Positions 1 through 64,000 of a DNA stretch of 64,000 nt are shown here, in pieces (the stretch's first letter is position 1; every line of letters begins with the position of its first letter). The DNA is from Candidatus Latescibacterota bacterium. GTDB lineage: Bacteria; Latescibacterota; UBA2968; UBA8231. The DNA lies in assembly GCA_965242865.1 (NCBI GenBank), contig CBDETK010000013.1, positions 832,001-896,000 of the forward strand, written 5' to 3'. The notes below the pieces were generated by a model. That model did not search any database, was not told where the DNA came from, and saw nothing but the letters and a program-made list of their open reading frames with translations. The position numbers and the translations under genes were made by a program.

Positions 1-5
1 AGCGG

Positions 6-1655
6 ATGGAGCGAGACGGGCTGGGCGTGGCCGAAGTCGATGCGCTGACCGGCCCGCTGATGGGACGGCCCTCCAGCGCGACCTTGCGCGTTTGCGACCT
101 CGTGGGCTTGGACACGGTCGCGCACGTGGCCGAGACCAGCTACCGAGGACTGGCGACCGATCCGTGGCGGGCGCTTTTTGCGTTGCCGGCCTTTTACCGA
201 CGCATGTTAGCGGAGAACGCGCTCGGGGCCAAGGTCAATGCCGGGTTTTACCGCAAGGGCGCGGCCGGCATTGAGGCCCTCGACTTGGCTACCTTCGCCT
301 ACCAACCTGTGCAACAGGTGGAGATTTTGGCCGCGGCGTTGGGTATGCGTTCTCCAGCGCACCGCCTGCGCGCCTTGTGGAACGATGCGGGCCCGTGGGG
401 CGCGCTCGGGCGGGCGCATCTCGCGGCCGTGCTGGCGTACGCCGCGGAGCACGCCAGCGATATAGCCAGCGACATTGGCTCGATCGATCAGGCGATGCGC
501 TGGGGCTTTAACTGGGCGCTAGGGCCTTTTGAGTTGTGGGATCTCTTCGGCGTCGAAGCGGTGGTCCATTATCTAGCGGCCAACCAACAGCGCGTCCCGG
601 ACCTCGCCACCCAATTGCTCGCGGCCGGTGAAACGCGCTTTTACCAAGAGCAGGGCGCGTTTTCACCGACCCGGTTGCAGCGCGAACGCTGGCAACCGCC
701 GGCCGACGATTGGGCGCGGCTGGCGGCCGAGCGTGCGGTCTGGTCCAACGCCGGGGCCTACTTGGTCGAGCTGGACGAAGGGTTCGGGGCGTTGGTGTTC
801 AGCGGCAAGATGAACGCCTTGGGGCCAGCCGCGCTAGAAGCCGTCCACCACGCGGTGGCTACGGCCCCGTTTACCGGCTTGGTGCTCGCCGGCGCGGGCT
901 CCTCGTTTTCGGTCGGCGCCGACTTGCAGCACGTGGCCCAGCTCGCGGACCAGCGCGACTGGCCCGGGTTGGAAGCGTTTGTCGCGGCCTTCCAAGCGGC
1001 CGTGCAAGCGTTGCGCTACGCGCCTTTTCCGGTCGTCGCGGCGCTGCGCGGTTGGGCGTTGGGCGGCGGGTGCGAGTTCGCCTTGGCCGCCGATGGGCGC
1101 GTGGCAACGGCCGAACTGGGCATGGGCTTGGTGGAGACCAAGGTCGGCCTGATCCCGGGCAGCGGCGGCTGCATGGAGCTGGCGCGGAGGAGGGCGACCG
1201 ATATAGCCGCCGCGTTTGAGACGATTTTTAGCGGGGCCTTCAGCGACAACGCTTTTCAGGCCCGAGCGTGGGGTCTCCTCCGGGCCGAGGACGAGATTGC
1301 CTTGGCCGAGGGCCAGCTCTTAAAACGGGCCGCAGCCCAATTGCGTACCTTGCTCGCGGCCGGCTACTGCGCGGGCGCACCAAGCGAGATAGCGGTTGCT
1401 GGAGACGAGGGGCTGGCGCTTTTGCACGACCGCATCGACGAAGGCCGGGCGGCCGGACAACTCAGCGAGCACGACGCGGTCGTCGGGCGCGGTCTAGCGC
1501 GGGTGCTTACCGGAGACGGCGGGCCGCGCCGAGCAGTAGAAGAGCGCCACTTGCTCGATTTGGAACGCGAAGTCTTTCTGCATCTATGTGGCACCGAGGG
1601 GACGCAACAGCGCATAGCGCACATGCTGCACACCGGTAAACCATTGAAAAATTGA
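6..1655 (+). CDS. 3-hydroxyacyl-CoA dehydrogenase / enoyl-CoA hydratase multifunctional protein (FadN-like), probably 5'-truncated by the window edge
   Basis: DLVGLDT and MRWGFNWALGPFELWD (3HCDH C-terminal domain), followed by crotonase motifs FSVGADL and ALGGGCEF...GLVETKVGLIPG; NAD-binding N-terminus absent, frame open to the window start. Confidence 0.9.
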   Translation: MERDGLGVAEVDALTGPLMGRPSSATLRVCDLVGLDTVAHVAETSYRGLATDPWRALFALPAFYRRMLAENALGAKVNAGFYRKGAAGIEALDLATFAYQPVQQVEILAAALGMRSPAHRLRALWNDAGPWGALGRAHLAAVLAYAAEHASDIASDIGSIDQAMRWGFNWALGPFELWDLFGVEAVVHYLAANQQRVPDLATQLLAAGETRFYQEQGAFSPTRLQRERWQPPADDWARLAAERAVWSNAGAYLVELDEGFGALVFSGKMNALGPAALEAVHHAVATAPFTGLVLAGAGSSFSVGADLQHVAQLADQRDWPGLEAFVAAFQAAVQALRYAPFPVVAALRGWALGGGCEFALAADGRVATAELGMGLVETKVGLIPGSGGCMELARRRATDIAAAFETIFSGAFSDNAFQARAWGLLRAEDEIALAEGQLLKRAAAQLRTLLAAGYCAGAPSEIAVAGDEGLALLHDRIDEGRAAGQLSEHDAVVGRGLARVLTGDGGPRRAVEERHLLDLEREVFLHLCGTEGTQQRIAHMLHTGKPLKN

Positions 1656-1669
1656 AAGGGAAGGGGACT

Positions 1670-3118
1670 ATGGGCTTGCGGAGTGCCGACGAATTCAAAG
1701 AGGGCTTGCGCGACGGGCGCGCGGTGTACCATCGAGGCGAGCGGGTCGCGGACGTAACCGCGCACCACGACTTGGGGATTGGGGTGGAGCACGTGGCCTT
1801 GGACTTTGAGCTGGCCGAGGACCCAGCGCACCGCGACCTGATGACTTGGATGGATGAAGAGTTGGGCGAACCTGTCAGCCGCTACTTTAAGACGCCGGTC
1901 CATGCCGGCGATTTGCTCAACCGCCGCGAGATGATCGAGCGTTCAACGCGGCTGGGCCACAGCGTGGTGTTGCTGATCAAGGAGATTGGCACGGACGCGC
2001 TCTTCGCCCTCGACCTGATCGCCGACCATCTCGACAACCATGCCGGTGGACCCTACCGGGCGCGGGTGCAAGCCTTTCACCGCGAGTGCAAGCAGCGCGA
2101 CCTGAGCTTGGCCGTGGCCCAAACCGACGCCAAGGGCGACCGCAGTCTCTTGCCCTCGCAGCAAGCACACCCCGATTACTACGTCCACATCGTCGAGGAG
2201 CGGGCCGATGGGATCGTGGTGCGCGGGGCCAAAGCTCACACGACATGCGCCCCGTATGTCGATGAACTCATCGTCTTGCCGACTCGTGCGCTCAAGGAGG
2301 TGGACGCGGAGTATGCCGTGGCCTTTGCCACGCCGGTCAATGCCCCGGGGATCAAGCTGATCGCCAGTCCCTTTGGCTCGCCGCCGGTGAGCAAGTTCCA
2401 CCACCCGGTCAGCTCCGAGCACCGCATGATCGACACTCTGACGATCTTCGACGATGTCTTTATTCCCAACGAGCGCGTCTTCCTCAAAGGGGAGTGGCAA
2501 TACGCCGGGCCGCTGGCCAACGCATTCGTCGAATTTCACCGCTTTACGGCCGCCTCCTACAAGCCGCCGCTCTGCGACCTCTTTATTGGGGCCGCGGCCC
2601 TGCTCGCCCAGTACAACGGCATTGCCAAGGCCGGCCACGTGCGCGAGAAACTGACCAAGCTCATCACCTACACTGAGACCGTCCGCGGGCTGACCTTGGC
2701 CGCGGCCCACGATTGCCGCATCGCTGCCAATGGCACGGCCGTGCCCAACATCGTCTTCACCAACCTAGCTAAGTTCCACTTTGCCAATAACTATCACCAA
2801 GCCGCGTCTTGGGTTCAGGACATCGCCGGCGGACTGGTGGTCACCGGGCCGTCGGAAGAGGACTTGGCCAACCCCGAGACAAAGGGCTATATCGAACGCT
2901 TCTTGGGCGGTGGGAACGGCGTGGACGCCGAGGCGCGGCTGCGGGCGATCAACTTGGTGCGCGACCTGACGGCTTCAACGTTTGGCGGGTACAACGAGTT
3001 GCTGGCCATTCACGCCGAAGGCTCGTTGGAAACCCAGAAAATTACCATTCTGCGCGATTACGACGTCGAGCGTTGTCTCCGGCTGGCCAAAGAAGCCATT
3101 GGCATGGATGTGGATTGA
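1670..3118 (+). CDS. 4-hydroxyphenylacetate 3-hydroxylase / 4-hydroxybutyryl-CoA dehydratase family flavoprotein
   Basis: AQTDAKGDRS, GIVVRGAKAHTT, IFDDVFIPNERVF, DIAGGLVVTGPS; ATG 1670 after AAGGGGA (alternative TTG 1652). Confidence 0.85.
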   Translation: MGLRSADEFKEGLRDGRAVYHRGERVADVTAHHDLGIGVEHVALDFELAEDPAHRDLMTWMDEELGEPVSRYFKTPVHAGDLLNRREMIERSTRLGHSVVLLIKEIGTDALFALDLIADHLDNHAGGPYRARVQAFHRECKQRDLSLAVAQTDAKGDRSLLPSQQAHPDYYVHIVEERADGIVVRGAKAHTTCAPYVDELIVLPTRALKEVDAEYAVAFATPVNAPGIKLIASPFGSPPVSKFHHPVSSEHRMIDTLTIFDDVFIPNERVFLKGEWQYAGPLANAFVEFHRFTAASYKPPLCDLFIGAAALLAQYNGIAKAGHVREKLTKLITYTETVRGLTLAAAHDCRIAANGTAVPNIVFTNLAKFHFANNYHQAASWVQDIAGGLVVTGPSEEDLANPETKGYIERFLGGGNGVDAEARLRAINLVRDLTASTFGGYNELLAIHAEGSLETQKITILRDYDVERCLRLAKEAIGMDVD

Positions 3119-3352
3119 GCCAAACAAAACAAACGCTTAAACGGTTAAAACATGTTGCAACAGTTGCTTATCTCATATTCAGACTCTATATTAGTCTAAA
3201 TCCTCTTCTGTTTGGTTTATTCAAACTACTTTGTTTTCGGTTGTATTCCCCCCCTCCGCATCCGAAACTCCCTACCACATTTAGGTACCATCATAGCTTA
3301 ATGCAGCCACGAGTCCCCATGCTGGCTCATTAGCAATAGGAGGCGTCAAGTT

Positions 3353-4204
3353 ATGACTATGACTACCTTTCAGACCGATTCTATTGTGGATCAGTATTTC
3401 CACGAGATTGAGGGTTCTGTCGGGTTATCGTCTGCGGACGAAGTGGCTATTGCCCAGCAAATAAAAGAGGGAGACGAAGAGGCACTATCCGATCTGGTGA
3501 AAGCCAACTTGCGATTTGTCGTAAGCGTGGCCAAGCAATACCAGAATCTGGGCTTGCCCCTTTCGGACCTGATTAACGAGGGGAACTTGGGGCTTATTAT
3601 CGCCGCCAAACGCTTTGACGGCACCAAGGGCTTCAAATTCATTTCCTATGCCGTGTGGTGGATCCGCCAGTCGATCCTGCAAGCATTGGCCAATCAGTCG
3701 CGCATCGTGCGGTTGCCGCTGAATCGCATCGGCGAGCTGACTCGCGTCAATAGGGTGCTCAACAAGCTCGAACAGGGCCTGGGGCGTCCCCCGGAAGTGG
3801 AGGAAATAGCCGAAGAGCTAGAGGTCGAACCCGGCGACATGGAGCTTCTGTTGCGGTTGGCCCAAAGGCCGGTTTCGCTGGAGATGCCCTGCGACGAATC
3901 CGAACCGGATCGCTGTTTCGGCGATCTAATTCCCGACTACAGTCAGCCTTCCAGCGACGAGGCCCTGTCCAGCGACGAGCTCAAGGCGGTGATCCTCAAC
4001 GCCATGCACTTCTTGACCGAGGGCGAGGCTCGCGTGTTGAAAATGTATTACGGGTTGGATGGACACGAGCCGATGACCTTGGAGAAGATCGGGGCTTATG
4101 TCGGGCGCACTCGGGAGCGGGTACGGCAGATCAAGGAAAAGGCCCTGCAGAAGCTGCGCCATCCGGCTCGTTGCGACTCCCTCAAGGAGTACTACGCGGA
4201 TTAA
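3353..4204 (+). CDS. RNA polymerase sigma factor, RpoD/SigA family (short, no region 1.1)
   Basis: ANLRFVVSVAKQY, DLINEGNLGL, KFISYAVWWIRQSI, TRERVRQIKEKAL; AGGAGG RBS. Confidence 0.93.
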   Translation: MTMTTFQTDSIVDQYFHEIEGSVGLSSADEVAIAQQIKEGDEEALSDLVKANLRFVVSVAKQYQNLGLPLSDLINEGNLGLIIAAKRFDGTKGFKFISYAVWWIRQSILQALANQSRIVRLPLNRIGELTRVNRVLNKLEQGLGRPPEVEEIAEELEVEPGDMELLLRLAQRPVSLEMPCDESEPDRCFGDLIPDYSQPSSDEALSSDELKAVILNAMHFLTEGEARVLKMYYGLDGHEPMTLEKIGAYVGRTRERVRQIKEKALQKLRHPARCDSLKEYYAD

Positions 4205-4266
4205 TCGTCTGCTGCTGCGGGGTGAATTTGATTTTTGCCCGATTTTTCGTTACTATATTTGTTCAT

Positions 4267-4342
4267 TCCGCGGTAGCTCAGTTGGCAGAGCGGGTGGCTG
4301 TTAACCACTTGGTCGTAGGTTCGAATCCTACCCGCGGAGCCA
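4267..4342 (+). tRNA. tRNA-Asn (GTT)
   Basis: Acceptor stem TCCGCGG/CCGCGGA, D-arm TAGCTCAGTTGGCAGAGC, anticodon loop CT-GTT-AA, T-loop GGTTCGAATCC, encoded CCA; 76 nt. Confidence 0.97.
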
Positions 4343-4349
4343 GATTGGT

Positions 4350-4390
4350 AAATCGCCGCCACGCTTGAGTCTCAGGCGCGGCGGCGATTT
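4350..4390. terminator. Hairpin between convergent tRNA-Asn and msrAB, probable bidirectional terminator
   Basis: AAATCGCCGCC...GGCGGCGATTT inverted repeat. Confidence 0.6.
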
Positions 4391-4463
4391 GCTGTTTGGG
4401 GCCGGCAATCATTGTGGCGGCGCGGCGTCCAAACATCTCTCTGCTTCCAACGCAATCACGCAA

Positions 4464-5525
4464 TCATTCAAAGAGGGCCGCGTATTCGCCGTAGCCTTCT
4501 TGGGCCAAATCCTCGACCGGAATAAAGCGCAGGGCCGCCGAGTTGATGCAGTAGCGCAGCCCCGTGGGCGGCGGGCCGTCGGCAAAGACGTGCCCGAGAT
4601 GCGAGTCCGCGTATTTGCTGCGGACCTCGACGCGGGTCATAAACAGCGAGTTGTCGGTGTGCTCGACGATGTGATCCGGCTCTAGGGGCTGGGTAAAGCT
4701 GGGCCAGCCGGTGCCGGATTTGAACTTGTGCTGCGAGCTAAAGAGGGGTTCGCCGGAAACGATATCGACGTAGATGCCAGCGGCCTTGTTGTCCCAGTAC
4801 AGGTTGTGGAAGGGCCGCTCGGTCGCGTCTTCTTGCGTGACCCGAAATTGCAAGTCCGTGAGCTTGGCACTCAAGGAGTCGATGGGAGGTTTGGCGTATT
4901 GGACGCTGGCGCTGGCCGTGGGCGTCGGGCGGTCGCGGCCCCACGTCTCTTCGATAAAGCGGTCGCGGCCCGAGCCTCGGCGATAGCGTTTGTAGTGCTG
5001 GGGATTCTTTCGGTGGTAATCTTGGTGGTACTCCTCGGCCGGGTAAAAGATGGTAGCTGGCCGGATGGACGTGGCGATGGGCTGGTCAAAGCGGCCCGAC
5101 TCGTCGAGGGCCTGTTTGCTGGCTTCGGCTAAGGTGCGTTGCTCGTCGTCGTGGTAAAATATGGCCGAGGTGTATTGGTGGCCGCGGTCGTAAAAGGACC
5201 CCCCTCGGTCGGTGGGATCGAATTGACGCCAGTAGATGTCGAGGAGTTGGCTAAAAGAGACGACCTCGGGGTCAAAGGTGACCAGTACGGATTCTATGTG
5301 CTGGGTCGCGCCGGAGCTGACTTGCTTATAAGTTGGGTTTTCGCGCTCGCCGCCGGTGTAGCCGGAAACGGCTGAGACGACCCCCTCGACCTCGTCAAAG
5401 GGGGCTTCAATGCACCAGAAACACCCTCCGGCAAACGTCGCTTGGGCGTAGGTTTGGGCGCGGCTGGTTTGCGTGCTAAAAATCCCCACAGCCGCGCCGA
5501 GTAGAATGAGCAGTTTGGCGTCCAT
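4464..5525 (-). CDS. msrAB: Exported bifunctional peptide methionine sulfoxide reductase MsrA/MsrB
   Basis: Signal peptide; [16 protein letters not shown] (MsrA); [20 protein letters not shown] (MsrB). Confidence 0.95.
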
Positions 5526-5647
5526 AGGTCCTCCTTTGGTAATGGGGGCCGAACTTTATTGATAGAACACCGCAGAGACCGCCAAGTTCCGCTCTTGCGG
5601 ATCCTGTGTTTAGGCTTTTATTTAACGACAGCAAATAACCTAAATCA

Positions 5648-5748
5648 GGGCCGGGCCTCCGTGCCTGCCCGTTAGAATTTCGTTGGGGCAGGCCCCCGTA
5701 CCTGCCCGTTAGAATTCCGTTGGGGCAGGCCCCCGTGCCTGCCCGTTA
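5648..5748 (+). repeat. Three tandem 37-bp REP-like units GGGGCAGGCCCCCGTGCCTGCCCGTTAGAATTTCGTT
   Basis: Units start at 5648, 5685 and 5722; each has a GGGCAGGC/GCCTGCCC hairpin; no unique spacers. Confidence 0.8.
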
Positions 5749-5905
5749 CAGCGGCAAATTTGGCACGATCGGTTGGCAAATGAACGAGACGATGGTTAAG
5801 CATTTCACATCAGGCAGGGGCTTTGCTGTGGGGCAAAACCCTGTTGGGTGCTTGGAATCATCGTCGGATTTAATGTGTCGTAAGTCCTTGAAAAACAACA
5901 ACTTA

Positions 5906-5922
5906 CCCCCCCCCCCCCCCCC
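5906..5922 (+). repeat. Poly-C homopolymer (C17), candidate slipped-strand switch
   Basis: 17 consecutive C; the paralogous locus has C15. Confidence 0.85.
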
Positions 5923-6277
5923 GAAAATTCTCCGCTAGCACCAAGCACTAAACCCTCTACAACTTCTCAGCATCGGCCGACGGATTGTGCGCGGCTGTTG
6001 GGCGTCGCGGCGATCTGGCCGCACGATCCCAAGCGCATGCTGCCGTGCGGCCTTTCTGCGGATCCACGTTTACGGCACCACCCCCGCAACCCGTCTGCCA
6101 AAAACCGAGGGCGGAATCTCCCCGCCCCGGACGCCGCCAGAACACCAGCAAAGGCCCACTCAAAGCAAGAGGCGCGTTCTGAGCGCTCCAAGTTAGCCCT
6201 AGGGCTAACTCCGCCTCTTTGGGTGCGTCATGCCTCTCTTCCAGTTTCCACACCATATCCATACAAAGGAGCAAAAA

Positions 6278-7969
6278 ATGCTTTCGTTGAAATCTCTCAA
6301 AACCCTGCTTGGCTTCGTCCTTTTGGGCGTCGTCGCTGCTTGGATGGGCTGCTCGGACTCCGCGCCGGTGGCCTCTCGGCCAGCGGGCAAAGCCACCTGT
6401 TCCTTGTGCGAATTCTTGGGCGACGACGCCTACACTGCTACCGACGGACTGGCCGCCCCCGAAAGCCCCGATAGCACCCAAACCGACGCCGACGCTGACA
6501 GTACACAGGCCGAGACCGACGCTGACGCCGATAGCACCCAAGCGGCCACCGTGGAGTTCGCCGACGCCAATCTGGAGCAGGCGGTGCGGGAGGCGTTGGA
6601 CCGCCCGTCAGGGCCGCTGACCCCGGCGGACTTGGCCGCCCTGACCGAACTCGACGCGAGCTATAAAAACATTGAGAGCGTGGCCGGCCTCGAACACGCG
6701 ACAGCACTGACAACGCTGTATCTACGGGGCAACGCGATTACCGACGTGAGCCCGTTGGCCAGTCTGACCAATCTGCACACGCTGTCGCTGTGGGGGAACA
6801 AGGTTGCGGACGTGAGTCCGCTGGCCAGCCTGATCAGCTTGCGCAAACTGGATATGTGGGGCAACGCGATTACCGACGTGCAGCCGTTAGCCGGCCTAAC
6901 GAACCTACAATTTCTCCAGCTAGGAGACAATGAGATTGAGGATGTCAGTCCGTTGGCGAGCCTGACGAACCTGCAATGGCTGGGCGTGATGGAAAACGCC
7001 CTCAGCCAGCACGCGGCCAACCAACAACTCGCCGCCGCAATCGCAAGCGGCCTCCGCGTCCAATCGTATATAGAAAAATACCGCCGCGTCGAAACGGTCC
7101 AAGTATCTAGAACGGAACCGGAGGAACAGACGGAACCCGCCCTATACTGGACGGACGGGGAGACGGATAAAATTCAGCGTGCTAACTTGGATGGCAAACA
7201 GGTCAAAGACCTCATCGACGACGCGATGGTATTGAATACGCCAGCGGGCATCGCGCTGGATTTGGTGAGCGGAAGGATATACTGGGCGGACCTTAACGCG
7301 GATAAAATTCAGCGTGCCAGCTTGGATGGCAAACAGGTCGAAGACCTCACCCCCCGCATCAACAGCTTCCTCCCCGACGGCGAGGAATTGCTTAATCCAT
7401 GGGACATCGAACTGGATTTGGCGCGCGGAAAGATGTACTGGACGGACTGGGGGCATAATAAGATTCAGCGTGCCAACTTGGATGGCTCACAGGTCGAAGA
7501 CCTCGTCACCAGCTTGGATGATCCATACCACATCGAACTGGATTTGGCGGGCGGAAAGATGTACTGGACAGACGGGGGCACGGATAAAATTCAGCGTGCC
7601 AATCTGTATGGCCCTCTCGAGACCGAAGATCTCGTCACCAGCACCGACGACGGATTGGATGATCCATCGGGCATTGCGCTGGATTTGGCGGGCGGAAAGA
7701 TGTACTGGACGGACTTTGGCACGGATAAAATTCAGCGTGCCGATCTGGACAGAGAGCCCGGAGATCCCGTCGAAGATCTCGTCACCAGCGGATTGCAGTT
7801 GCCAACGGACATCGCGCTGGATTTGGTGAACAGAAAGATGTACTGGACGGACTATGGCACGGATAAAATTCAGCGTGCCGATCTGGACAGAGAGCCCGGA
7901 GATCCCGTCGAAGATCTCGTCACCGACGGATTGATGCAGCCAATAGGCATCGCGCTGGGTACTCGGTAG
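6278..7969 (+). CDS. Lipoprotein with internalin-type leucine-rich repeats and a six-bladed YWTD (LDL-receptor class B-like) beta-propeller
   Basis: AAGGAG RBS, lipobox-like WMG-C, acidic STQxDADAD repeats, FADANLEQAVREAL cap, 22-aa LxxLxLxGNxITDVSPLASL repeats, six YWTD/YWAD blades. Confidence 0.9.
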   Translation: MLSLKSLKTLLGFVLLGVVAAWMGCSDSAPVASRPAGKATCSLCEFLGDDAYTATDGLAAPESPDSTQTDADADSTQAETDADADSTQAATVEFADANLEQAVREALDRPSGPLTPADLAALTELDASYKNIESVAGLEHATALTTLYLRGNAITDVSPLASLTNLHTLSLWGNKVADVSPLASLISLRKLDMWGNAITDVQPLAGLTNLQFLQLGDNEIEDVSPLASLTNLQWLGVMENALSQHAANQQLAAAIASGLRVQSYIEKYRRVETVQVSRTEPEEQTEPALYWTDGETDKIQRANLDGKQVKDLIDDAMVLNTPAGIALDLVSGRIYWADLNADKIQRASLDGKQVEDLTPRINSFLPDGEELLNPWDIELDLARGKMYWTDWGHNKIQRANLDGSQVEDLVTSLDDPYHIELDLAGGKMYWTDGGTDKIQRANLYGPLETEDLVTSTDDGLDDPSGIALDLAGGKMYWTDFGTDKIQRADLDREPGDPVEDLVTSGLQLPTDIALDLVNRKMYWTDYGTDKIQRADLDREPGDPVEDLVTDGLMQPIGIALGTR

Positions 7970-8045
7970 TCATGGAGGTTCACCTGCCCGGCTGGCATGG
8001 CGTTGAGGCGACGCGGCAGAACGGCTAAGGAGCCGAGCGGGAAGG
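7948..8045 (+). repeat. Shared 3' tail of the LRR-YWTD cassette (copy 2 at 61838-61924)
   Basis: CATCGCGCTGGGT...CATGGAGGTTCACCTGCCCGGCTGGCATGGC...GCCGAGCGGGAAGG at both loci. Confidence 0.85.
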
Positions 8046-8088
8046 TGATGGCACAACCAGCCCGATAGTGCTGTATGGCTGGGGTCGA

Positions 8089-8113
8089 GGGGCGAATGAT
8101 TATTCGCCCGTAC
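8089..8113. repeat. REP-like palindrome
   Basis: GGGCGAAT-GATT-ATTCGCCC-GTAC. Confidence 0.55.
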
Positions 8114-8162
8114 TCGCGTATGGCTAAGATGCCAACGCGGGGATTCCGGCTATATTATCGGT

Positions 8163-10103
8163 ATGCGGACTGTAAGCATCGGCGCGGTGCGGCTGCGGCG
8201 AGAACAAGCCATCCTCGGGGCGATTTTAAGCGCCGCTCTCGGCGTGCGCCTAGTCTATCTCTATCAAGCGGTTGACACGCCCCTTTTCGACGTCCTCCTG
8301 ATCGACTCCGAGTTCTACGACCGCCGCGCCCGAGCCATTGTCGCGGGCGATTGGCTGGGCGACCAGCCCTTCTTTATGAATCCCCTGTACTCCTATTTTT
8401 TGGCCGCCATTTACGCACTTTTTGAGGCTGAATACTGGTGGGTTGGCTTGGTGCAGGCGGTGCTGGGAACGGGCAGTTGCTATTGGATCTACGCGCTGGG
8501 CCGGAAGCTGTGGCATCCGCAAATTGGCCTGTTGGCCGCTGGCATGGCGGCGATTTACCAGCCTTATGTGTTCTACGACGGGGCTTTGCTGACGGCCGCG
8601 CCGATCACCTTTTTGAATCTCGCCGCGCTGTACTGCTTGGCCCACGCGCAGGGCGCGGCGCGGTGGCTGGGGGTGGCTGGTTTGCTGTTGGGGCTTTCGG
8701 CTACGGCGCGGCCCATGGTCTTGCTGTTTGTCGCCGGGGTCGCCGGCTGGTTTGTCGCGCAGAGGGGGCGGCGCGGTTGGCGGCAGTGGGGCTGGGTCGT
8801 CGCCGGCTGCGGTCTCGTGGTGGGGGCGGTGGCTGGGCGCAACTACCTCGTCGGCGGGGAGTGGCTGCTGACCACGTCCTCAGCCGGCATGAACTTCTAC
8901 GTGGGCAACCATCCCGATGCCAACGGCATCTACGCGCAGGTCGATTTTTTGCCCAGTGCCGAGCCAGACTTGGAACGCGAGGCGTTTGTCCGCGAGGCCG
9001 AGGCGCGCACGGGCCGGGCGTTGACCCCGGCGCAAGCCTCCAGGTTCTGGCTCGGCGCGGGCTTGCGCTTTGTCGCGGAAAATCCCCTCGCATATCTGGC
9101 ACTGCAAGGCCGCAAACTCTACATGTTTTGGAACGGCGTTGAAGCGCAAAACAACCTGAGTCTGTATTTGGCGCGAGACTGGGTGCCCCTGTTGCGCTGG
9201 TGCGTCTTGGGGTGGGGGTTGGTGGCCCCGCTGGCGGTCGCCGGCTGGGCTGCAAGTCGCCGCTCGGGCCTGCTCGACCTGTACTTAGCGAGCTATCTGG
9301 CCGCTTGCCTGCTGTTTTTCACGTCCTCGGAATACCGCCTGCCCGTCGTGCCGGTGCTGCTGCTCTACGCCGCTTGTTGGACGGCCAAGGCCGCGGCTTG
9401 GGCGCTGGGCGGGGCGCGTCGTCGGCTGCTCAAATCGGCTCTGTTGGTGGCCTTAGTCGCGCTGCCGGTCAACTACCAAGACGCCGGGGCCGAGCGGCTG
9501 ACCCGCAAGCGCGTCGATTACTACAATTTCGGCGCGTTGTATCAACGCCGGGGGGATTGGGCGGCGTCCGAGGACATGTTCCGCGCGGCCCTGCGCATTG
9601 ACCCGTCGTTTGCGCCGGCCGCGGCCGGCCTAGCGACCGTGTTGGCGCGCCGAGAAGGCGGCGACCCGGCCATCAGGCGCGGATTAGAGCTATTCGGGGC
9701 GGGGGAGTACGAGGCGGCGATTGCGGCCTTTGGGCGCGCCCGGCCCTCGCCCGGGCTGCACAACAACCTCGGCCTGTGCTATTACCGTCTCGGCCAATGG
9801 AGCGACGCCAGCGCGCATTTCCGCCAAGCCCTCGCCCTCGATGCCGGCTACGCCCGGGCGCATTTCAATCTCGGCTTGGTTCATGCCAAGCAGGGCGCGG
9901 ACCAAGCCGCGGCCGATGCCTTTGCTGCGGCCCTCGCCCTCGCCCCCAATCACGTCCAAGCCCACTACCGGCGCGGGGAAGTGCTGGTGCGGTCGGGGCG
10001 TTTCCGCCAAGCAGAAGCCCACTGGGCGTTTTTGTCCGCGCAAAACCCGGACGACGCGCGCTTGCAGGCGAAAATCGATTCCATGATGCAGGCTAGCCCG
10101 TGA
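8163..10103 (+). CDS. GT-C fold (PMT/ArnT-like) membrane glycosyltransferase with C-terminal TPR repeats
   Basis: IDSEFYD, PLYSYFLA, multiple TM helices, NFYVGN, YRLP, then TPRs (HNNLGLCY, AHFNLGLV). Confidence 0.8.
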   Translation: MRTVSIGAVRLRREQAILGAILSAALGVRLVYLYQAVDTPLFDVLLIDSEFYDRRARAIVAGDWLGDQPFFMNPLYSYFLAAIYALFEAEYWWVGLVQAVLGTGSCYWIYALGRKLWHPQIGLLAAGMAAIYQPYVFYDGALLTAAPITFLNLAALYCLAHAQGAARWLGVAGLLLGLSATARPMVLLFVAGVAGWFVAQRGRRGWRQWGWVVAGCGLVVGAVAGRNYLVGGEWLLTTSSAGMNFYVGNHPDANGIYAQVDFLPSAEPDLEREAFVREAEARTGRALTPAQASRFWLGAGLRFVAENPLAYLALQGRKLYMFWNGVEAQNNLSLYLARDWVPLLRWCVLGWGLVAPLAVAGWAASRRSGLLDLYLASYLAACLLFFTSSEYRLPVVPVLLLYAACWTAKAAAWALGGARRRLLKSALLVALVALPVNYQDAGAERLTRKRVDYYNFGALYQRRGDWAASEDMFRAALRIDPSFAPAAAGLATVLARREGGDPAIRRGLELFGAGEYEAAIAAFGRARPSPGLHNNLGLCYYRLGQWSDASAHFRQALALDAGYARAHFNLGLVHAKQGADQAAADAFAAALALAPNHVQAHYRRGEVLVRSGRFRQAEAHWAFLSAQNPDDARLQAKIDSMMQASP

Positions 10104-12181
10104 AAGCGACCCTCTGCGTGCGCGGTGCCCGGGCCGGCGGTCTGGCCCAGGTCGATATGGACTTGCCCTTGGGCCGGATTATTTGCTTTACCGGCCGCAG
10201 CCACAGCGGTCGCCGCGCCTTGGCCTTAGACATCCTGTACGCCGAGAGCCGCCGGCGCTACGTGCAGGCCCTGTCGCCGGCCGAGCGCGAGGGCGTTGGC
10301 GAAACGGGCCGCGCCGATGTCGATGAGATTTCGGGGTTGCCGCCGACCATTTACTTGGGGGGGCCGCGCCGCGGGCGCACGGTTGGCGACTACTTGCAGC
10401 TAGAGGATGTGTTGGCGCAGATCATGCTCGAAGACGGCCAGCAGCACTGCCTCGAATGCGGCGGTCGCTGCCGCAGCTATGCGGCCGATGAGGTCGAGCG
10501 CGCAGTGGCCTGCGTCCATCCCCAAGCCCGTTGTTTGGTATTGGCTCCTTTGGCCGTACAGAGCGCAGAGATGGGGCAACAGCTCGTGCAGGCCGGGTTT
10601 ACGCGGGTGGCGATTGACGGCCAGATCCAGCGGTTGGCCGGCGATGGGCTGGCGTGGCCGGCCGGCGACCGCGAGGTCCACGTCGTGGTGGACCGCTTGG
10701 TGCCCAACCCAAACGGAAGCGTGCGCTTTTTGGAAGCCGTGCGCACGAGCCGGTCCATTTCCTCGGGGCGGACAGTGGTTTGGATCGATGGAACCCGCGA
10801 GATGATGCACTTGAACCAGTTGCCGACCTGCGACCAGTGCGGCCGCCAGTACGAGCCGCTGGCCGCGGCCGACTTGGGCGCGGCGGTGACCCTGCACGGC
10901 CGCACCATGGCCGAGCTCATGGACGCCCCCTTGGGCCGGTTGCGCGATTGGCTGGCCCAGTACGCCAAAGTAGAGGCTGCGCTCGCCGAGGCCAGCGGCT
11001 TGGGGTTGGGCAACTTACCCTTGAGCCGCCGCCTTGAAGCGCTGGCGACGGGCGAGTGGCAACGCCTGCAACTGGCGGCCTGTCTCAGCAGCGGCCTGAC
11101 CGGCATCCTCTACATTTTTGAGGGCTTGGGCAGCGGGGGGATGCTGGACGCGATCGCGGCGAGTCTCCGGCGCTTGGTCGCGGGCGGCAATACCGCGCTG
11201 GTGTTGGACCACGCGCCCGAACTCGTGGCGGTCGCCGACGAAGTCTGGGCGTTTGCCCAAGGGAACGTGCGGCGGGCGGCGGCTACCGAACTGGAGCGGG
11301 AGCGAGCCGCGCCAAAACGGGTCGCCGCGCAAGCCGCGCTCTCGTTAGCCCTTCGCGGGGATGGTGCGGTCGGGCCGCTGGCCATTGAGCTGCCGCACGG
11401 AAAGTTGACCTGTGTCTGTGGCCCTTCCGGTAGTGGCAAAACCCGCCTGCTACGCGAGGTCTTGCGGCCGCTTTTGCAAGGGCAGCCCGTTCAGTACGCG
11501 GCGGTCGGGGTGCCGAGGAACAGCCGCGTTGTAACGGTGGAGGCCCCCAGCGGCAAGGCCACGGTGTTGGAGGGGTTGGGCCTTTTCGAGCGCGTGGCCG
11601 ACTTGTACGCGGCCGCGCCCGTGGCCGCGGCGCAGGGCTGGTCTCGGGACGCCTTCTTGTTGGACCGGCCAGGGGGGCGTTGTCCGAGCTGCGAAGGCCG
11701 CGGTCAACGCCACTTTGATTTGGGCTTTTTAGACGATATAACGGTCGGGTGCGCCGATTGCGAGGGCCGCCGGTATCGAGACAAAATCTGCGAGGTGACG
11801 TTGCGCGGCGCGAGCATCGCCGATGTGTTGAGCATGACCTTGGAACAGGCGTGCGTCCACTTCGCCCGGCACGACCCAATCTGCAAACGTCTAGCGGCCG
11901 CGGTCGGCTGCGGTCTCGGGTATCGGACGCTGGGGCAGGAGGTGCAGGGGCTGGAGCGGGGGGAATGGCTGCGGCTGCGGTTGGCCTTGGAATCAACGCG
12001 AGCTTCCCAGCGCACTTGGGTGATCCTCGACGACCCGGCCAGCGGCGATCACCCGGAAGACGTGCGGGCGCTGGCCGCAGCCCTGCGGGCGCTGGTCGAT
12101 CGGGGCGTCACGGTCGTCGTCGCCGACCAGCATCCCATGGTGCGGGAAGCGGCGGATTGGGTGGTCAATTTGACGCCCTAA
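10100..12181 (+). CDS. UvrA-like ABC ATPase, shortened and degenerate
   Basis: LYAESRRRYVQALS, DVDEISGLPP, CxxC zinc pairs, GPSGSGKT, GGRCPSCEGRG; first Walker A and both signature motifs decayed. Confidence 0.75.
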   Translation: MKATLCVRGARAGGLAQVDMDLPLGRIICFTGRSHSGRRALALDILYAESRRRYVQALSPAEREGVGETGRADVDEISGLPPTIYLGGPRRGRTVGDYLQLEDVLAQIMLEDGQQHCLECGGRCRSYAADEVERAVACVHPQARCLVLAPLAVQSAEMGQQLVQAGFTRVAIDGQIQRLAGDGLAWPAGDREVHVVVDRLVPNPNGSVRFLEAVRTSRSISSGRTVVWIDGTREMMHLNQLPTCDQCGRQYEPLAAADLGAAVTLHGRTMAELMDAPLGRLRDWLAQYAKVEAALAEASGLGLGNLPLSRRLEALATGEWQRLQLAACLSSGLTGILYIFEGLGSGGMLDAIAASLRRLVAGGNTALVLDHAPELVAVADEVWAFAQGNVRRAAATELERERAAPKRVAAQAALSLALRGDGAVGPLAIELPHGKLTCVCGPSGSGKTRLLREVLRPLLQGQPVQYAAVGVPRNSRVVTVEAPSGKATVLEGLGLFERVADLYAAAPVAAAQGWSRDAFLLDRPGGRCPSCEGRGQRHFDLGFLDDITVGCADCEGRRYRDKICEVTLRGASIADVLSMTLEQACVHFARHDPICKRLAAAVGCGLGYRTLGQEVQGLERGEWLRLRLALESTRASQRTWVILDDPASGDHPEDVRALAAALRALVDRGVTVVVADQHPMVREAADWVVNLTP

Positions 12182-12311
12182 CCGTCGCACCATCGTACCT
12201 TGCTTATCTTGCGGGATGTATGGCTCCTATCTATCTTTCTTTTTCGACTGTAGATGCTCTATAAACGAGGTGAATCATGCGGTATTTAAGCCCCGAGCAA
12301 GGGGCTTTCTA

Positions 12312-12779
12312 ATGCGGGTCGTCCAGAAGTTGCAAGAAGAGGTCATCGGCCATCTGGACTTGGACGGGTACGCGGTGTGCCAGCCGCAGGAGCCCATCGC
12401 CGAAGTCCTCAAGAAAATGCGCCACCAACACGTCAGCGCCGTGCTGGTGGAAGAGGACGGCCGCTTGGTGGGGATCTTTACCGAGCGCGATGCACTCACC
12501 AAGGTGGCGGACCAGCCGGCGACGTGGGCGCGGCCGGTGGCCGAGTTGATGACGCGCGATCCGCACAGCTTGGACGCCCAGCAGCCGATCCGCCGCGCCC
12601 TGCGGCTGATGAACGCGGGCGACTACCGCAACGTGCCGGTTGTCGATGAACAGGGCCGCATCCGGGGCAATTTGCCGCAGCACGAGGTCATCCGCTTTCT
12701 CACCGATCAGTTTCCCGAAGACATCTACAACCTGCCGCCAGACCCCGAGCGCATAGCCCGCACCCGAGAGGGCGCTTGA
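12312..12779 (+). CDS. CBS domain pair protein
   Basis: LVGIFTERD, LMTRDP, YRNVPVVD; start uncertain. Confidence 0.85.
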   Translation: MRVVQKLQEEVIGHLDLDGYAVCQPQEPIAEVLKKMRHQHVSAVLVEEDGRLVGIFTERDALTKVADQPATWARPVAELMTRDPHSLDAQQPIRRALRLMNAGDYRNVPVVDEQGRIRGNLPQHEVIRFLTDQFPEDIYNLPPDPERIARTREGA

Positions 12780-12833
12780 GCATGCGCTGCACAGCGGGGC
12801 TTTTTTCTTTTTCAGGGTAAGGAGGTCGTGGGC

Positions 12834-14708
12834 ATGGCCGAGATCGACGCCGTATTGGCACCTACGGATAAGCGAGAACACTCGCAAGAAGAGCGCCAAT
12901 CGGTAGTCATTGCATTTTCCGGCGATTCGGGCGATGGAATGCAGCTAACCGGCGGGCAGTTTACCAATACTTCGGCCGTAATGGGCAACGATGTGAGCAC
13001 CTTTCCCGACATTCCCGCCGAAATCCGCGCCCCGGCCGGGACCATCCCCGGGCTGAGCGGCTACCAAGTCAATTTTGCCGCCAACGATCTCTACACGGCC
13101 GGCGACTCGCCCCAAGTGCTGGTCGCGATGAACCCGGCCGCGCTCAAAGCCAATTTGTCCGATCTAGAGCCGGGCGGGACCCTCATCGTCAATACCGATC
13201 CGTTCAACCGCAATGGTCTCCGCAAGGCGGGGTACGAAAAAAATCCGCTCGAAGACGGCAGCCTTCGCGGCTACGACGTGCATCCAGTGCCCCTGACGAC
13301 CCTGACCCGCAATGCCCTCGCCGACATCGAGGGCATGAGCAACCAAGCGAAGGACACCTGCAAGAACGCCTTTGTCTTGGGCTTGGTGTTCTGGATGTTC
13401 GACCGCCCGCTCGACTACACGCTCAAGTTTTACCAGACCAAGTTCGCCGGCCGGCCCGAGGTCGTTGAGGCCAATACGCGGGCCTTGAAAGCGGGCTACT
13501 ACTACGGCGAAACGGCCGAGACCTTTCAGACCCAGATCTCGGTGCCGAAGCGGCAGATCATTGAACGAGGCGTGTACAAGCGGATCACCGGCAATGAGGC
13601 GCTGGTCTTGGGGCTCGTCACGGCCGCGCAAAAGGCCGGCAAACCGCTCTTTTACGGCTCCTATCCCATCACGCCGGCCAGCACCATTCTAGAGGGCTTG
13701 GCCGCGCTGAAAAACTTCGACGTGCGGACCTTTCAGGCCGAGGACGAGATCGCGGCTATGGGGTCGGTGATTGGCGCGGCCTTTGCCGGCAGCCTCGCCG
13801 CGACCGCCAGCAGCGGCCCGGGGATCGCCCTCAAGAGCGAGGCGATCAACTTGGCCGTCGTGATGGAGCTGCCGCTGGTGGTTATTGACGTCCAGCGCGG
13901 CGGCCCCAGCACGGGCTTGCCCACCAAGACCGAGCAGGCCGATTTGCTGGAGGTGCTCTACGGGCGCAACGGCGAAAGCCCGATCCCGGTCGTCGCGCCG
14001 GCCACGCCGGGCGAATGCTTTGATCTGGCCATTGAGGCCTTCCGCTTGGCCGTCCGCTACATGACGCCGGTCTTTCTCTTGTCCGACGGGTACGTGGCCA
14101 ACAACTCCGAGCCGTGGAAAATCCCGGACCCAGATTCCATCGCCGCCATTGAGGCCGCGCCGTACGCCGATCCCGCTGGCTACCAACCGTACATGCGCGA
14201 CCCGCAGACCTTGGCCCGGCCTTGGGTCTTGCCGGGGACGCCGGGCATGGAGCACCGGATCGGCGGCTTGGGCAAGCAGGATGGGACCGGCAATGTGTCC
14301 TACGCGCCCGCAGACCACGAGCGCATCGTCCAGGTCCGGGCCGACAAAATCCGCGGCATTGCTCATTCCCTGCCCGAGCTCGAAGTGAGCGGCCCCGAGC
14401 AAGGGGACCTGCTGGTCTTGGGCTGGGGGGGGACGTATGGCGCCATTCGCGCCGCGGTGGAGCACGTACAGGGCGAGGGCCTCGACGTGGCCTATGCGCA
14501 CCTGCGTTACCTGAATCCGTTTCCCCGCAACCTCGGCCAGGTGCTCGGCCGCTACAAGCAAGTGTTGGTGCCCGAGCTCAACTTGGGCCAACTGGCCCTG
14601 TTGGTGCAGGCGCACTTTCCCGTGCGCGTGATCAAGCTGAACAAGGTCCAAGGATGCCCCTTCCAAATTCGGGAAGTGGCCGACAAAATTCGCCGCGTGT
14701 TGCGCTAA
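12834..14708 (+). CDS. korA: 2-oxoacid:ferredoxin oxidoreductase alpha subunit (gamma-alpha fusion)
   Basis: GDSGDGMQLTG, YPITPAS, QAEDEIA, SSGPG, QRGGPSTGLPTK; TAAGGAGG RBS. Confidence 0.93.
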   Translation: MAEIDAVLAPTDKREHSQEERQSVVIAFSGDSGDGMQLTGGQFTNTSAVMGNDVSTFPDIPAEIRAPAGTIPGLSGYQVNFAANDLYTAGDSPQVLVAMNPAALKANLSDLEPGGTLIVNTDPFNRNGLRKAGYEKNPLEDGSLRGYDVHPVPLTTLTRNALADIEGMSNQAKDTCKNAFVLGLVFWMFDRPLDYTLKFYQTKFAGRPEVVEANTRALKAGYYYGETAETFQTQISVPKRQIIERGVYKRITGNEALVLGLVTAAQKAGKPLFYGSYPITPASTILEGLAALKNFDVRTFQAEDEIAAMGSVIGAAFAGSLAATASSGPGIALKSEAINLAVVMELPLVVIDVQRGGPSTGLPTKTEQADLLEVLYGRNGESPIPVVAPATPGECFDLAIEAFRLAVRYMTPVFLLSDGYVANNSEPWKIPDPDSIAAIEAAPYADPAGYQPYMRDPQTLARPWVLPGTPGMEHRIGGLGKQDGTGNVSYAPADHERIVQVRADKIRGIAHSLPELEVSGPEQGDLLVLGWGGTYGAIRAAVEHVQGEGLDVAYAHLRYLNPFPRNLGQVLGRYKQVLVPELNLGQLALLVQAHFPVRVIKLNKVQGCPFQIREVADKIRRVLR

Positions 14709-14723
14709 AGCAGGGAGAGAGAC

Positions 14724-15743
14724 ATGGCCGAAGCCGTTGTAGAAACGGGGTTGAGTCGCAAGGATTTTGTTTCCGACCAAGAGGTTCGCTGGTGCCCTGG
14801 GTGCGGCGACTACGCGATTTTGGCCCAAATGCAAAAGATGCTGCCCGAGGCGGGGATCCCGCGCGAAAACATCGTATTCGTCTCCGGGATCGGCTGCTCT
14901 AGCCGCTTCCCGTACTACATGAATACGTACGGTATTCACTCGATCCACGGGCGCGCCCCCACCATCGCCACGGGCATCAAAACGGCCAACCCGGATTTGA
15001 GCGTCTGGGTCATCACCGGCGATGGCGACGGGCTGTCGATCGGGGGCAATCACCTCCTGCACAGCCTCCGGCGCAATGTCGATCTGAAGATCATTCTGTT
15101 CAACAACCGGATCTACGGGCTTACCAAAGGCCAGTACTCGCCGACCTCGCTGCTGGGCCACCGCACCCGCTCGACCCCCATGGGCTCGATTGACTATCCG
15201 CTCAACCCGATATCCGTGGCGCTGAGTGCCGAAGCGACCTTTGTCGCCCGCACGCAAGACACCAACACCAAGCACCTGAGCTACGTGCTCAAGCGCGCGG
15301 CCGAACACCGCGGCGCGGCCTTTGTCGAGATCTACCAAAACTGCGTCGTGCTCAACCCCACGGCTTGGGAACACACCACGGATTCGGATGTGCGCGACGA
15401 CAACATCGTATTCCTAGAGGAAGGGCAGCCCCTCGTTTTTGGCAAGGATCGGGACCGGGGCATCCGCATGAACGGCACGGAACCCGAGGTCGTCGCCCTC
15501 GGCGCGGTGGCCCCGGACGAGTTGGTCGTGCATCGCGAAGGGCGCGAAAACGCCAGCTATGCTTACATGCTCAGCCGGATGGAATACCCGTTGCTGCCGC
15601 TGCCCTTTGGCGTGCTGCGCGCCCTAGATCGGCCGACCTACACGGAGTTGTTGTTCGACCAAATCGCCGCGACGACCGAGCAGCGGGGCGCCGGCGACCT
15701 CGCGGCGCTGTTCAACGCCGGCGATACTTGGGTCGTCGAATAG
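14724..15743 (+). CDS. korB: 2-oxoacid:ferredoxin oxidoreductase beta subunit
   Basis: WCPGCGD, SGIGCSS, HGRA, TPP motif GDGD...NN, YGLTKGQYSPT. Confidence 0.95.
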   Translation: MAEAVVETGLSRKDFVSDQEVRWCPGCGDYAILAQMQKMLPEAGIPRENIVFVSGIGCSSRFPYYMNTYGIHSIHGRAPTIATGIKTANPDLSVWVITGDGDGLSIGGNHLLHSLRRNVDLKIILFNNRIYGLTKGQYSPTSLLGHRTRSTPMGSIDYPLNPISVALSAEATFVARTQDTNTKHLSYVLKRAAEHRGAAFVEIYQNCVVLNPTAWEHTTDSDVRDDNIVFLEEGQPLVFGKDRDRGIRMNGTEPEVVALGAVAPDELVVHREGRENASYAYMLSRMEYPLLPLPFGVLRALDRPTYTELLFDQIAATTEQRGAGDLAALFNAGDTWVVE

Positions 15744-15754
15744 GAGGAAGTTCG

Positions 15755-16273
15755 TTGATTTGCCCTTTGTGTTCCCACGACAACATCCTTGGAGTTGACC
15801 TCTGCGAGGAGTGCGGGCAGAGCCTGAGCGAAGCGTACCAAAATTGGGGGAGCGAGGAGTTCAAGGAAATTTTTACCGAGCCGCTTTCCGCGCTCAATCC
15901 GCAGGAGATGGTCTGCGTGGTGCCTAGTACTTCGCTGGCCGAGGTCATCGCCCTGCTCAAGGAGCGGCATGTCGGTTGCGTGTTGGTGACCGGCGAAGGC
16001 GGGCAGCTTATCGGCATATTTACCGAGCGCGACCTCCTCTACCGAGTGGCGGGCTTGATCCGCAATCTAGACCAGATCGCGGTGGAGAGCCTGATGACGC
16101 CTCGCCCGACCGCGCTCAGAGCCGATGCGGCCGTGCAGCACGCCCTGCATCTGATGAGCATTCACGGCTTTCGCCACGTGCCGCTGTTAGACGACGACGA
16201 CCGGCCGGTTGGCTTGGTCTCGTTTCGGTACATCGTCCGTTTTATCGAAGAGAATTTTTCCTCCGCAGTCTGA
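15755..16273 (+). CDS. Zinc-ribbon plus CBS domain pair protein
   Basis: TTG after AGGAGG; CPLC..CEECG ribbon; GIFTERD, FRHVPL. Confidence 0.85.
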   Translation: MICPLCSHDNILGVDLCEECGQSLSEAYQNWGSEEFKEIFTEPLSALNPQEMVCVVPSTSLAEVIALLKERHVGCVLVTGEGGQLIGIFTERDLLYRVAGLIRNLDQIAVESLMTPRPTALRADAAVQHALHLMSIHGFRHVPLLDDDDRPVGLVSFRYIVRFIEENFSSAV

Positions 16274-16305
16274 GGGCGCGCTCCTGTTTGAAAGGCGGTT
16301 GTGCA

Positions 16306-16788
16306 ATGTCATTGAGCCGCACGGCGATCCATTCGCTCCTCGCGTTGGTTCTGTTAAGTCCCCTAGGGGGTAGGGCCGAATTGGACTGGGCCACCCTGAA
16401 TAGCACCCGCGAGGTCACCGAAGCCGAGTGGTTGCAGTTGCAGCTATCTGTACTGGGGTTAAAACTGAGCTATCCGGCCTACCGCATTGATCTAACGCTG
16501 ACCGGCGACTCGGCGATTGAATTTACCTTTGTCGCCAGCAGTGGAATGGCCAAGCATCTGACCGAAGACTTGGGCAAGCGCGAGGCCGAAGAAGTGATTT
16601 CCTACCATGCCCAAGGGATCTGCGACCAAGTAGAAACCTTGATCCGCGACCAGTTCCCAGACTTGTGGTCGGGCTTTGACGCCAGCCAAGATGTTCGCGG
16701 CCAGTTTCTCGGCCCGGGCGAGGAGTGGAACGACCCGCCGCGAGAAATCGGCACTTGGTTGGAAAACAAATTCTCTTGGGGGCGCTGA
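16306..16788 (+). CDS. Hypothetical exported protein
   Basis: ATG after GAAAGG; signal-like MSLSRTAIHSLLALVLLSPLGGRA; natural amino-acid composition. Confidence 0.7.
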   Translation: MSLSRTAIHSLLALVLLSPLGGRAELDWATLNSTREVTEAEWLQLQLSVLGLKLSYPAYRIDLTLTGDSAIEFTFVASSGMAKHLTEDLGKREAEEVISYHAQGICDQVETLIRDQFPDLWSGFDASQDVRGQFLGPGEEWNDPPREIGTWLENKFSWGR

Positions 16789-16799
16789 CGACTAGTATC

Positions 16800-17036
16800 T
16801 CATTCCGGGTCGCGGTGTGGCATGGTGCCTTGCGTTGATTCGTCGAGGGAGATGGGCTTGTCGATGACCGGCTCTTCGGTGGTCACGATCCAGCCGCGCA
16901 CTCGCCGGCCGAAAATGCTAATCTCCTTGCGCTGGGCGTTGATGACCTTGGACGAAGCCGTGTGCCGCTCTTTGTTAATACAAAAAAAGGTGTGCCGCCG
17001 CGTCATGCCTTTTTCCTGCCCTTCCACGCGTTCCAT
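16800..17036 (-). CDS. Small hypothetical protein
   Basis: Fills the gap downstream of hemE on the same strand; composition does not look like a shadow ORF. Confidence 0.5.
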   Translation of the reverse strand: MERVEGQEKGMTRRHTFFCINKERHTASSKVINAQRKEISIFGRRVRGWIVTTEEPVIDKPISLDESTQGTMPHRDPE

Positions 17037-17047
17037 CTAGTGGCTGT

Positions 17048-18082
17048 CTAGTGGCTGTCCCCTGACTGGTGGACCACATCCACCAACAATTTGACCTTTT
17101 CACAAGGCGTGTCTGGATAGACGCCGTGCCCCAAGTTGAAGATGTGGGGGCGGCCCCGGGCCTGCGCTAGAATGCGCTGGGCGGCTGCCGCAATGCTCGC
17201 GTCCGAGCCGTAGAGGGCGCAGGGGTCTAGATTGCCCTGCAAGGGCATGGTATCTCCGAACAACCCATAAGCGGTCGCTAAATCGATCCGCCAATCGAGA
17301 CTGAGGACGTGCGCACCGACCTGGCCAAAGCTCGCTAGGTTTTGCGCCCCGGCCAGCGGAAAGTAGATGATCGGCGCATTCAGGGGGGCGAGGCTGCGGC
17401 AAACTCGCTGGACGTAGGGCAGGGCGAATTCGTTGAATTGCGCCGGCGACAGCAAGCCAATGGACGTGTCGAAGAGCTGGACGACTTGGGCACCGGCCTC
17501 GAGCTGGGCGCGCAAGAAGCGGCCGACGAGGCGGCTGAGCAGGTCGAGGAGCCGGTGGGCGAGGGCGGGGTTGTGGTGGATCATGCGGCGAAAAGCCGGA
17601 AAGTCTTTCGCATGGCTTCCTTCCACCAGCCAAGTCGCCAAGGTAAAAGGCCCCCCGGCATACCCGATGAGCGGGACAGCGGGCGGCAGGGCGGTGCGCG
17701 CGAGCCGGGCGGCTTCCAAGACGTAAGCGAGGTCGGCGGCGGGAACGGGGTTGCGGAGGCCGTCGACGTCCGCGGCCGAGCGGACCGGGCGGGCGAACAC
17801 CGGGCCGGGCGCGTAGGTCAGCTCGCAGCCGAGGGCTTCTAGGGGGGTCACGAGGTCGGTAAAGAGGATGGCCGCATCAACCCCGAGCAACTCGACCGGC
17901 ATGAGGGTAATTTCAGCGGCCAGCTCTGGGGTTTTGAAAAGGGTGAGCAGCGAGCCGTGCCGCTGGCGCAACGCTCGGTAGGGCTTGAGGATGCGGCCGG
18001 CTTGGCGCATGATCCAGATGGGAGGCGTTGCCGGCACTTGGCCCCGACAGGCTTGGAGAAAGGGGGCGGACGGAGCGGACAA
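17048..18082 (-). CDS. hemE: Uroporphyrinogen decarboxylase
   Basis: PIWIMRQAGR, DAAILFTD, LQGNLDP, HIFNLGHG; start uncertain. Confidence 0.95.
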   Translation of the reverse strand: MSAPSAPFLQACRGQVPATPPIWIMRQAGRILKPYRALRQRHGSLLTLFKTPELAAEITLMPVELLGVDAAILFTDLVTPLEALGCELTYAPGPVFARPVRSAADVDGLRNPVPAADLAYVLEAARLARTALPPAVPLIGYAGGPFTLATWLVEGSHAKDFPAFRRMIHHNPALAHRLLDLLSRLVGRFLRAQLEAGAQVVQLFDTSIGLLSPAQFNEFALPYVQRVCRSLAPLNAPIIYFPLAGAQNLASFGQVGAHVLSLDWRIDLATAYGLFGDTMPLQGNLDPCALYGSDASIAAAAQRILAQARGRPHIFNLGHGVYPDTPCEKVKLLVDVVHQSGDSH

Positions 18083-18086
18083 AGCG

Positions 18087-20357
18087 CTAGCGGCCGGGTT
18101 CGACCATCCACTCCGGCAGGGCGATGCGATAGACGACCACATCCTCGAGCGGCTTGAAGCGGACGCGAGCCCCTTCCATGTCGGCGCGGTAGATGTCGGG
18201 CGCTTCGTCCTCGGACTTGAAGGCCAAAAGGCGCAACCGAGGCAGTTTGCGGTCGGGCCAGTACTGGCTTACGTCAATTGCGATATCGGCTCGGCAGCCA
18301 AAGGGCACGACGTCAATTTCCCATTTGCGCTCCTTAATGACGGCGGCCCCGTCGAGCTCGACCGGGCCAAATTGCCCCCGTTGCCCGCGGGTATCGACGA
18401 ACAAATAGTCCTCGCAAGAGGCATAGTCAATGGGGCCAGCGCCGGCGTCGGCCGAATAGACCAGCAGCGCGGAGTCCTGCCAAGCGCAAAACGAGCCGGG
18501 CGGAAGGTGATACGCGGCATCGCCCCGGTGGACGGTCCAAGGCTGCTCCCAGCCGAGGTTGGCATAGACTTCGAGGCCATTGCCGTAGATCACCCGCACC
18601 TGTCCTTGGACGAATGCGCCGGAAAGCAGCGCGTCGTTGGTGGCCAAAAACTGGTCGTTGTGGTAGTAGTCAATGGAGCGAACCGGGACGCGGAGATAGC
18701 GCTTTTGCAGGGCGTACAGCATGTAGTACGCCTTGACCGTAGAAGCGATGCCCCACTCTAGCTGGTCTGGCAGCAGGCAGGCGTGGCCAAAGGCCGCGGT
18801 CGCGGCGAGATAGCGGGCGAGGTAAGCGCTGCGGCTGTGTTTTTCGCCTTGGGGGATGTGCCCGGCAAAGTACTGGTCGATAGTGCCCAGCCCCGCATCG
18901 GTCTCTAGGGGGTGCAGGTTGTGCAGGTCGAAGTCCACCAGCGGCGGGATGCGGCTGGGGTTGGTCCCGACCATGCGGGCGAGGTAGCCGGTTAGGACGC
19001 CGGCGTAAAACCAGTGGTTGCCGCCGCTCCCGATGGCTAGGCCGGCTTGCGCTTGGGAGCGGAGGACGCCCTGTTGCCGGGCATGGCTGCTCACCAAGTG
19101 GTCGCCTAAGTCGTTGAATTCCCAAGGCGGAAGCTCGGCGTGTTCGCTTACGTACAGCGCGTCGCAGGGGTATTTGCCGCTGAGGGTGCGTGCGTGTTCG
19201 GGGGCGCGCGCCAGTGCTTGGGACGGCTTAAACAAATAGAGGCCCGGCCCGGTCGGAGTTGGGCTGCCGTTGGCGAGTTGGGCGGCCATATCGGGCTGCC
19301 CGATGTGGCGGTAGCCAACGTGGAGGCTGGTTTTGTAGCCCAGATCGGACAGGGCTTCGAGGTATTCGGCGAGGGCATCGGTGCCGCCTTTTGCGGCGGC
19401 CCCTTCCACCGCGAGCGTAGCATGGCCGTCGCCGTCGTGCCAAGTCTCGCTGGGGTGGTTGATCAGCAGGTGATCGACGCCCATCAGCTTGAGCCGGCGC
19501 ATATTCTCGTAGAGCTCGACATAGCTTTCTTGGGACGCATCGATGTAAGGGATATTGTACCAAGCCCAATCCGCCAGCGTTTCGCTCGGCCCGGCCTCGA
19601 CCGGGGAAAACGTCGGGAGCACTTCTTGGTGTTGAGTGGAGACCGTGATCAGCCAGTGCTCTTGCAAATCGCTGCGCTGGCCGCGGCCTTGGCTGGCGTA
19701 GCTACAGCCGCCGTTGAGTTGGACCGAGCGCTGGGACTCGGCTTCGGACGGGGCGTACAGGCTGGAAGCGCGCGAGCCGTGCCAATCCACAAAGCTCGAT
19801 AAGAAGTAGCCGGCCGTGCAGAGGATGCGCGGATAGTTGTCGCCTAAGTTGAAGTAGGGAATGGTGATCAGGCGCGGATGCAAGGCCCCGGTGACGCGGC
19901 CGAGCGAAAGGCCAGTGCCCTTGCCGTGCCCGCCCTCGATTTCCACGACGAGGGACTTGCCGCTGATGCGGAAGCGGTAGAGGAAGTTGGCTTGTTCCTC
20001 CCCTAACTTCCACTGCCAGCGGGCCTCGACGCAATCGCCGATTTGCTCGCAGGAGATGAGGTGCCGCTCTACTTCTTCGCTATCCGGCGGCCAAGTGGAG
20101 CCGCCCATTTCCACGGCAATTCCGCCGCCTTCGGCCGGCTTGATCGGGTTGCCCTTGTTGACTTCTAGCTCAATATCGGCGAAGGTTCCATCGATGGGCG
20201 TGTAGATGAATTGGGCGACGGCAGAGACGGAACGGCTCTCAAATACAAAGGAAATACCCTCTTTGCGGATCGAGGTTTCGACTTCTTCGCCAAGCGCGGG
20301 AAGAATCGAGGGTTGGCTTTGGCTAGCGGATGTCGTCGCCCCTGTGAGGTCTGTCAT
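18087..20357 (-). CDS. Large hypothetical protein, possibly glycoside-hydrolase-like (beta domain plus TIM barrel)
   Basis: 756-aa ORF with natural composition; no motif recognised with certainty. Confidence 0.6.
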   Translation of the reverse strand: MTDLTGATTSASQSQPSILPALGEEVETSIRKEGISFVFESRSVSAVAQFIYTPIDGTFADIELEVNKGNPIKPAEGGGIAVEMGGSTWPPDSEEVERHLISCEQIGDCVEARWQWKLGEEQANFLYRFRISGKSLVVEIEGGHGKGTGLSLGRVTGALHPRLITIPYFNLGDNYPRILCTAGYFLSSFVDWHGSRASSLYAPSEAESQRSVQLNGGCSYASQGRGQRSDLQEHWLITVSTQHQEVLPTFSPVEAGPSETLADWAWYNIPYIDASQESYVELYENMRRLKLMGVDHLLINHPSETWHDGDGHATLAVEGAAAKGGTDALAEYLEALSDLGYKTSLHVGYRHIGQPDMAAQLANGSPTPTGPGLYLFKPSQALARAPEHARTLSGKYPCDALYVSEHAELPPWEFNDLGDHLVSSHARQQGVLRSQAQAGLAIGSGGNHWFYAGVLTGYLARMVGTNPSRIPPLVDFDLHNLHPLETDAGLGTIDQYFAGHIPQGEKHSRSAYLARYLAATAAFGHACLLPDQLEWGIASTVKAYYMLYALQKRYLRVPVRSIDYYHNDQFLATNDALLSGAFVQGQVRVIYGNGLEVYANLGWEQPWTVHRGDAAYHLPPGSFCAWQDSALLVYSADAGAGPIDYASCEDYLFVDTRGQRGQFGPVELDGAAVIKERKWEIDVVPFGCRADIAIDVSQYWPDRKLPRLRLLAFKSEDEAPDIYRADMEGARVRFKPLEDVVVYRIALPEWMVEPGR

Positions 20358-20512
20358 GGAATGTCCTGACGTAGCGCGTTTTTAATTTTTTCAAAGTAAA
20401 TCAACATAGAGAATAAACCAGGGCATGTCAAGCGAAAGGCCCTCGATTTGACCGGGGAACAAAACCGTTCTATCTTGTTGTTTTTACAATAACTTTAGCC
20501 AATGAAGTCGCC

Positions 20513-21748
20513 TTGAAATCAAGGGATTGCATAGTGGTTGGCGGCGGGGCCGCCGGGATGCTGGCGGCCATTGTCGCGGCCGCGGCCGGCGAGCGGGTGA
20601 CCCTGCTCGAAGGCAGCGGAAAATTGGGGCGAAAGATATTGATTTCCGGCAATGGGCGCTGCAACCTGACGAATAGGGCCGCGGACGACCTCAAGCACTA
20701 CCACGGCACGCAGCCGCGCTTTGTCCGCTGCGCGCTCGACCAATTCCGCACCGAAGAGACCGTGGCGTTTTTTGCCGATTTAGGGATCGAGTTCCGCGAA
20801 GAGAAGCGGCAGCGTCTCTTTCCGGTGTCGGGTCAAGCGCAGGCGGTCGTCGATTTGCTCGCGGACCGCATGCGCTGCCTAGCGGTCCGCGTCGAAACCC
20901 ATGCCAAGGTGGTCCGCCTGCGCTGTGCGACTGGCTCGCCGCGCTTTGCACTGGGCGACGCCGAAGGGCGGCACTATACCGCCGGCCGCGTGATATTGGC
21001 CAGCGGCGGCGTCAGCTTGGCCCGCTTGGGAGCCGACCGGTCGGGCTTGGGCTTGGCCGCGGCGCTGGGCCATCGGCTCACCGCGCTCAAGCCCGGACTG
21101 GTGCCGCTAATAAGCCCGGAAAAATACCTCGCCCGCATGCAGGGGCTCAAAGTCCGGGCCGAAGTGCGCGTCGCGCTCAAGGGCGGGGGCGAGGCCGTTG
21201 ATACCGATGACTTGCTCTTTACAAAATACGGGGTCTCTGGGTTTACCATATTGAATCTCAGCGCTCGCTTGGTGCCCGAGTTGGGGCCGCAGCCGGCCGT
21301 ACTGCGGGTCAACTTCTTTCCCGGCCGCGGCCCAGAAGCGATCAGCCAATTGCTCAAAGCGCGCTGGCAGCGCCATCCCCACCGCTCGCTCGACCTGAGC
21401 TTTGCCGGCCTGCTCTCCAGCAAATTGGTGCGGCCCCTGTTGGCCCACTTGGGGATCGACGCGGCGCAGCGGGTCGAGCGGCTCGGCAAGCGGGTGCGCT
21501 GGCAGCTCGCCCAGTGCCTGACGAGTTGGCCGATCGCGGTCAGCGGCCCGCGCCCTTTTGACTACGCCGAAGTGACGATCGGGGGCGTGCGCACCGAGGA
21601 CATCAATCCCGCAACGCTCGAATCCTTTTTGGTGCCCGGGCTGTACTTTGCCGGCGAGATGGTTGACATTCACGCGGACTTGGGGGGCTTTAACTTCCAA
21701 TGGGCTTGGGCCAGCGGCGCGCTCGCCGGTCGTCGGCTGGGGTCGTGA
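20513..21748 (+). CDS. HI0933/YhiN-family flavoprotein
   Basis: VGGGAAG, GRKILISGNGRCNLTN, AEVTIGGV, GGFNFQWAWASG. Confidence 0.92.
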   Translation: MKSRDCIVVGGGAAGMLAAIVAAAAGERVTLLEGSGKLGRKILISGNGRCNLTNRAADDLKHYHGTQPRFVRCALDQFRTEETVAFFADLGIEFREEKRQRLFPVSGQAQAVVDLLADRMRCLAVRVETHAKVVRLRCATGSPRFALGDAEGRHYTAGRVILASGGVSLARLGADRSGLGLAAALGHRLTALKPGLVPLISPEKYLARMQGLKVRAEVRVALKGGGEAVDTDDLLFTKYGVSGFTILNLSARLVPELGPQPAVLRVNFFPGRGPEAISQLLKARWQRHPHRSLDLSFAGLLSSKLVRPLLAHLGIDAAQRVERLGKRVRWQLAQCLTSWPIAVSGPRPFDYAEVTIGGVRTEDINPATLESFLVPGLYFAGEMVDIHADLGGFNFQWAWASGALAGRRLGS

Positions 21749-21787
21749 ACACTGGCGCGCTGGGCCGGTGGACGTAGATTGAACCCG

Positions 21788-22393
21788 ATGCGAACCAATG
21801 AAACGGGCCGGGTGGCCGGCATCATTTTGGCGGCCGGCATGTCCACCCGCATGGGGCCGCTCAAGCAGTTGTTGCCCTTGGGGGGCCGGGCGGCCATTGA
21901 ATGGGTTGCCGCGGCAGTAGGGCCGCAGCTCGATGAGGTGGTGGTCGTGCTCGGCCACCGCGCTGAAGAGGTCGCCCCGGTATTGGCTGCTCATCCGGTC
22001 CGTTGGGTCGTCAACACTCGCTATCAAACGGGCATGCTCTCTTCGGTGCAGTGCGGGGTGCGGGCGGTGGACAGAGCGGCCGATTACTTGATTTGCCTCG
22101 GCGATCAACCGCGGCTGAGCAAAGCCGTCGTCGCGCAGGTGTTGCAGCGGAGACACCAGCGCGACGCTGGCATCATCATCCCCACGACCCACGGCAAAAG
22201 GGGCCATCCGGTGTTGATCGGCAACGCCTATCGGGCGGAAATTTTGGCCTTGCGGCCGGGCGTGGGATTGAACGCGGTGACTCGGGGCCATCCCGAAGAT
22301 ACGTGCGAGCTGCCGGTGGCCGAGCCGGCCATCCTAACCGACATGGACACGCCGGCCGACTACCAGCGCGAGTTAGACCACTGGCCAGAGTGA
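21788..22393 (+). CDS. Molybdenum cofactor cytidylyltransferase-like nucleotidyltransferase (MocA family)
   Basis: ILAAGMSTRMG..KQLL, LGDQP, GHPV, DMDTPADY. Confidence 0.88.
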   Translation: MRTNETGRVAGIILAAGMSTRMGPLKQLLPLGGRAAIEWVAAAVGPQLDEVVVVLGHRAEEVAPVLAAHPVRWVVNTRYQTGMLSSVQCGVRAVDRAADYLICLGDQPRLSKAVVAQVLQRRHQRDAGIIIPTTHGKRGHPVLIGNAYRAEILALRPGVGLNAVTRGHPEDTCELPVAEPAILTDMDTPADYQRELDHWPE

Positions 22394-22395
22394 TT

Positions 22396-23478
22396 ATGGA
22401 CGACATCCTCAGCGAAATTGTGCGGCGCAAGGAGCGGGGCGAGCGCCTGGCGTTGGCCTCGCTCGTGTGGAGCACCGGCTCGATCCCCATGAGCGAGCGG
22501 GCCAAAATGATCGTGGCCGAGCGAGGCGACGTAGTCGGGACCATCGGCGGCGGCTGCCTCGAAGCCGAGGTCTTGAGCGCGGGCCGCACCGCGCTGGAGA
22601 CCGGCGAGAACCAGCTTTTGCGCTACACCATGACGGAAAAACAAGCCGGGGAGAGCGGCTTAAACTGCGGCGGCAGCGTGCGGATTTACACCGAAGTCAT
22701 CGAGCCGGACGCGCAGGCCGACTTCTATGGCCGAGTGCTAGCGGCGCGGCGGGCGCGGCGCGGTTGCGCGTTGGCCACGCTGCTCAAACGCCGGTTTGAC
22801 TCGGCCGGGGAAGGGCGGTTGTGGCTCGGGGCCGACGGCAGCGCCTGCGGTTCGCTGGGCACGCCCGCCGCCGATCGCCAAGTGGAGGAGCGCTTGCCCC
22901 AGGTGCTCGGGCGCGAGCGCGGCCTCGTTTGCGCGGTGGGCGAGGGCGCGGAGGTATTTATCGAGCCGTTCTTGCCCGAACCGATACTCTATGTCTTTGG
23001 CGGCGGCCACGTCGGCGGGCAGATTTGCGCGTTGGCCAAAAACGTGGGCTTTCGCGTCGTCCTCATCGACGACCGCCCGGGGTTTGCCAACTCCACGCGC
23101 CATCCGCTGGCCGACGAGTGTTTGGTCGCCGGCATGGAGGAGGTATTCGCCCGCTTGCCCATCGACGCCCAGTCTTACATCATCGCGGCCACGCGCGGGC
23201 ACCAGCACGACGAAGTCGTCGTCGAAGCGGCGATCAAGACGCCGGCGCGCTACATCGGCATGCTGGGCAGCGAGCGCAAGAAGCTCATTTTGTGGCAGCG
23301 GATCGCCGCGCGCGGGGGCGACCCGCTGCGCTTGGACGCGGTCTTCGCGCCGATTGGGGCCAACATCGGGGCGGATACCCCGGCTGAGATCGCGGTCAGC
23401 GTCGTCGCCGAGCTGATCGAGCAGCGGCGCGGAACCCCCAAAGCGTGGAAGACGAAGCGAACCCCCCATGGACGATAA
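22396..23478 (+). CDS. XdhC/CoxI-family molybdoenzyme maturation factor
   Basis: GTIGGGCLE, GLNCGG, FGGGHV, TRGHQHD, YIGMLGS, PAEIAVS. Confidence 0.92.
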   Translation: MDDILSEIVRRKERGERLALASLVWSTGSIPMSERAKMIVAERGDVVGTIGGGCLEAEVLSAGRTALETGENQLLRYTMTEKQAGESGLNCGGSVRIYTEVIEPDAQADFYGRVLAARRARRGCALATLLKRRFDSAGEGRLWLGADGSACGSLGTPAADRQVEERLPQVLGRERGLVCAVGEGAEVFIEPFLPEPILYVFGGGHVGGQICALAKNVGFRVVLIDDRPGFANSTRHPLADECLVAGMEEVFARLPIDAQSYIIAATRGHQHDEVVVEAAIKTPARYIGMLGSERKKLILWQRIAARGGDPLRLDAVFAPIGANIGADTPAEIAVSVVAELIEQRRGTPKAWKTKRTPHGR

Positions 23479-24478
23479 ATTGCGCTATGGGGTGGCCGCC
23501 TGTCAGGTGGCCCAGCCCAATCCCACCGACCGCTCTGAAATGGCTCGCAACACCGTACGCATGGTCGAAATGGTCGATATGGCCGTTGAAGGCTATGGGC
23601 CGTTTATGGACGTCAAGTTGCTGGCCTTTCCCGAATTTGGCCACGCCGCGCCCATTTATCCCACCGCCAAGAGCTTGCTGGCCAAGTTGACCGTGCCCGT
23701 GCCCAACGAGCACACGGCCCGGTTGGCAGACAAAGCCCGCGAATTGGGCGTGTACATCCAAACGGCCACTTTTCTTGAAGAGGATCCGCAATGGCCGGGC
23801 AAGGTGTTCAACGCGACCTGCTTGCTCGGGCCGGAAGGGCTGTGGTACAAGTACCGCAAGGTCAACCCGTGGATTCCGTGGGAAGTCCACGCCAGCCCCC
23901 ACGACTTGGCCGACTACGACGCCGAGCTGTTCCCGGTGGCCCAAACGCCCATCGGCTGCATTGGCGCGGCCATCTGCTACGACTGGCTCTTCCCCGAGCC
24001 GTTGCGCCAGCTCGCGGCCCACGGCGCCGAAGTCCTCGTCCGCGTCTCGGCCTATATGGACCCGTGGGGGGCGACCCCGCCGCTGGATTGGTGGACCACG
24101 GTCAACCGCTGTCGGGCGCTGGAAAATACCGCGTATGTGCTGGCCGCCAACCAAGGGGCCGAGTTGAGGCACTATCCCCCCTTTTCTTGGCCGGGCGGCT
24201 CAATGGCGGTCGATTTCGACGGCCGCATCCTCGCCCAAGCCGACCCGGGGCCGGGCGAAAAAATCGTCGTCGCCGAAGTCGATATCGGGGCCTTGCGGTA
24301 CGCCCGCCAGCGGCGCACCGGCCACCACACCTTGGCCCACCTGCGCAGCGAAGCGTACCCCTTGTACAAACAGCCGTACTATCCGCAGGGCAGCTTGTCG
24401 GCAGCGGACAACCACACCGTGGCTATGAACGAAGAGCGCATTGCCGCGGCCAAGCAGCGGATAACCCGGCCGCGGTGA
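23468..24478 (+). CDS. Nitrilase / carbon-nitrogen hydrolase family
   Basis: Glu-Lys-Cys triad motifs FPE, YRK, ICYD. Confidence 0.9.
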   Translation: MDDKLRYGVAACQVAQPNPTDRSEMARNTVRMVEMVDMAVEGYGPFMDVKLLAFPEFGHAAPIYPTAKSLLAKLTVPVPNEHTARLADKARELGVYIQTATFLEEDPQWPGKVFNATCLLGPEGLWYKYRKVNPWIPWEVHASPHDLADYDAELFPVAQTPIGCIGAAICYDWLFPEPLRQLAAHGAEVLVRVSAYMDPWGATPPLDWWTTVNRCRALENTAYVLAANQGAELRHYPPFSWPGGSMAVDFDGRILAQADPGPGEKIVVAEVDIGALRYARQRRTGHHTLAHLRSEAYPLYKQPYYPQGSLSAADNHTVAMNEERIAAAKQRITRPR

Positions 24479-25191
24479 AGCACTATGGCGACCGGCAGCT
24501 TCGCCGCACCCTGCGCAAGTACGACACTCGGCAGGTGAGCCGCACCTTGGCAACCGGCTGCGCGTTGCAGATGACGACCGTCGGCGATGTAGATGCCTTG
24601 GTGGACCGCATGATCGAGCGCGAGGGGCGGCTCCAGCGGGTAGAGCGCTTTCCCTACTGGGCCGAGCTGTGGCCGACCGCGTGGGCCATGGCCCAGTGGT
24701 TTTGCCGCGCCGAGGAGCCGATCCCCAAAGGTTGGACCGGCGAGTTGGGCTGCGGTTTGGGGCTGGTCGGCCTTGCCTTAGCCAAGTTAGGTTGGCGCGT
24801 CGAAGCGACTGACTTCGTGGAGGATGCGCTGATTTTCGCCGCTCACAATGCCCGGCGCAACCGGGTCGGGCACACCCATCGGGTGGCCTATTTGGACTGG
24901 CGCAATCCCGTGGGGACGCCGCGCGAGTGCTGGGTGGGATCGGACATCCTCTACGAAAAGAAGAACCACCGCTATCTAGAGCGCGTCCTACACGCGCTGC
25001 TGTTGCCCGGCGGCCGCTTTTATCTCGGAGACCCCCAGCGCAAGGACGCAGCCGCCTTCGTCGCCCGGCTCGTGGCCCAAGGCTATAGTCAGCGGCGAGA
25101 AATGCAGGTCGAGACGTGGAATTCCATCGAGTACCAAGTCGCGATTTACGTATTTACCAAGCCTCAAGCCGCCAGCAAGGCACTCAGGTGA
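24475..25191 (+). CDS. Class I SAM-dependent methyltransferase (METTL21/lysine MTase-like)
   Basis: FPYWAELWP, ELGCGLG, SDILYE, DPQR; GTG overlaps the upstream stop. Confidence 0.85.
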   Translation: MKHYGDRQLRRTLRKYDTRQVSRTLATGCALQMTTVGDVDALVDRMIEREGRLQRVERFPYWAELWPTAWAMAQWFCRAEEPIPKGWTGELGCGLGLVGLALAKLGWRVEATDFVEDALIFAAHNARRNRVGHTHRVAYLDWRNPVGTPRECWVGSDILYEKKNHRYLERVLHALLLPGGRFYLGDPQRKDAAAFVARLVAQGYSQRREMQVETWNSIEYQVAIYVFTKPQAASKALR

Positions 25192-26108
25192 GCCGCCACC
25201 GAAGCCGCGGTCGCCTCCAAGTCGTACCCGCCCTCTAGCAGGGAGACGAGGCGGCCCTCGCAGTGGCGGGTGGCGAGCTGGAGCACCAGCTCGGTTAGCT
25301 CGCCATAGCCCTCTGCACTGAGCAGAACTTGCCCGAGGGGATCGCGGCGGTGGGCGTCAAAACCGGCCGATAGGAGGATGAAATCGGGTTGGAACTGGTC
25401 TAGGGCTGGAATGATGGTGTCGGTAAAGTGGCCGAGGTACTCGGCATCCGTGCTGCCGGCCGGCACCGGGATGTTCAAGGTTTGCCCTCGGCCCGCGCCC
25501 TGCCCGCGCTCGTCGGCCGCGCCCGTGCCCGGATAGAGGGGCGCTTGGTGGATGCTGCAAAAAAACACCGAGCCGTCGGCCTCAAAGATGTGCTGTGTGC
25601 CATTGCCGTGATGGACATCCCAGTCGATGATCGCGACTTTGTCGCAGCCGCATTCGGCCCGCAAGTAGTGGGCGGCAACCGCTGCGTTGTTAAAGAAGCA
25701 AAAGCCCATGATTTGCTCGACTTCGGCGTGATGGCCCGGGGGCCGCATGCAGCAGAAGGCATGGTCGGCGCGGCCGGCGAGCAGAGCGTCGATGGCGGTT
25801 AGGGGTGCCCCCGCCGCGAGCAGGGCGGCGCGGTGCGTGTTGGGCGAGGCGGCCGTGTCTTGGCTGACGTAGATGGGCCGCTCGACGCGGGCGAGGGCCG
25901 CGACTTGGTCTAAGTGAGCGGGCGAGTGCGCTCTGAGCAGGGCGCGACGCGGTGCTAACTGCGGCTGCAGGTGCAAAACCTCGTCCCAAAGCGCTTGGTC
26001 TTTTAGCTGCTGGACAATGGCTTCCAACCGGGCCGGGCGCTCGGGATGCCCCGCGCCCGGGTCGTGCAACAAGGCGTCCGGGTGGTAAATCAAGGCCGTC
26101 CTAGCCAC
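25164..26108 (-). CDS. Histone deacetylase-family (AcuC/HdaH-like) protein
   Basis: HPERPARL, RPPGHHA, GFCFFNN, DWDVHHGNGTQ, SAGFDAH, LEGGY. Confidence 0.95.
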   Translation of the reverse strand: MARTALIYHPDALLHDPGAGHPERPARLEAIVQQLKDQALWDEVLHLQPQLAPRRALLRAHSPAHLDQVAALARVERPIYVSQDTAASPNTHRAALLAAGAPLTAIDALLAGRADHAFCCMRPPGHHAEVEQIMGFCFFNNAAVAAHYLRAECGCDKVAIIDWDVHHGNGTQHIFEADGSVFFCSIHQAPLYPGTGAADERGQGAGRGQTLNIPVPAGSTDAEYLGHFTDTIIPALDQFQPDFILLSAGFDAHRRDPLGQVLLSAEGYGELTELVLQLATRHCEGRLVSLLEGGYDLEATAASVAAHLSALLAA

Positions 26109-26550
26109 AATCGCCTGCTTCTATGGAGGCAAGGGCGCGGCGTCCGAGGATGCGGATGTCCTCGGCGATAGCCGCATCGCCCAAGGCCGCGTGGTCGCAC
26201 CAGCGCAAGTGGGTGGATTCGCGGGGATTGATGCGGGCGTGTCCGCTTACTACGCGGCCAAAGTAAATCAGGTCGATGTGCTGATGCCCCGGTTCGATAT
26301 CCTCTAAGAGGATACACGCGGGGCGGTGGAGGACGGCGACCGGCCCCCATTGCTCGGGGCGGCCCAACAACTCAACGGTCAGGCCGGTCTCTTCGCGCAC
26401 TTCGCGGAGGGCGGCTTCTTCGGGCAATTCGCCCGGGTCAATGTGGCCGCCCGGGGGCAGCCAAGCCTGCATCTTCTTGTGCCACAACAACAGGGTGGCC
26501 CCCTCGTGGACGACAAAGGTCGTCGCCGTAAAGTCGCGGGTAATCGCCAA
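26101..26550 (-). CDS. NUDIX hydrolase
   Basis: Nudix box GGHIDPGELPEEAALREVREETGL. Confidence 0.92.
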   Translation of the reverse strand: MAITRDFTATTFVVHEGATLLLWHKKMQAWLPPGGHIDPGELPEEAALREVREETGLTVELLGRPEQWGPVAVLHRPACILLEDIEPGHQHIDLIYFGRVVSGHARINPRESTHLRWCDHAALGDAAIAEDIRILGRRALASIEAGDCG

Positions 26551-26720
26551 GGTCCGCTCGTCGTGCGTGGGTGAGGAGAAAGCGAGAGCGGGTCAATATA
26601 GCCGGCCGCTCGGTGGAACGAAAGCCCGCGCCCGCCCCGCGCTGCATTGACCAAGTTTTCTCGCCAATTATCTTACAAGCCCGCTGTTATATTCTTTAGA
26701 CTGATTAGACTGAGAGAGCT

Positions 26721-27905
26721 ATGGCTACTGAGATCGTCATGCCCAAGTTGGGATTGACCATGGAAAGCGGCGCAATCAGCGCTTGGTTGGTAGAAGAGGG
26801 CCAAGAGGTGCAAAAGGGCCAAGCCCTGTTGGAAATCGCCACCGACAAGGTGACCATGGAGGTTGAGGCGCAGGCCGCTGGGGTTCTGCGCAAAATTCTG
26901 GTGCCGCCCGGCGAGGAAGTGCCGGTATCGACCCCAATCGGCGTCATCGCCGCGGCCGACGAGGACATCAGCTCGTACAGCGCGGCCGCGCCGAGCGACC
27001 CGGTGCCGGCGGCTGCTTCGCCGCCAACCCCAGCCGCGCCGCCGGCCCCCGCGGCTGATTCCGCCGGCCGCCGGCCGCACAAGACCTCGCCCAAAGCGCG
27101 AAAAATAGCGGTCGAGCACGGCCTCGACCTGTCCGGCATCAGCGGCAGTGGCCCCGGCGGCCGGATCGTCAGCGCGGATGTGCTAACTTTGGTCGAGCGC
27201 GTTCAGCCGGCCCCGGCCCCAGCTCCGGTCGCCGAGGGGCGCGTTGAGCTGAGCCGCGCCGAGCAAGTGGCTGGCGAGCGGCTGACGGCCAGCTACCAAC
27301 AAATTCCCCACATCCACCTCAGCATGGACGTATCGGCCGTGTGGTTGCAGCAATTCCGCACCGGCTACGAGCTAGAGGGCAAAAAAATCTCCTTCAACGA
27401 TCTGATCGTCAAAGCCACGGCCCGCACCCTAGGCGAATTCCCCCGCGTCAACAGCTTGGAAGAAGGGGGGCACTTCCGCTACGCCGCCCAAATCAACGTC
27501 GGCATTGCCGTGGCGGCCGAGCAGGGCTTGGTGGTTCCGGTCCTGCGCGACGCGGCCGACAAGACGATCGAGGAAATCGCCTCGGAAGGGACGCGCCTGA
27601 TCGACGCGGCGCGCCGCGGCCAGTTGCGCCCGGACGACATGCTGGGCGGCACCTTTACCATCTCGAACTTGGGGATGTTCGGCGTCTCCCGCTTTACCGC
27701 GATCATCAACCCGCCCCAAGTGGCGATCTTGGCCGTCGGGGCCATAGAAAACCGGGTGGTCGCGGTCGGGGCCGACGCCTTTGCCGTGCGGCCGCAACTG
27801 ACCTTGACGCTGGCCGCGGATCACCGGGTCGTCGATGGCGCGCTGGGCGCCCGATTCCTCGCGCGGCTCAAGGAAGTATTAGAAACGCCCGGCTTGCTCG
27901 GCTAG
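26721..27905 (+). CDS. Dihydrolipoamide acyltransferase (E2) of a 2-oxoacid dehydrogenase complex
   Basis: Lipoyl motif TDKVTME, E3-binding GSGPGGRI, GTFTISNLG, DHRVVDG. Confidence 0.93.
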   Translation: MATEIVMPKLGLTMESGAISAWLVEEGQEVQKGQALLEIATDKVTMEVEAQAAGVLRKILVPPGEEVPVSTPIGVIAAADEDISSYSAAAPSDPVPAAASPPTPAAPPAPAADSAGRRPHKTSPKARKIAVEHGLDLSGISGSGPGGRIVSADVLTLVERVQPAPAPAPVAEGRVELSRAEQVAGERLTASYQQIPHIHLSMDVSAVWLQQFRTGYELEGKKISFNDLIVKATARTLGEFPRVNSLEEGGHFRYAAQINVGIAVAAEQGLVVPVLRDAADKTIEEIASEGTRLIDAARRGQLRPDDMLGGTFTISNLGMFGVSRFTAIINPPQVAILAVGAIENRVVAVGADAFAVRPQLTLTLAADHRVVDGALGARFLARLKEVLETPGLLG

Positions 27906-28022
27906 CCGCCCCTCACCTTGACCGGGTCTAGGCGGCCGGCTATCTTCAAAACCGCAAAATTAAGGCTCTTTTGCCCGTGCGCCCCGGGGGTGGAAGAGCG
28001 CGTCTTAGCATTGGAATAGTGC

Positions 28023-29915
28023 ATGAAACTCGAGAAAAAGACCCAGCTTTCCATTGCCTACGCCGTTCTCACGCTGCTCCTGCTCCTGAGTCTGCAAAAC
28101 TATTTCGCCAACCCAGTTGAAACGCTTCCGTATAACCAGTTTTTGGCGTTGGTCAAAAGCGGGCAGGTCACGGAGTGTACCTTTAGCGGCGAGTACATCC
28201 ACGGTCGCGCCGGTGTCGATGGCCAAGAGATCAGCTTCCGCACCGCTATTATGGACCATCCCGAGCTCATCGCCTTGCTCGAAGAGCATCAAGTCGAGTT
28301 TACCCGCCGGCCCAGCAACAATTGGTTCACCCAGCTTTTGTCGTGGATTTTGCCCGCGCTGATCTTCGTGGGGATCTGGCTGTTCATCGCCCGGCGCCTG
28401 AGCGGCGGGTCCGGTGGCCTGATGTCCATTGGCAAGAGCAAGGCCAAGGTGTACATGGAGAAGGGCACGGGCATTACCTTCGACGATGTGGCGGGCATTG
28501 ACGAGGCCAAAGAAGAGCTGCTGGAGATCGTCGAGTTTTTGCGTACCCCGGAGCGCTTTCAGGCCCTCGGCGGCCGGATTCCGCGCGGAGTCTTGCTGGT
28601 GGGGTCCCCGGGCACGGGCAAGACCCTGTTGGCCAAGGCCGTGGCCGGCGAGGCGAGCGTGCCCTTTTTCTCGCTCAGCGGCTCGGATTTTGTCGAGATG
28701 TTCGTTGGGGTCGGGGCCGCCCGGGTGCGCGATTTGTTTGAACAGGCCAAAAAACACGCCCCCGCCATCATCTTCATCGACGAGCTCGACGCCTTGGGCA
28801 AGGCCCGGGGGGCCGGCTCTTTTGGCGGCCACGACGAGCGCGAGCAGACGCTCAACCAGCTCCTCACCGAGCTCGATGGCTTTGACACCAACGCCGGGGT
28901 GATCATCATGGCCGCGACCAACCGGCCGGAAATCCTCGACCCGGCCTTGCTGCGCCCCGGCCGCTTCGACCGCACCGTGGCCGTGGACCGGCCCGACGTC
29001 AAGGGGCGCACCGCCATCCTCCAGATTCACGCCAAGGAGGTCAAGCTGGCCCCGGACGTCGATTTGCACAAACTGGCCGTGCGCACGCCGGGTTTTGCCG
29101 GCGCGGACTTGGCCAATGTGGTCAACGAAGCGGCCCTGTTGGCCGCGCGGCGCGATAAAAACTCCATCACCATGGCCGAGTTGGAAGAGGCGGTCGAGCG
29201 GTCGGTGGCCGGGCTGGAGCGCAAAAGCCGGGTGCTCAACGAGAAGGAGCGCCGAATCGTCGCGTACCACGAAGCCGGGCACGCCATCGTCGGCGAGATT
29301 TTGCCCGAAGCCAATCCGGTGCAGAAAATCTCCATTGTATCGCGGGGCATCGCCGCCTTGGGCTACACCCTGAATATGCCGCTGGAAGATCGCTATCTAA
29401 TGACCAAGGAAGAGTTGGAGGATTCCTTGGCGGCGATTTTGGGGGGCCGGGCGGCCGAGGAAATAGTCTTTGGCGAAATATCCACGGGCGCGGCCAACGA
29501 CTTGCAGCAGGCGACGCAAATGGCCGAGCGGATGGTCAAAGAGTTTGGCATGAGCCAGCGCATTGGCTTGGTCGCGCACCGCGCGGACCGCTCGCAACAG
29601 ATGCTGGGCATGATCCCGGCCGATCGCGCGTACAGCGACGAGACGGCCAAGCTCATCGACGAAGAGATCAAGGGCATCATCGGCGCGGGGTACGTGCGGG
29701 CCAAGGCCCTGCTCACCGAGCATCGCCCGGCGCTGGAGGACGTCGTCGAGATCCTCTTTGAAAACGAGGTGATGGACGGCGACCAACTGCGCGACTTGCT
29801 CGCAAAGAATGGGATAGAGCTTCCCCCTAGGCCCCATCAAGAGCAAGAGGCGTCGCCCGCCGCTCCCCAAGCCAACGGCAATGTCCCGCAGTCGGAAGAG
29901 CGCGAAGCCCCCTAG
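28023..29915 (+). CDS. ftsH: ATP-dependent zinc metalloprotease FtsH
   Basis: Two TM helices, [31 protein letters not shown]. Confidence 0.97.
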
Positions 29916-30021
29916 GCCCGGCTTTTCCCAGCTCCCGCTTCCGCATCCCAATCCTCGCCCCCATTGAATCCGCCTCGTTAGCCGGGGCGGGAATCCAGTC
30001 CTAAATACAGGCAAGAGAGCG

Positions 30022-31260
30022 ATGTTCAGCAGGCTCAGGCGCGTCAAAGGGACCGTGCTCGAACCCTTGGCCAATGGCGATTTTGTGCGCCTGTGGTTGG
30101 CCAATGGCCTGTGGTGGCAGGCCATGTGGATGGAAATGCTGGCGCTGGGCTGGCTGGCTTTGGAGCTGACTAATTCCCCGTGGTGGGTCCAAGTCATCGG
30201 CTTTTACCGAGCGATCCCCCTGCTGATTATGGGGTTGTTCGGCGCGGTGATTACGGACCGCTTTAAGCGGCGCTCCATCGTTTGGACCCTGCAGTTGGTC
30301 AATGTGCTGGGGACGGGGTTGTTGGCGTTGTTGCTCTTTTGCGACCGGCTCGAATTGTGGCATTTGTCGCTGGTGTCGCTGGTGTTGGGCACCTCTTGGG
30401 CGTTGGATTGGCCGACTCGGCGCAGCATGGTGCCCGATCTGGTCGGCAAGGCCCGCACGGTCGATGCCATGGTGCTGGAAAACGTCATTCAGGGGGGGAC
30501 GCGCATTGCTGGCCCCTTAGCGGCGGGCTATGTCACCGCGGCTTATGGCAGCTTGGGTGCCTTATTGGTGTTGGTTGGGCTCGGCACTGTGGCGCTGGTT
30601 TTGTTGGCCGGCCTCAAGACCGATTCCAAGGCGCCCGGTGCGGGTACTTGGGCGGCGGGCTGGGCCGGGCGGCAGGGCTGGGCCAGTATGCGGGCCTCTG
30701 CGCCGATATTCGGGGTCTTTCTCGTCACGATCTTTATGAATGTCTGGGCTTTTCCGTACATGAACTTGCTGCCGGTTTTTGCGCGGGATGTCTTTGGGCG
30801 CGGCCCGGAAGCCATGGGGTGGTTGGGCGCGGCGAGTGGGGGGGGAGCGATTGTGGGCTTGGCCGCGGTCCAACTAAGCCGCAGGAAGCTGAGCAACGAA
30901 TGGCTCTTTGTCGCAGGCTCGTTGCTTTCGTGTGCGGGCGTTGTGGCCTTTGCCGCGAGCGGAACCTTTGGCCTCGCCTTGCTGATGCTGTTTTGCTCTG
31001 GGTTGGGGCAGGCGGGCTTTAGCATTATGCAGAGCAGCATCATCTTGGTGGAATCATCGGACGAGATGCGGAGCCGAGCCATGAGCACCTTGGTCGTGGC
31101 CATTGGCGTCGGCCCTTTTGGCCGCTTGCAGAGTGGGGCGTTGGCCGAGGCTTGGGGAGTGCAGGGGGCGGCGGGCGTTATGGCGGGGTTGGCGGGGTTG
31201 GGGACTGTGGGCGCGGCGGTCTGGGTGCGGGGGTTTTTGGGCAAGAGATCGGTTCATTGA
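30022..31260 (+). CDS. MFS transporter (EntS/MFS_3-like)
   Basis: About 12 TM segments, GAVITDRFKRR motif A, WPTRRSMVPDLV. Confidence 0.88.
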   Translation: MFSRLRRVKGTVLEPLANGDFVRLWLANGLWWQAMWMEMLALGWLALELTNSPWWVQVIGFYRAIPLLIMGLFGAVITDRFKRRSIVWTLQLVNVLGTGLLALLLFCDRLELWHLSLVSLVLGTSWALDWPTRRSMVPDLVGKARTVDAMVLENVIQGGTRIAGPLAAGYVTAAYGSLGALLVLVGLGTVALVLLAGLKTDSKAPGAGTWAAGWAGRQGWASMRASAPIFGVFLVTIFMNVWAFPYMNLLPVFARDVFGRGPEAMGWLGAASGGGAIVGLAAVQLSRRKLSNEWLFVAGSLLSCAGVVAFAASGTFGLALLMLFCSGLGQAGFSIMQSSIILVESSDEMRSRAMSTLVVAIGVGPFGRLQSGALAEAWGVQGAAGVMAGLAGLGTVGAAVWVRGFLGKRSVH

Positions 31261-31286
31261 CGCCGCTCTATCGCGTCCTGTATGTT
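31257..31286 (+). promoter_or_regulatory. Putative sigma70-type promoter of the coiled-coil gene array
   Basis: TTGACG-18 bp-TATGTT; the same element recurs at 34679-34708. Confidence 0.5.
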
Positions 31287-31328
31287 CATAAAACACCCCA
31301 AACCCTCCACGAAAGGAGCGTATTGATT

Positions 31329-31559
31329 ATGGCGACTGTGCCCCCGACGATTGAAGAGCGTTTAGCCCGGCTTGAAGGCGTGTATGACCATCTCGCGTCC
31401 AAAGCCGATCTTGCTGAGTTGAGAGCGGACTTAAAGGATGATATGGCGCGCTTACAGGCCGAGATGGCCGAGCTCAAGGGTAGCGTCAAAATTCTGGTTG
31501 TAGTGATGACTTCGGGTTTAGCTTTACTGAATATCGTTTTGCGCTTTTGGCCCTCGTAA
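31329..31559 (+). CDS. Small coiled-coil protein with C-terminal TM anchor (DUF1640/CCDC90/Bdr-like), copy 1, 76 aa
   Basis: GAAAGGAG RBS; LASKADL motif; hydrophobic tail ILVVVMTSGLALLNIVLRFWPS. Confidence 0.85.
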   Translation: MATVPPTIEERLARLEGVYDHLASKADLAELRADLKDDMARLQAEMAELKGSVKILVVVMTSGLALLNIVLRFWPS

Positions 31560-31643
31560 GCCCATGCCTACGTTGAAAGGGTCATTTCACTGCGTCGCTG
31601 GCGATTGCCGCGACACACCTCCCACGAAAGGAGCGTATCGACT

Positions 31644-31853
31644 ATGGCTACCGTGCCCCCGACGATTGAAGCGCGTCTAGCCCGTCTCGAAAGCGTATAT
31701 GACCATCTTGCGTCCAAAGCCGACCTTGCGCGAGTTGAGAGCGACCTTAAAGCCGAACTTGCCGAACTCAAGGGTAGCATCAAAGTTCTGGTTGTAGTGA
31801 TGACTTCGGGTTTAGCTTTACTGAATATCGTTTTGCGCTTTTGGCCCTCGTAA
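31644..31853 (+). CDS. Small coiled-coil/TM protein, copy 2, 69 aa
   Basis: Paralog of 31329 with the same RBS and tail. Confidence 0.85.
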   Translation: MATVPPTIEARLARLESVYDHLASKADLARVESDLKAELAELKGSIKVLVVVMTSGLALLNIVLRFWPS

Positions 31854-31937
31854 GCCCATGCCTACGTTGAAAGGGTCATTCCACTGCGTCGCTGGCGATT
31901 GCCGCGACACACCTCCCACGAAAGGAGCGTATCGATT

Positions 31938-32222
31938 ATGGCGACTGTGCCCCCAACGATTGAAGCGCGTCTAGCCCGTCTTGAAGGCGTATATGACCAT
32001 CTCGCGTCCAAGGCCGATCTTGCCGCGTTGAGAGCCATCTTAAAGGATGATATTGCGCGCTTACAGGCCGAGATTACGCGGGTTGAGAGCAGTCTCAAGG
32101 ACGATATTGCGCGCTTGCAGGCCGAGATGGCCGAGCTCAAGGGTAGCGTCAAAATCCTGGTTGTAGTGATGACTTCGGGTTTAGCCCTCCTGAATATCGT
32201 TTTGCGTTTCTGGCCCTCGTAA
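31938..32222 (+). CDS. Small coiled-coil/TM protein, copy 3, 94 aa
   Basis: Paralog with a duplicated LKDDIARLQAE segment. Confidence 0.85.
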   Translation: MATVPPTIEARLARLEGVYDHLASKADLAALRAILKDDIARLQAEITRVESSLKDDIARLQAEMAELKGSVKILVVVMTSGLALLNIVLRFWPS

Positions 32223-32306
32223 GCTCATGCCTACGCTAAAAAGGCCATTCCACTGCGTCGCTGGCGATTGCCGCGACACACCTCCCACGAAAGGAGCGTA
32301 TCGATT

Positions 32307-32582
32307 ATGGCTACCGTGCCCCCGACGATTGAAGAGCGTCTAGCCCGTCTCGAAGGCGTGTACGATCACCTCGCGTCCAAGGCCGATCTTGCGGAGTTGA
32401 GAGCGGACTTAAAGGATGATATGGCGCGGATTGAGAGAGACCTTAAAGCCGATCTTGCGCGGGTTGAGAGCGACCTTAAAGCCGAGCTTGCCGAACTCAA
32501 GGGGAGTATCAAAGTTCTGCTGGTAGTGATGACTTCGGGTTTAGCCCTCCTAAATATCGTTTTGCGGTTCTGGCCTTCGTAG
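32307..32582 (+). CDS. Small coiled-coil/TM protein, copy 4, 91 aa
   Basis: Paralog with two extra 11-aa units relative to copy 2. Confidence 0.85.
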   Translation: MATVPPTIEERLARLEGVYDHLASKADLAELRADLKDDMARIERDLKADLARVESDLKAELAELKGSIKVLLVVMTSGLALLNIVLRFWPS

Positions 32583-32630
32583 GCCCGTGTTTCAGTTAAA
32601 AAGGTAATTCAAGGAGGGCGAGCTAAAAGG

Positions 32631-32669
32631 CAACCAGCCCCGCCGATATGGTCTCGGCGGGGCTGGTTG
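32631..32669. terminator. Strong hairpin between convergent genes
   Basis: CAACCAGCCCCGCCGA / TCGGCGGGGCTGGTTG, 16-bp perfect stem. Confidence 0.65.
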
Positions 32670-32765
32670 GTGTACAGGACGGACGCGGGCTTTCTTAGGC
32701 GTGGCGTCAGGACCGGGGGTGATGGGCGCGGCGACGCAACGAAACCACCCATCCGCGCTGCCGCT

Positions 32766-34586
32766 TTACCGACAGCTTCCCAGAAGCTCCATCACGTAAA
32801 TCTCCTGATTGTCCCAATCGCCATCGCGATCAGACACAAAGGCTATTTTTCGTCCGTCGGGCGACCAAGCGGGGTCTCCGTCGTGTGCTTTGTTGTCGGT
32901 CAGTCGGTAATCGTTAGAGCCGTCCGCATCTATTACATGAATATCAGCAGCCCCGCCGGCGGTGCCGAAGCAAATCCCCGGCTCATTATAGGCGATCTGC
33001 TTTCCGTCGGGTGACCAAGTGGGATTTTCTCCACAGGAGGTTAGCTCGCGCACATTAGAGCCATCGGCATCCATCACGTAAAGAGAGGCCCCGGCTCCAT
33101 TATAGGCGATCTGTGTTCCGTCGGGTGACCAAGCAGGAGTGCCGGAAGAGTTGCTGTTGGTCAACCGGCGTAGGTATTCATCTTCGCCGTCAGCATCCAT
33201 CACGTAAATGTCCGTATAGAAGAGCCAATCGTCACCGCCGCCACGACCAGACACAAAGGCGATCTGTGTTCCGTCGGGTGACCAAGCGGGCTCTCCGTCA
33301 TATTCGCTGTTGTTGGTCAGCCTATGCTCCGTATCCGTCTCCGTATCGAACAAATAAATATCACGATTGCCATCGCGCAGGGAGTCGAAAGCGAAATACC
33401 GTCCATTGGGTGACCAAACGAAATTTGCGATGGATTTGAACCCTTGACTTATGTCGTAAGAGCCATACCAGTTCGCCTCCGTTGCCACGAAGCGCATAGC
33501 AGAATCGCCGTCAACCTCAGCATTGAAATAGATATACTGTCCACTGGGCGACCAAACGGGATTTGCGCTATATGCTGCAACCCCAACATCCTCAGTCAGT
33601 CGGCGTATCGGCCCAGTCACCCAGTTCACTCGCGTTGCCGTTTGCCCGATCCCCGTCGGCAGGGACGCATCCGACGAATTTGCGAGATAGGTCATAATCG
33701 CCAGTAAGTCGTCGAGATTGACCTGCCCATCGTCGGTGACGTCGCCTAAGCCGATATTGCCGTTGTTTGGAGCCACAATGGACGGGTCGAGATTGAACAC
33801 CACCACCAGTAGCGCGTCGCCTAAGTCAACTCGTCCGTCGTTGTTCACATCGCCTAACATACCGCAGGTCAACGCTTTACCCCTCGGCAACTCCTCGACC
33901 GATTGAACCACGAACTCCACCGGCCCCATCTCCGCCCGCACCGCAAAGGCCGCATCCACGTAGGGCACCACGCCCGCGCCCGAAACGACGATACCATAAG
34001 TCCGCTCGGTCGGTTCGGAGGGCGCACTGACCGCCGCGCCAGCCGCTGCCGAAACCGCCGCCGTCCCAGCCTGCCCGTCCACCAGCACCAGCCGCCGCGT
34101 CAACTCCACGCCCGCGCCGCGCAGCCGATAGATGTACACGCCAGCCGCCACAGCCTGCCCGGCCGTATCGGTCGCGTCCCACCGCGCCGCGTGCAAACCG
34201 GCCGGCCGCTCTTCGTCGACCAGCGTTGCCACGCGCTGGCCCAACACGTTGAACACCTCCAGCCGCATGTGCGTCGCCGTGGGGAGCTGATAGGGAATAA
34301 TCGTCGAGGGATTGAACGGATTGGGATAATTCTGCCCCAGCGCAAACCCCTGCGGCACCACGGGGCCGCCCAACGCCGCCAGCGGCAGCGCGAAATGCCC
34401 GTCCGCATCGGTCGTCACCTGCGCCACCGGGCCGCGCTGCAACGCCGCCAAATCGAAAATCATCACTTGGGCGGCGGCCACCACTTCACCCGAAGAAAGG
34501 CGCACTCGCCCCTCTACCAGCGGCTCGGCGGCTAGAGGGGACGCCAACACCAGCCCGACGAACGCGACGATGGATGCTTTTTGCAT
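32766..34586 (-). CDS. Secreted multidomain protein: FlgD-Ig/T9SS-type sorting domain near the N-terminus, dockerin-like EF-hand pair, TolB-like PD40 propeller
   Basis: Signal peptide; QNYPNPFNPST...GVYIYRL; GDVNNDGRVDLGD / GDVTDDGQVNLDD; repeated PAWSPDGTQIAF. Confidence 0.88.
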   Translation of the reverse strand: MQKASIVAFVGLVLASPLAAEPLVEGRVRLSSGEVVAAAQVMIFDLAALQRGPVAQVTTDADGHFALPLAALGGPVVPQGFALGQNYPNPFNPSTIIPYQLPTATHMRLEVFNVLGQRVATLVDEERPAGLHAARWDATDTAGQAVAAGVYIYRLRGAGVELTRRLVLVDGQAGTAAVSAAAGAAVSAPSEPTERTYGIVVSGAGVVPYVDAAFAVRAEMGPVEFVVQSVEELPRGKALTCGMLGDVNNDGRVDLGDALLVVVFNLDPSIVAPNNGNIGLGDVTDDGQVNLDDLLAIMTYLANSSDASLPTGIGQTATRVNWVTGPIRRLTEDVGVAAYSANPVWSPSGQYIYFNAEVDGDSAMRFVATEANWYGSYDISQGFKSIANFVWSPNGRYFAFDSLRDGNRDIYLFDTETDTEHRLTNNSEYDGEPAWSPDGTQIAFVSGRGGGDDWLFYTDIYVMDADGEDEYLRRLTNSNSSGTPAWSPDGTQIAYNGAGASLYVMDADGSNVRELTSCGENPTWSPDGKQIAYNEPGICFGTAGGAADIHVIDADGSNDYRLTDNKAHDGDPAWSPDGRKIAFVSDRDGDWDNQEIYVMELLGSCR

Positions 34587-34674
34587 CGTTAAAACTCCTT
34601 GAGATGTAGGGAAAGTTAAAGGATTGACCGCGTTAGGTTAAGGCGATTTTAGACCGCAAGCAAGAAGTCGAGTT

Positions 34675-34774
34675 TTCATTGACGCCGCTCTATTTCGTCG
34701 TATATGTTCATACAAGTACAAGCACACCCCAAACCAACCGAAATCGTTTTGCGGTTCTGGCCCTCGTAGGCCCG
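34675..34774 (+). pseudogene. Collapsed remnant of a coiled-coil array unit (promoter plus last codons)
   Basis: TTCATTGACGCCGCTCTAT...TATGTTCATA...ACACCCCAAACC matches 31253-31304; ATCGTTTTGCGGTTCTGGCCCTCGTAGGCCCG matches 32556-32587. Confidence 0.75.
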
Positions 34775-34799
34775 AATAACAGGATAACAGGAGAATGAC

Positions 34800-36089
34800 A
34801 TGTCTTTGTTTAGCGACGCCAGCCAGCGGCTGGATGAAGCACTTGCGTACGCGTCTATTTCCGAGGACGCGATCGAGCGGCTCAAGTTGCCCAAATCGAG
34901 TTTGAAAGTCTCCATCCCGGTGCGGATGGACGACGGGGCGTTGCGCATTTTTCCGGGCTATCGAGTGCGCTACGACGACACCCGCGGCCCCACCAAAGGC
35001 GGCATCCGCTACCACCCAGACGTGTCCAGCGACGAGGTGCAGTCCTTGGCCTTTTGGATGACCTTCAAATGCGCGGTCGCCAATTTGCCCTTTGGCGGCG
35101 GCAAGGGCGGCATCACGGTCAATCCCAAGGAACTGTCCCATTTTGAGCTGGAGCGACTCAGCCGGGGCTACATCGACGCCATGGCCGACTTCATCGGCCC
35201 GGACATCGACATTCCGGCCCCGGACGTCTATACCAATCAGATGATCATGGGTTGGATGGTGGATGAGTACAGCATTATCAAGCGGCAGATCACGCCCGCA
35301 GTCATCACCGGCAAGCCCCTGACCATGGGGGGGAGTCTCGGGCGCGATACAGCGACCGCGATGGGGGCCTTTTTCACCATTGAGGCCACTTGGCCCAAGC
35401 TCGGATTTAGAGGATCGCCGGCCGCCACAACTGTGGCCGTACAAGGGTTTGGCAATGCCGGGGCCATCGTCGCCGAGTTGCTCTTCAATGCGGGGTATAA
35501 GATCGTGGCCGTAAGTGACTCCAAAGGAGGCATTTACCGGCGCGAAGGGCTCGACATCCCCAGCGTGCGCCAGTTCAAGGATTCGACCCGCACCCTCAAG
35601 GCGGTGTACTGCGAGGATACGGTGTGCAGCATCGTCGAGCACGAGACCATCACCAACGAGGAGTTGCTCGCGCTCGACGTCGATATTTTGGCGCCAGCGG
35701 CCTTGGAAAACCAGATCACCGAGGCCAACGCCCGCGGCATTCGGGCCAAGGCGGTGTACGAACTGGCCAACGGCCCCACCACATCGGGGGCCGACGAGAT
35801 TTTGCGGCAGCGGGACGTGGTCGTATTTCCCGACATCTTGGTCAACGCCGGCGGCGTGACCGTGAGCTATTTCGAGTGGGTGCAGAACCGCCAAGGTCTG
35901 TACTGGACCTTAGATGAGGTCAACGAGCGGCTCAAGCAGAAAATGGTCGCGGAGTCCGAGCACATCTGGGCCATTGCCCAAGCGCAGGGCATTGCGCCGC
36001 GCACGGCCGCGTACGTCCACGCCTTAAACCGAATCGGCGACGCCGTGCAAGCCAAGGGGACCAAAGAGTACTTCGTCGATGGGGCGTGA
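34800..36089 (+). CDS. gdhA: Glu/Leu/Phe/Val dehydrogenase (glutamate dehydrogenase)
   Basis: GPTKGGIRYHP, PFGGGKGG, DIPAPD, ITGKP, QGFGNAG, NAGGVTVSYFEWVQN. Confidence 0.93.
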   Translation: MSLFSDASQRLDEALAYASISEDAIERLKLPKSSLKVSIPVRMDDGALRIFPGYRVRYDDTRGPTKGGIRYHPDVSSDEVQSLAFWMTFKCAVANLPFGGGKGGITVNPKELSHFELERLSRGYIDAMADFIGPDIDIPAPDVYTNQMIMGWMVDEYSIIKRQITPAVITGKPLTMGGSLGRDTATAMGAFFTIEATWPKLGFRGSPAATTVAVQGFGNAGAIVAELLFNAGYKIVAVSDSKGGIYRREGLDIPSVRQFKDSTRTLKAVYCEDTVCSIVEHETITNEELLALDVDILAPAALENQITEANARGIRAKAVYELANGPTTSGADEILRQRDVVVFPDILVNAGGVTVSYFEWVQNRQGLYWTLDEVNERLKQKMVAESEHIWAIAQAQGIAPRTAAYVHALNRIGDAVQAKGTKEYFVDGA

Positions 36090-36159
36090 TCCGGCTGAAT
36101 TGACGTTAGGCGGGACGGCGGCTATATTGCGCAAAACTCAGCAAGACACAGGAGACCCG

Positions 36160-36924
36160 ATGCCTACTTCAGCGATTGGCGCCCAGTTGTTTACGGTGCG
36201 CGACTATGCCAAAACCCCAGACGACATTCGCCAGACCTTCGCCAAGGTGCGCGCGCTCGGGTACGAGGCGGTGCAAGCCTCGGCCCTAGGGGCGATCGCA
36301 CCGGCCGAACTCGCCGCAATAAGCCAAGCCGAAGGGGTGCAGATCGCGGCCACGCATACCAGCTACCAGCGCATCTGCGCCGAACCACAAGCCGTCGTCG
36401 AGGAGCACCAGCTATGGGGGTGCCGCCACGTGGCCATCGGCGGCTTGCCCCAGGAATACCGGCACCGCGAGGGCTTTGTGCGCTTTGCGGCCGAGGCTTC
36501 GGAGGCCGCGCGGCCCCTCATCGACGCCGGCCTGACCTTTAGCTACCACAACCACAGCTTTGAGCTGGAGCGCTTTGCCGGGCGCACCGGGTTGGACATC
36601 CTCCGCGAGGAGAGCGACCCGGCCGTCTTTTCCTTTGAAATAGACACCTATTGGATCCAACACGGCGGCGGCAACCCGGCCTCGTGGTTGGACAAGTTCC
36701 GCGACCGCATGCACCTCGTCCACCTCAAAGACCTGAGCATGGACGGTGCGCGGCAATGCTTTGCCGAAGTCGGGGAGGGGAACTTGGAGTGGGGGCCTAT
36801 TCTCGCGGCCTGCAAAAGAGCGCAGATCGACTGGTACTTGGTCGAACAAGACACCTGCCCCGGCGACCCCTTTGCCAGCTTGGGCCTGAGCTTGCGCAAC
36901 CTGCGGGCCATGGGGTTGGATTAG
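36160..36924 (+). CDS. Sugar phosphate isomerase/epimerase (xylose-isomerase-like TIM barrel)
   Basis: AQLFTVR, YHNHSFE, EIDTYW, HLKD, VGEGNL, VEQD. Confidence 0.9.
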   Translation: MPTSAIGAQLFTVRDYAKTPDDIRQTFAKVRALGYEAVQASALGAIAPAELAAISQAEGVQIAATHTSYQRICAEPQAVVEEHQLWGCRHVAIGGLPQEYRHREGFVRFAAEASEAARPLIDAGLTFSYHNHSFELERFAGRTGLDILREESDPAVFSFEIDTYWIQHGGGNPASWLDKFRDRMHLVHLKDLSMDGARQCFAEVGEGNLEWGPILAACKRAQIDWYLVEQDTCPGDPFASLGLSLRNLRAMGLD

Positions 36925-36933
36925 GAGGAAATC

Positions 36934-38115
36934 ATGCAGGAAATGCTCGTTCCTTGGGCCGCTTGGTACGGCGAGGCCCCGTTCAAAATGCAATTTCCCG
37001 ACCATTGGGACGTGGCGGTTCACCGCATGCGCGGCGGGCCGGACATCGGCGACGCCGGCATTCGTCGGGCACTGCAAGAGGCCATTGGCGCTCCGCCGCT
37101 GCGCGAATTTGCCCGCGGCCGGTCTTCGGCCGCCATCTTGATCGACGACCTGTCGCGCCCCACGCCGGCGTTTCGGCTGTTGCCGTACGTGCTCGAAGAG
37201 CTGGCGGCAGCCGGGATTGGGGCCGACGCCGTAAAAATTATCTGCGCGCTGGCCGCTCACCGCCCCATGACCCGCGACGACTTGGTCAAGAAGGTCGGGT
37301 TGGACATCGTCGAGACGATGCAGGTGTTCAACCACAACGCCTACGAGAACTTGGAGTTTTTGGGCTACTCCAGCCGCGGCATCCCGATTTGGGTCAACCG
37401 CGACATGACCTCCTGCGAGGTCCGCATTGCCTTGGGGATGATCACGCCGCGCGGCGGCATGTTCGGCGGCGGGGCCAAATTGCTCATTCCCGGGGCTTGT
37501 GGGCAGCAGACGATTTTGCTCAACCACCGCCACGTTCACGAAAATTTTCGCGCCCACCTGTCCGAGGTGGCGAGGATGGCTGGGGTGCGCTATATCGTCA
37601 ATCCGCTGCTCAACGAGGACTTGGAGATCTCGGGCTTGGTCGCTGGGGACACGGATGCGGCCTTTGAGCGGGGCTGCGAGTTGGGGCGCGTCCAGTACGC
37701 AACCTCCGTGCCCGACGCCTTTGACATTGGGGTGTTCAATGCCTTCCCCAAGGATACGGAGTTGTGCCAAGCCGGGTTGGCCATGACGCCGTTGGGCGGA
37801 ACCGAGAAAACCCCCTTCAAGGAAAACTCGACTACGGTCATGTGCTCGGCTAGCCCGGAGGGGCTGGGCTGGCACTCGGTGTTGGGGCCGGGCACGGCGT
37901 TGCGGGGAAAGCCCGGCCGCCCGGCCCGCCGCACCATCTTGTTTTCGCCGAACATCAACAAATGGGATGCGGCCTTGCTCTTTGGCGAAGGGGTCATTTT
38001 CTGCAAGACTTGGGAGGCCGTATTGAGCGAATTGGAAAAACACCACGGGGCCGGTGCGAAAGCATCGGTCTTTCCGGCGGGTGCGCTGCAACGGGCCGCC
38101 GATGCCAGCTACTAA
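36934..38115 (+). CDS. Lactate racemase (LarA/DUF2088) domain protein
   Basis: DDLSRP, AHRP, GGGAKLLIPG, NH. Confidence 0.8.
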   Translation: MQEMLVPWAAWYGEAPFKMQFPDHWDVAVHRMRGGPDIGDAGIRRALQEAIGAPPLREFARGRSSAAILIDDLSRPTPAFRLLPYVLEELAAAGIGADAVKIICALAAHRPMTRDDLVKKVGLDIVETMQVFNHNAYENLEFLGYSSRGIPIWVNRDMTSCEVRIALGMITPRGGMFGGGAKLLIPGACGQQTILLNHRHVHENFRAHLSEVARMAGVRYIVNPLLNEDLEISGLVAGDTDAAFERGCELGRVQYATSVPDAFDIGVFNAFPKDTELCQAGLAMTPLGGTEKTPFKENSTTVMCSASPEGLGWHSVLGPGTALRGKPGRPARRTILFSPNINKWDAALLFGEGVIFCKTWEAVLSELEKHHGAGAKASVFPAGALQRAADASY

Positions 38116-38126
38116 GAGGAGAAAAC

Positions 38127-38903
38127 ATGCCACCGCTAGCGCGTTTTGGTCTAGAAGGTAAAATCGTCGTCGTCACCGGGGCTGGCCGGGGGATTGGCCG
38201 GACGATTGCGCTCGAATGCGTCCAGTCGGGCGCGCACGTCGCCGTGGGCAGCCGCACCACGTCTGAGTTGGAAACCCTCGCGGCCGAGATCGAGGCGGGG
38301 GGCGGGCGGTGCTTTCATCACCCGCTCGACGTAACGGACGTCCGCGCTATCGAGCGTTTTATGGCCGCGGTCGTGGCGCACTACGGCCGGCTCGACGTGC
38401 TGGTCAACAACGCTGGCTACAACAAGGTCGGCAAAATCCTCGACTGCGACGAAGCGCGCTACGACTTGATCGTCGATGCCAACCTAAAGAACGTGTTTTT
38501 CTGTAGCCAGATTGCCGCGCGGCAGATGATCGCGCAGGGGGCGGGGGGCACCATCGTCAATATCTCGTCCCAAGCCGGCGTGGTCGGCGCGCCGGATCGC
38601 GGCCCGTACTCGGGGGCCAAAGGAGGCGTCAACAACCTGACGCGGACTATGGCCGCAGAATGGGCCGAGTATCAGATACGGGTCAACGCGGTGGCTCCCA
38701 CTGTGACCCGCTCGCCGCTGGCCGAAACCGCGATGCGCGAAAGCCAAGCCTTTGCCGATGCGGTCAAGACCAAAAACCTCCTGCGCGGAGCCTTGGCCGA
38801 GCCGGAGGAAATGTCGGCGCCGGTGATCTTTTTGGCCTCGGACGCCGCGTCGATGATCACCGGCCACACGCTGGTGGTCGATGGGGGCTGGACGATTGTC
38901 TAG
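38127..38903 (+). CDS. Short-chain dehydrogenase/reductase
   Basis: TGAGRGIG, NNAG, YSGAK, TGHTLVVDGG. Confidence 0.93.
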   Translation: MPPLARFGLEGKIVVVTGAGRGIGRTIALECVQSGAHVAVGSRTTSELETLAAEIEAGGGRCFHHPLDVTDVRAIERFMAAVVAHYGRLDVLVNNAGYNKVGKILDCDEARYDLIVDANLKNVFFCSQIAARQMIAQGAGGTIVNISSQAGVVGAPDRGPYSGAKGGVNNLTRTMAAEWAEYQIRVNAVAPTVTRSPLAETAMRESQAFADAVKTKNLLRGALAEPEEMSAPVIFLASDAASMITGHTLVVDGGWTIV

Positions 38904-39147
38904 CCAGCTATTGCGTTGAATGGCAGCAGGTTGCTGGCTAGGCTTTATCGCAATTCTTTAAGGGCCGCAGGGCCAATTCACTTAAAACAACGGGGCGTCA
39001 AGGCGAGGAAGTGCGCCGTGCAGAACCCGTGGGCGCGGCGACCATACCGAACAAACGCTCCCCAATGCCGCTGCCGTCAACTCGCGTTGTCCCAATCGGT
39101 TAAGCAACTTACTTTAGCAGACCATCGCTAGTACAAGGGGGCTTTGC

Positions 39148-41301
39148 TTGCTGAGACGCTTGCCGATTCACTACCTGCACCACCTCGCCGGGCGCGACGA
39201 CCAAGCCCTGCTCGCACAGCCCGGGGCTCAAACGCTAACCATGCGGGCGTTTTGGGTCGGGTCGTTTCTCAGCTTTTTTCTTGCCGTCGGCGCGCCATAC
39301 GGCAACATGATCATACGCGGTTCCTACATGGCCTTGGACTTCAGCACGCCGGGGGCCATTTTTTTGTTCTTAGTGCTCATCGGGCTGCTCAATGTGCTGT
39401 TCAAGGTCGCGGCCCATCCGCTGGGGGCCGTAGTATGGGCCTTGGTCTCGGGCGCGCTGTACAGCTCGTACTACGGCTGGCTGGCCCCCCTCGATCCGTT
39501 TGCCCCGGGGTTTTTCTTCGCCACCTTCATCCTCGCCTCATCCCTGCTCAATGCGGTCTGGGTCGCTTGCGGGCGGAGCTTGGTCCTCAACCGAGCCGAG
39601 CTGATTCTCGTGTACGTCATGCTGTTGATCGTCGCGGCCGTTTGCACCATGGGCCTGAGCGAACAAATTCTGCCGATGATCACGGCGGTGTTCTACTTTG
39701 CCTCGCCGGAAAACAAGTGGCGGGAAGTGCTCTTTCCGCATTTTTCGGCGCGCCCGGTCCTCGTGGCCGATGGGCGGGACAACAAGCCCTTTTACGAAGG
39801 GCTGACGCCCGGGGAGGAGATTCCCTACGCAGCGTGGGTCGAGCCTTTGGGCTGGTGGGCCGTTTTTCTCTTGGCCCTCTACGTGACCATGGTGTCGGTC
39901 GCGGTCATCGTCCGCCGGCAGTGGATGGAGCGCGAGCGCTTGCCCTATCCGATTACGCAGGTGGGAATCGCCATGGTGCGCGGCGAGGAGCGCGACCGCA
40001 AGATCAATGCCTTTTTTCGCCAGCCGGCCATGTGGGCTGGTTTTATGGTGCCGCTCGTTTTGGGCAGCTTAAAGGCCCTGCACCGCTACGACGCGGCCTT
40101 TCCGGTGGTCTCCCAGACGACGTGGATCCCCTTTGTCGGCAAGCAGACCTTGCAACTGACTGTCAGCTTTGCCATGGTCGGCTTTTCGTACTTCATCAAC
40201 GCCAACATCGCGGCGGGGATCTGGTTGTTCCACCTGTTGGCCAAGGTCGAAAAGGAGTTGTTGACCCTCGCTGGCGTGACGTCCGAGCAAAAAGTGGTCT
40301 ATGGCGTGGCGGACGTTTCCCTGATGGCGTACCAAGGGGTCGGCGCTCTGCTCGCCTTGGTCGGGGTGGGCTTGTGGGTGGGGCGGGAACACTTGCGCAA
40401 CGTGGGTAAAAAGGCCCTCGGCTTGGCCCCCGACGTGGAGGACGGGGACGAGATCATGTCCTATCGCGGGGCCTTTTTCGGGGCAGTGGGCGGGGTCGTG
40501 GTCATGTCGGTATGGCTGTGGGTCATGGGGACGCCGCTGTGGGTGGCGTTTGTTTTCGTGGTCTTGGCCCTGTGCGTGTTTCTCGGGTTGACGCGCATTG
40601 TCGCCGAAGCCGGCCTAGCGGTGGTGCGCGCCCCAATGACGGCCCCGGACTTGGTGATCTTGGGATTGGGAACCGACCTCGTGACCCGGACCGGCGTGTG
40701 GAACGCGTCGTTGGCCTATATGTGGGGCGCGGATGTGCGGGTGTTCGTCATGGCGACCTGCACCAACGCCCTCAAGCTCATCGAGGAAATGGAACCCCGG
40801 CTGCGGCGGCTGGTGTTTTGGGCCATTATTCTCGCGCTCTTCATCGGTGCGCTCGGCTCGTTTTGGATGATTTTCCATCTGGCCTATCAGCACGGCGGCA
40901 TCAATCTCAACGGTTGGTTTTTCAAGGGCGCGCCCGAAACCGCGTACCAAACCGCGTTCAGCAACATGGAGCCGGCCGGCGTTCACTGGCCGGGGCTGGG
41001 GTTTTTGGCCGGCGGGGGGCTGGCGATGGGGGCGATGATGTGGGCGCGGCAACGCCTGCCGTGGTGGCCGGTGCATCCCATCGGCTTTCCCATTGGGGCC
41101 AACGGCATGCTCAACTCGGTGTGGTTCAGCGTGTTTTTGGCTTGGTGTTTTAAGAAGTTGATCATGCGCTTTGGCGGGGTGGCCATGTATCGCCGCAGCC
41201 AGATGTTCTTTTTGGGGCTGATCTGCGGAGAGGTTTCGTGTAATGGAATTTGGTTGGTCATAGATTACTTCACGGGCAAAGTGGGGAACGTCATTTTTTA
41301 G
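39148..41301 (+). CDS. Polytopic membrane protein (DUF6785/DUF6784-like, OPT-related)
   Basis: Many TM helices; RRQWMERERLPYPI, TRIVAEAG, WWPVHPIGF; start uncertain (alternative ATG 39241). Confidence 0.75.
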   Translation: MLRRLPIHYLHHLAGRDDQALLAQPGAQTLTMRAFWVGSFLSFFLAVGAPYGNMIIRGSYMALDFSTPGAIFLFLVLIGLLNVLFKVAAHPLGAVVWALVSGALYSSYYGWLAPLDPFAPGFFFATFILASSLLNAVWVACGRSLVLNRAELILVYVMLLIVAAVCTMGLSEQILPMITAVFYFASPENKWREVLFPHFSARPVLVADGRDNKPFYEGLTPGEEIPYAAWVEPLGWWAVFLLALYVTMVSVAVIVRRQWMERERLPYPITQVGIAMVRGEERDRKINAFFRQPAMWAGFMVPLVLGSLKALHRYDAAFPVVSQTTWIPFVGKQTLQLTVSFAMVGFSYFINANIAAGIWLFHLLAKVEKELLTLAGVTSEQKVVYGVADVSLMAYQGVGALLALVGVGLWVGREHLRNVGKKALGLAPDVEDGDEIMSYRGAFFGAVGGVVVMSVWLWVMGTPLWVAFVFVVLALCVFLGLTRIVAEAGLAVVRAPMTAPDLVILGLGTDLVTRTGVWNASLAYMWGADVRVFVMATCTNALKLIEEMEPRLRRLVFWAIILALFIGALGSFWMIFHLAYQHGGINLNGWFFKGAPETAYQTAFSNMEPAGVHWPGLGFLAGGGLAMGAMMWARQRLPWWPVHPIGFPIGANGMLNSVWFSVFLAWCFKKLIMRFGGVAMYRRSQMFFLGLICGEVSCNGIWLVIDYFTGKVGNVIF

Positions 41302-41312
41302 GGTATGAGGTC

Positions 41313-41480
41313 TATAGCAATTCTACGTTATTCAAGACTGGATTCCCGCGTTCGCGGGAATGACGCCTGAATTCAAGACTGGATTCCCGCCCCGTGTCGG
41401 AGCACGGGGTGACGTTCTTGCGCGGGAATGACTCTTCATTATGAACATTATATGCGTTCAAATCATTTAGGGCTGCTATA
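41313..41480. mobile_element. Putative MITE-like element containing nested REP-like hairpins
   Basis: Imperfect inverted ends TATAGCAATTCTA / TAGGGCTGCTATA; two internal ATTCAAGACTGGATTCCCGC...GCGGGAATGAC units, the second with an inserted hairpin. Confidence 0.5.
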
Positions 41481-44400
41481 CATCGTCTGCGCGCTTGCGC
41501 TGACCGCCCACAGCGGTGGGGCAGGTGAGGAGGGCGTGCGCGAAACTGTGGCGTATCTGTCGTCGCTCGGCTCGCGGGTGAGCGGCTATCCCGGGGCGGC
41601 CGCCGCGGCCGATTACGTCGAGCGTCGCCTGCGCGCCAGCGGCCTAGCCGAGGTGGTGCGCGATTCCTTTGCAATCACCGTGCCCATCGATCGAGGGGGC
41701 GAACTGCGCCTCGCCGACAGCGGGGAACGCCATGCCCTCTACGGCCTGTGGCCCAACTTGGTCCGCACCCCGACCTTGCCCGCGTACGAGGGCGAGATGA
41801 TCTACGGCGGCGATGGCGAGTGGGACGATTACGCCGGCCGCGAACTCCAGGGCCGGGTGGTGCTGCTGGAGTTCAACAGTTGGAGCCGCTGGTTGCAGGC
41901 CGCTTCGCTGGGCGCTCGCGCCATCGTCTTTATCGAGCCGGAGGAGACCACGCGCAGTCAAGCGATGGCCAAGTACTCGACCGCGCCGCTGGACATCCCG
42001 CGCTTTTGGATTGCGCGAGCGGCCGGGCTGCGGCTCAAAGAGCGGTTGCTCCAGCGCCCCGCTTCCGTGGTGCTCAAGGGGCGCATGGACTGGCAGCGCG
42101 AGACCGCGTGGAATATCTGGGGCCGGTTCCCGGGCACGGACCCGGCGCGGGCCGACGAGACCATTGTCATCGAAAGCTACTACGACGGCATGTCCGTGGT
42201 GCCGGCCTTGGCCCCGGCAGCCGAGGTGACCGGCGGGGTGGCCGCGTTGCTGGCACTGGCCGAGCATCTGGCGCGTCACCCGCCGCGGCGGCCGGTCGTG
42301 CTGGTGGCCACGGGGGCGCATTTCCAAGCGCAGCAGGGCATTATCCACTTCCTCGAGCGCCACGCCCGACGTCATCCCTACTACGCCGAGCGGATGGAGG
42401 AGCCGCTCAAGCCCAAGCTCTTCATCGGCCTCGACCTGACGAGCCAATCGGCTGGGCTGGGGCTGTGGAACAATACGGACAGCTATGATCTCAAGCGGTT
42501 CTTCGTGCCGTTTGGGCGGCGTTTTACGGTCTATGCCGAGGAGGAAGCCGCTCGGTTGGGCCTAGCGCAGGAGCGGCCGCTGGCCAATGGAATCAGCCCG
42601 ATTCGCGGCATGGACTGGTCGACCTTTGTGCCGGGTGGGGTGTCGGTCAGTGGAATGCAGGCGTTGAGCGCGGGGATCGTCTCCCTGTCCGTGGCGACCG
42701 TCAATGACGCCCGCTACATCGTGGATACCCCGCTCGATACGCCCGAGCGGATGAATCTCGAAAATCTGGCCCGCCAAAGCCGCTTGCTCACCGCCATGCT
42801 GGCGCGGGCCATCAACGACGAGGCGTTGTTTGCCGAGCTCGAAGACTTTGGCCCGGTGCTCAAGGACCAATTGCGCTCGCTGCGGGTCAAGGTCCGCTCG
42901 TTCCCGCGCCGCAGCCAAATGCCCGATCGGCCGGTCGGCCACGCCTTGGTCGTGGTGGATCCTTGGTTCAAATCCCACAAGGGCGTGCGCCGGGCGCAGT
43001 ACCACCTCACCGACGGGCAGGGCGTCGCGGACATCGCTGGCTTGCGGACCGGGGCCTATCCGGTGGCGGCCTACCAAGTCGAGCCGACGACCGGCGCGAT
43101 CGCGTTCGCGCCCGATCTTTCGGAACGGGCGCAAGAGTTCAGCGGCGCGGTCGTGAACGGGTGGATGATCGACAGCAAAATTCGCTGGAATACCAACGAC
43201 CGCACCATCGTAGTTTTCCCCTGCATTGCGCGGCCGTTCTACAGCCTGATCGACCCGCGCTATCTGCGGTCGTTTGGCGAGATCAAGATCGTCGATCGCA
43301 GCGGGGTGCCGCCGCGGCAATTCGGGCTGGCGCGCGGGGTTGGCACGGGCGAGGCGGTCGGCGTGGTCTTTGGGCCGCAGGACGCGGACGCGGACGACGG
43401 CATCAAGATGATCATCGACAACCGCCTGCTCCTGCTCAACAGCGAGGGAGCGGAAAGCGAGGCCCAAGCGCGGGGGCGGGGCTACGTGTTGCGCGAGGAC
43501 TTGCTGAACCGCACCGGGATGCTGGCCGTTGAGGACATGTGGCAGCTCAACGAGGCGCGGCTGCGCACCTTGCGCGAACACGCCATTGAAAACCAGCGCT
43601 TGGCCCGGCTACACCAGCGCGGCAAGCGGCTGATCGAGCAGGCGCGACAGGCCGAAGAAGCGAGGGATTGGGAACGCTACGTCGGGCACGTGCGGGCCGC
43701 GCTCGGGGTGACGTCCCGCGCGTACCCGGAAGTGCTGGCTACGCTCAACGACGTCATCAGCGGCATGGTGTTTTTCCTCGCCTTGGTCATCCCGACCGCC
43801 TTTTTAGGCGAGCGCTTGCTGTTTGCAACGGCCGACATTCGCCGGCAGCTCGCCGGTTTTGGGGGATTGCTGCTGTTGGTGTGGATCGCGATTTCTCAAG
43901 TTCACCCGGCCTTTGCCATCGCCCATCCGCTGGTGATCTTGCTGGCCTTTGCGATCATGGCGATGGCCACGGCGGTCTTGGCCATGATCAGCGCCCGCTT
44001 CAATCGCTACATGCGGGCCTATCAAGCGCGGGAAGCCCACGTCCACGAGACCGACATCAGCCGCGCCAGCGCCGGCTACGCGGCCTTTATGCTCGGCATT
44101 TCCAATATGCGCCGACGCAAGCTGCGCACCGGGCTGACCTTGCTGACCTTGGTGCTGCTCACCTTTACGGTGCTTTCCTTCACCTCGTTCAACACGCAGG
44201 TTCGCTACATGGCCTTTGCCATGGACCACGAGGGAACCTACGAAGGGGTGCTGATCCGCGACCGCAACTGGGACGTGCTGAACCGCCCGACGCTCGACTA
44301 CGCCCGCTCCCACTTTGCCGCGGAGGGGGTCGTCGTGCCGCGCAACTGGTACGTCGCCTTTGACGACGAGCAGAAAAAGTACATCGAGATCAGCGGCGAT

Positions 44401-45861
44401 ACGTCCGTGGTGCGGGCGACGGGCATGCTGGGGCTGATGCCCGAGGAAGCGCGCGTCACCGGCATCGACCAAGCGCTGGTGCAGGGGAGCTTTTTTGCGC
44501 GGGCGGACGAGGCGGCTTGTCTGATGGCCGAGGGCATGGCCGCGGCGCTGGGCATTGGGCCGGCCGAATTGGGGGAGGCCACCGTCCGGGTGTTTGGCCG
44601 GGACTTGGTGGTGCGGGGCGTGTTCGATCCCGACCGCTTTGCAGCGGTGCGCGACCTCGACGACGAGTCCCTGACCCCGGCCGATTTCCAGATGTCGAGC
44701 ACCCAAGCCTTGGGGCCGGTCGCCGAGGACGATATGAGCATCGCCCTAGAAGAATCCGCGCTCGACATTCGCCCCTTCATCCACCTCGAAGCCGACAACG
44801 TCCTAGTCTTGCCGTACGAGACGTTGCGGGAGGCCGGGGGCACGTTGCGCTCGGTCGCGGTGCAGCTAGCCGATGGGGAGCGCGGCCAAGCATTGATCGA
44901 GGATTTTCTCCTGCGGCTGGCCATTACCCTGTTTGCCGGCCTCAAGGAGCCGGGCGAAGCCGCCGTTAAGGTCTTTTCCTACACCTCGATTGGATTGACC
45001 GATGTCGAGGGCTTGGGGGCCTTGGTGATCCCCATGTTTATCGCGGCGTTGATCGTGCTCAATGCGATGATGGGGGCCGTGTATGAACGCTTCCGCGAGA
45101 TCGGCATTTACTCGTCGGTGGGATTGGCCCCGCTGCACATTGCCCTGCTGTTTGTGGCCGAGGCCTGCGTCTATGCGATCATGGGCGTCACCTTGGGCTA
45201 TATTCTCGGCCAGAGTCTGGGCAAAGCCCTCATCGCGCTCGACCTGCTGCAAGGCATGAGCCTCAATTACTCGTCCATGGCGGCGATTGTGTCGTCCCTG
45301 ATCGTGATGGCGGTGGTTTTGCTTTCAACCATATATCCGGCCCGGGTCGCGGCCCGCACGGCCGTGCCCGATACGGTCCGCCGGTGGACGCCGCCAGCCC
45401 CGGACGGCGACCGCTGGGAAATGGAGTTCCCCTTTATGGTCAGCGAGGGGGAAGTGCGGGGCCTGTGTGGCTTTTTGGCCGGGTACTTCAGTGCCTATAG
45501 CGAGGATTCCATCGGCGACTTCTACGCCGAGAAGGTCCAGTTGGTCGCGGAAGACAGCGAGCGCGGGCCGGAGTACGCGGTGCAGCTCTTGCTGTGGTTG
45601 GCCCCGTTTGACATGGGGGTGAGCCAGTTCATGCAGCTCGAATTTTTGCCCACCGACGTCCAATCCGTCTATACGGTGGAGATTTACATTCAGCGGATCA
45701 GCGGTCAGGACACCTTCTGGCAGCGGGTCAACCACCGCTTTATCAATGGGTTGCGCAAAGAGTTCCTGCTCTGGCACACCTTGCCCGAAGAGTCCAAGGC
45801 CCACCATCGTCAGGTCGCCGAGCAGATGTTGGCCGCAACCCAAGCCGAGCCCGTGGAATGA
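41452..45861 (+). CDS. Large membrane protein: PA domain and M28-peptidase-like domain fused to an FtsX/MacB-like permease
   Basis: SRVSGYPG, ESYYDG, GGVAALL; ISNMRRRKLRTGLTLL and VYERFREIGIYSSVGLAP (FtsX/MacB motifs). Confidence 0.8.
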   Translation: MRSNHLGLLYIVCALALTAHSGGAGEEGVRETVAYLSSLGSRVSGYPGAAAAADYVERRLRASGLAEVVRDSFAITVPIDRGGELRLADSGERHALYGLWPNLVRTPTLPAYEGEMIYGGDGEWDDYAGRELQGRVVLLEFNSWSRWLQAASLGARAIVFIEPEETTRSQAMAKYSTAPLDIPRFWIARAAGLRLKERLLQRPASVVLKGRMDWQRETAWNIWGRFPGTDPARADETIVIESYYDGMSVVPALAPAAEVTGGVAALLALAEHLARHPPRRPVVLVATGAHFQAQQGIIHFLERHARRHPYYAERMEEPLKPKLFIGLDLTSQSAGLGLWNNTDSYDLKRFFVPFGRRFTVYAEEEAARLGLAQERPLANGISPIRGMDWSTFVPGGVSVSGMQALSAGIVSLSVATVNDARYIVDTPLDTPERMNLENLARQSRLLTAMLARAINDEALFAELEDFGPVLKDQLRSLRVKVRSFPRRSQMPDRPVGHALVVVDPWFKSHKGVRRAQYHLTDGQGVADIAGLRTGAYPVAAYQVEPTTGAIAFAPDLSERAQEFSGAVVNGWMIDSKIRWNTNDRTIVVFPCIARPFYSLIDPRYLRSFGEIKIVDRSGVPPRQFGLARGVGTGEAVGVVFGPQDADADDGIKMIIDNRLLLLNSEGAESEAQARGRGYVLREDLLNRTGMLAVEDMWQLNEARLRTLREHAIENQRLARLHQRGKRLIEQARQAEEARDWERYVGHVRAALGVTSRAYPEVLATLNDVISGMVFFLALVIPTAFLGERLLFATADIRRQLAGFGGLLLLVWIAISQVHPAFAIAHPLVILLAFAIMAMATAVLAMISARFNRYMRAYQAREAHVHETDISRASAGYAAFMLGISNMRRRKLRTGLTLLTLVLLTFTVLSFTSFNTQVRYMAFAMDHEGTYEGVLIRDRNWDVLNRPTLDYARSHFAAEGVVVPRNWYVAFDDEQKKYIEISGDTSVVRATGMLGLMPEEARVTGIDQALVQGSFFARADEAACLMAEGMAAALGIGPAELGEATVRVFGRDLVVRGVFDPDRFAAVRDLDDESLTPADFQMSSTQALGPVAEDDMSIALEESALDIRPFIHLEADNVLVLPYETLREAGGTLRSVAVQLADGERGQALIEDFLLRLAITLFAGLKEPGEAAVKVFSYTSIGLTDVEGLGALVIPMFIAALIVLNAMMGAVYERFREIGIYSSVGLAPLHIALLFVAEACVYAIMGVTLGYILGQSLGKALIALDLLQGMSLNYSSMAAIVSSLIVMAVVLLSTIYPARVAARTAVPDTVRRWTPPAPDGDRWEMEFPFMVSEGEVRGLCGFLAGYFSAYSEDSIGDFYAEKVQLVAEDSERGPEYAVQLLLWLAPFDMGVSQFMQLEFLPTDVQSVYTVEIYIQRISGQDTFWQRVNHRFINGLRKEFLLWHTLPEESKAHHRQVAEQMLAATQAEPVE

Positions 45862-48527
45862 TCGAAGCGTTTTCTCAAAGAGTGTCCGGTTTTTTTCAGT
45901 GGCTGTTTGACCGCGAGTCAAAAAAGGAGCGGCAGTGGGCCGAGCTAGAGGAGTACCGCGCCTTACTCGAACCGCCCGACCGCTTTGAGGAGGGCTTTAC
46001 GGTCCGCACCATTATCGGCGTCCTCTTCATCTCGCTGATTATGACCCCGGGCGAGATGTTCCTCGGGCTGTACACGGGGGGCGGCATTGGCGATGCCGCG
46101 CAATGGGTGACGGTGATTCTCTTTTTAGAAATCTCCAAACGTTCGTTTACCTCGCTCAAGCGCCAAGAAATTTACCTGCTGGTGTACGTGGCCTCGGCCT
46201 TGATCTCCCGCGAGGAAGGCGCGTTCCTCGACTTGCTCTGGCGTCAGTACTTCGTGGGTTCGGCCGAAGCCGAGCAAGTCGGGCTGTCGCACAGGTTGCC
46301 GTGGTGGTGGGTGCCCTCGCCCGATTCCGAGGCCCTTGCCGAGCGAACCTTTATCCACCGCGACTGGCTGGCCCCAATCCTGCTGCTGGTAGTGGCGACG
46401 ATCATGAGCCGCATCGCTTGGTTTACGTCCGGCTACATGCTCTTCCGGCTCACCTCCGACCGCGAGCAATTGCCTTTTCCCACTGCGCCGATGTCGGCGT
46501 TGAGCGCCATGGCCTTGGCCGAGGATTCGGGTGCCGAGCGGGAGACGTGGAAGTGGCCGGTGTTTAGCATCGGCGCGGTCATTGGGGCGTCCTTCGGGGT
46601 CATCTATGTAGGGATCCCGGTCGTCACTGAACTCTGGGGGGCCAAAGTGACGATCTTGCCGATTCCCTTCTGGGATTTGACGCCTTATTTCGGCAACATC
46701 GTACCGGCCACGCCGCTGGGGATCACCATGCACTTGGGGCCGGTCTTCGCGGGGCTTTTTATGCCCTTCTGGTCGGTGATTGGCTCCTTTTGCGGGGTGA
46801 TGCTGCACACGGCCATCAGCCCGGTGCTCTACGAATGGGGCTATCTGCCGCGCTGGGAGATCGGCATGGACACCATTCGCACCCAGATCGTCACCGGGAT
46901 CGATTTTTGGCGCGCCTTTTCCATTGGCATCACCCTCGCGGTCACCATCGTCAGCTTTTACCAGCTTTTTTCCACTGGCCGAGAAAAGCAGGCCGAAGCG
47001 CGGGAGAAGCTCCGGCTCCAAGGGGACGATCAGTCGGGGATGTGCAAGCACTCGGACTGCCTCCACCCGGCCGAAGTGCGGGGGTACTGCTTAAAACATC
47101 TCGGGCGCGGCGATTTCAATATGTGGGTCTGCGCTTCCCTGTTTTGCGTCGCGGCCATCTATCCGATCGTCTTGGCCAAGAGCTTGTTTCCCGCCTTGGT
47201 CAGCACCGGCCTGTTGGTGACTTTCGTGCTCATCGCCTTTGTCTATGCGCCGATCATGTCCTTTGTCAGTGCTCGACTCGACGGCTTGGTGGGGCGCAAC
47301 ATTTCGATTCCCTACGTCGATGAGGCCATCCGCTTTATGACCGGCTTTCGCGGGGTTGAAATTTGGTTCGTGCCCTTTCCAGCTCGCAACTTTGGCGGGC
47401 ACGCCGAGGGGTTTAGGGTCGTAGAGCTGACCGGGATGAAGTTTACCAGCTTACTCAAGGCCGAGCTCTTTATGCTGCCCATCGTCTTTGGGGTGAGTTT
47501 GATGTACTGGACCTTCCTCTGGCGCTTGGCCCCCATCCCCTCGGAGAGCTACCCGTACGCGCAGAGAATATGGCCGCGGCAGGCCTTTGAACAAGCACTC
47601 GTACTATCCAGCACGATGTACAACAAAATGTGGCGCGCCGGGGAGGAGTTGGAAGGAGAGGTCGTGCCCAGCGGGCAAGCCGTGTGGAGCCCGAGCAATT
47701 TGTTGGACGGCCGCTGGTGGTACTGGCGGGTGAGTACCACGCGCGACTTAGAGGTGCCCGATCCGGTCAAGCGCGCTTATGGCCCTTGGTCGCAGACCGG
47801 GTACTTCTACACGGACTTCAGCGGCGGGGAAGCACCACCGCCGCCAGAGGCTGCCCAGAGGATCGACGCCGAGGCGGGTGCTCCGTCGGATGGCCCCGAG
47901 CTACTTTGGCCTCCCAACGGCATGGCCCTGGCCACGCCAAACCCCAACTTCCGGGCCGCGGTTGATTTGGCCCCAGGCGACTCGGTTGACTTCTACTTTG
48001 AAGTGGATCTCCTGCCCAGCTTTGATGGCGAGTTTTTGCAGCGCTCTTCGGACGAGCCTTTGCTCTTTGAGGTCTTGTGGCAGGACATGCAGTTTACGGG
48101 CAATCGCAAGGACGACGACGGCGATGGCCTGATCGACGAGGAGCTGGTCAACAACAAAGACGACGATGGCGACGGCCTGATCGACGAGGATACGCACCAT
48201 CCCCTCGGCGGCAAGAAGTGGCCCATTATCGTCGGCGCGACCGGCTTTGGCTTGGCCGCGTACTTTACCATGGCCTTTTTGGGCATGCCGATTTTTATGA
48301 TCTGGGGCTACGTCCAGAGCGTCAACGGCATTCCGCACACTCTCATTCCGCAAATCATTGGGGCCCTGCTAGCTAGGCACTACTTCTGGAAGCGGTACGG
48401 CAAGCAGCAATGGCGTCAATACGCCATGGTTTTGAGCGTGGGCTTTGGGGTCGGCATGGCCCTAATCGGCATGTTCAGCGCGGCCCTGTCGATGATCAAA
48501 AAAGCCATTTCGTCCCTCGCCTATTGA
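45858..48527 (+). CDS. OPT-like polytopic membrane protein with inserted soluble domains
   Basis: FEEGFTVRTIIG, AAQWVTVILF, DREQLPFP, APIPSESYP; two DDDGDGLIDE repeats; ATGA overlap with the upstream stop. Confidence 0.75.
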   Translation: MIEAFSQRVSGFFQWLFDRESKKERQWAELEEYRALLEPPDRFEEGFTVRTIIGVLFISLIMTPGEMFLGLYTGGGIGDAAQWVTVILFLEISKRSFTSLKRQEIYLLVYVASALISREEGAFLDLLWRQYFVGSAEAEQVGLSHRLPWWWVPSPDSEALAERTFIHRDWLAPILLLVVATIMSRIAWFTSGYMLFRLTSDREQLPFPTAPMSALSAMALAEDSGAERETWKWPVFSIGAVIGASFGVIYVGIPVVTELWGAKVTILPIPFWDLTPYFGNIVPATPLGITMHLGPVFAGLFMPFWSVIGSFCGVMLHTAISPVLYEWGYLPRWEIGMDTIRTQIVTGIDFWRAFSIGITLAVTIVSFYQLFSTGREKQAEAREKLRLQGDDQSGMCKHSDCLHPAEVRGYCLKHLGRGDFNMWVCASLFCVAAIYPIVLAKSLFPALVSTGLLVTFVLIAFVYAPIMSFVSARLDGLVGRNISIPYVDEAIRFMTGFRGVEIWFVPFPARNFGGHAEGFRVVELTGMKFTSLLKAELFMLPIVFGVSLMYWTFLWRLAPIPSESYPYAQRIWPRQAFEQALVLSSTMYNKMWRAGEELEGEVVPSGQAVWSPSNLLDGRWWYWRVSTTRDLEVPDPVKRAYGPWSQTGYFYTDFSGGEAPPPPEAAQRIDAEAGAPSDGPELLWPPNGMALATPNPNFRAAVDLAPGDSVDFYFEVDLLPSFDGEFLQRSSDEPLLFEVLWQDMQFTGNRKDDDGDGLIDEELVNNKDDDGDGLIDEDTHHPLGGKKWPIIVGATGFGLAAYFTMAFLGMPIFMIWGYVQSVNGIPHTLIPQIIGALLARHYFWKRYGKQQWRQYAMVLSVGFGVGMALIGMFSAALSMIKKAISSLAY

Positions 48528-48568
48528 GGGGTTTACAAGGTCCATTCGCTCTCGTATTTTCGCCGATT

Positions 48569-48892
48569 ATGGACTTGCTTACGCGCCTATTCCGCGTCAT
48601 GCGGGCACACACTGCGGCCCGCGAGCACACGCATTGGCAGCCCCCGCCGACGGCCCCGGCTCCGGCCGAACCCTCCGTCCTCGCTGGGTATTACGCCAAT
48701 TTGGAGCTCCCCGATGGAGCGAGTCTGGAGGAGGTGAAGGCGGCGTGGAAGCGGTTGATGAAGCAGTACCACCCGGACCGCCACGCCCAAGACCCGGCCA
48801 AGCGCGCGGTGGCCAACGCGCTGTGCGCCGAGTTGACGCACGCCTACAAAGAGCTGGAAAAGTCCCTGACCACCCATGACCCATCACACTAG
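48569..48892 (+). CDS. Small J-domain (DnaJ-type) protein
   Basis: YYANLEL...EVKAAWKRLMKQYHPD. Confidence 0.88.
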   Translation: MDLLTRLFRVMRAHTAAREHTHWQPPPTAPAPAEPSVLAGYYANLELPDGASLEEVKAAWKRLMKQYHPDRHAQDPAKRAVANALCAELTHAYKELEKSLTTHDPSH

Positions 48893-48911
48893 ACTAGATT
48901 GGAGGCCGCTT

Positions 48912-49304
48912 ATGGCTGATTTTGCCACCGTAAAGGAGTACATCCTCGAGCTGGGCTTTGCCATCGCCGAGGAGATTCCCGAAGAGGAAATCATCATTGT
49001 CAACGACGAGGAGCGCGGGGTGCAAAACTTGGTGGTTGACTGCGAGGATACGGTGCTGGTGATCGAGCAGCTCATCATCCGAATTGCGCCCGAGGCCGCC
49101 GAGGCGCACAAGCGGATTTTGCAGATGAACCGCGACTTGATCTTTGGCGCCTTCGTCCTCAACGAGGAAGGCGATGGGCTGCTCTATCGCAATACGCTGG
49201 CGCTGGAGAATTTGGACTTAAACGAACTGGAAAGCACCATCAACTCCCTCGGGCTCGGCTTGGCCGAACACGGGGAAGAATTACTGGGTTTTGCCGCCCA
49301 ATAG
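48912..49304 (+). CDS. YbjN/CesT-like chaperone-fold protein
   Basis: Acidic 130-aa protein, LQMNRDLIFGAF, LENLDLNEL; GGAGG RBS; directly upstream of PspA. Confidence 0.75.
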   Translation: MADFATVKEYILELGFAIAEEIPEEEIIIVNDEERGVQNLVVDCEDTVLVIEQLIIRIAPEAAEAHKRILQMNRDLIFGAFVLNEEGDGLLYRNTLALENLDLNELESTINSLGLGLAEHGEELLGFAAQ

Positions 49305-49315
49305 GAGGATAGGAC

Positions 49316-50026
49316 ATGGCAGGTATATTTCAACGCTTGTTTAAGACTGGGCAGGCCGAAGCCCACGCCATAGTAGATAAGCTCGAAGACCCGATCAAGA
49401 TGAGCGAGCAGGCGATCCGCGACCTAAAAAAGGACCTACAAGACAGCCTCAAGGCCCTCGCCGAGGTCAAGGCAATCGCCATTCGGCTCAGCCGCGAGGC
49501 CGCGGACCATCACCGGCGCGCGACCGACTACGAGCGCAAGGCCATGCTGCTGTTGCAAAAGGCCGAGTCCGGCCAGATGGAGGAAGCCGAGGCCGACCGC
49601 TTGGCGCGCGAAGCCCTAACCCGGGTCGAGGAAGCCCAAAGCCGGCACGCCGAAACCACCCAACAGGCCCAAGCCCAACAGGCCATGGCCGACAAGCTGC
49701 AGAGCAATGTCAACGATTTGAAGTCGAAAATCGCCTCGTACGAAAACGACCTAGTAACGCTCAAGGCGCGCACCAAAACCGCCAACGCCACCCGCAAAAT
49801 CAACCAGCACTTGGCCAACATCGACTCCAAGGGCACCACGGCCCTGCTGGAGCGGATGAAGGAAAAGGCCGAAGAGCAGGAAGCGCTGGCCGAGGCGTAT
49901 GGCGACATGGGCGACGCGGCCACGGCCGTTGAAGACGAGATCGACAAGGCCCTCGCCGACAGCAAGGGCGCCCAGGTCGATGACTCGCTCGCCCAGCTCA
50001 AGGCCAAAATGAAGGCGGCCAAGTAA
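49316..50026 (+). CDS. PspA/IM30 family protein
   Basis: N-terminal amphipathic GIFQRL, DKLEDPIKM, long coiled coil, LAQLKAKM. Confidence 0.92.
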   Translation: MAGIFQRLFKTGQAEAHAIVDKLEDPIKMSEQAIRDLKKDLQDSLKALAEVKAIAIRLSREAADHHRRATDYERKAMLLLQKAESGQMEEAEADRLAREALTRVEEAQSRHAETTQQAQAQQAMADKLQSNVNDLKSKIASYENDLVTLKARTKTANATRKINQHLANIDSKGTTALLERMKEKAEEQEALAEAYGDMGDAATAVEDEIDKALADSKGAQVDDSLAQLKAKMKAAK

Positions 50027-50039
50027 GGGCTGCCTGGGG

Positions 50040-51692
50040 ATGAAGGCCCTGAGCCGCCGGCAATTTTTCGGCACCCTCGCCGCGGCCGGCGGCTGGGCGG
50101 CGTGGAGCGGGTGCGCGTCGGACCAGCGGCCGGTGCAGCCGATTCCCGGGCGGATCGTCAACGAGGGGCCGCCGCGTGGGCACCGGCTGCGCGAGGAGCA
50201 TTCTTGGGCGGACTTTGCCGCGGCCGAGGGCGCGTGCGACGTCGCGATTGTCGGCGGGGGGATCTCCGGCTTGGCCGCGGCGTGGAAGCTGCGGCGGTCC
50301 GGGGTCGAGCGAATTTTCCTCCTCGACCTCGAAGACCAGCTCGGGGGCACCAGCCGCAGCGGCCAATGGGGCGACCGACTGTTTCCTTGGGGCGCTCACT
50401 ACATCAACATCCCGCCGGCCGAAGCCGACTGCATCCACGAAATCCTGCAAGACGTAGGCGTCATTGACGGGTACGACGCGGCCAATAGGCCGATGGTCGC
50501 GGCCGGGGCGCTGCTGCGCTGGCCGCACGAGCGGCTGTTCCAGCGGGGCAAGTGGGCGGCTGGGCTGGACCCGTTTGCCGACGCGTCGGCCCGGGAGCGC
50601 GAGACCCTGTTGCGCTTTGAAGACGAGATGCTGGGCTGGGCCTTGCAGCGCGGTCGCGATGGCCGCCGGGCCTTTGCCCTGCCCTTGCGCTACAGCACGG
50701 CCGATGTCCGGGTGCGGCGGTTGGACCAAATCAGCATGGCCCAGTACCTCCGCGAACGGGGATGGCACGACGAGCGGCTCGGCTGGCTGGTCGACTACGC
50801 CTGCCGCGACGACTACGGCAGCACGGCCGCCCAAGTCTCGGCGTGGGCCGGGATTCACTACTATGCCTGTCGGTTCTACGACTACCGGATCGAGGAAGCC
50901 TATCCAGCCCACACCCTGACGTGGCCCGAAGGCAATGGCCACCTAGTGGCAAAACTCGCTAACAGGTTGGGGGAAAACGAGATAAGGCGACAATCGCTAG
51001 TGGTTCGTCTAGCCGAGGAGCGGTCGCAGGTGCGCTTGGGGTACATCGACTTGGCCACCGGGGAAAAGCGGCAACTCACCGCCCGGGCGGTGGTGTACGC
51101 CGGCAAGCTCCACACCGCGCCCTACGCGATTGTGGGCCTGCCAAAGGCCCAAGCCGAGGCCATGGCCGCGATCGAGTACAGCCCGTGGCTGGTCGCGGCG
51201 ATTTTTCTCAAAGAGCCGCTCGCGGCCCAGACCACCTGGGACAACGTCTTGTACGACAGCCCATCGCTGGGCTATGTGGTGGCCGACCACCAGCAAGGCC
51301 GGGGCGGGCGCGTGTTGATGTACTATTGGCCTTTTGTCGAGCAGCTCGCCCAGGCCCGGCGCGCCTTGCTCGCGCAGGACCATTCATTCTGGACAGCCCA
51401 GATCATGGCCGATTTGAGCCGAGTTCACCCGGAGCTAGAAGAGCGGGTGGAGCGCGTGGATCTGTATCGCTGGGGGCACGGGATGATGCGGCCCAGTCCC
51501 GAGTCGCTGTGGGGAGCGTCGGCCGCGCACCGGCAGCAGCCCATGGAGCGGATATTTTTTGCCTCGTGCGATGCGACCGGGTTGCCCCTGTGCGAAGAAG
51601 CGATGTTTTCCGGCATTCTGGCCGCGGAACAGGCCATGGACTGCCTCGGCGTGGCGCATGCCTCCTCGTTGGGCGGGCTCGCGGATGCCTAG
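50040..51692 (+). CDS. Tat-exported FAD-dependent amine-oxidase-like protein
   Basis: SRRQFF twin-arginine signal, IVGGGISGL, WGAHY, RDDYG, RWGHGM. Confidence 0.85.
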   Translation: MKALSRRQFFGTLAAAGGWAAWSGCASDQRPVQPIPGRIVNEGPPRGHRLREEHSWADFAAAEGACDVAIVGGGISGLAAAWKLRRSGVERIFLLDLEDQLGGTSRSGQWGDRLFPWGAHYINIPPAEADCIHEILQDVGVIDGYDAANRPMVAAGALLRWPHERLFQRGKWAAGLDPFADASARERETLLRFEDEMLGWALQRGRDGRRAFALPLRYSTADVRVRRLDQISMAQYLRERGWHDERLGWLVDYACRDDYGSTAAQVSAWAGIHYYACRFYDYRIEEAYPAHTLTWPEGNGHLVAKLANRLGENEIRRQSLVVRLAEERSQVRLGYIDLATGEKRQLTARAVVYAGKLHTAPYAIVGLPKAQAEAMAAIEYSPWLVAAIFLKEPLAAQTTWDNVLYDSPSLGYVVADHQQGRGGRVLMYYWPFVEQLAQARRALLAQDHSFWTAQIMADLSRVHPELEERVERVDLYRWGHGMMRPSPESLWGASAAHRQQPMERIFFASCDATGLPLCEEAMFSGILAAEQAMDCLGVAHASSLGGLADA

Positions 51693-53205
51693 GCTGGGGT
51701 CGCTGTTTTTGCTGGGGGCGATTTTCTCGGCCGCGGCCTGCGCCATCGTCTATCAGCTGCTCATCGGCAGCGTAGCGTCCTACTTCCTCGGCAATAGCGT
51801 CGAGCAGTTTTCCCTGACGATCGGCTTTTTCCTCGCTGCGATGGGGCTGGGGTCGTGGCTTTCGCGCTTTGTCGCCGACCCCTCGCTGCTGACGCGGCTG
51901 GCCCAGCTAGAGATTTGGCTGGGTTTTTTGGGCGGGGTGTCGGTCGGCGTGCTCTACGTGCTCTACGGATACACGGACTCCTTTCGGGCCGGCATGTTGG
52001 CTTTGAGCACGGTGCTGGGCGCGTTGATCGGCCTCGAAGTGCCCCTGATCACCCGGCTGTTGCGCGGGCAGGGGACGCTGCGCGCGGCGCTGTCGAATGT
52101 GTTGTCCCTCGATTATTTAGGGGCCTTGGTCGCCTCCTTGCTCTTCCCGTACATCCTGTTGCCCTTCCTCGGCAGCCTGCACACGGCGTTGGTCGCCGGC
52201 TTGGTCAACGCTGTCCTCGGCCTCGGCGTGGTGCTCGCGTTTAAGGCCGAGTTGGTAGCGCAGGGGGCCTTTCGCGGGCTCGGGGCACAAGCCCTCGGGG
52301 TGATTGCGGTGCTCGGGGCGTTGGCTTGGCAGGGGGAGGAGCTGCGGGCGCGGTGGGAAAGCGACCTGTACGCAGACCGCATCGTCCACAGCGAGCAATC
52401 GGCCTATCAGCAAATCGTCCTGACCCGGCGCGACGACCACCTGCGGCTCTATCTCAACGGGCACCTACAATTCGCCTCCATTGACGAGTACCGCTACCAC
52501 GAGGCCCTAGTCCATCCGGCCTTGGCCCTGACGCCCGCCCGCGAACGGGTGCTCATCATCGGCGGCGGCGACGGCCTAACCGCGCGCGAGGTGCTCAAGT
52601 ACGAGGACGTCGAGCACGTCGATGTAGTCGATCTCGACCCGGCGGTAACGCGGTTGGCCCAGCGCAACCTCCATCTGACCCGGCTCAACGACAACGCGCT
52701 GAATCGCCGCCGAGTGCGCGTGATCAACGAAGACGGCTTGGTCTTTTTGCAGCGCGCCCACGTGCCGTACGGCGCGATCCTAATGGACCTGCCCGACCCT
52801 CGCGAGGAGAGCTTGGCCAAGCTCTATTCGGTCGAAGCCTATCGGCTGTGCCGCAAGCTGCTCGGCCCGCACGGCGTCTTGGCGACCCAAGCCTCGAGTC
52901 CGTATCACGCGCGCGCGGCGTATTGGAGCATTGCCGTCGCCTTGGAGGAAGCGGGCTTTGCCGTCCACTCCTATCACTTGCCCGTGCCCTCTTTTGGCGA
53001 GTGGGGATTCCACTTGGCCGGCAAAGCCGGGCTGGACCCGACGGCCGTCGCCTTTGCAGTGCCCACGCGCTACATCGACCGCCAAGTCTGGGCGGCCCTC
53101 GCGGTTTTCGACGGCGATATGGCCCGCGTGCCCGTGCAGGCCAACCGACTTGATAGGCCGGTGTTGGCGCGTTATTATCGACGCAGTTGGGGTACTCAGT
53201 TTTGA
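51685..53205 (+). CDS. speE: Membrane-anchored polyamine aminopropyltransferase (spermidine synthase)
   Basis: About seven N-terminal TMs; QSAYQQI, LNGHLQF, YHEALVHP, IGGGDG, DLPDP, VPSFGEWGF. Confidence 0.88.
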   Translation: MPRLGSLFLLGAIFSAAACAIVYQLLIGSVASYFLGNSVEQFSLTIGFFLAAMGLGSWLSRFVADPSLLTRLAQLEIWLGFLGGVSVGVLYVLYGYTDSFRAGMLALSTVLGALIGLEVPLITRLLRGQGTLRAALSNVLSLDYLGALVASLLFPYILLPFLGSLHTALVAGLVNAVLGLGVVLAFKAELVAQGAFRGLGAQALGVIAVLGALAWQGEELRARWESDLYADRIVHSEQSAYQQIVLTRRDDHLRLYLNGHLQFASIDEYRYHEALVHPALALTPARERVLIIGGGDGLTAREVLKYEDVEHVDVVDLDPAVTRLAQRNLHLTRLNDNALNRRRVRVINEDGLVFLQRAHVPYGAILMDLPDPREESLAKLYSVEAYRLCRKLLGPHGVLATQASSPYHARAAYWSIAVALEEAGFAVHSYHLPVPSFGEWGFHLAGKAGLDPTAVAFAVPTRYIDRQVWAALAVFDGDMARVPVQANRLDRPVLARYYRRSWGTQF

Positions 53206-53218
53206 AAGGATGTGCCTT

Positions 53219-53773
53219 ATGGGTTTGCGGAAATGGTTCGGAGGTCGCCAAGACCAAGACCAAGACGAACCGGCGTATGAGGAGTACTCGCTCCACACCA
53301 TGCGAGTGGGGTTCTTAGTCGATTACGACCTCAAAACGTGGCAAGTCACCGGCCGGGGAAGCTACGACTACGACGGCTATGCGACCGAGGAATGGGAATT
53401 GCAGGCCGATGGGCAGGTCTGCTTCCTCGAGCGCGCCGAAGAAAACGGCCAAGCCCATTGGACCCTGACGCGGGCGATTGGCCTCGACGAAATCGAAGGC
53501 GATGTGGCCGCGGCCATTATCGCCGACGGCGATCCGCCGGCAATAGTACAGTTTGCCGGCGACGAATACGTGGGGAGCGAGAGCGAGGCCGGCCTGTACC
53601 GCAAAGAGGGCGTCGCTGGGGAGCGCGAATTTGTCAATTGGTCGTTTGAAGGCCATGAAGGCCAAGTGCTTTTTATTAGCCAGTGGGGCGAGCGCACCTT
53701 TGCCGCGTACGCCGGCTTGGAGGTAGAGGAATACCAATTCACCGACATCCTGCCGGTGGCGGAGGGGGCTTAA
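53219..53773 (+). CDS. DUF4178-like protein
   Basis: GFLVDYDLKTWQV, EEW, acidic beta-rich composition; gene context. Confidence 0.7.
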   Translation: MGLRKWFGGRQDQDQDEPAYEEYSLHTMRVGFLVDYDLKTWQVTGRGSYDYDGYATEEWELQADGQVCFLERAEENGQAHWTLTRAIGLDEIEGDVAAAIIADGDPPAIVQFAGDEYVGSESEAGLYRKEGVAGEREFVNWSFEGHEGQVLFISQWGERTFAAYAGLEVEEYQFTDILPVAEGA

Positions 53774-53774
53774 C

Positions 53775-54476
53775 ATGGCTTGGCGCGTAGCGGCCTTAGC
53801 GTTGCTGATGGCCTGTGGGGGGGCCAAAGACCCGGTAAAAGAGCTGGTGCGCGACTTAGATCGCTACCCGGAATACTCCCTAATCGTCGATGATACCCGC
53901 ATTGAAGAGGGGTCGCTGTTTCCCAACTACGCGCTGCGCTTTCAGGTGCTGACTGCTTCGGGCCAGCGCGTGGCCGGGCGCGATACCATCGTCTATCAGG
54001 AGCGGCGCACGGATTGGCTGAAGGTCCGCGAAGAGACCTTCTACCGCTACGACAACTACGTCGGCATGGTCGTGGCCTCCAAGTCGCTCGACGGCCGCCG
54101 CACCGGCGCCAATCAAGCACACCCACCCGGCTATCAGTACGTCGGCAACCCCCAGTACGGCTTCTGGGGCGGCGGCGGGTTTTGGCAGTTCTACGGCCAG
54201 TACGCGTTGATGCGCGACCTAATGGGCGGGTGGGGCGTTGGCCGGGGCGATTGGGAGGACTATCGCCGCAATCGGGAACGGGGCCGGCCGTACTACGGGC
54301 CGGTGCAAGGGGGCCGGCCCACCTTTGGCTCGCGCGGCTCGCAAACCCAAAAGACGCGGCCGCAATTCTACCAACGTCAGCAAAGCCGCCGCCAGGCCTT
54401 TAGCGGCCAAGTCAAAAACCGCATGGGCCGCACCACTTCCGGGTGGGGACGCGGCTCCTCGCGCTTTGGAAAATAG
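53775..54476 (+). CDS. Lipoprotein with Gly/Arg/aromatic-rich C-terminal tail
   Basis: LMA-C lipobox; PPGYQYVGNPQYG, FWQFYGQY; tail ending GRGSSRFGK. Confidence 0.75.
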   Translation: MAWRVAALALLMACGGAKDPVKELVRDLDRYPEYSLIVDDTRIEEGSLFPNYALRFQVLTASGQRVAGRDTIVYQERRTDWLKVREETFYRYDNYVGMVVASKSLDGRRTGANQAHPPGYQYVGNPQYGFWGGGGFWQFYGQYALMRDLMGGWGVGRGDWEDYRRNRERGRPYYGPVQGGRPTFGSRGSQTQKTRPQFYQRQQSRRQAFSGQVKNRMGRTTSGWGRGSSRFGK

Positions 54477-54486
54477 GGGGAACCCA

Positions 54487-55329
54487 GTGGACACTCTAGT
54501 GCTGATGGCCCAAACCGTTGTCTATCTCTTAGAGGCTTTTGTCCTGCTCTTTGTGGCCAAGCAGGTCTATGCCCGGGTGTTTCGGCGGGTCGATCTCAAA
54601 GACGAACTCTACGGCCGCAACAACCACGCGCTGGCCGTTGCGGTGAGCGGCTATTGCCTGGGGATTTGCTTGGCGCTGGGCGGGGCGTTGAGCGGCCCTT
54701 CGCTCGGTTGGCAAGCCGATCTGGTGGGCATCGCCCTGTACGGGATCTTGGCGATTGTCTTGATGCTCGTCGCCGGCGTGGTCTGCGAGCGGGTGCTCCT
54801 GCCGCACTTTGACAACCGCAAGGAAGTCATCGCCGATCAGAATATGGGGACGGCCTTTGTCGAGGCCGGGATGCACATTGCCAACGGCCTGATCGTCTTG
54901 GCTATCGTGCAGGGCGCGGGGCCGCTGTGGAGCGGCGTGGCCTTCTGGCTGTTGGCCCAAGTGGTGCTCGTGATGGCGGGGCTGCTCTACGAGTGGATCA
55001 CCCCGCATTCGGTCCACCGCGAACTGGAGCGCGATAACGCGGCGGTCGGCTTGGCCTTTGGCGGCGTGTTGGTGGGCATGGGCAACATCGTCAGCATTGC
55101 CGTGGCCGGCGATTACGCCGGGTGGCTCGTCGGCCTCCAAACCTTTGGCGTGGATGTGGGCTTTGGTTTTGTCGCGCTCTACGCGATCCACAAGTTGACC
55201 GACGCGCTTTTGGCCCCCCGAGTGCGCTTGGGGGCCGAGCAGGTCGAGGAGCAGCCGAATGTGGGGGCTGGGCTCATTGAGGCGTTTGGGTACGTGGGGG
55301 GGTCGATGTTGATCGTTTGGATTTTTTGA
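54487..55329 (+). CDS. DUF350 membrane protein (two repeats)
   Basis: NNHALAV, DQNMGTAF, DNAAVGL, NVGAGLIE; about eight TMs. Confidence 0.82.
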   Translation: MDTLVLMAQTVVYLLEAFVLLFVAKQVYARVFRRVDLKDELYGRNNHALAVAVSGYCLGICLALGGALSGPSLGWQADLVGIALYGILAIVLMLVAGVVCERVLLPHFDNRKEVIADQNMGTAFVEAGMHIANGLIVLAIVQGAGPLWSGVAFWLLAQVVLVMAGLLYEWITPHSVHRELERDNAAVGLAFGGVLVGMGNIVSIAVAGDYAGWLVGLQTFGVDVGFGFVALYAIHKLTDALLAPRVRLGAEQVEEQPNVGAGLIEAFGYVGGSMLIVWIF

Positions 55330-55369
55330 ATGAATTGTGCCGTCATATTGCGTCTGGGCGCGGGGGCCG

Positions 55370-55478
55370 GTCGGGGCGCGGTCGGGGCACGGCCCCCTGT
55401 CGGGGCACGGGGGCCCCGACCTACGACGGTGCCGTTGGTTTTGTTGGGGTGCGGGGGTTCGTCGGGGCCCGACCTGCG
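55370..55478. repeat. Cluster of REP-like GTCGGGGC...GCCCCGAC hairpins
   Basis: Complete unit at 55399-55424 reads GTAGGTCGGGGCCCCCGTGCCCCGAC on the minus strand; partial copies flank it. Confidence 0.6.
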
Positions 55479-56473
55479 CGGTGCCATTGCCACAGCAGGG
55501 TTGGGGTGCCGATGAGGATGTAGGTCAGGGTTGCTAGGGCGTGGGTTAAGGTTGCACAGGCCAAAGCGGTGGCGAGCGGCACTGCGTAGAGGCGGTGTAG
55601 GGCCTCGCCGAAGAGGAAATGATACGAGCCGATTGCCCCGGGCGTTGGAATGATCACGCCGATGGACGATATGGCCATGACCGCCAGCGCCGCGGCCGCG
55701 TCGAGGTCGTACGGTTGGTGCAAATTCATGCCGATAAAGGCCGCATAGATAATAAACACGTAAGCCGCGTTGAGCAGGATTGAGCTGACGAGGATTTCAA
55801 GGTATGCGGTGGGCTGTTGCCGCAGCGCGGAAAGCCCGCCGATGAAGGTCTCGAGGATTTGGAGGACCCGCTCGCCGCGGCCCCAAGCGAGCCGCCCCAG
55901 CAGCGGCCGCATTCCAGCCAAAATTCTTTCCCGATACACCGATACCAAAACCAAGGCACTCAGCGCGACCAAGCAGGCGGCTAGGGCCAATAGGCCGATG
56001 GCGTCTCGGTCTGCGGCCGGGATCCAAAGCACGGGCCGGGCAATATCTATATAGACGATGAGCCAGAACAAGACGATGAGCCAAAACAGATCGAGGATGC
56101 GCTCCACCACTATCGTGGCCATCAAGGCGCTGATGCTCGCTCCGGTGGTCCACTTGAGGCTGACGCACCGCAAGACCTCGCCCGAGCGCGGCACGGCCAC
56201 ATTGGCCGCGTAGCATATAGCCAAGGCGAGCGATGCGTTGAGGGTGCTCACTTGCGGGGCAAAGGGCCGCATGAGGACCAGCCAGCGCCAAGCCCGCAAG
56301 CCCAAGGTCCCCAGCGTTGCGGCGCAGAGGACCGCGGCCCAAACCGGCGAAATGCCGGTCATGGCGTCCCAGAGTTCCCGGCGATTTATCCCCTCAAAGG
56401 CCCAATAGATAAAAAGCCCCATTAAGCCTAGGCTCAGTCCGTACTGGAGGGCTTGTTTTAGTCGCTTGTGCAT
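55421..56473 (-). CDS. Lysylphosphatidylglycerol synthase TM / UPF0104 flippase-like protein
   Basis: RAWRW, NVAVPRSGEVLR, VERILD, PTPGAIGSYH. Confidence 0.88.
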   Translation of the reverse strand: MHKRLKQALQYGLSLGLMGLFIYWAFEGINRRELWDAMTGISPVWAAVLCAATLGTLGLRAWRWLVLMRPFAPQVSTLNASLALAICYAANVAVPRSGEVLRCVSLKWTTGASISALMATIVVERILDLFWLIVLFWLIVYIDIARPVLWIPAADRDAIGLLALAACLVALSALVLVSVYRERILAGMRPLLGRLAWGRGERVLQILETFIGGLSALRQQPTAYLEILVSSILLNAAYVFIIYAAFIGMNLHQPYDLDAAAALAVMAISSIGVIIPTPGAIGSYHFLFGEALHRLYAVPLATALACATLTHALATLTYILIGTPTLLWQWHRAGRAPTNPRTPTKPTAPS

Positions 56474-56493
56474 CGGGCTAGCAATACAAAGGT

Positions 56494-57114
56494 TCAAGCC
56501 TGTACGGGTTGAATTTTGCCCATGCGCTCTAGTAGGTCGATGATCTGTGCGGCCGCCTCGGCGGGCGTTGAGGTGTTGGTTTTGATGACCAGCTCGGGGT
56601 TTTCTGGTTCTTCATAAGGGTCTGAAACCCCGGTAAAATTGGGTATTTCACCGGCTCGGGCCTTTTGGTAGAGGCCCTTGGGATCGCGCTCGGCGCATAC
56701 TTCGACCGGGGCGCTGACAAAAATTTCCACGAAGTCGCCCGCGGCCATAAGGGCCCGGACCCCGTGGCGGTCGGCGCGATAGGGGCTGACAAAGCTGGCA
56801 AAGGTGAGGAGCCCTCCATCGACCAAGAGCTTTCCCACCTCCCCGACCCGCCGGATATTTTCCTGCCGGTCTTCAGCGGAAAAGCCCAAGTTCTTATTGA
56901 GCCCAAAGCGGATGTTGTCGCCGTCTAGCACATAAGCCAAGTGGCCGCGGGCGGCCAAGGCGTGTTCGGTCGTATAGGCAATCGTGCTTTTGCCGGAACT
57001 GGGCAACCCCGTCAGCCAGAGCAACACCCCTTGTTGGCGCAACAGGCGTTCGCGTTGTGCGCGGCTGACATGGCCCTCGTGCCGGACGATATTGGTCGCT
57101 TTAATAGCGGTCAA
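56494..57114 (-). CDS. cysC: Adenylyl-sulfate kinase
   Basis: WLTGLPSSGKST, LDGDNIR, RDPKGLY, FTGVSDPYE. Confidence 0.96.
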   Translation of the reverse strand: MTAIKATNIVRHEGHVSRAQRERLLRQQGVLLWLTGLPSSGKSTIAYTTEHALAARGHLAYVLDGDNIRFGLNKNLGFSAEDRQENIRRVGEVGKLLVDGGLLTFASFVSPYRADRHGVRALMAAGDFVEIFVSAPVEVCAERDPKGLYQKARAGEIPNFTGVSDPYEEPENPELVIKTNTSTPAEAAAQIIDLLERMGKIQPVQA

Positions 57115-57316
57115 AGTTCACCTCGTACGGTTAGGGGAATACGTTTCAGCGGAACTCACAATAACGACCATGCCGCCTCGATTCGTCAAGGAATGGGCCG
57201 CGCGGCGAGCAGGGCTGTTTTATTTGACGTTTAACGATTTATATATTTATATAAGTGGCAATTCACAGTACCAGTACAAGACGAGCGCATCTCATCAACC
57301 TAGAGGAGGCAAGCGT

Positions 57317-58267
57317 ATGAAAATTGCAATTAGCATCACTTGTGCGGCCCTGCTGGCGGCAACGGCGAGCGAAGGGGTTGTGAACATTCAGAATGTCGGT
57401 TCGGGTGCTCGGGCGCAGGGGTTGGGCAACAGCTTCGTGGCGGTGGCAGACAATGCAGATGCCGTGTTTGCCAATCCGGCGGGGTTGGGTCAGGTGTCGG
57501 GTCGTCAGGTTTCCTACACGAACGTGTCGCTGTTGTATGTGGGGATCGACGGCAATGATCTGGGGCAGCACGTGGTTTCGTATGCACAGCCGCTGGGCGA
57601 CAAGCTGGGGCTGGGGTTGGGCTATGAGCGGATCGGATCGTCGCTGATGAGCGAGAACGGGGCGTTTGTGTCGGTGTCGTATCAGGTGCAGCGTCGGCTG
57701 CAGGTGGGGGTGTCGGCCAAGTATTTGTTTTGGAGTGTCGGCGCGATTCCTCCCGATAATGGGCGGCCGGATCCGGTATCGAACCAGAGCGCGGGCAATG
57801 TGGGCTTGGATTTGGGGTTGTTGTGGCAGAGTCCGGTGGCTGGGGCGCAGGTGGGGGTGTTGTTGAAGAACATCAATCAGCCGAATGTGAAGTGGGGCGA
57901 GGTCAAAGACGCCAGCGGCCAGGTGGATTCGGATGCGGGTGGGTTGCCGATGGACGTGCATATTGGGGTGGGCTATCGTCTGAGCAGCCAGTCGTTGGTG
58001 TCGGTTCAGTATGTGCGTCACGATGTGACGGGGGATGGTTCGGACAACAGGGTGGTGGTTGGGGGGGAGACGCAGTTGTTGGAGGGGCTGGTGTTGCGTG
58101 CGGGGGGTCGTCGTTTGCTGTCGGATTCAGAGGATTCGGGTGCGGGCTTGAACGCGGGGTTGGGGTATCAGTGGAACCAGTTGGTGTTCGATTATGCCTA
58201 TGACATCGGCTTGGAGTTGACCGATACCAATGGAGCGCACCGGTTCTCCTTTGCCTACGAATTCTAA
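57317..58267 (+). CDS. PorV/PorQ-like outer-membrane beta-barrel
   Basis: Signal peptide; GARAQGLGNSFVAVADNADAVFANPAGL; DYAY...HRFS; terminal Phe. Confidence 0.82.
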   Translation: MKIAISITCAALLAATASEGVVNIQNVGSGARAQGLGNSFVAVADNADAVFANPAGLGQVSGRQVSYTNVSLLYVGIDGNDLGQHVVSYAQPLGDKLGLGLGYERIGSSLMSENGAFVSVSYQVQRRLQVGVSAKYLFWSVGAIPPDNGRPDPVSNQSAGNVGLDLGLLWQSPVAGAQVGVLLKNINQPNVKWGEVKDASGQVDSDAGGLPMDVHIGVGYRLSSQSLVSVQYVRHDVTGDGSDNRVVVGGETQLLEGLVLRAGGRRLLSDSEDSGAGLNAGLGYQWNQLVFDYAYDIGLELTDTNGAHRFSFAYEF

Positions 58268-58290
58268 AGGGCTATTCTTGGGGTGAATGC

Positions 58291-58322
58291 AAAAGGGCCG
58301 GCCTTCTTGGGCTGGCTTTTTT
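58291..58322 (+). terminator. Rho-independent terminator
   Basis: GCCGGCC/GGCTGGC hairpin followed by a T-run. Confidence 0.55.
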
Positions 58323-58348
58323 GTTTTTAAGTGGAGGAGTTCGTGCGC

Positions 58349-59245
58349 GTGAAAATTGGAATCAGCATCCTCTGCCTAGTCGTACTCGCCACTGCGAGTA
58401 GCGGATTTGTCAATATCCATGTTTTTAGCCCCGGCGTTCGGTCTCTAGGGCTAGGCAACAGCTTTGTGGCGGTGGCGGACACTCCAGAAGCGGTGTTTGC
58501 CAATCCGGCGGGGTTGGGGCAACTGCGGCGGCGGCAGGCGACCTTTGCGTACTGGAACATGAACGAGGATATGGGGCAGTATATGGCATCATTTGGCATG
58601 CCACTAAATGCAAAGTTGGGGTTAGGGTTGGGCTATGAGCGGATTGCCTCGTCGCAGATGAACGAGAACGGGGCGTTTGCGTCGCTGTCGTATCAGGCCG
58701 TAAGGCGGCTGTACGTAGGGGTCTCGGCCAAGTACCTGTTTTCGATCATTAGCCCAAAGATCTTTGAGGGGGACCTACCAACGGCATCGTGGGTTGATGT
58801 GGGCTTGTTGTGGCAAAGCCCGTTTCCCGGGGCGCAGATGGGCTTGTTCTTAAAAAACGTGTATCAGGCCAGCGGGAAAAAGGATGCCGGGCAGAAAGAG
58901 AGAGAGGTGCATCTAGGGGCTGGATATCGGGTGGGGACGCGGGCGTTGCTGTCCGTGCAGTATGCACAATACCATGGGACTCCTTCTCAGCGTCGGTGGA
59001 TGATAGGCGGGGAGTATTACTTGCTAGAGGGGTTGGTTCTTAGGGCGGGGAGGGAGCATGAGTTCAACCGCTATGAGTCCGACCTCAACGGCCTCGACGG
59101 CAGAGTGTGGTTGAGCGTGGGCGTGGGGCTTCGATTGGAGTATCGGGCGGTTGGGCTGTTGTTGGACTATGCCCATCGCGGCGGTGCGGGGGGATGGTGG
59201 TGGGAATTATCGCCGCACCGATTTTCCCTTGCCTGTGAGTTCTAA
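58349..59245 (+). CDS. PorV/PorQ-like outer-membrane beta-barrel, tandem paralog
   Basis: GVRSLGLGNSFVAVADTPEAVFANPAGL; LGLGLGYERI shared with the upstream gene; HRFSLACEF. Confidence 0.8.
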   Translation: MKIGISILCLVVLATASSGFVNIHVFSPGVRSLGLGNSFVAVADTPEAVFANPAGLGQLRRRQATFAYWNMNEDMGQYMASFGMPLNAKLGLGLGYERIASSQMNENGAFASLSYQAVRRLYVGVSAKYLFSIISPKIFEGDLPTASWVDVGLLWQSPFPGAQMGLFLKNVYQASGKKDAGQKEREVHLGAGYRVGTRALLSVQYAQYHGTPSQRRWMIGGEYYLLEGLVLRAGREHEFNRYESDLNGLDGRVWLSVGVGLRLEYRAVGLLLDYAHRGGAGGWWWELSPHRFSLACEF

Positions 59246-59397
59246 GAAGCGGTCTGCTCCGCAAACCCTGCTTTGGGCTGCATGAACGACCGTCCAGTGG
59301 TCTTAACATCGCCCATTTTTGTAGGGCGAGATGTCCTTGAGAGTAGCGGCGTTTCGTCCCTTGCGTCCAAACGATCGTTGCCGTAGCAGTAAGCAGG

Positions 59398-59821
59398 TTG
59401 CGGCTTCTGCGTTTAGGCTCTTAATTATGGCCCGACGGCAAATAACCTAAATCAGGGGCAGGCCCCCGTGCCTGTCCGTTAGAATTTCGTTGGGGCAGGC
59501 CCCCGTGCCTGCCCGTTACAGCGGCAAATTTGGCACGATCGGTTGACGTAATGAACGAGACGATGGTTAAGCATTTCACATCAGACCGGGGCCTTGCTGT
59601 GGGGCAAAACCCTGTTGGGTGCTTGGATTCATCGTCAAATTTAATGTGTCGTAAGTCCTTGAAAAACAACGACTTACCCCCCCCCCCCCCCGAAAATTCT
59701 CCGCTAGCACCAAGCACTAAACGCTCTACTTCTCAGCATAGGCCGCCGGATCGTGCGCGGCTGTTGGGCGTCGCGCCGGTCTGGCCGCGCGGCCCCAAAC
59801 TGCACACGGCCGGTCGGCCTT
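59398..59821 (+). repeat. Duplicated leader, copy 2 (two 37-bp REP-like units at 59455 and 59492; poly-C15 at 59677-59691)
   Basis: Direct comparison with 5596-6055. Confidence 0.9.
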
Positions 59822-60071
59822 CGTCTGTACGCCGTGTACGTCGGCTGGGGCCGATCCAAAGTACCGCCCTAGGGCGAGCCCGGCCGCGCCATTCCCATTC
59901 TTCCTCACGATACGACCCACCACTCGCCTTCCAACGATCGCGGACATCCTGTCCTCGTCGAAGGCGAGACGCCCTCCAGCCCGGATTCATCGAGAACAGC
60001 AGAAAAGGCGTCCGCAAAGTAGGGGTCGTGTACTCAGCTCTTCTTCTAACCGCCATACAAAGGAGCAAAAA

Positions 60072-61859
60072 ATGTCCTTTTTGAAATCGACAAAAACCCT
60101 GCTTGGGTTCGTCCTTTTGGGCATCGTCGGCACTTGGATGGGCTGCTCAGACTCCGCGCCGGTCGCCTCTCGGCCAGCGGGCAAAGCCACCTGTTCCTTA
60201 TGCGAATTCTTGGGCGACGACACCTACACCGCTACCGACGGGCTGCCTGCTACCGAAAGCCCCGACACCACCCAGACCGACGCCGACGCTGACAGTACAC
60301 AGGCCGACGCCGACGCTGACAGCACCCAATCGGCCACCGTGGAGTTCGCCGACGCCAATCTGGAGCAGGCGGTGCGGGAGGCGTTGGACCGCCCGACAGG
60401 GCCGCTGACCCCGGCAGACTTGGCGTCTCTGACCGAACTCGACGCGAGCTACAAAAACATTCAGAGCGTGGCCGGCCTCGAACACGCGACGGCGCTGACA
60501 ACACTGTATCTGCGGGGCAACGCGATTACCGACGTGAGCCCGTTGGCCAGTCTGACCAATCTGCACACGCTGTCGCTGTGGGGGAACAAGGTGGCGGACG
60601 TCAGTCCGCTGGCCAGCCTGATCAGCTTGCGCAAGCTGGATATGTGGGGCAACGCGATTACCGACGTCAGTCCATTAGCCCGCCTAACGAACCTGCAATT
60701 TCTCAATCTAGGTGACAACGCGATTACGGACGTGAGTCCCTTGGCCAGCCTGACGAACCTGCAATGGCTGGGCGTGATGGAAAACGCCCTTAGCCAGCAC
60801 GCGGCCAACCAACAACTCGCCGCCGCGATAACAAGCGGCCTCCGCGTCGAAGCGGTACTAGAAAAATACCCCCGCGTCGAAACCGTCCAAGTCTATCCAG
60901 AAGAACCGGAACCGACGGTTTTCATACCCGACCCGACCGCCATATACTGGACGGACGCTGACACTAGAACAGGTATAGGTGAAACAACAAGAGAGTCAAA
61001 GATTTGGCGTTCCGACTTGAATGGCGAAAACTCCCAATCCTTCGTCCCCCCCCTAGTATATACAACTACCTCTGTCGATCCCTTTGGAGTAGTGGTACAA
61101 CCCGAACCTTTAGGAAGTCAGCCAGCGTTCACCGCGGTGGATGTGATTAACAGAAAGATATACTGGACGGACGGAGTCCTATGGGGTACGGTTCGGCGTT
61201 CCGACTTGGATGGCTCAAACACGCAAACCATCCTCTCGAGCATAGGTTCGCCAACGGGCATCGCGGTGGATGTGGTGAACAGAAAGATATACTGGACGAG
61301 CGGGTATCGCGCTGCCTCCGCTCCAAGCCCGGCAATCCCGGCTCATATTGGGGTTGCCGACTTGGATGGCAGAAACCCCCGACGCCTCTTCGAAACGGGG
61401 TTGGAGGGCCCACAGAGCATCGCGCTGGATGTGGCGAATAGAAAGATGTACTGGGCGAACTGGAACGCCCATAAGATTGAGTATTCCGACTTGAATGGCA
61501 GACAACGCCAAACATTCCTTGCGAGCGCTATGCCTGGCGATCCGGCCGATTATGTATCGGGCCTCGCGCTGGATGTGGTGAACAAAAAGATATACTGGGT
61601 GACTTGGCCGCGCCCTTCGGGCCCGGGTAAAATTATGTGGGCCGACTTAGATGGGAATGGCTCAGACGCCCAAGACTGCATCACCACGGAGTTGAATCAG
61701 CCATGGGGCATCGCGGTGGATTCGGTGGGCGGAAAGTTATACTGGGTGGACCGGGTCGATCAGAAGGTTGGGTACGCCAACTTGAATTGCACAGACCGCC
61801 AAGACATCATCACCACGGGGTTGAGGTATCCACTGAACATCGCGCTGGGTGTTTGGTAG
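60072..61859 (+). CDS. Lipoprotein with internalin-type LRRs and a six-bladed YWTD propeller (paralog of 6278-7969)
   Basis: Same RBS, lipobox, CxxC, acidic repeats and LRRs; six YW(T/A/V)x blades. Confidence 0.9.
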   Translation: MSFLKSTKTLLGFVLLGIVGTWMGCSDSAPVASRPAGKATCSLCEFLGDDTYTATDGLPATESPDTTQTDADADSTQADADADSTQSATVEFADANLEQAVREALDRPTGPLTPADLASLTELDASYKNIQSVAGLEHATALTTLYLRGNAITDVSPLASLTNLHTLSLWGNKVADVSPLASLISLRKLDMWGNAITDVSPLARLTNLQFLNLGDNAITDVSPLASLTNLQWLGVMENALSQHAANQQLAAAITSGLRVEAVLEKYPRVETVQVYPEEPEPTVFIPDPTAIYWTDADTRTGIGETTRESKIWRSDLNGENSQSFVPPLVYTTTSVDPFGVVVQPEPLGSQPAFTAVDVINRKIYWTDGVLWGTVRRSDLDGSNTQTILSSIGSPTGIAVDVVNRKIYWTSGYRAASAPSPAIPAHIGVADLDGRNPRRLFETGLEGPQSIALDVANRKMYWANWNAHKIEYSDLNGRQRQTFLASAMPGDPADYVSGLALDVVNKKIYWVTWPRPSGPGKIMWADLDGNGSDAQDCITTELNQPWGIAVDSVGGKLYWVDRVDQKVGYANLNCTDRQDIITTGLRYPLNIALGVW

Positions 61860-62008
61860 GCATGGAGGTTCACCTGCCCGGCTGGCATGGCCTTGAGATG
61901 CTGGGCTAAGGCCGAGCGGGAAGGACAGCGACCGCCTCTACGGCGTGTTCAACACACCCCAAGGTAGGGTTTGCGGAGCAGACCGCTTCTAAGAAAACGA
62001 TACCGGCA

Positions 62009-62066
62009 GGATTCCCGCTTTCGCGGGAAAGACGGAGGCCGTCCCCGAAGCGGGACGGCCTTTTCT
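62009..62066. terminator. REP-like hairpin (GATTCCCGCTTTCGCGGGAA) followed by an intrinsic terminator
   Basis: AGGCCGTCCC-CGAAGC-GGGACGGCCT followed by TTT. Confidence 0.65.
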
Positions 62067-62070
62067 CTTG

Positions 62071-62814
62071 CTATTCTACGATGTCTTCATCCACCTCGGC
62101 CACCAAAGTCCCGGGATCTTGGCCGCGGCAGATGTGCAAGCTGGTTCCCTGGTCCGAAAAGTCGAAAAAGTGCATGGGCATCTTGTGATCGCGCGCCAGC
62201 AGGACCGAGGATTGGTCGGCGATGGTGAGGTTTTCTTGGATGATTGTGTTGTAGTGCATCCGCCGGTACAGCCTCGCGTGGGGATCGGCGTGAGGATCGG
62301 CGGTAAAGATGCCGCTGACCCGGTTCTTCGCAAAAAGCAGGGCTTGAGACCGGGTCTCAATCGCGCGCTGGGCCGCCGTGTAGTCCGTGGTGACGTACGG
62401 ATTGCCAATGCCAGCGGCAAAGATGACGATGTAGTGCTTTTCTAGGTGGTGAATTGCGCGCAGCCGAATAAAAGGCTCGGCGACCGTGTTGATGGGAATG
62501 GCGCTCATTACCCGGACTTCGACAGCGGATTTAGAGGTGAGGACCCCGCGCAGCATCAGGCTGTTGATCACCGTCCCCATCATGCCAATGTTGTCGGCCT
62601 CGGCCCGTTCAATGCCCCACTGACTGGCGAGGGTGCCGCGGAATACATTGCCGCCGCCAATGACGATGGATATTTCAACCCCACAGGAGTGCAAGCTGAG
62701 GATTTCGTCGGCAATGTGCTCCAAGGAGTCCGGGTCAAAGCCCATGTCGTGCGGGCCGGAGACGGCCTCGCCGCTCAGCTTGAGCAAGGCGCGCTTGTAG
62801 CGCAAGGCGGTCAA
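62071..62814 (-). CDS. pyrH: UMP kinase
   Basis: YKRALLKLSGEA, IGGGNVFRG, ADNIGMMGTVIN, GIGNPYVTTD. Confidence 0.9.
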   Translation of the reverse strand: MTALRYKRALLKLSGEAVSGPHDMGFDPDSLEHIADEILSLHSCGVEISIVIGGGNVFRGTLASQWGIERAEADNIGMMGTVINSLMLRGVLTSKSAVEVRVMSAIPINTVAEPFIRLRAIHHLEKHYIVIFAAGIGNPYVTTDYTAAQRAIETRSQALLFAKNRVSGIFTADPHADPHARLYRRMHYNTIIQENLTIADQSSVLLARDHKMPMHFFDFSDQGTSLHICRGQDPGTLVAEVDEDIVE

Positions 62815-63998
62815 AGCAGCCGTCCCTTTTTAATGGTGCGGGCGGCGGGATGCTGCTCGGCCAATGCTTCGACCCGACCGACAAACAGCTCGACTTGCTG
62901 GGGGGCCGCGCCGGTGAGGCCGCGACTGCGGGCAATGGTCGCGCCCGCTTCCTCCTCGCTGAGCGGGAAGCGCGGGTCAGCGCCCAAGCGACGCGCCAAA
63001 TCCCCGCTGCTCCGGCCTTGTTCGCGCATGGCGAGCGCCGCGGCTAGGGCGTGTTCTTTGAGGGCGGCGTGGGCTTGCTCGCGCCCCGCTCCGCGCTGGA
63101 TGGCTTCCATCAGCAGCGTCGTGGTGGCGAGGAAGGGCAGGTAGCGGTCGAGATCGCGGGCAATGACCGCTTCATAGACGCCCATGTCGTCGAGGATGTG
63201 GAGCGCGGTTTCGAGCATGCCGTCCAAGGCGAAGAACCCATCGGGGAGGGCCACGCGGCGCACGACCGAGCAGGAGACGTCCCCTTCAAGCCACTGCTCG
63301 CCGGCCAGCGCGCCCACCATCTGGACGTAGCCGCCGAGGACGACTTGCAGCCCATTGACCCGCTCGCTGCTGCGGGAGTTCATTTTGTGCGGCATGGCCG
63401 AAGAGCCGACTTGGCCGGCGGCAAAGCCCTCGGTCAGCGCGTCGTGCCCGGCCATCAGGCGGATCGCCCGGGCCAGATTGGCCAGCCCAGCCCCTAGCTG
63501 GTAGAGGCAACTGAGCACCTCAAAATCGAGGCTGCGCGGATAAATTTGGCCGACCGCGCCTAGTTCGCGTTGGAAGCCGAGGTGGTGCCGGACGCGGCGT
63601 TGGAGTTGGTCGAGCCGGTCGGCGTCACCGGCGAGCAGGGTCAGTTGATCGACAGCGGTGCCGACCGCGCCCTTGAGGCCCCGCAGGGGATAGCGCTGGA
63701 CGAGCTCGTCGAGGCGGTCCAAGGCGACCAGCATTTCTTCGCCGAACATGGCGAGGCGCTTGCCGAGCGTCGTGGGTTGCGCGGCCGCGTAGTGGGTCCG
63801 ACCGGCAACCGCGAGCGCCTTCCATTGCCAGGCCCGCTGGCTTAGGCGCAAGAGGACGGCCACGTACTTAACTTGGATTTGCTGCAAGGAGCGGAGAATC
63901 TGGTATTGCTCGACGTTGTCGGTCAGGTCGCGGCTGGTCATCCCCTTATGAATGTGCTCGCACCCGGCCAAGCTGCAAAACTCTTCGATGCGCGCCTT
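62811..63998 (-). CDS. purB: Adenylosuccinate lyase, 5'-truncated by the window edge
   Basis: IHKGMTSRD, GRTH..AAQPTTLGKR, GSSAMPHKMN. Confidence 0.93.
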   Translation of the reverse strand, partial: KARIEEFCSLAGCEHIHKGMTSRDLTDNVEQYQILRSLQQIQVKYVAVLLRLSQRAWQWKALAVAGRTHYAAAQPTTLGKRLAMFGEEMLVALDRLDELVQRYPLRGLKGAVGTAVDQLTLLAGDADRLDQLQRRVRHHLGFQRELGAVGQIYPRSLDFEVLSCLYQLGAGLANLARAIRLMAGHDALTEGFAAGQVGSSAMPHKMNSRSSERVNGLQVVLGGYVQMVGALAGEQWLEGDVSCSVVRRVALPDGFFALDGMLETALHILDDMGVYEAVIARDLDRYLPFLATTTLLMEAIQRGAGREQAHAALKEHALAAALAMREQGRSSGDLARRLGADPRFPLSEEEAGATIARSRGLTGAAPQQVELFVGRVEALAEQHPAARTIKKGRLL

Positions 63999-64000
63999 GA

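Follow-up and report, generated by a model that had tools for sequence, protein, structure and literature searches.

Within the window, the whole 64,000-nt stretch of a Candidatus Latescibacterota contig that was analyzed, we identified a 2744-bp segment that is most probably a transposase-less derivative of the IS5 family. This segment, a mobile insertion cassette (MIC), carries a single LRR-YWTD surface-protein gene. A DDE transposase acting in trans is likely to have placed it, as one unit, at the TAA that forms the stop codon of the gene upstream. A previous reading of the same DNA, made without database searches (the sequence-only reading), had proposed that the LRR-YWTD cassette travels in a non-autonomous vehicle of the IS5 family that leaves a 3-bp TNA duplication. 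The ends of the element, other paired copies in the genome, and empty sites in related genomes support the core of this proposal.

Architecture of the element and its cargo

The element is bounded by perfect 24-bp inverted repeats at 59246-59269 (plus strand) and 61966-61989 (minus strand). The 24-mer GAAGCGGTCTGCTCCGCAAACCCT is found exactly twice in the window, and there were still 2 matches when up to 3 mismatches were allowed (0.00 expected from 100 shuffles). As had been suggested, these arms can be extended to 32 nt with 2 mismatches, and a repeat search returned 41-nt arms at 90% when the flanking TTCTAA was counted. A TAA is present on either side of the element (59243-59245 and 61990-61992), the left one being the stop codon of the ORF at 58331..59245. 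The left end consists of an IS5-type tip, GAAGCGGTCTG, then a 6-nt insert, CTCCGC, and then AAAC. Overall, the two halves of a MITE serve as arms around a 2.5-kb core cassette (Table 1).

The expected absence of a transposase was borne out, as the sole long gene inside the element is the one at 60072..61859. No Pfam match was obtained for the three further interior ORFs tested. An Rfam search of positions 59200-62100 gave nothing above threshold, with one sub-threshold ctRNA-like match at the terminator (E 0.43). The other cassette in the window, called copy 1 (about 5595-8060), indeed lacks the 24-mer and the terminal repeat, and it retains about 45 nt of right-arm sequence.

The cargo protein has an N-terminal signal, LRR repeats, and a YWTD (LDL-receptor class B) propeller, and is likely a lipoprotein, judging from the Cys24 of its N-terminal signal. 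In a BLAST-anchored genome scan, the uninterrupted poly-C run of the leader ranged from 5 to 20 C across 30 cassette copies, and in most of them 305-430 nt separate it from the ATG downstream. A promoter scan found no sigma-70 promoter around the poly-C tract, and no spacing fits. The spacing from TTGAAA to GAAAAT was 20-32 nt in 26/30 cassette copies, namely those in which both motifs were found.

Table 1 Features of the element and of its insertion site (window coordinates)
Feature	Position	Strand	Details
Upstream host gene	58331..59245	+	304 aa, no Pfam family; its stop codon, TAA at 59243-59245, doubles as the left target-duplication copy
Left terminal inverted repeat	59246..59277	+	24 nt perfect, 32 nt with 2 mismatches
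Left arm, MITE-derived	59246..59377	+	132 bp; joins the outer portion of a 131-bp MITE to the inner segment of a second end, CGTCCCTTGCGTCCAAACGATCG
Conserved cassette leader	59378..59840	+	Two REP-like 27-mers (59455-59518), hairpin with 7-bp stem (59651-59677), poly-C tract
Poly-C tract	59677..59691	+	15 C, 380 nt upstream of the ATG
Nested second small repeat family	59900..60040	+	Unrelated family with ends CTAAGTACGCGACAC / GTGTCGCGTACTTAG; in the leader of 5 of the cassettes
Cargo gene	60072..61859	+	595 aa; LRR_4 138.7 bits, Ldl_recept_b 68.2 bits
Right arm	61898..61989	+	92 bp, homologous to the right part of MITEs (CGGGAAGGAC...CTCTACGGCGTGTTCAACAC...); right terminal repeat 61966-61989 at its end
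Right TAA copy of target duplication	61990..61992	.	Flank sequence
MITE-interior relic	61993..62035	+	43 bp (GAAAACGATACCGGCAGGATTCCCGCTTTCGCGGGAAAGACGG); missing from the empty sites of relatives
Terminator-like hairpin and T-run	62036..62069	+	In relatives, directly after the stop of the upstream gene

The insertion site and the other cassette copies

Full-length orthologues of the upstream gene were found in 5 congeners and end with the same TAA. The empty allele that the sequence-only reading had called for was found in all five, which read ...TTC TAA and then directly the terminator. The cargo gene, the leader, and the arms are all absent at these five empty sites, and no MITE is present there either. 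One correction to the earlier proposal concerns excision, which would not restore the ancestral site. The 43 bp between the right TAA and the terminator (61993-62035) are also missing in relatives, so the site of the relatives would not be recovered because this MITE relic would stay behind. The filled and empty sites therefore differ by the element and by the 43-bp relic, which implies more than one event at this locus.

Public metagenome contigs bridge both junctions of the element in 3 runs from 2 studies. As to present-day mobility, no empty-site joint was seen among the 15 joints listed, of 43, from these assembled contigs, which are broken at repeats and could reveal neither rare empty alleles nor poly-C length variants. 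A joint from 59376 to 62007 (side 22) was considered as an excision product and rejected, as it looks like any ordinary MITE of the end family.

The 2.5-kb core cassette occurs 30 times in the genome, and congeners have far fewer copies of its leader and cargo. The copies are 82-92% identical to the element, and the spread is therefore not recent. Inward-facing, TNA-flanked ends are found on the right of 10 of the 30 cassettes and on the left of 9. Both ends are kept in 5/30, plus one with a left flank of CTA, and neither is recognizable in about half. The left boundaries are heterogeneous or mosaic, and some of the ends face outward.

Further paired copies with TAA/TAA do exist in the genome, as anticipated. 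One is C13 1921095-1923536, which has the layout of the element, its derived left arm with the same two deletion junctions, and its own TAA/TAA; a 162-bp MITE adjoins it. At the corresponding site of the nearest relative, G046 (flanks about 91% identical), only an 85-bp MITE lies between two TAAs, and there is no cassette. This second locus, with an identical rearranged left arm, its own TAA/TAA, and a cassette-free counterpart in the nearest relative, thus indicates that the whole unit moved. A third paired copy (1849832-1852364) is missing in G046, G019, and G009; it has CTA/TTA flanks and a 19-bp flanking direct repeat, with no clean 3-bp duplication. For the fourth (5563345-5566309), a search for the empty site in the loci of 5 relatives did not recover the right flank.

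The end family and a candidate partner

Genome-wide, 51/55 curated ends of the family are flanked by TNA (TTA 26, TAA 17, TCA 6, and TGA 2), and 38/55 have a C at position -4. The target preference of the family is T-Y-C-TNA, and insertion also occurs beside its own ends. Solo ends are common in the genome, and MITEs of 131-209 bp share the ends of the element. The ends are barely better conserved over their first 24 nt than over the next 36 nt (pairwise identity of 0.936 vs 0.914).

The search for an autonomous partner yielded a candidate IS, 931 bp long and present in the same genome as two copies that are identical throughout (0 mismatches). Its tips read GAAGC(G/T)GTCTGAAAAC, it is flanked by a TAA/TAA duplication, and its first 11 terminal nt are identical to those of the 24-bp repeats of the element. 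It contains two overlapping ORFs with an A7 run at the overlap. ORF A matches the IS5-type DDE transposase profile NF033580 (transpos_IS5_3) with 117.1 bits (cut-off 110), and ORF B matches the second half of this profile with 84.4 bits; DUF4096 (93 bits), DDE_Tnp_1, and DDE_Tnp_1_2 were also detected in these ORFs. The ends of this IS do not have the 6-nt insert seen in the element ends. Searches of this genome, 30 congeners, and JGI metagenome contigs (0 matches in the last) turned up no IS whose tips bear the insert, and the GTDB species set gave only 2 isolated single matches to such tips, in unrelated genomes and with no IS found. Because no such IS was found, recognition of the element tips by the transposase of the 931-bp IS is an assumption.

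A 20-mer that includes the insert has 14 occurrences in this genome and none in any of the 30 congeners. With 5 weak hits out of 35 excluded from the count, all 11 insert-bearing right arms were on cassettes, compared with 2/19 plain ones. The 6-nt-insert tip marks the cassette lineage.

The sequence-only reading had placed the element in the IS1031 group of the IS5 family. The family and the 3-bp TNA duplication stand, but the group is uncertain, as two ORFs with an A7 slippery run are an IS427-like layout. According to passages in PMC2516522 and PMC3196728, members of the IS1031 group have a single transposase ORF and a 3-nt target. The IS427 group is described in Table 2 of PMC3281130 as having two overlapping ORFs with a frameshift motif, a length of about 830-865 bp, and a 2-4 bp duplication. 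By the excerpted descriptions, the 931-bp IS thus has the 3-nt TNA target of the IS1031 group (PMC2516522) but two ORFs rather than one. It has the two ORFs and slippery A-run of the IS427 group, with a 3-bp duplication in the range of that group, but is longer than the examples (PMC3281130). Short terminal repeats starting with GA are common to the 931-bp IS and the elements of both groups; the element studied here differs from them in having no transposase. As compared by group descriptions, the 931-bp IS mixes IS427 and IS1031 traits, with two ORFs and yet a 3-bp TNA duplication.

Alternative origins, known systems, and biological meaning

We weighed three other origins for the unit. The cassette could have entered resident MITE landing pads by homologous recombination or gene conversion, so that the repeats and TAA duplications would be those of an older MITE. 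This would account for a core cassette enclosed by MITE-derived arms of 132 and 92 bp, for the mosaic left arms, and for the MITE remains that adjoin both the element (the 43-bp relic) and the 1921095 copy (the 162-bp MITE). At both of these sites, however, the extra MITE adjoins the cassette and has not been replaced by it, and the five empty sites are without any MITE. The distribution of the 6-nt insert also speaks against recombination, as it is on cassettes in 11/11 insert-bearing right arms while 17/19 plain right arms are off cassettes. Moreover, the insert is 12-17 nt from the tip, and a crossover would be needed within the outermost 11 nt. We therefore consider this origin unlikely. 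Another possibility is that two separate insertions of solo ends or MITEs came to frame a gene that was already resident, the pair of repeats being a coincidence of a hot target. The prevalence of solo ends and the habit of the family of favoring T-Y-C-TNA and inserting beside its own ends would be in line with this, but the gene, the leader, and the arms are all lacking at the five empty sites. Framing would also have needed two TAA targets 2.7 kb apart in DNA that was not then present, and it leaves the identical composite, with identical arm junctions, at another locus to be accounted for; we regard it as highly improbable.

Finally, the sequence-only reading had offered the alternative that the ends are REP-type hairpins and that the unit was mobilized by a RAYT/HUH (Y1) enzyme. 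A short hairpin can be drawn at each end, and the genome has one partial Y1_Tnp match (30.5 bits, profile positions 58-121 of 121). Nevertheless, the single-stranded DNA fold of the ends is no better than that of shuffled sequences (z 0.11 and -1.42). Nor does the 24-mer behave as an abundant solitary REP, as the genome has just 18 copies at up to 4 mismatches, 15/18 of them TNA-flanked. The ends are flanked by TNA, share their 11-nt start with a DDE IS, and form inverted pairs around MITEs. TNA flanks, IS-like tips, and inverted pairs around MITEs are traits of cut-and-paste DDE elements and not of REPs. This alternative is barely conceivable, and we rejected it.

Transposition in trans is thus the origin that we favor. 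The transposase would bind the 11-nt tip and tolerate the 6-nt insert that follows, cut at the tips, and integrate the unit at targets of the form T-Y-C-TNA, in many cases immediately next to an end of the family that is already in place. Such transposition would have expanded a few cassettes to about 30 in this lineage, and many of these would afterwards have lost one or both ends.

The element belongs to a known kind, the MICs. As defined in passages of PMC4337579 and PMC3281130, MICs hold one or more passenger genes between IS-type inverted repeats and encode no transposase themselves; they show the target duplication that is typical of the parent IS family, and the genome also contains a related IS. 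As far as that definition goes, the element is like other MICs, such as MIC231, in having a passenger gene between IS-type repeats, no transposase, a parent-type TNA duplication, and a related IS in the genome. MIC231 of Bacillus cereus is reportedly mobilized by IS231A. Unlike MIC231, which has an IS4/IS231 parent, the element has an IS5 parent, a 6-nt tip insert seen in no IS found, and about 30 copies, and its mobilization in trans is a candidate mechanism put forward from sequence. In Xanthomonas, TnXax1-derived MICs carry TALE and other type III effector genes; sections of the same source (PMC4337579) report that 45% of TALE genes are associated with inverted repeats and that solo repeats occur, and take target duplications as proof of true transposition. 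On that partial account, both systems multiply host-interaction cargo between transposon ends, with both ends on some copies only (5-6/30 here), and both have solo ends and homogeneous right but variable left sides. They differ in that the TnXax1 MICs have Tn3-family ends and 5-bp duplications, whereas the ends here are of the IS5 family with a 3-bp TNA. Also, the former belong to a plant pathogen, whereas the host here is a bacterium from sponge metagenomes and the cargo has a conserved poly-C leader.

The leader calls to mind another known system. Homopolymer-tract contingency loci are phase-variable surface genes of Neisseria, Haemophilus, and Campylobacter. As in these loci, a surface-protein gene is preceded by a long homopolymer, which varies in length from copy to copy (5-20 C); unlike in these loci, the tract is 305-430 nt from the ATG in most copies and not between hexamers at a workable spacing. 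The poly-C tract would make the expression of each cassette copy individually variable. More speculatively, and with considerable doubt on our part, the cassettes could form a transposon-borne contingency-gene system. The IS5-derived vehicle would seed loci with copies of the surface LRR-propeller gene, each keeping its own hypermutable poly-C leader, and the bacterium would thereby multiply and individually switch a set of about 30 proteins that face the host and differ in their C-terminal propellers. The tip variant with the 6-nt insert, which is specific to the lineage, would then reflect a vehicle that co-evolved with its cargo.

Expanded families of eukaryote-like repeat proteins and abundant transposable elements are both regarded as hallmarks of sponge symbionts. 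Judged by titles and the openings of abstracts, none of the papers found on either theme connects the two hallmarks mechanistically. The element provides a direct link, as an IS5-derived, transposase-less vehicle carries one eukaryote-like repeat gene, and this vehicle probably accounts for at least part of the rise of the cargo gene to about 30 copies in one lineage. It offers a concrete mechanism for the expansion of a gene family in a symbiont and supplies dated insertions that can serve in strain typing. Together, the IS transposase and the variant ends form a testable pair with which to gauge the tolerance of an IS5-type transposase for tip variation.

Ends and content of the element

In the window, the 24-mer GAAGCGGTCTGCTCCGCAAACCCT and its reverse complement were found only at the two arms of the element, with no further match at up to 3 mismatches and none in 100 shuffles. 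The arms extend to 32 nt with 2 mismatches, and each is flanked externally by TAA, the left TAA being the stop codon of the upstream ORF. The cargo gene encodes 595 aa with matches to LRR_4 (138.7 bits) and Ldl_recept_b (68.2 bits). The rest of the interior consists of a leader 5′ of this gene and a 130-nt tail, and the three remaining interior ORFs had no Pfam match. The window search and the ORF and Pfam checks agree with the sequence-only reading of the repeats, TAA flanks and interior. At its outer edges, 132 bp on the left and 92 bp on the right, the element consists of halves of MITEs (short transposase-less elements with the same ends). It is a real, well-bounded, transposase-less IS5-type cassette of an already known kind. 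The 304-aa upstream gene belongs to no Pfam family; part of it (query positions 118-415) is duplicated at two other places in the genome, and most congeners also carry it, frequently in two or three copies each.

Features of the window and of its contig, C13
Feature	Sequence	Position	Remark
Upstream ORF	window	58331-59245	304 aa
24-bp inverted repeats	window	59246-59269; 61966-61989	
45-nt hairpin-plus-poly-C motif	window	59643-59691	also at loci L017-L022
Poly-C tract	window	59677-59691	15 C, within the element's leader
Nested small repeat	window	59900-60040	
MITE-like piece	window	61993-62035	43 bp
Terminator hairpin	window	62036	
931-bp IS, two full copies	C13	2853142-2854072; 3345909-3346839	0/931 differences
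926-bp IS, three copies	C13	5598670-5599595; 5378780-5379705; 4813284-4814209	
Duplicated part of upstream gene	C13	889419-889880; 4628263-4628730	
Complete MITE followed by cassette	C13	1175085	
IS left end fused to leader	C13	1940169-1940282	
Second paired copy	C13	1921095-1923536	TAA/TAA
Third paired copy	C13	1849832-1852364	CTA/TTA
Flanks with 19-bp direct repeat, third copy	C13	1849790-1849831; 1852365-1852390	locus L014
Fourth paired copy	C13	5563345-5566309	TAA/TAA
Nested small repeat, examples	C13	1341965; 4339108; 4666914	

The end family and its candidate mobiliser

The 6.0-Mb genome has 4 exact copies of the 24-mer; allowing 2 mismatches raises the number to 14 and allowing 4 to 18, and 15 of these 18 have a TNA flank. 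The 11-nt tip alone (up to 1 mismatch) had 250 matches, 59 with a TNA flank. Among 55 family ends chosen by the inner sequence of these tip matches, 51 are flanked by TNA (TTA 26, TAA 17, TCA 6 and TGA 2) and 38 have a C at −4, so that the target would be roughly T-Y-C-TNA. The MITEs are inward-facing pairs of such ends, 131-209 bp apart, with tips identical in type to those of the element; their order is left tip, CTCTGGTGGTCGTCCCTTGCGTCCAAACGAT, the hairpin GGATTCCCGCTTTCGCGGGAA, CTACGGCTTGTTCAACAC and right tip.

The genome contains IS5-family transposase genes, including those of a 931-bp IS, which has the tips GAAGCTGTCTGAAAACT and GAAGCGGTCTGAAAACT, is flanked by TAA at either end and is also present as several fragments. 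Its two ORFs match NF033580 transpos_IS5_3 (first half 117.1 bits, second half 84.4 bits) as well as DUF4096, DDE_Tnp_1 and DDE_Tnp_1_2, and they overlap at an A7 run. Two ORFs with a slippery run characterize the IS427 group (PMC3281130), whereas a 3-nt target characterizes the IS1031 group (PMC2516522); the 931-bp IS combines both traits. A second IS5-family IS of 926 bp, with tips GAAGCCTTTTTAAAAC and TNA flanks, is ~65% identical to it.

The tips of the element are those of the 931-bp IS over 11 nt, followed by six additional bases, CTCCGC, and then the common AAAC; they are not clearly more conserved than the adjoining arm sequence. The ends of the element are members of this IS5-family end family. 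No IS with insert-bearing tips was found in this genome, the congeners or JGI metagenome contigs, and one genome per GTDB species gave only 2 isolated single matches, in unrelated genomes. We infer that the 931-bp IS mobilizes the cassette. At one locus (C13 1940169), the leader of a cassette is joined to a left arm made of the IS's own left end and the opening bases of its transposase gene, which directly ties the IS to cassette-bearing derivatives.

The alternative offered by the sequence-only reading, that the ends are REP-type hairpins moved by a RAYT enzyme, was rejected. The two ends fold no better than shuffles (z 0.11 and −1.42), their copy number is low, they have TNA flanks and share their tip with a DDE IS, and the sole Y1_Tnp match in the genome is partial.

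Insertion sites in relatives

Full-length orthologues of the upstream gene were found in five congeners (G021, G006, G013, G011 and G022; 70-77% identity). In all five, ...GA(A/G)TTC TAA is followed directly by the terminator hairpin. What the window has beyond these sites is the 2744-bp element, another TAA and a 43-bp stretch that matches the middle of the MITEs. The empty allele envisaged earlier is therefore borne out in its stop codon and terminator, not in the 43 bp beyond the element. As both pieces are extra, more than one insertion event occurred here; the simplest order would be a MITE, now a relic, and then the cassette unit at the adjoining TAA.

Other paired ends with TAA duplications, as looked for on the strength of the sequence-only reading, were found at the second and fourth paired copies. 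The second locus reads flank, TAA, 2442-bp unit, TAA, 162-bp MITE, TAA; in G046, the nearest relative (about 91% flank identity), the order is flank, TAA, a reversed 85-bp MITE, TAA, with no cassette, and G019 has neither cassette nor MITE. The right flank of the fourth copy is not near its left flank in 5 relatives. The third copy is missing in G046, G019 and G009, and its junction is not clean, given its CTA/TTA flanks and 19-bp direct repeat. This repeat, ACAACCCTCGTGGTTGYCC, is single in relatives and unlike the product of a 3-bp-duplicating IS; cassettes may have a second insertion route. Copy 1, the other cassette of the window, lacks the terminal repeats, as had been stated, and G046 has 271 bp there instead of a cassette.

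Both junctions of the element are bridged by contigs of three runs from two studies, one of them from a strain that differs at 8 of 370 nt, and the right junction by a fourth run. No empty-site joint occurs among the 15 joints listed (28 more exist), all in assembled contigs, where rare excision could escape. The runs holding the genome agree with a sponge-metagenome origin.

The cassette family and its spread

BLAST located the 2.5-kb core of leader and gene between MITE halves at about 30 places, 82-92% identical to the window element; set against the 0/931 differences between the IS copies, this divergence suggests that the cassettes could be old. The leader hairpin with a C-run is found in 30 copies, 24 of which have ORFs of 474-666 aa. 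A lenient search requiring a TNA flank found inward right ends in 10/30 cassettes, usually 129-132 nt past the stop, inward left ends in 9/30 and both in 5; the third paired copy is a sixth with both ends, its left flank being CTA. Roughly half of the cassettes lack both. The right arms are uniform and the left boundaries mosaic, including inward ends of several kinds (for example, the 931-bp IS 5′-end fragment) and outward-facing ends abutting TNA-GGA-TTGCCGTAG. Five cassettes carry, within the leader, a small repeat of about 100-140 bp whose family has about 56 BLAST matches genome-wide. Its ends, CTAAGTACGCGACAC ... GTGTCGCGTACTTAG, are inverted and its centre is a GC-rich palindrome, GGATCGAGGGC...GCCCTCGATCC; the family is probably a further one of MITE or REP type. 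Most copies of the cargo are 81-90% identical to one another over the ~295 N-terminal residues, which comprise the signal and the LRR, and the C-terminal propeller half is far more divergent or replaced, a modular pattern that suggests diversification of the distal domain.

The leader hairpin folds better than shuffles (z −4.05). The C-run lies 3′ of it between highly conserved sequences, and its uninterrupted stretch measures 5-20 C across the 30 copies, with four tracts interrupted; hypermutability is plausible. No sigma-70-type hexamer pair fits in the leader, and TTGAAA and GAAAAT are 20-32 nt apart in the 26 copies in which the two motifs were located. Related leaders with 12-17 C or G precede other genes in congeners, including a PQQ-dehydrogenase-type gene and an LRR gene, which makes the leader a genus-wide module, not an invention of the element. 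The 45-nt motif (GTAAGTC-loop-GACTTAC, then the C-run) has 21 matches in G004, 15 in G046, 14 in G043 and 13 in G007, where it precedes unrelated genes, among them one for a PQQ-type dehydrogenase. It has the look of a regulatory or promoter module, shared across the genus, whose tract would be hypermutable.

The element is built as a mobile insertion cassette (MIC) is defined to be, in which passenger genes lie between IS-related repeats without a transposase and are activated by a cognate one (PMC4337579, PMC3281130). The nearest biological parallel is the TnXax1-derived MICs of Xanthomonas, which carry TALE and other effector genes; there, as here, only part of the copies keep both repeats, solo repeats occur, and the right sides are alike while the left ones vary (PMC4337579). 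Among the papers listed in the literature searches, none describes, in its title or abstract opening, a MIC whose cargo is a repeat-protein gene of a sponge-associated bacterium.

The window element and the second paired copy, at different loci with their own TAA/TAA, share two internal left-arm deletions when compared with C13 1175085, where a 131-bp MITE, complete, is followed by TTA, a second end and a cassette; the two copies hence descend from one composite. A right-arm profile found 35 places; leaving out 5 weak partial matches, cassettes account for 11/11 of the arms bearing the 6-nt insert and for 2/19 of the plain ones. As the insert lies 12-17 nt from the tip and is not transferable by recombination within the arms, cassette and tip were copied together. 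The whole unit likely moved, on two or more occasions in this lineage. With up to 1 mismatch allowed, the insert-bearing 20-mer was found at 14 places here and in 0/30 congeners, and the plain tip with a TNA flank is present in 27/30. The leader has 31 matches in this genome, and matches longer than about 200 nt elsewhere only in G046, G007 and G043 (72-78% identity); the cargo protein shares 68-69% identity with its closest relatives outside this genome, across the 260-280 N-terminal residues. Judging from these distributions, the cassette expansion is specific to this lineage.
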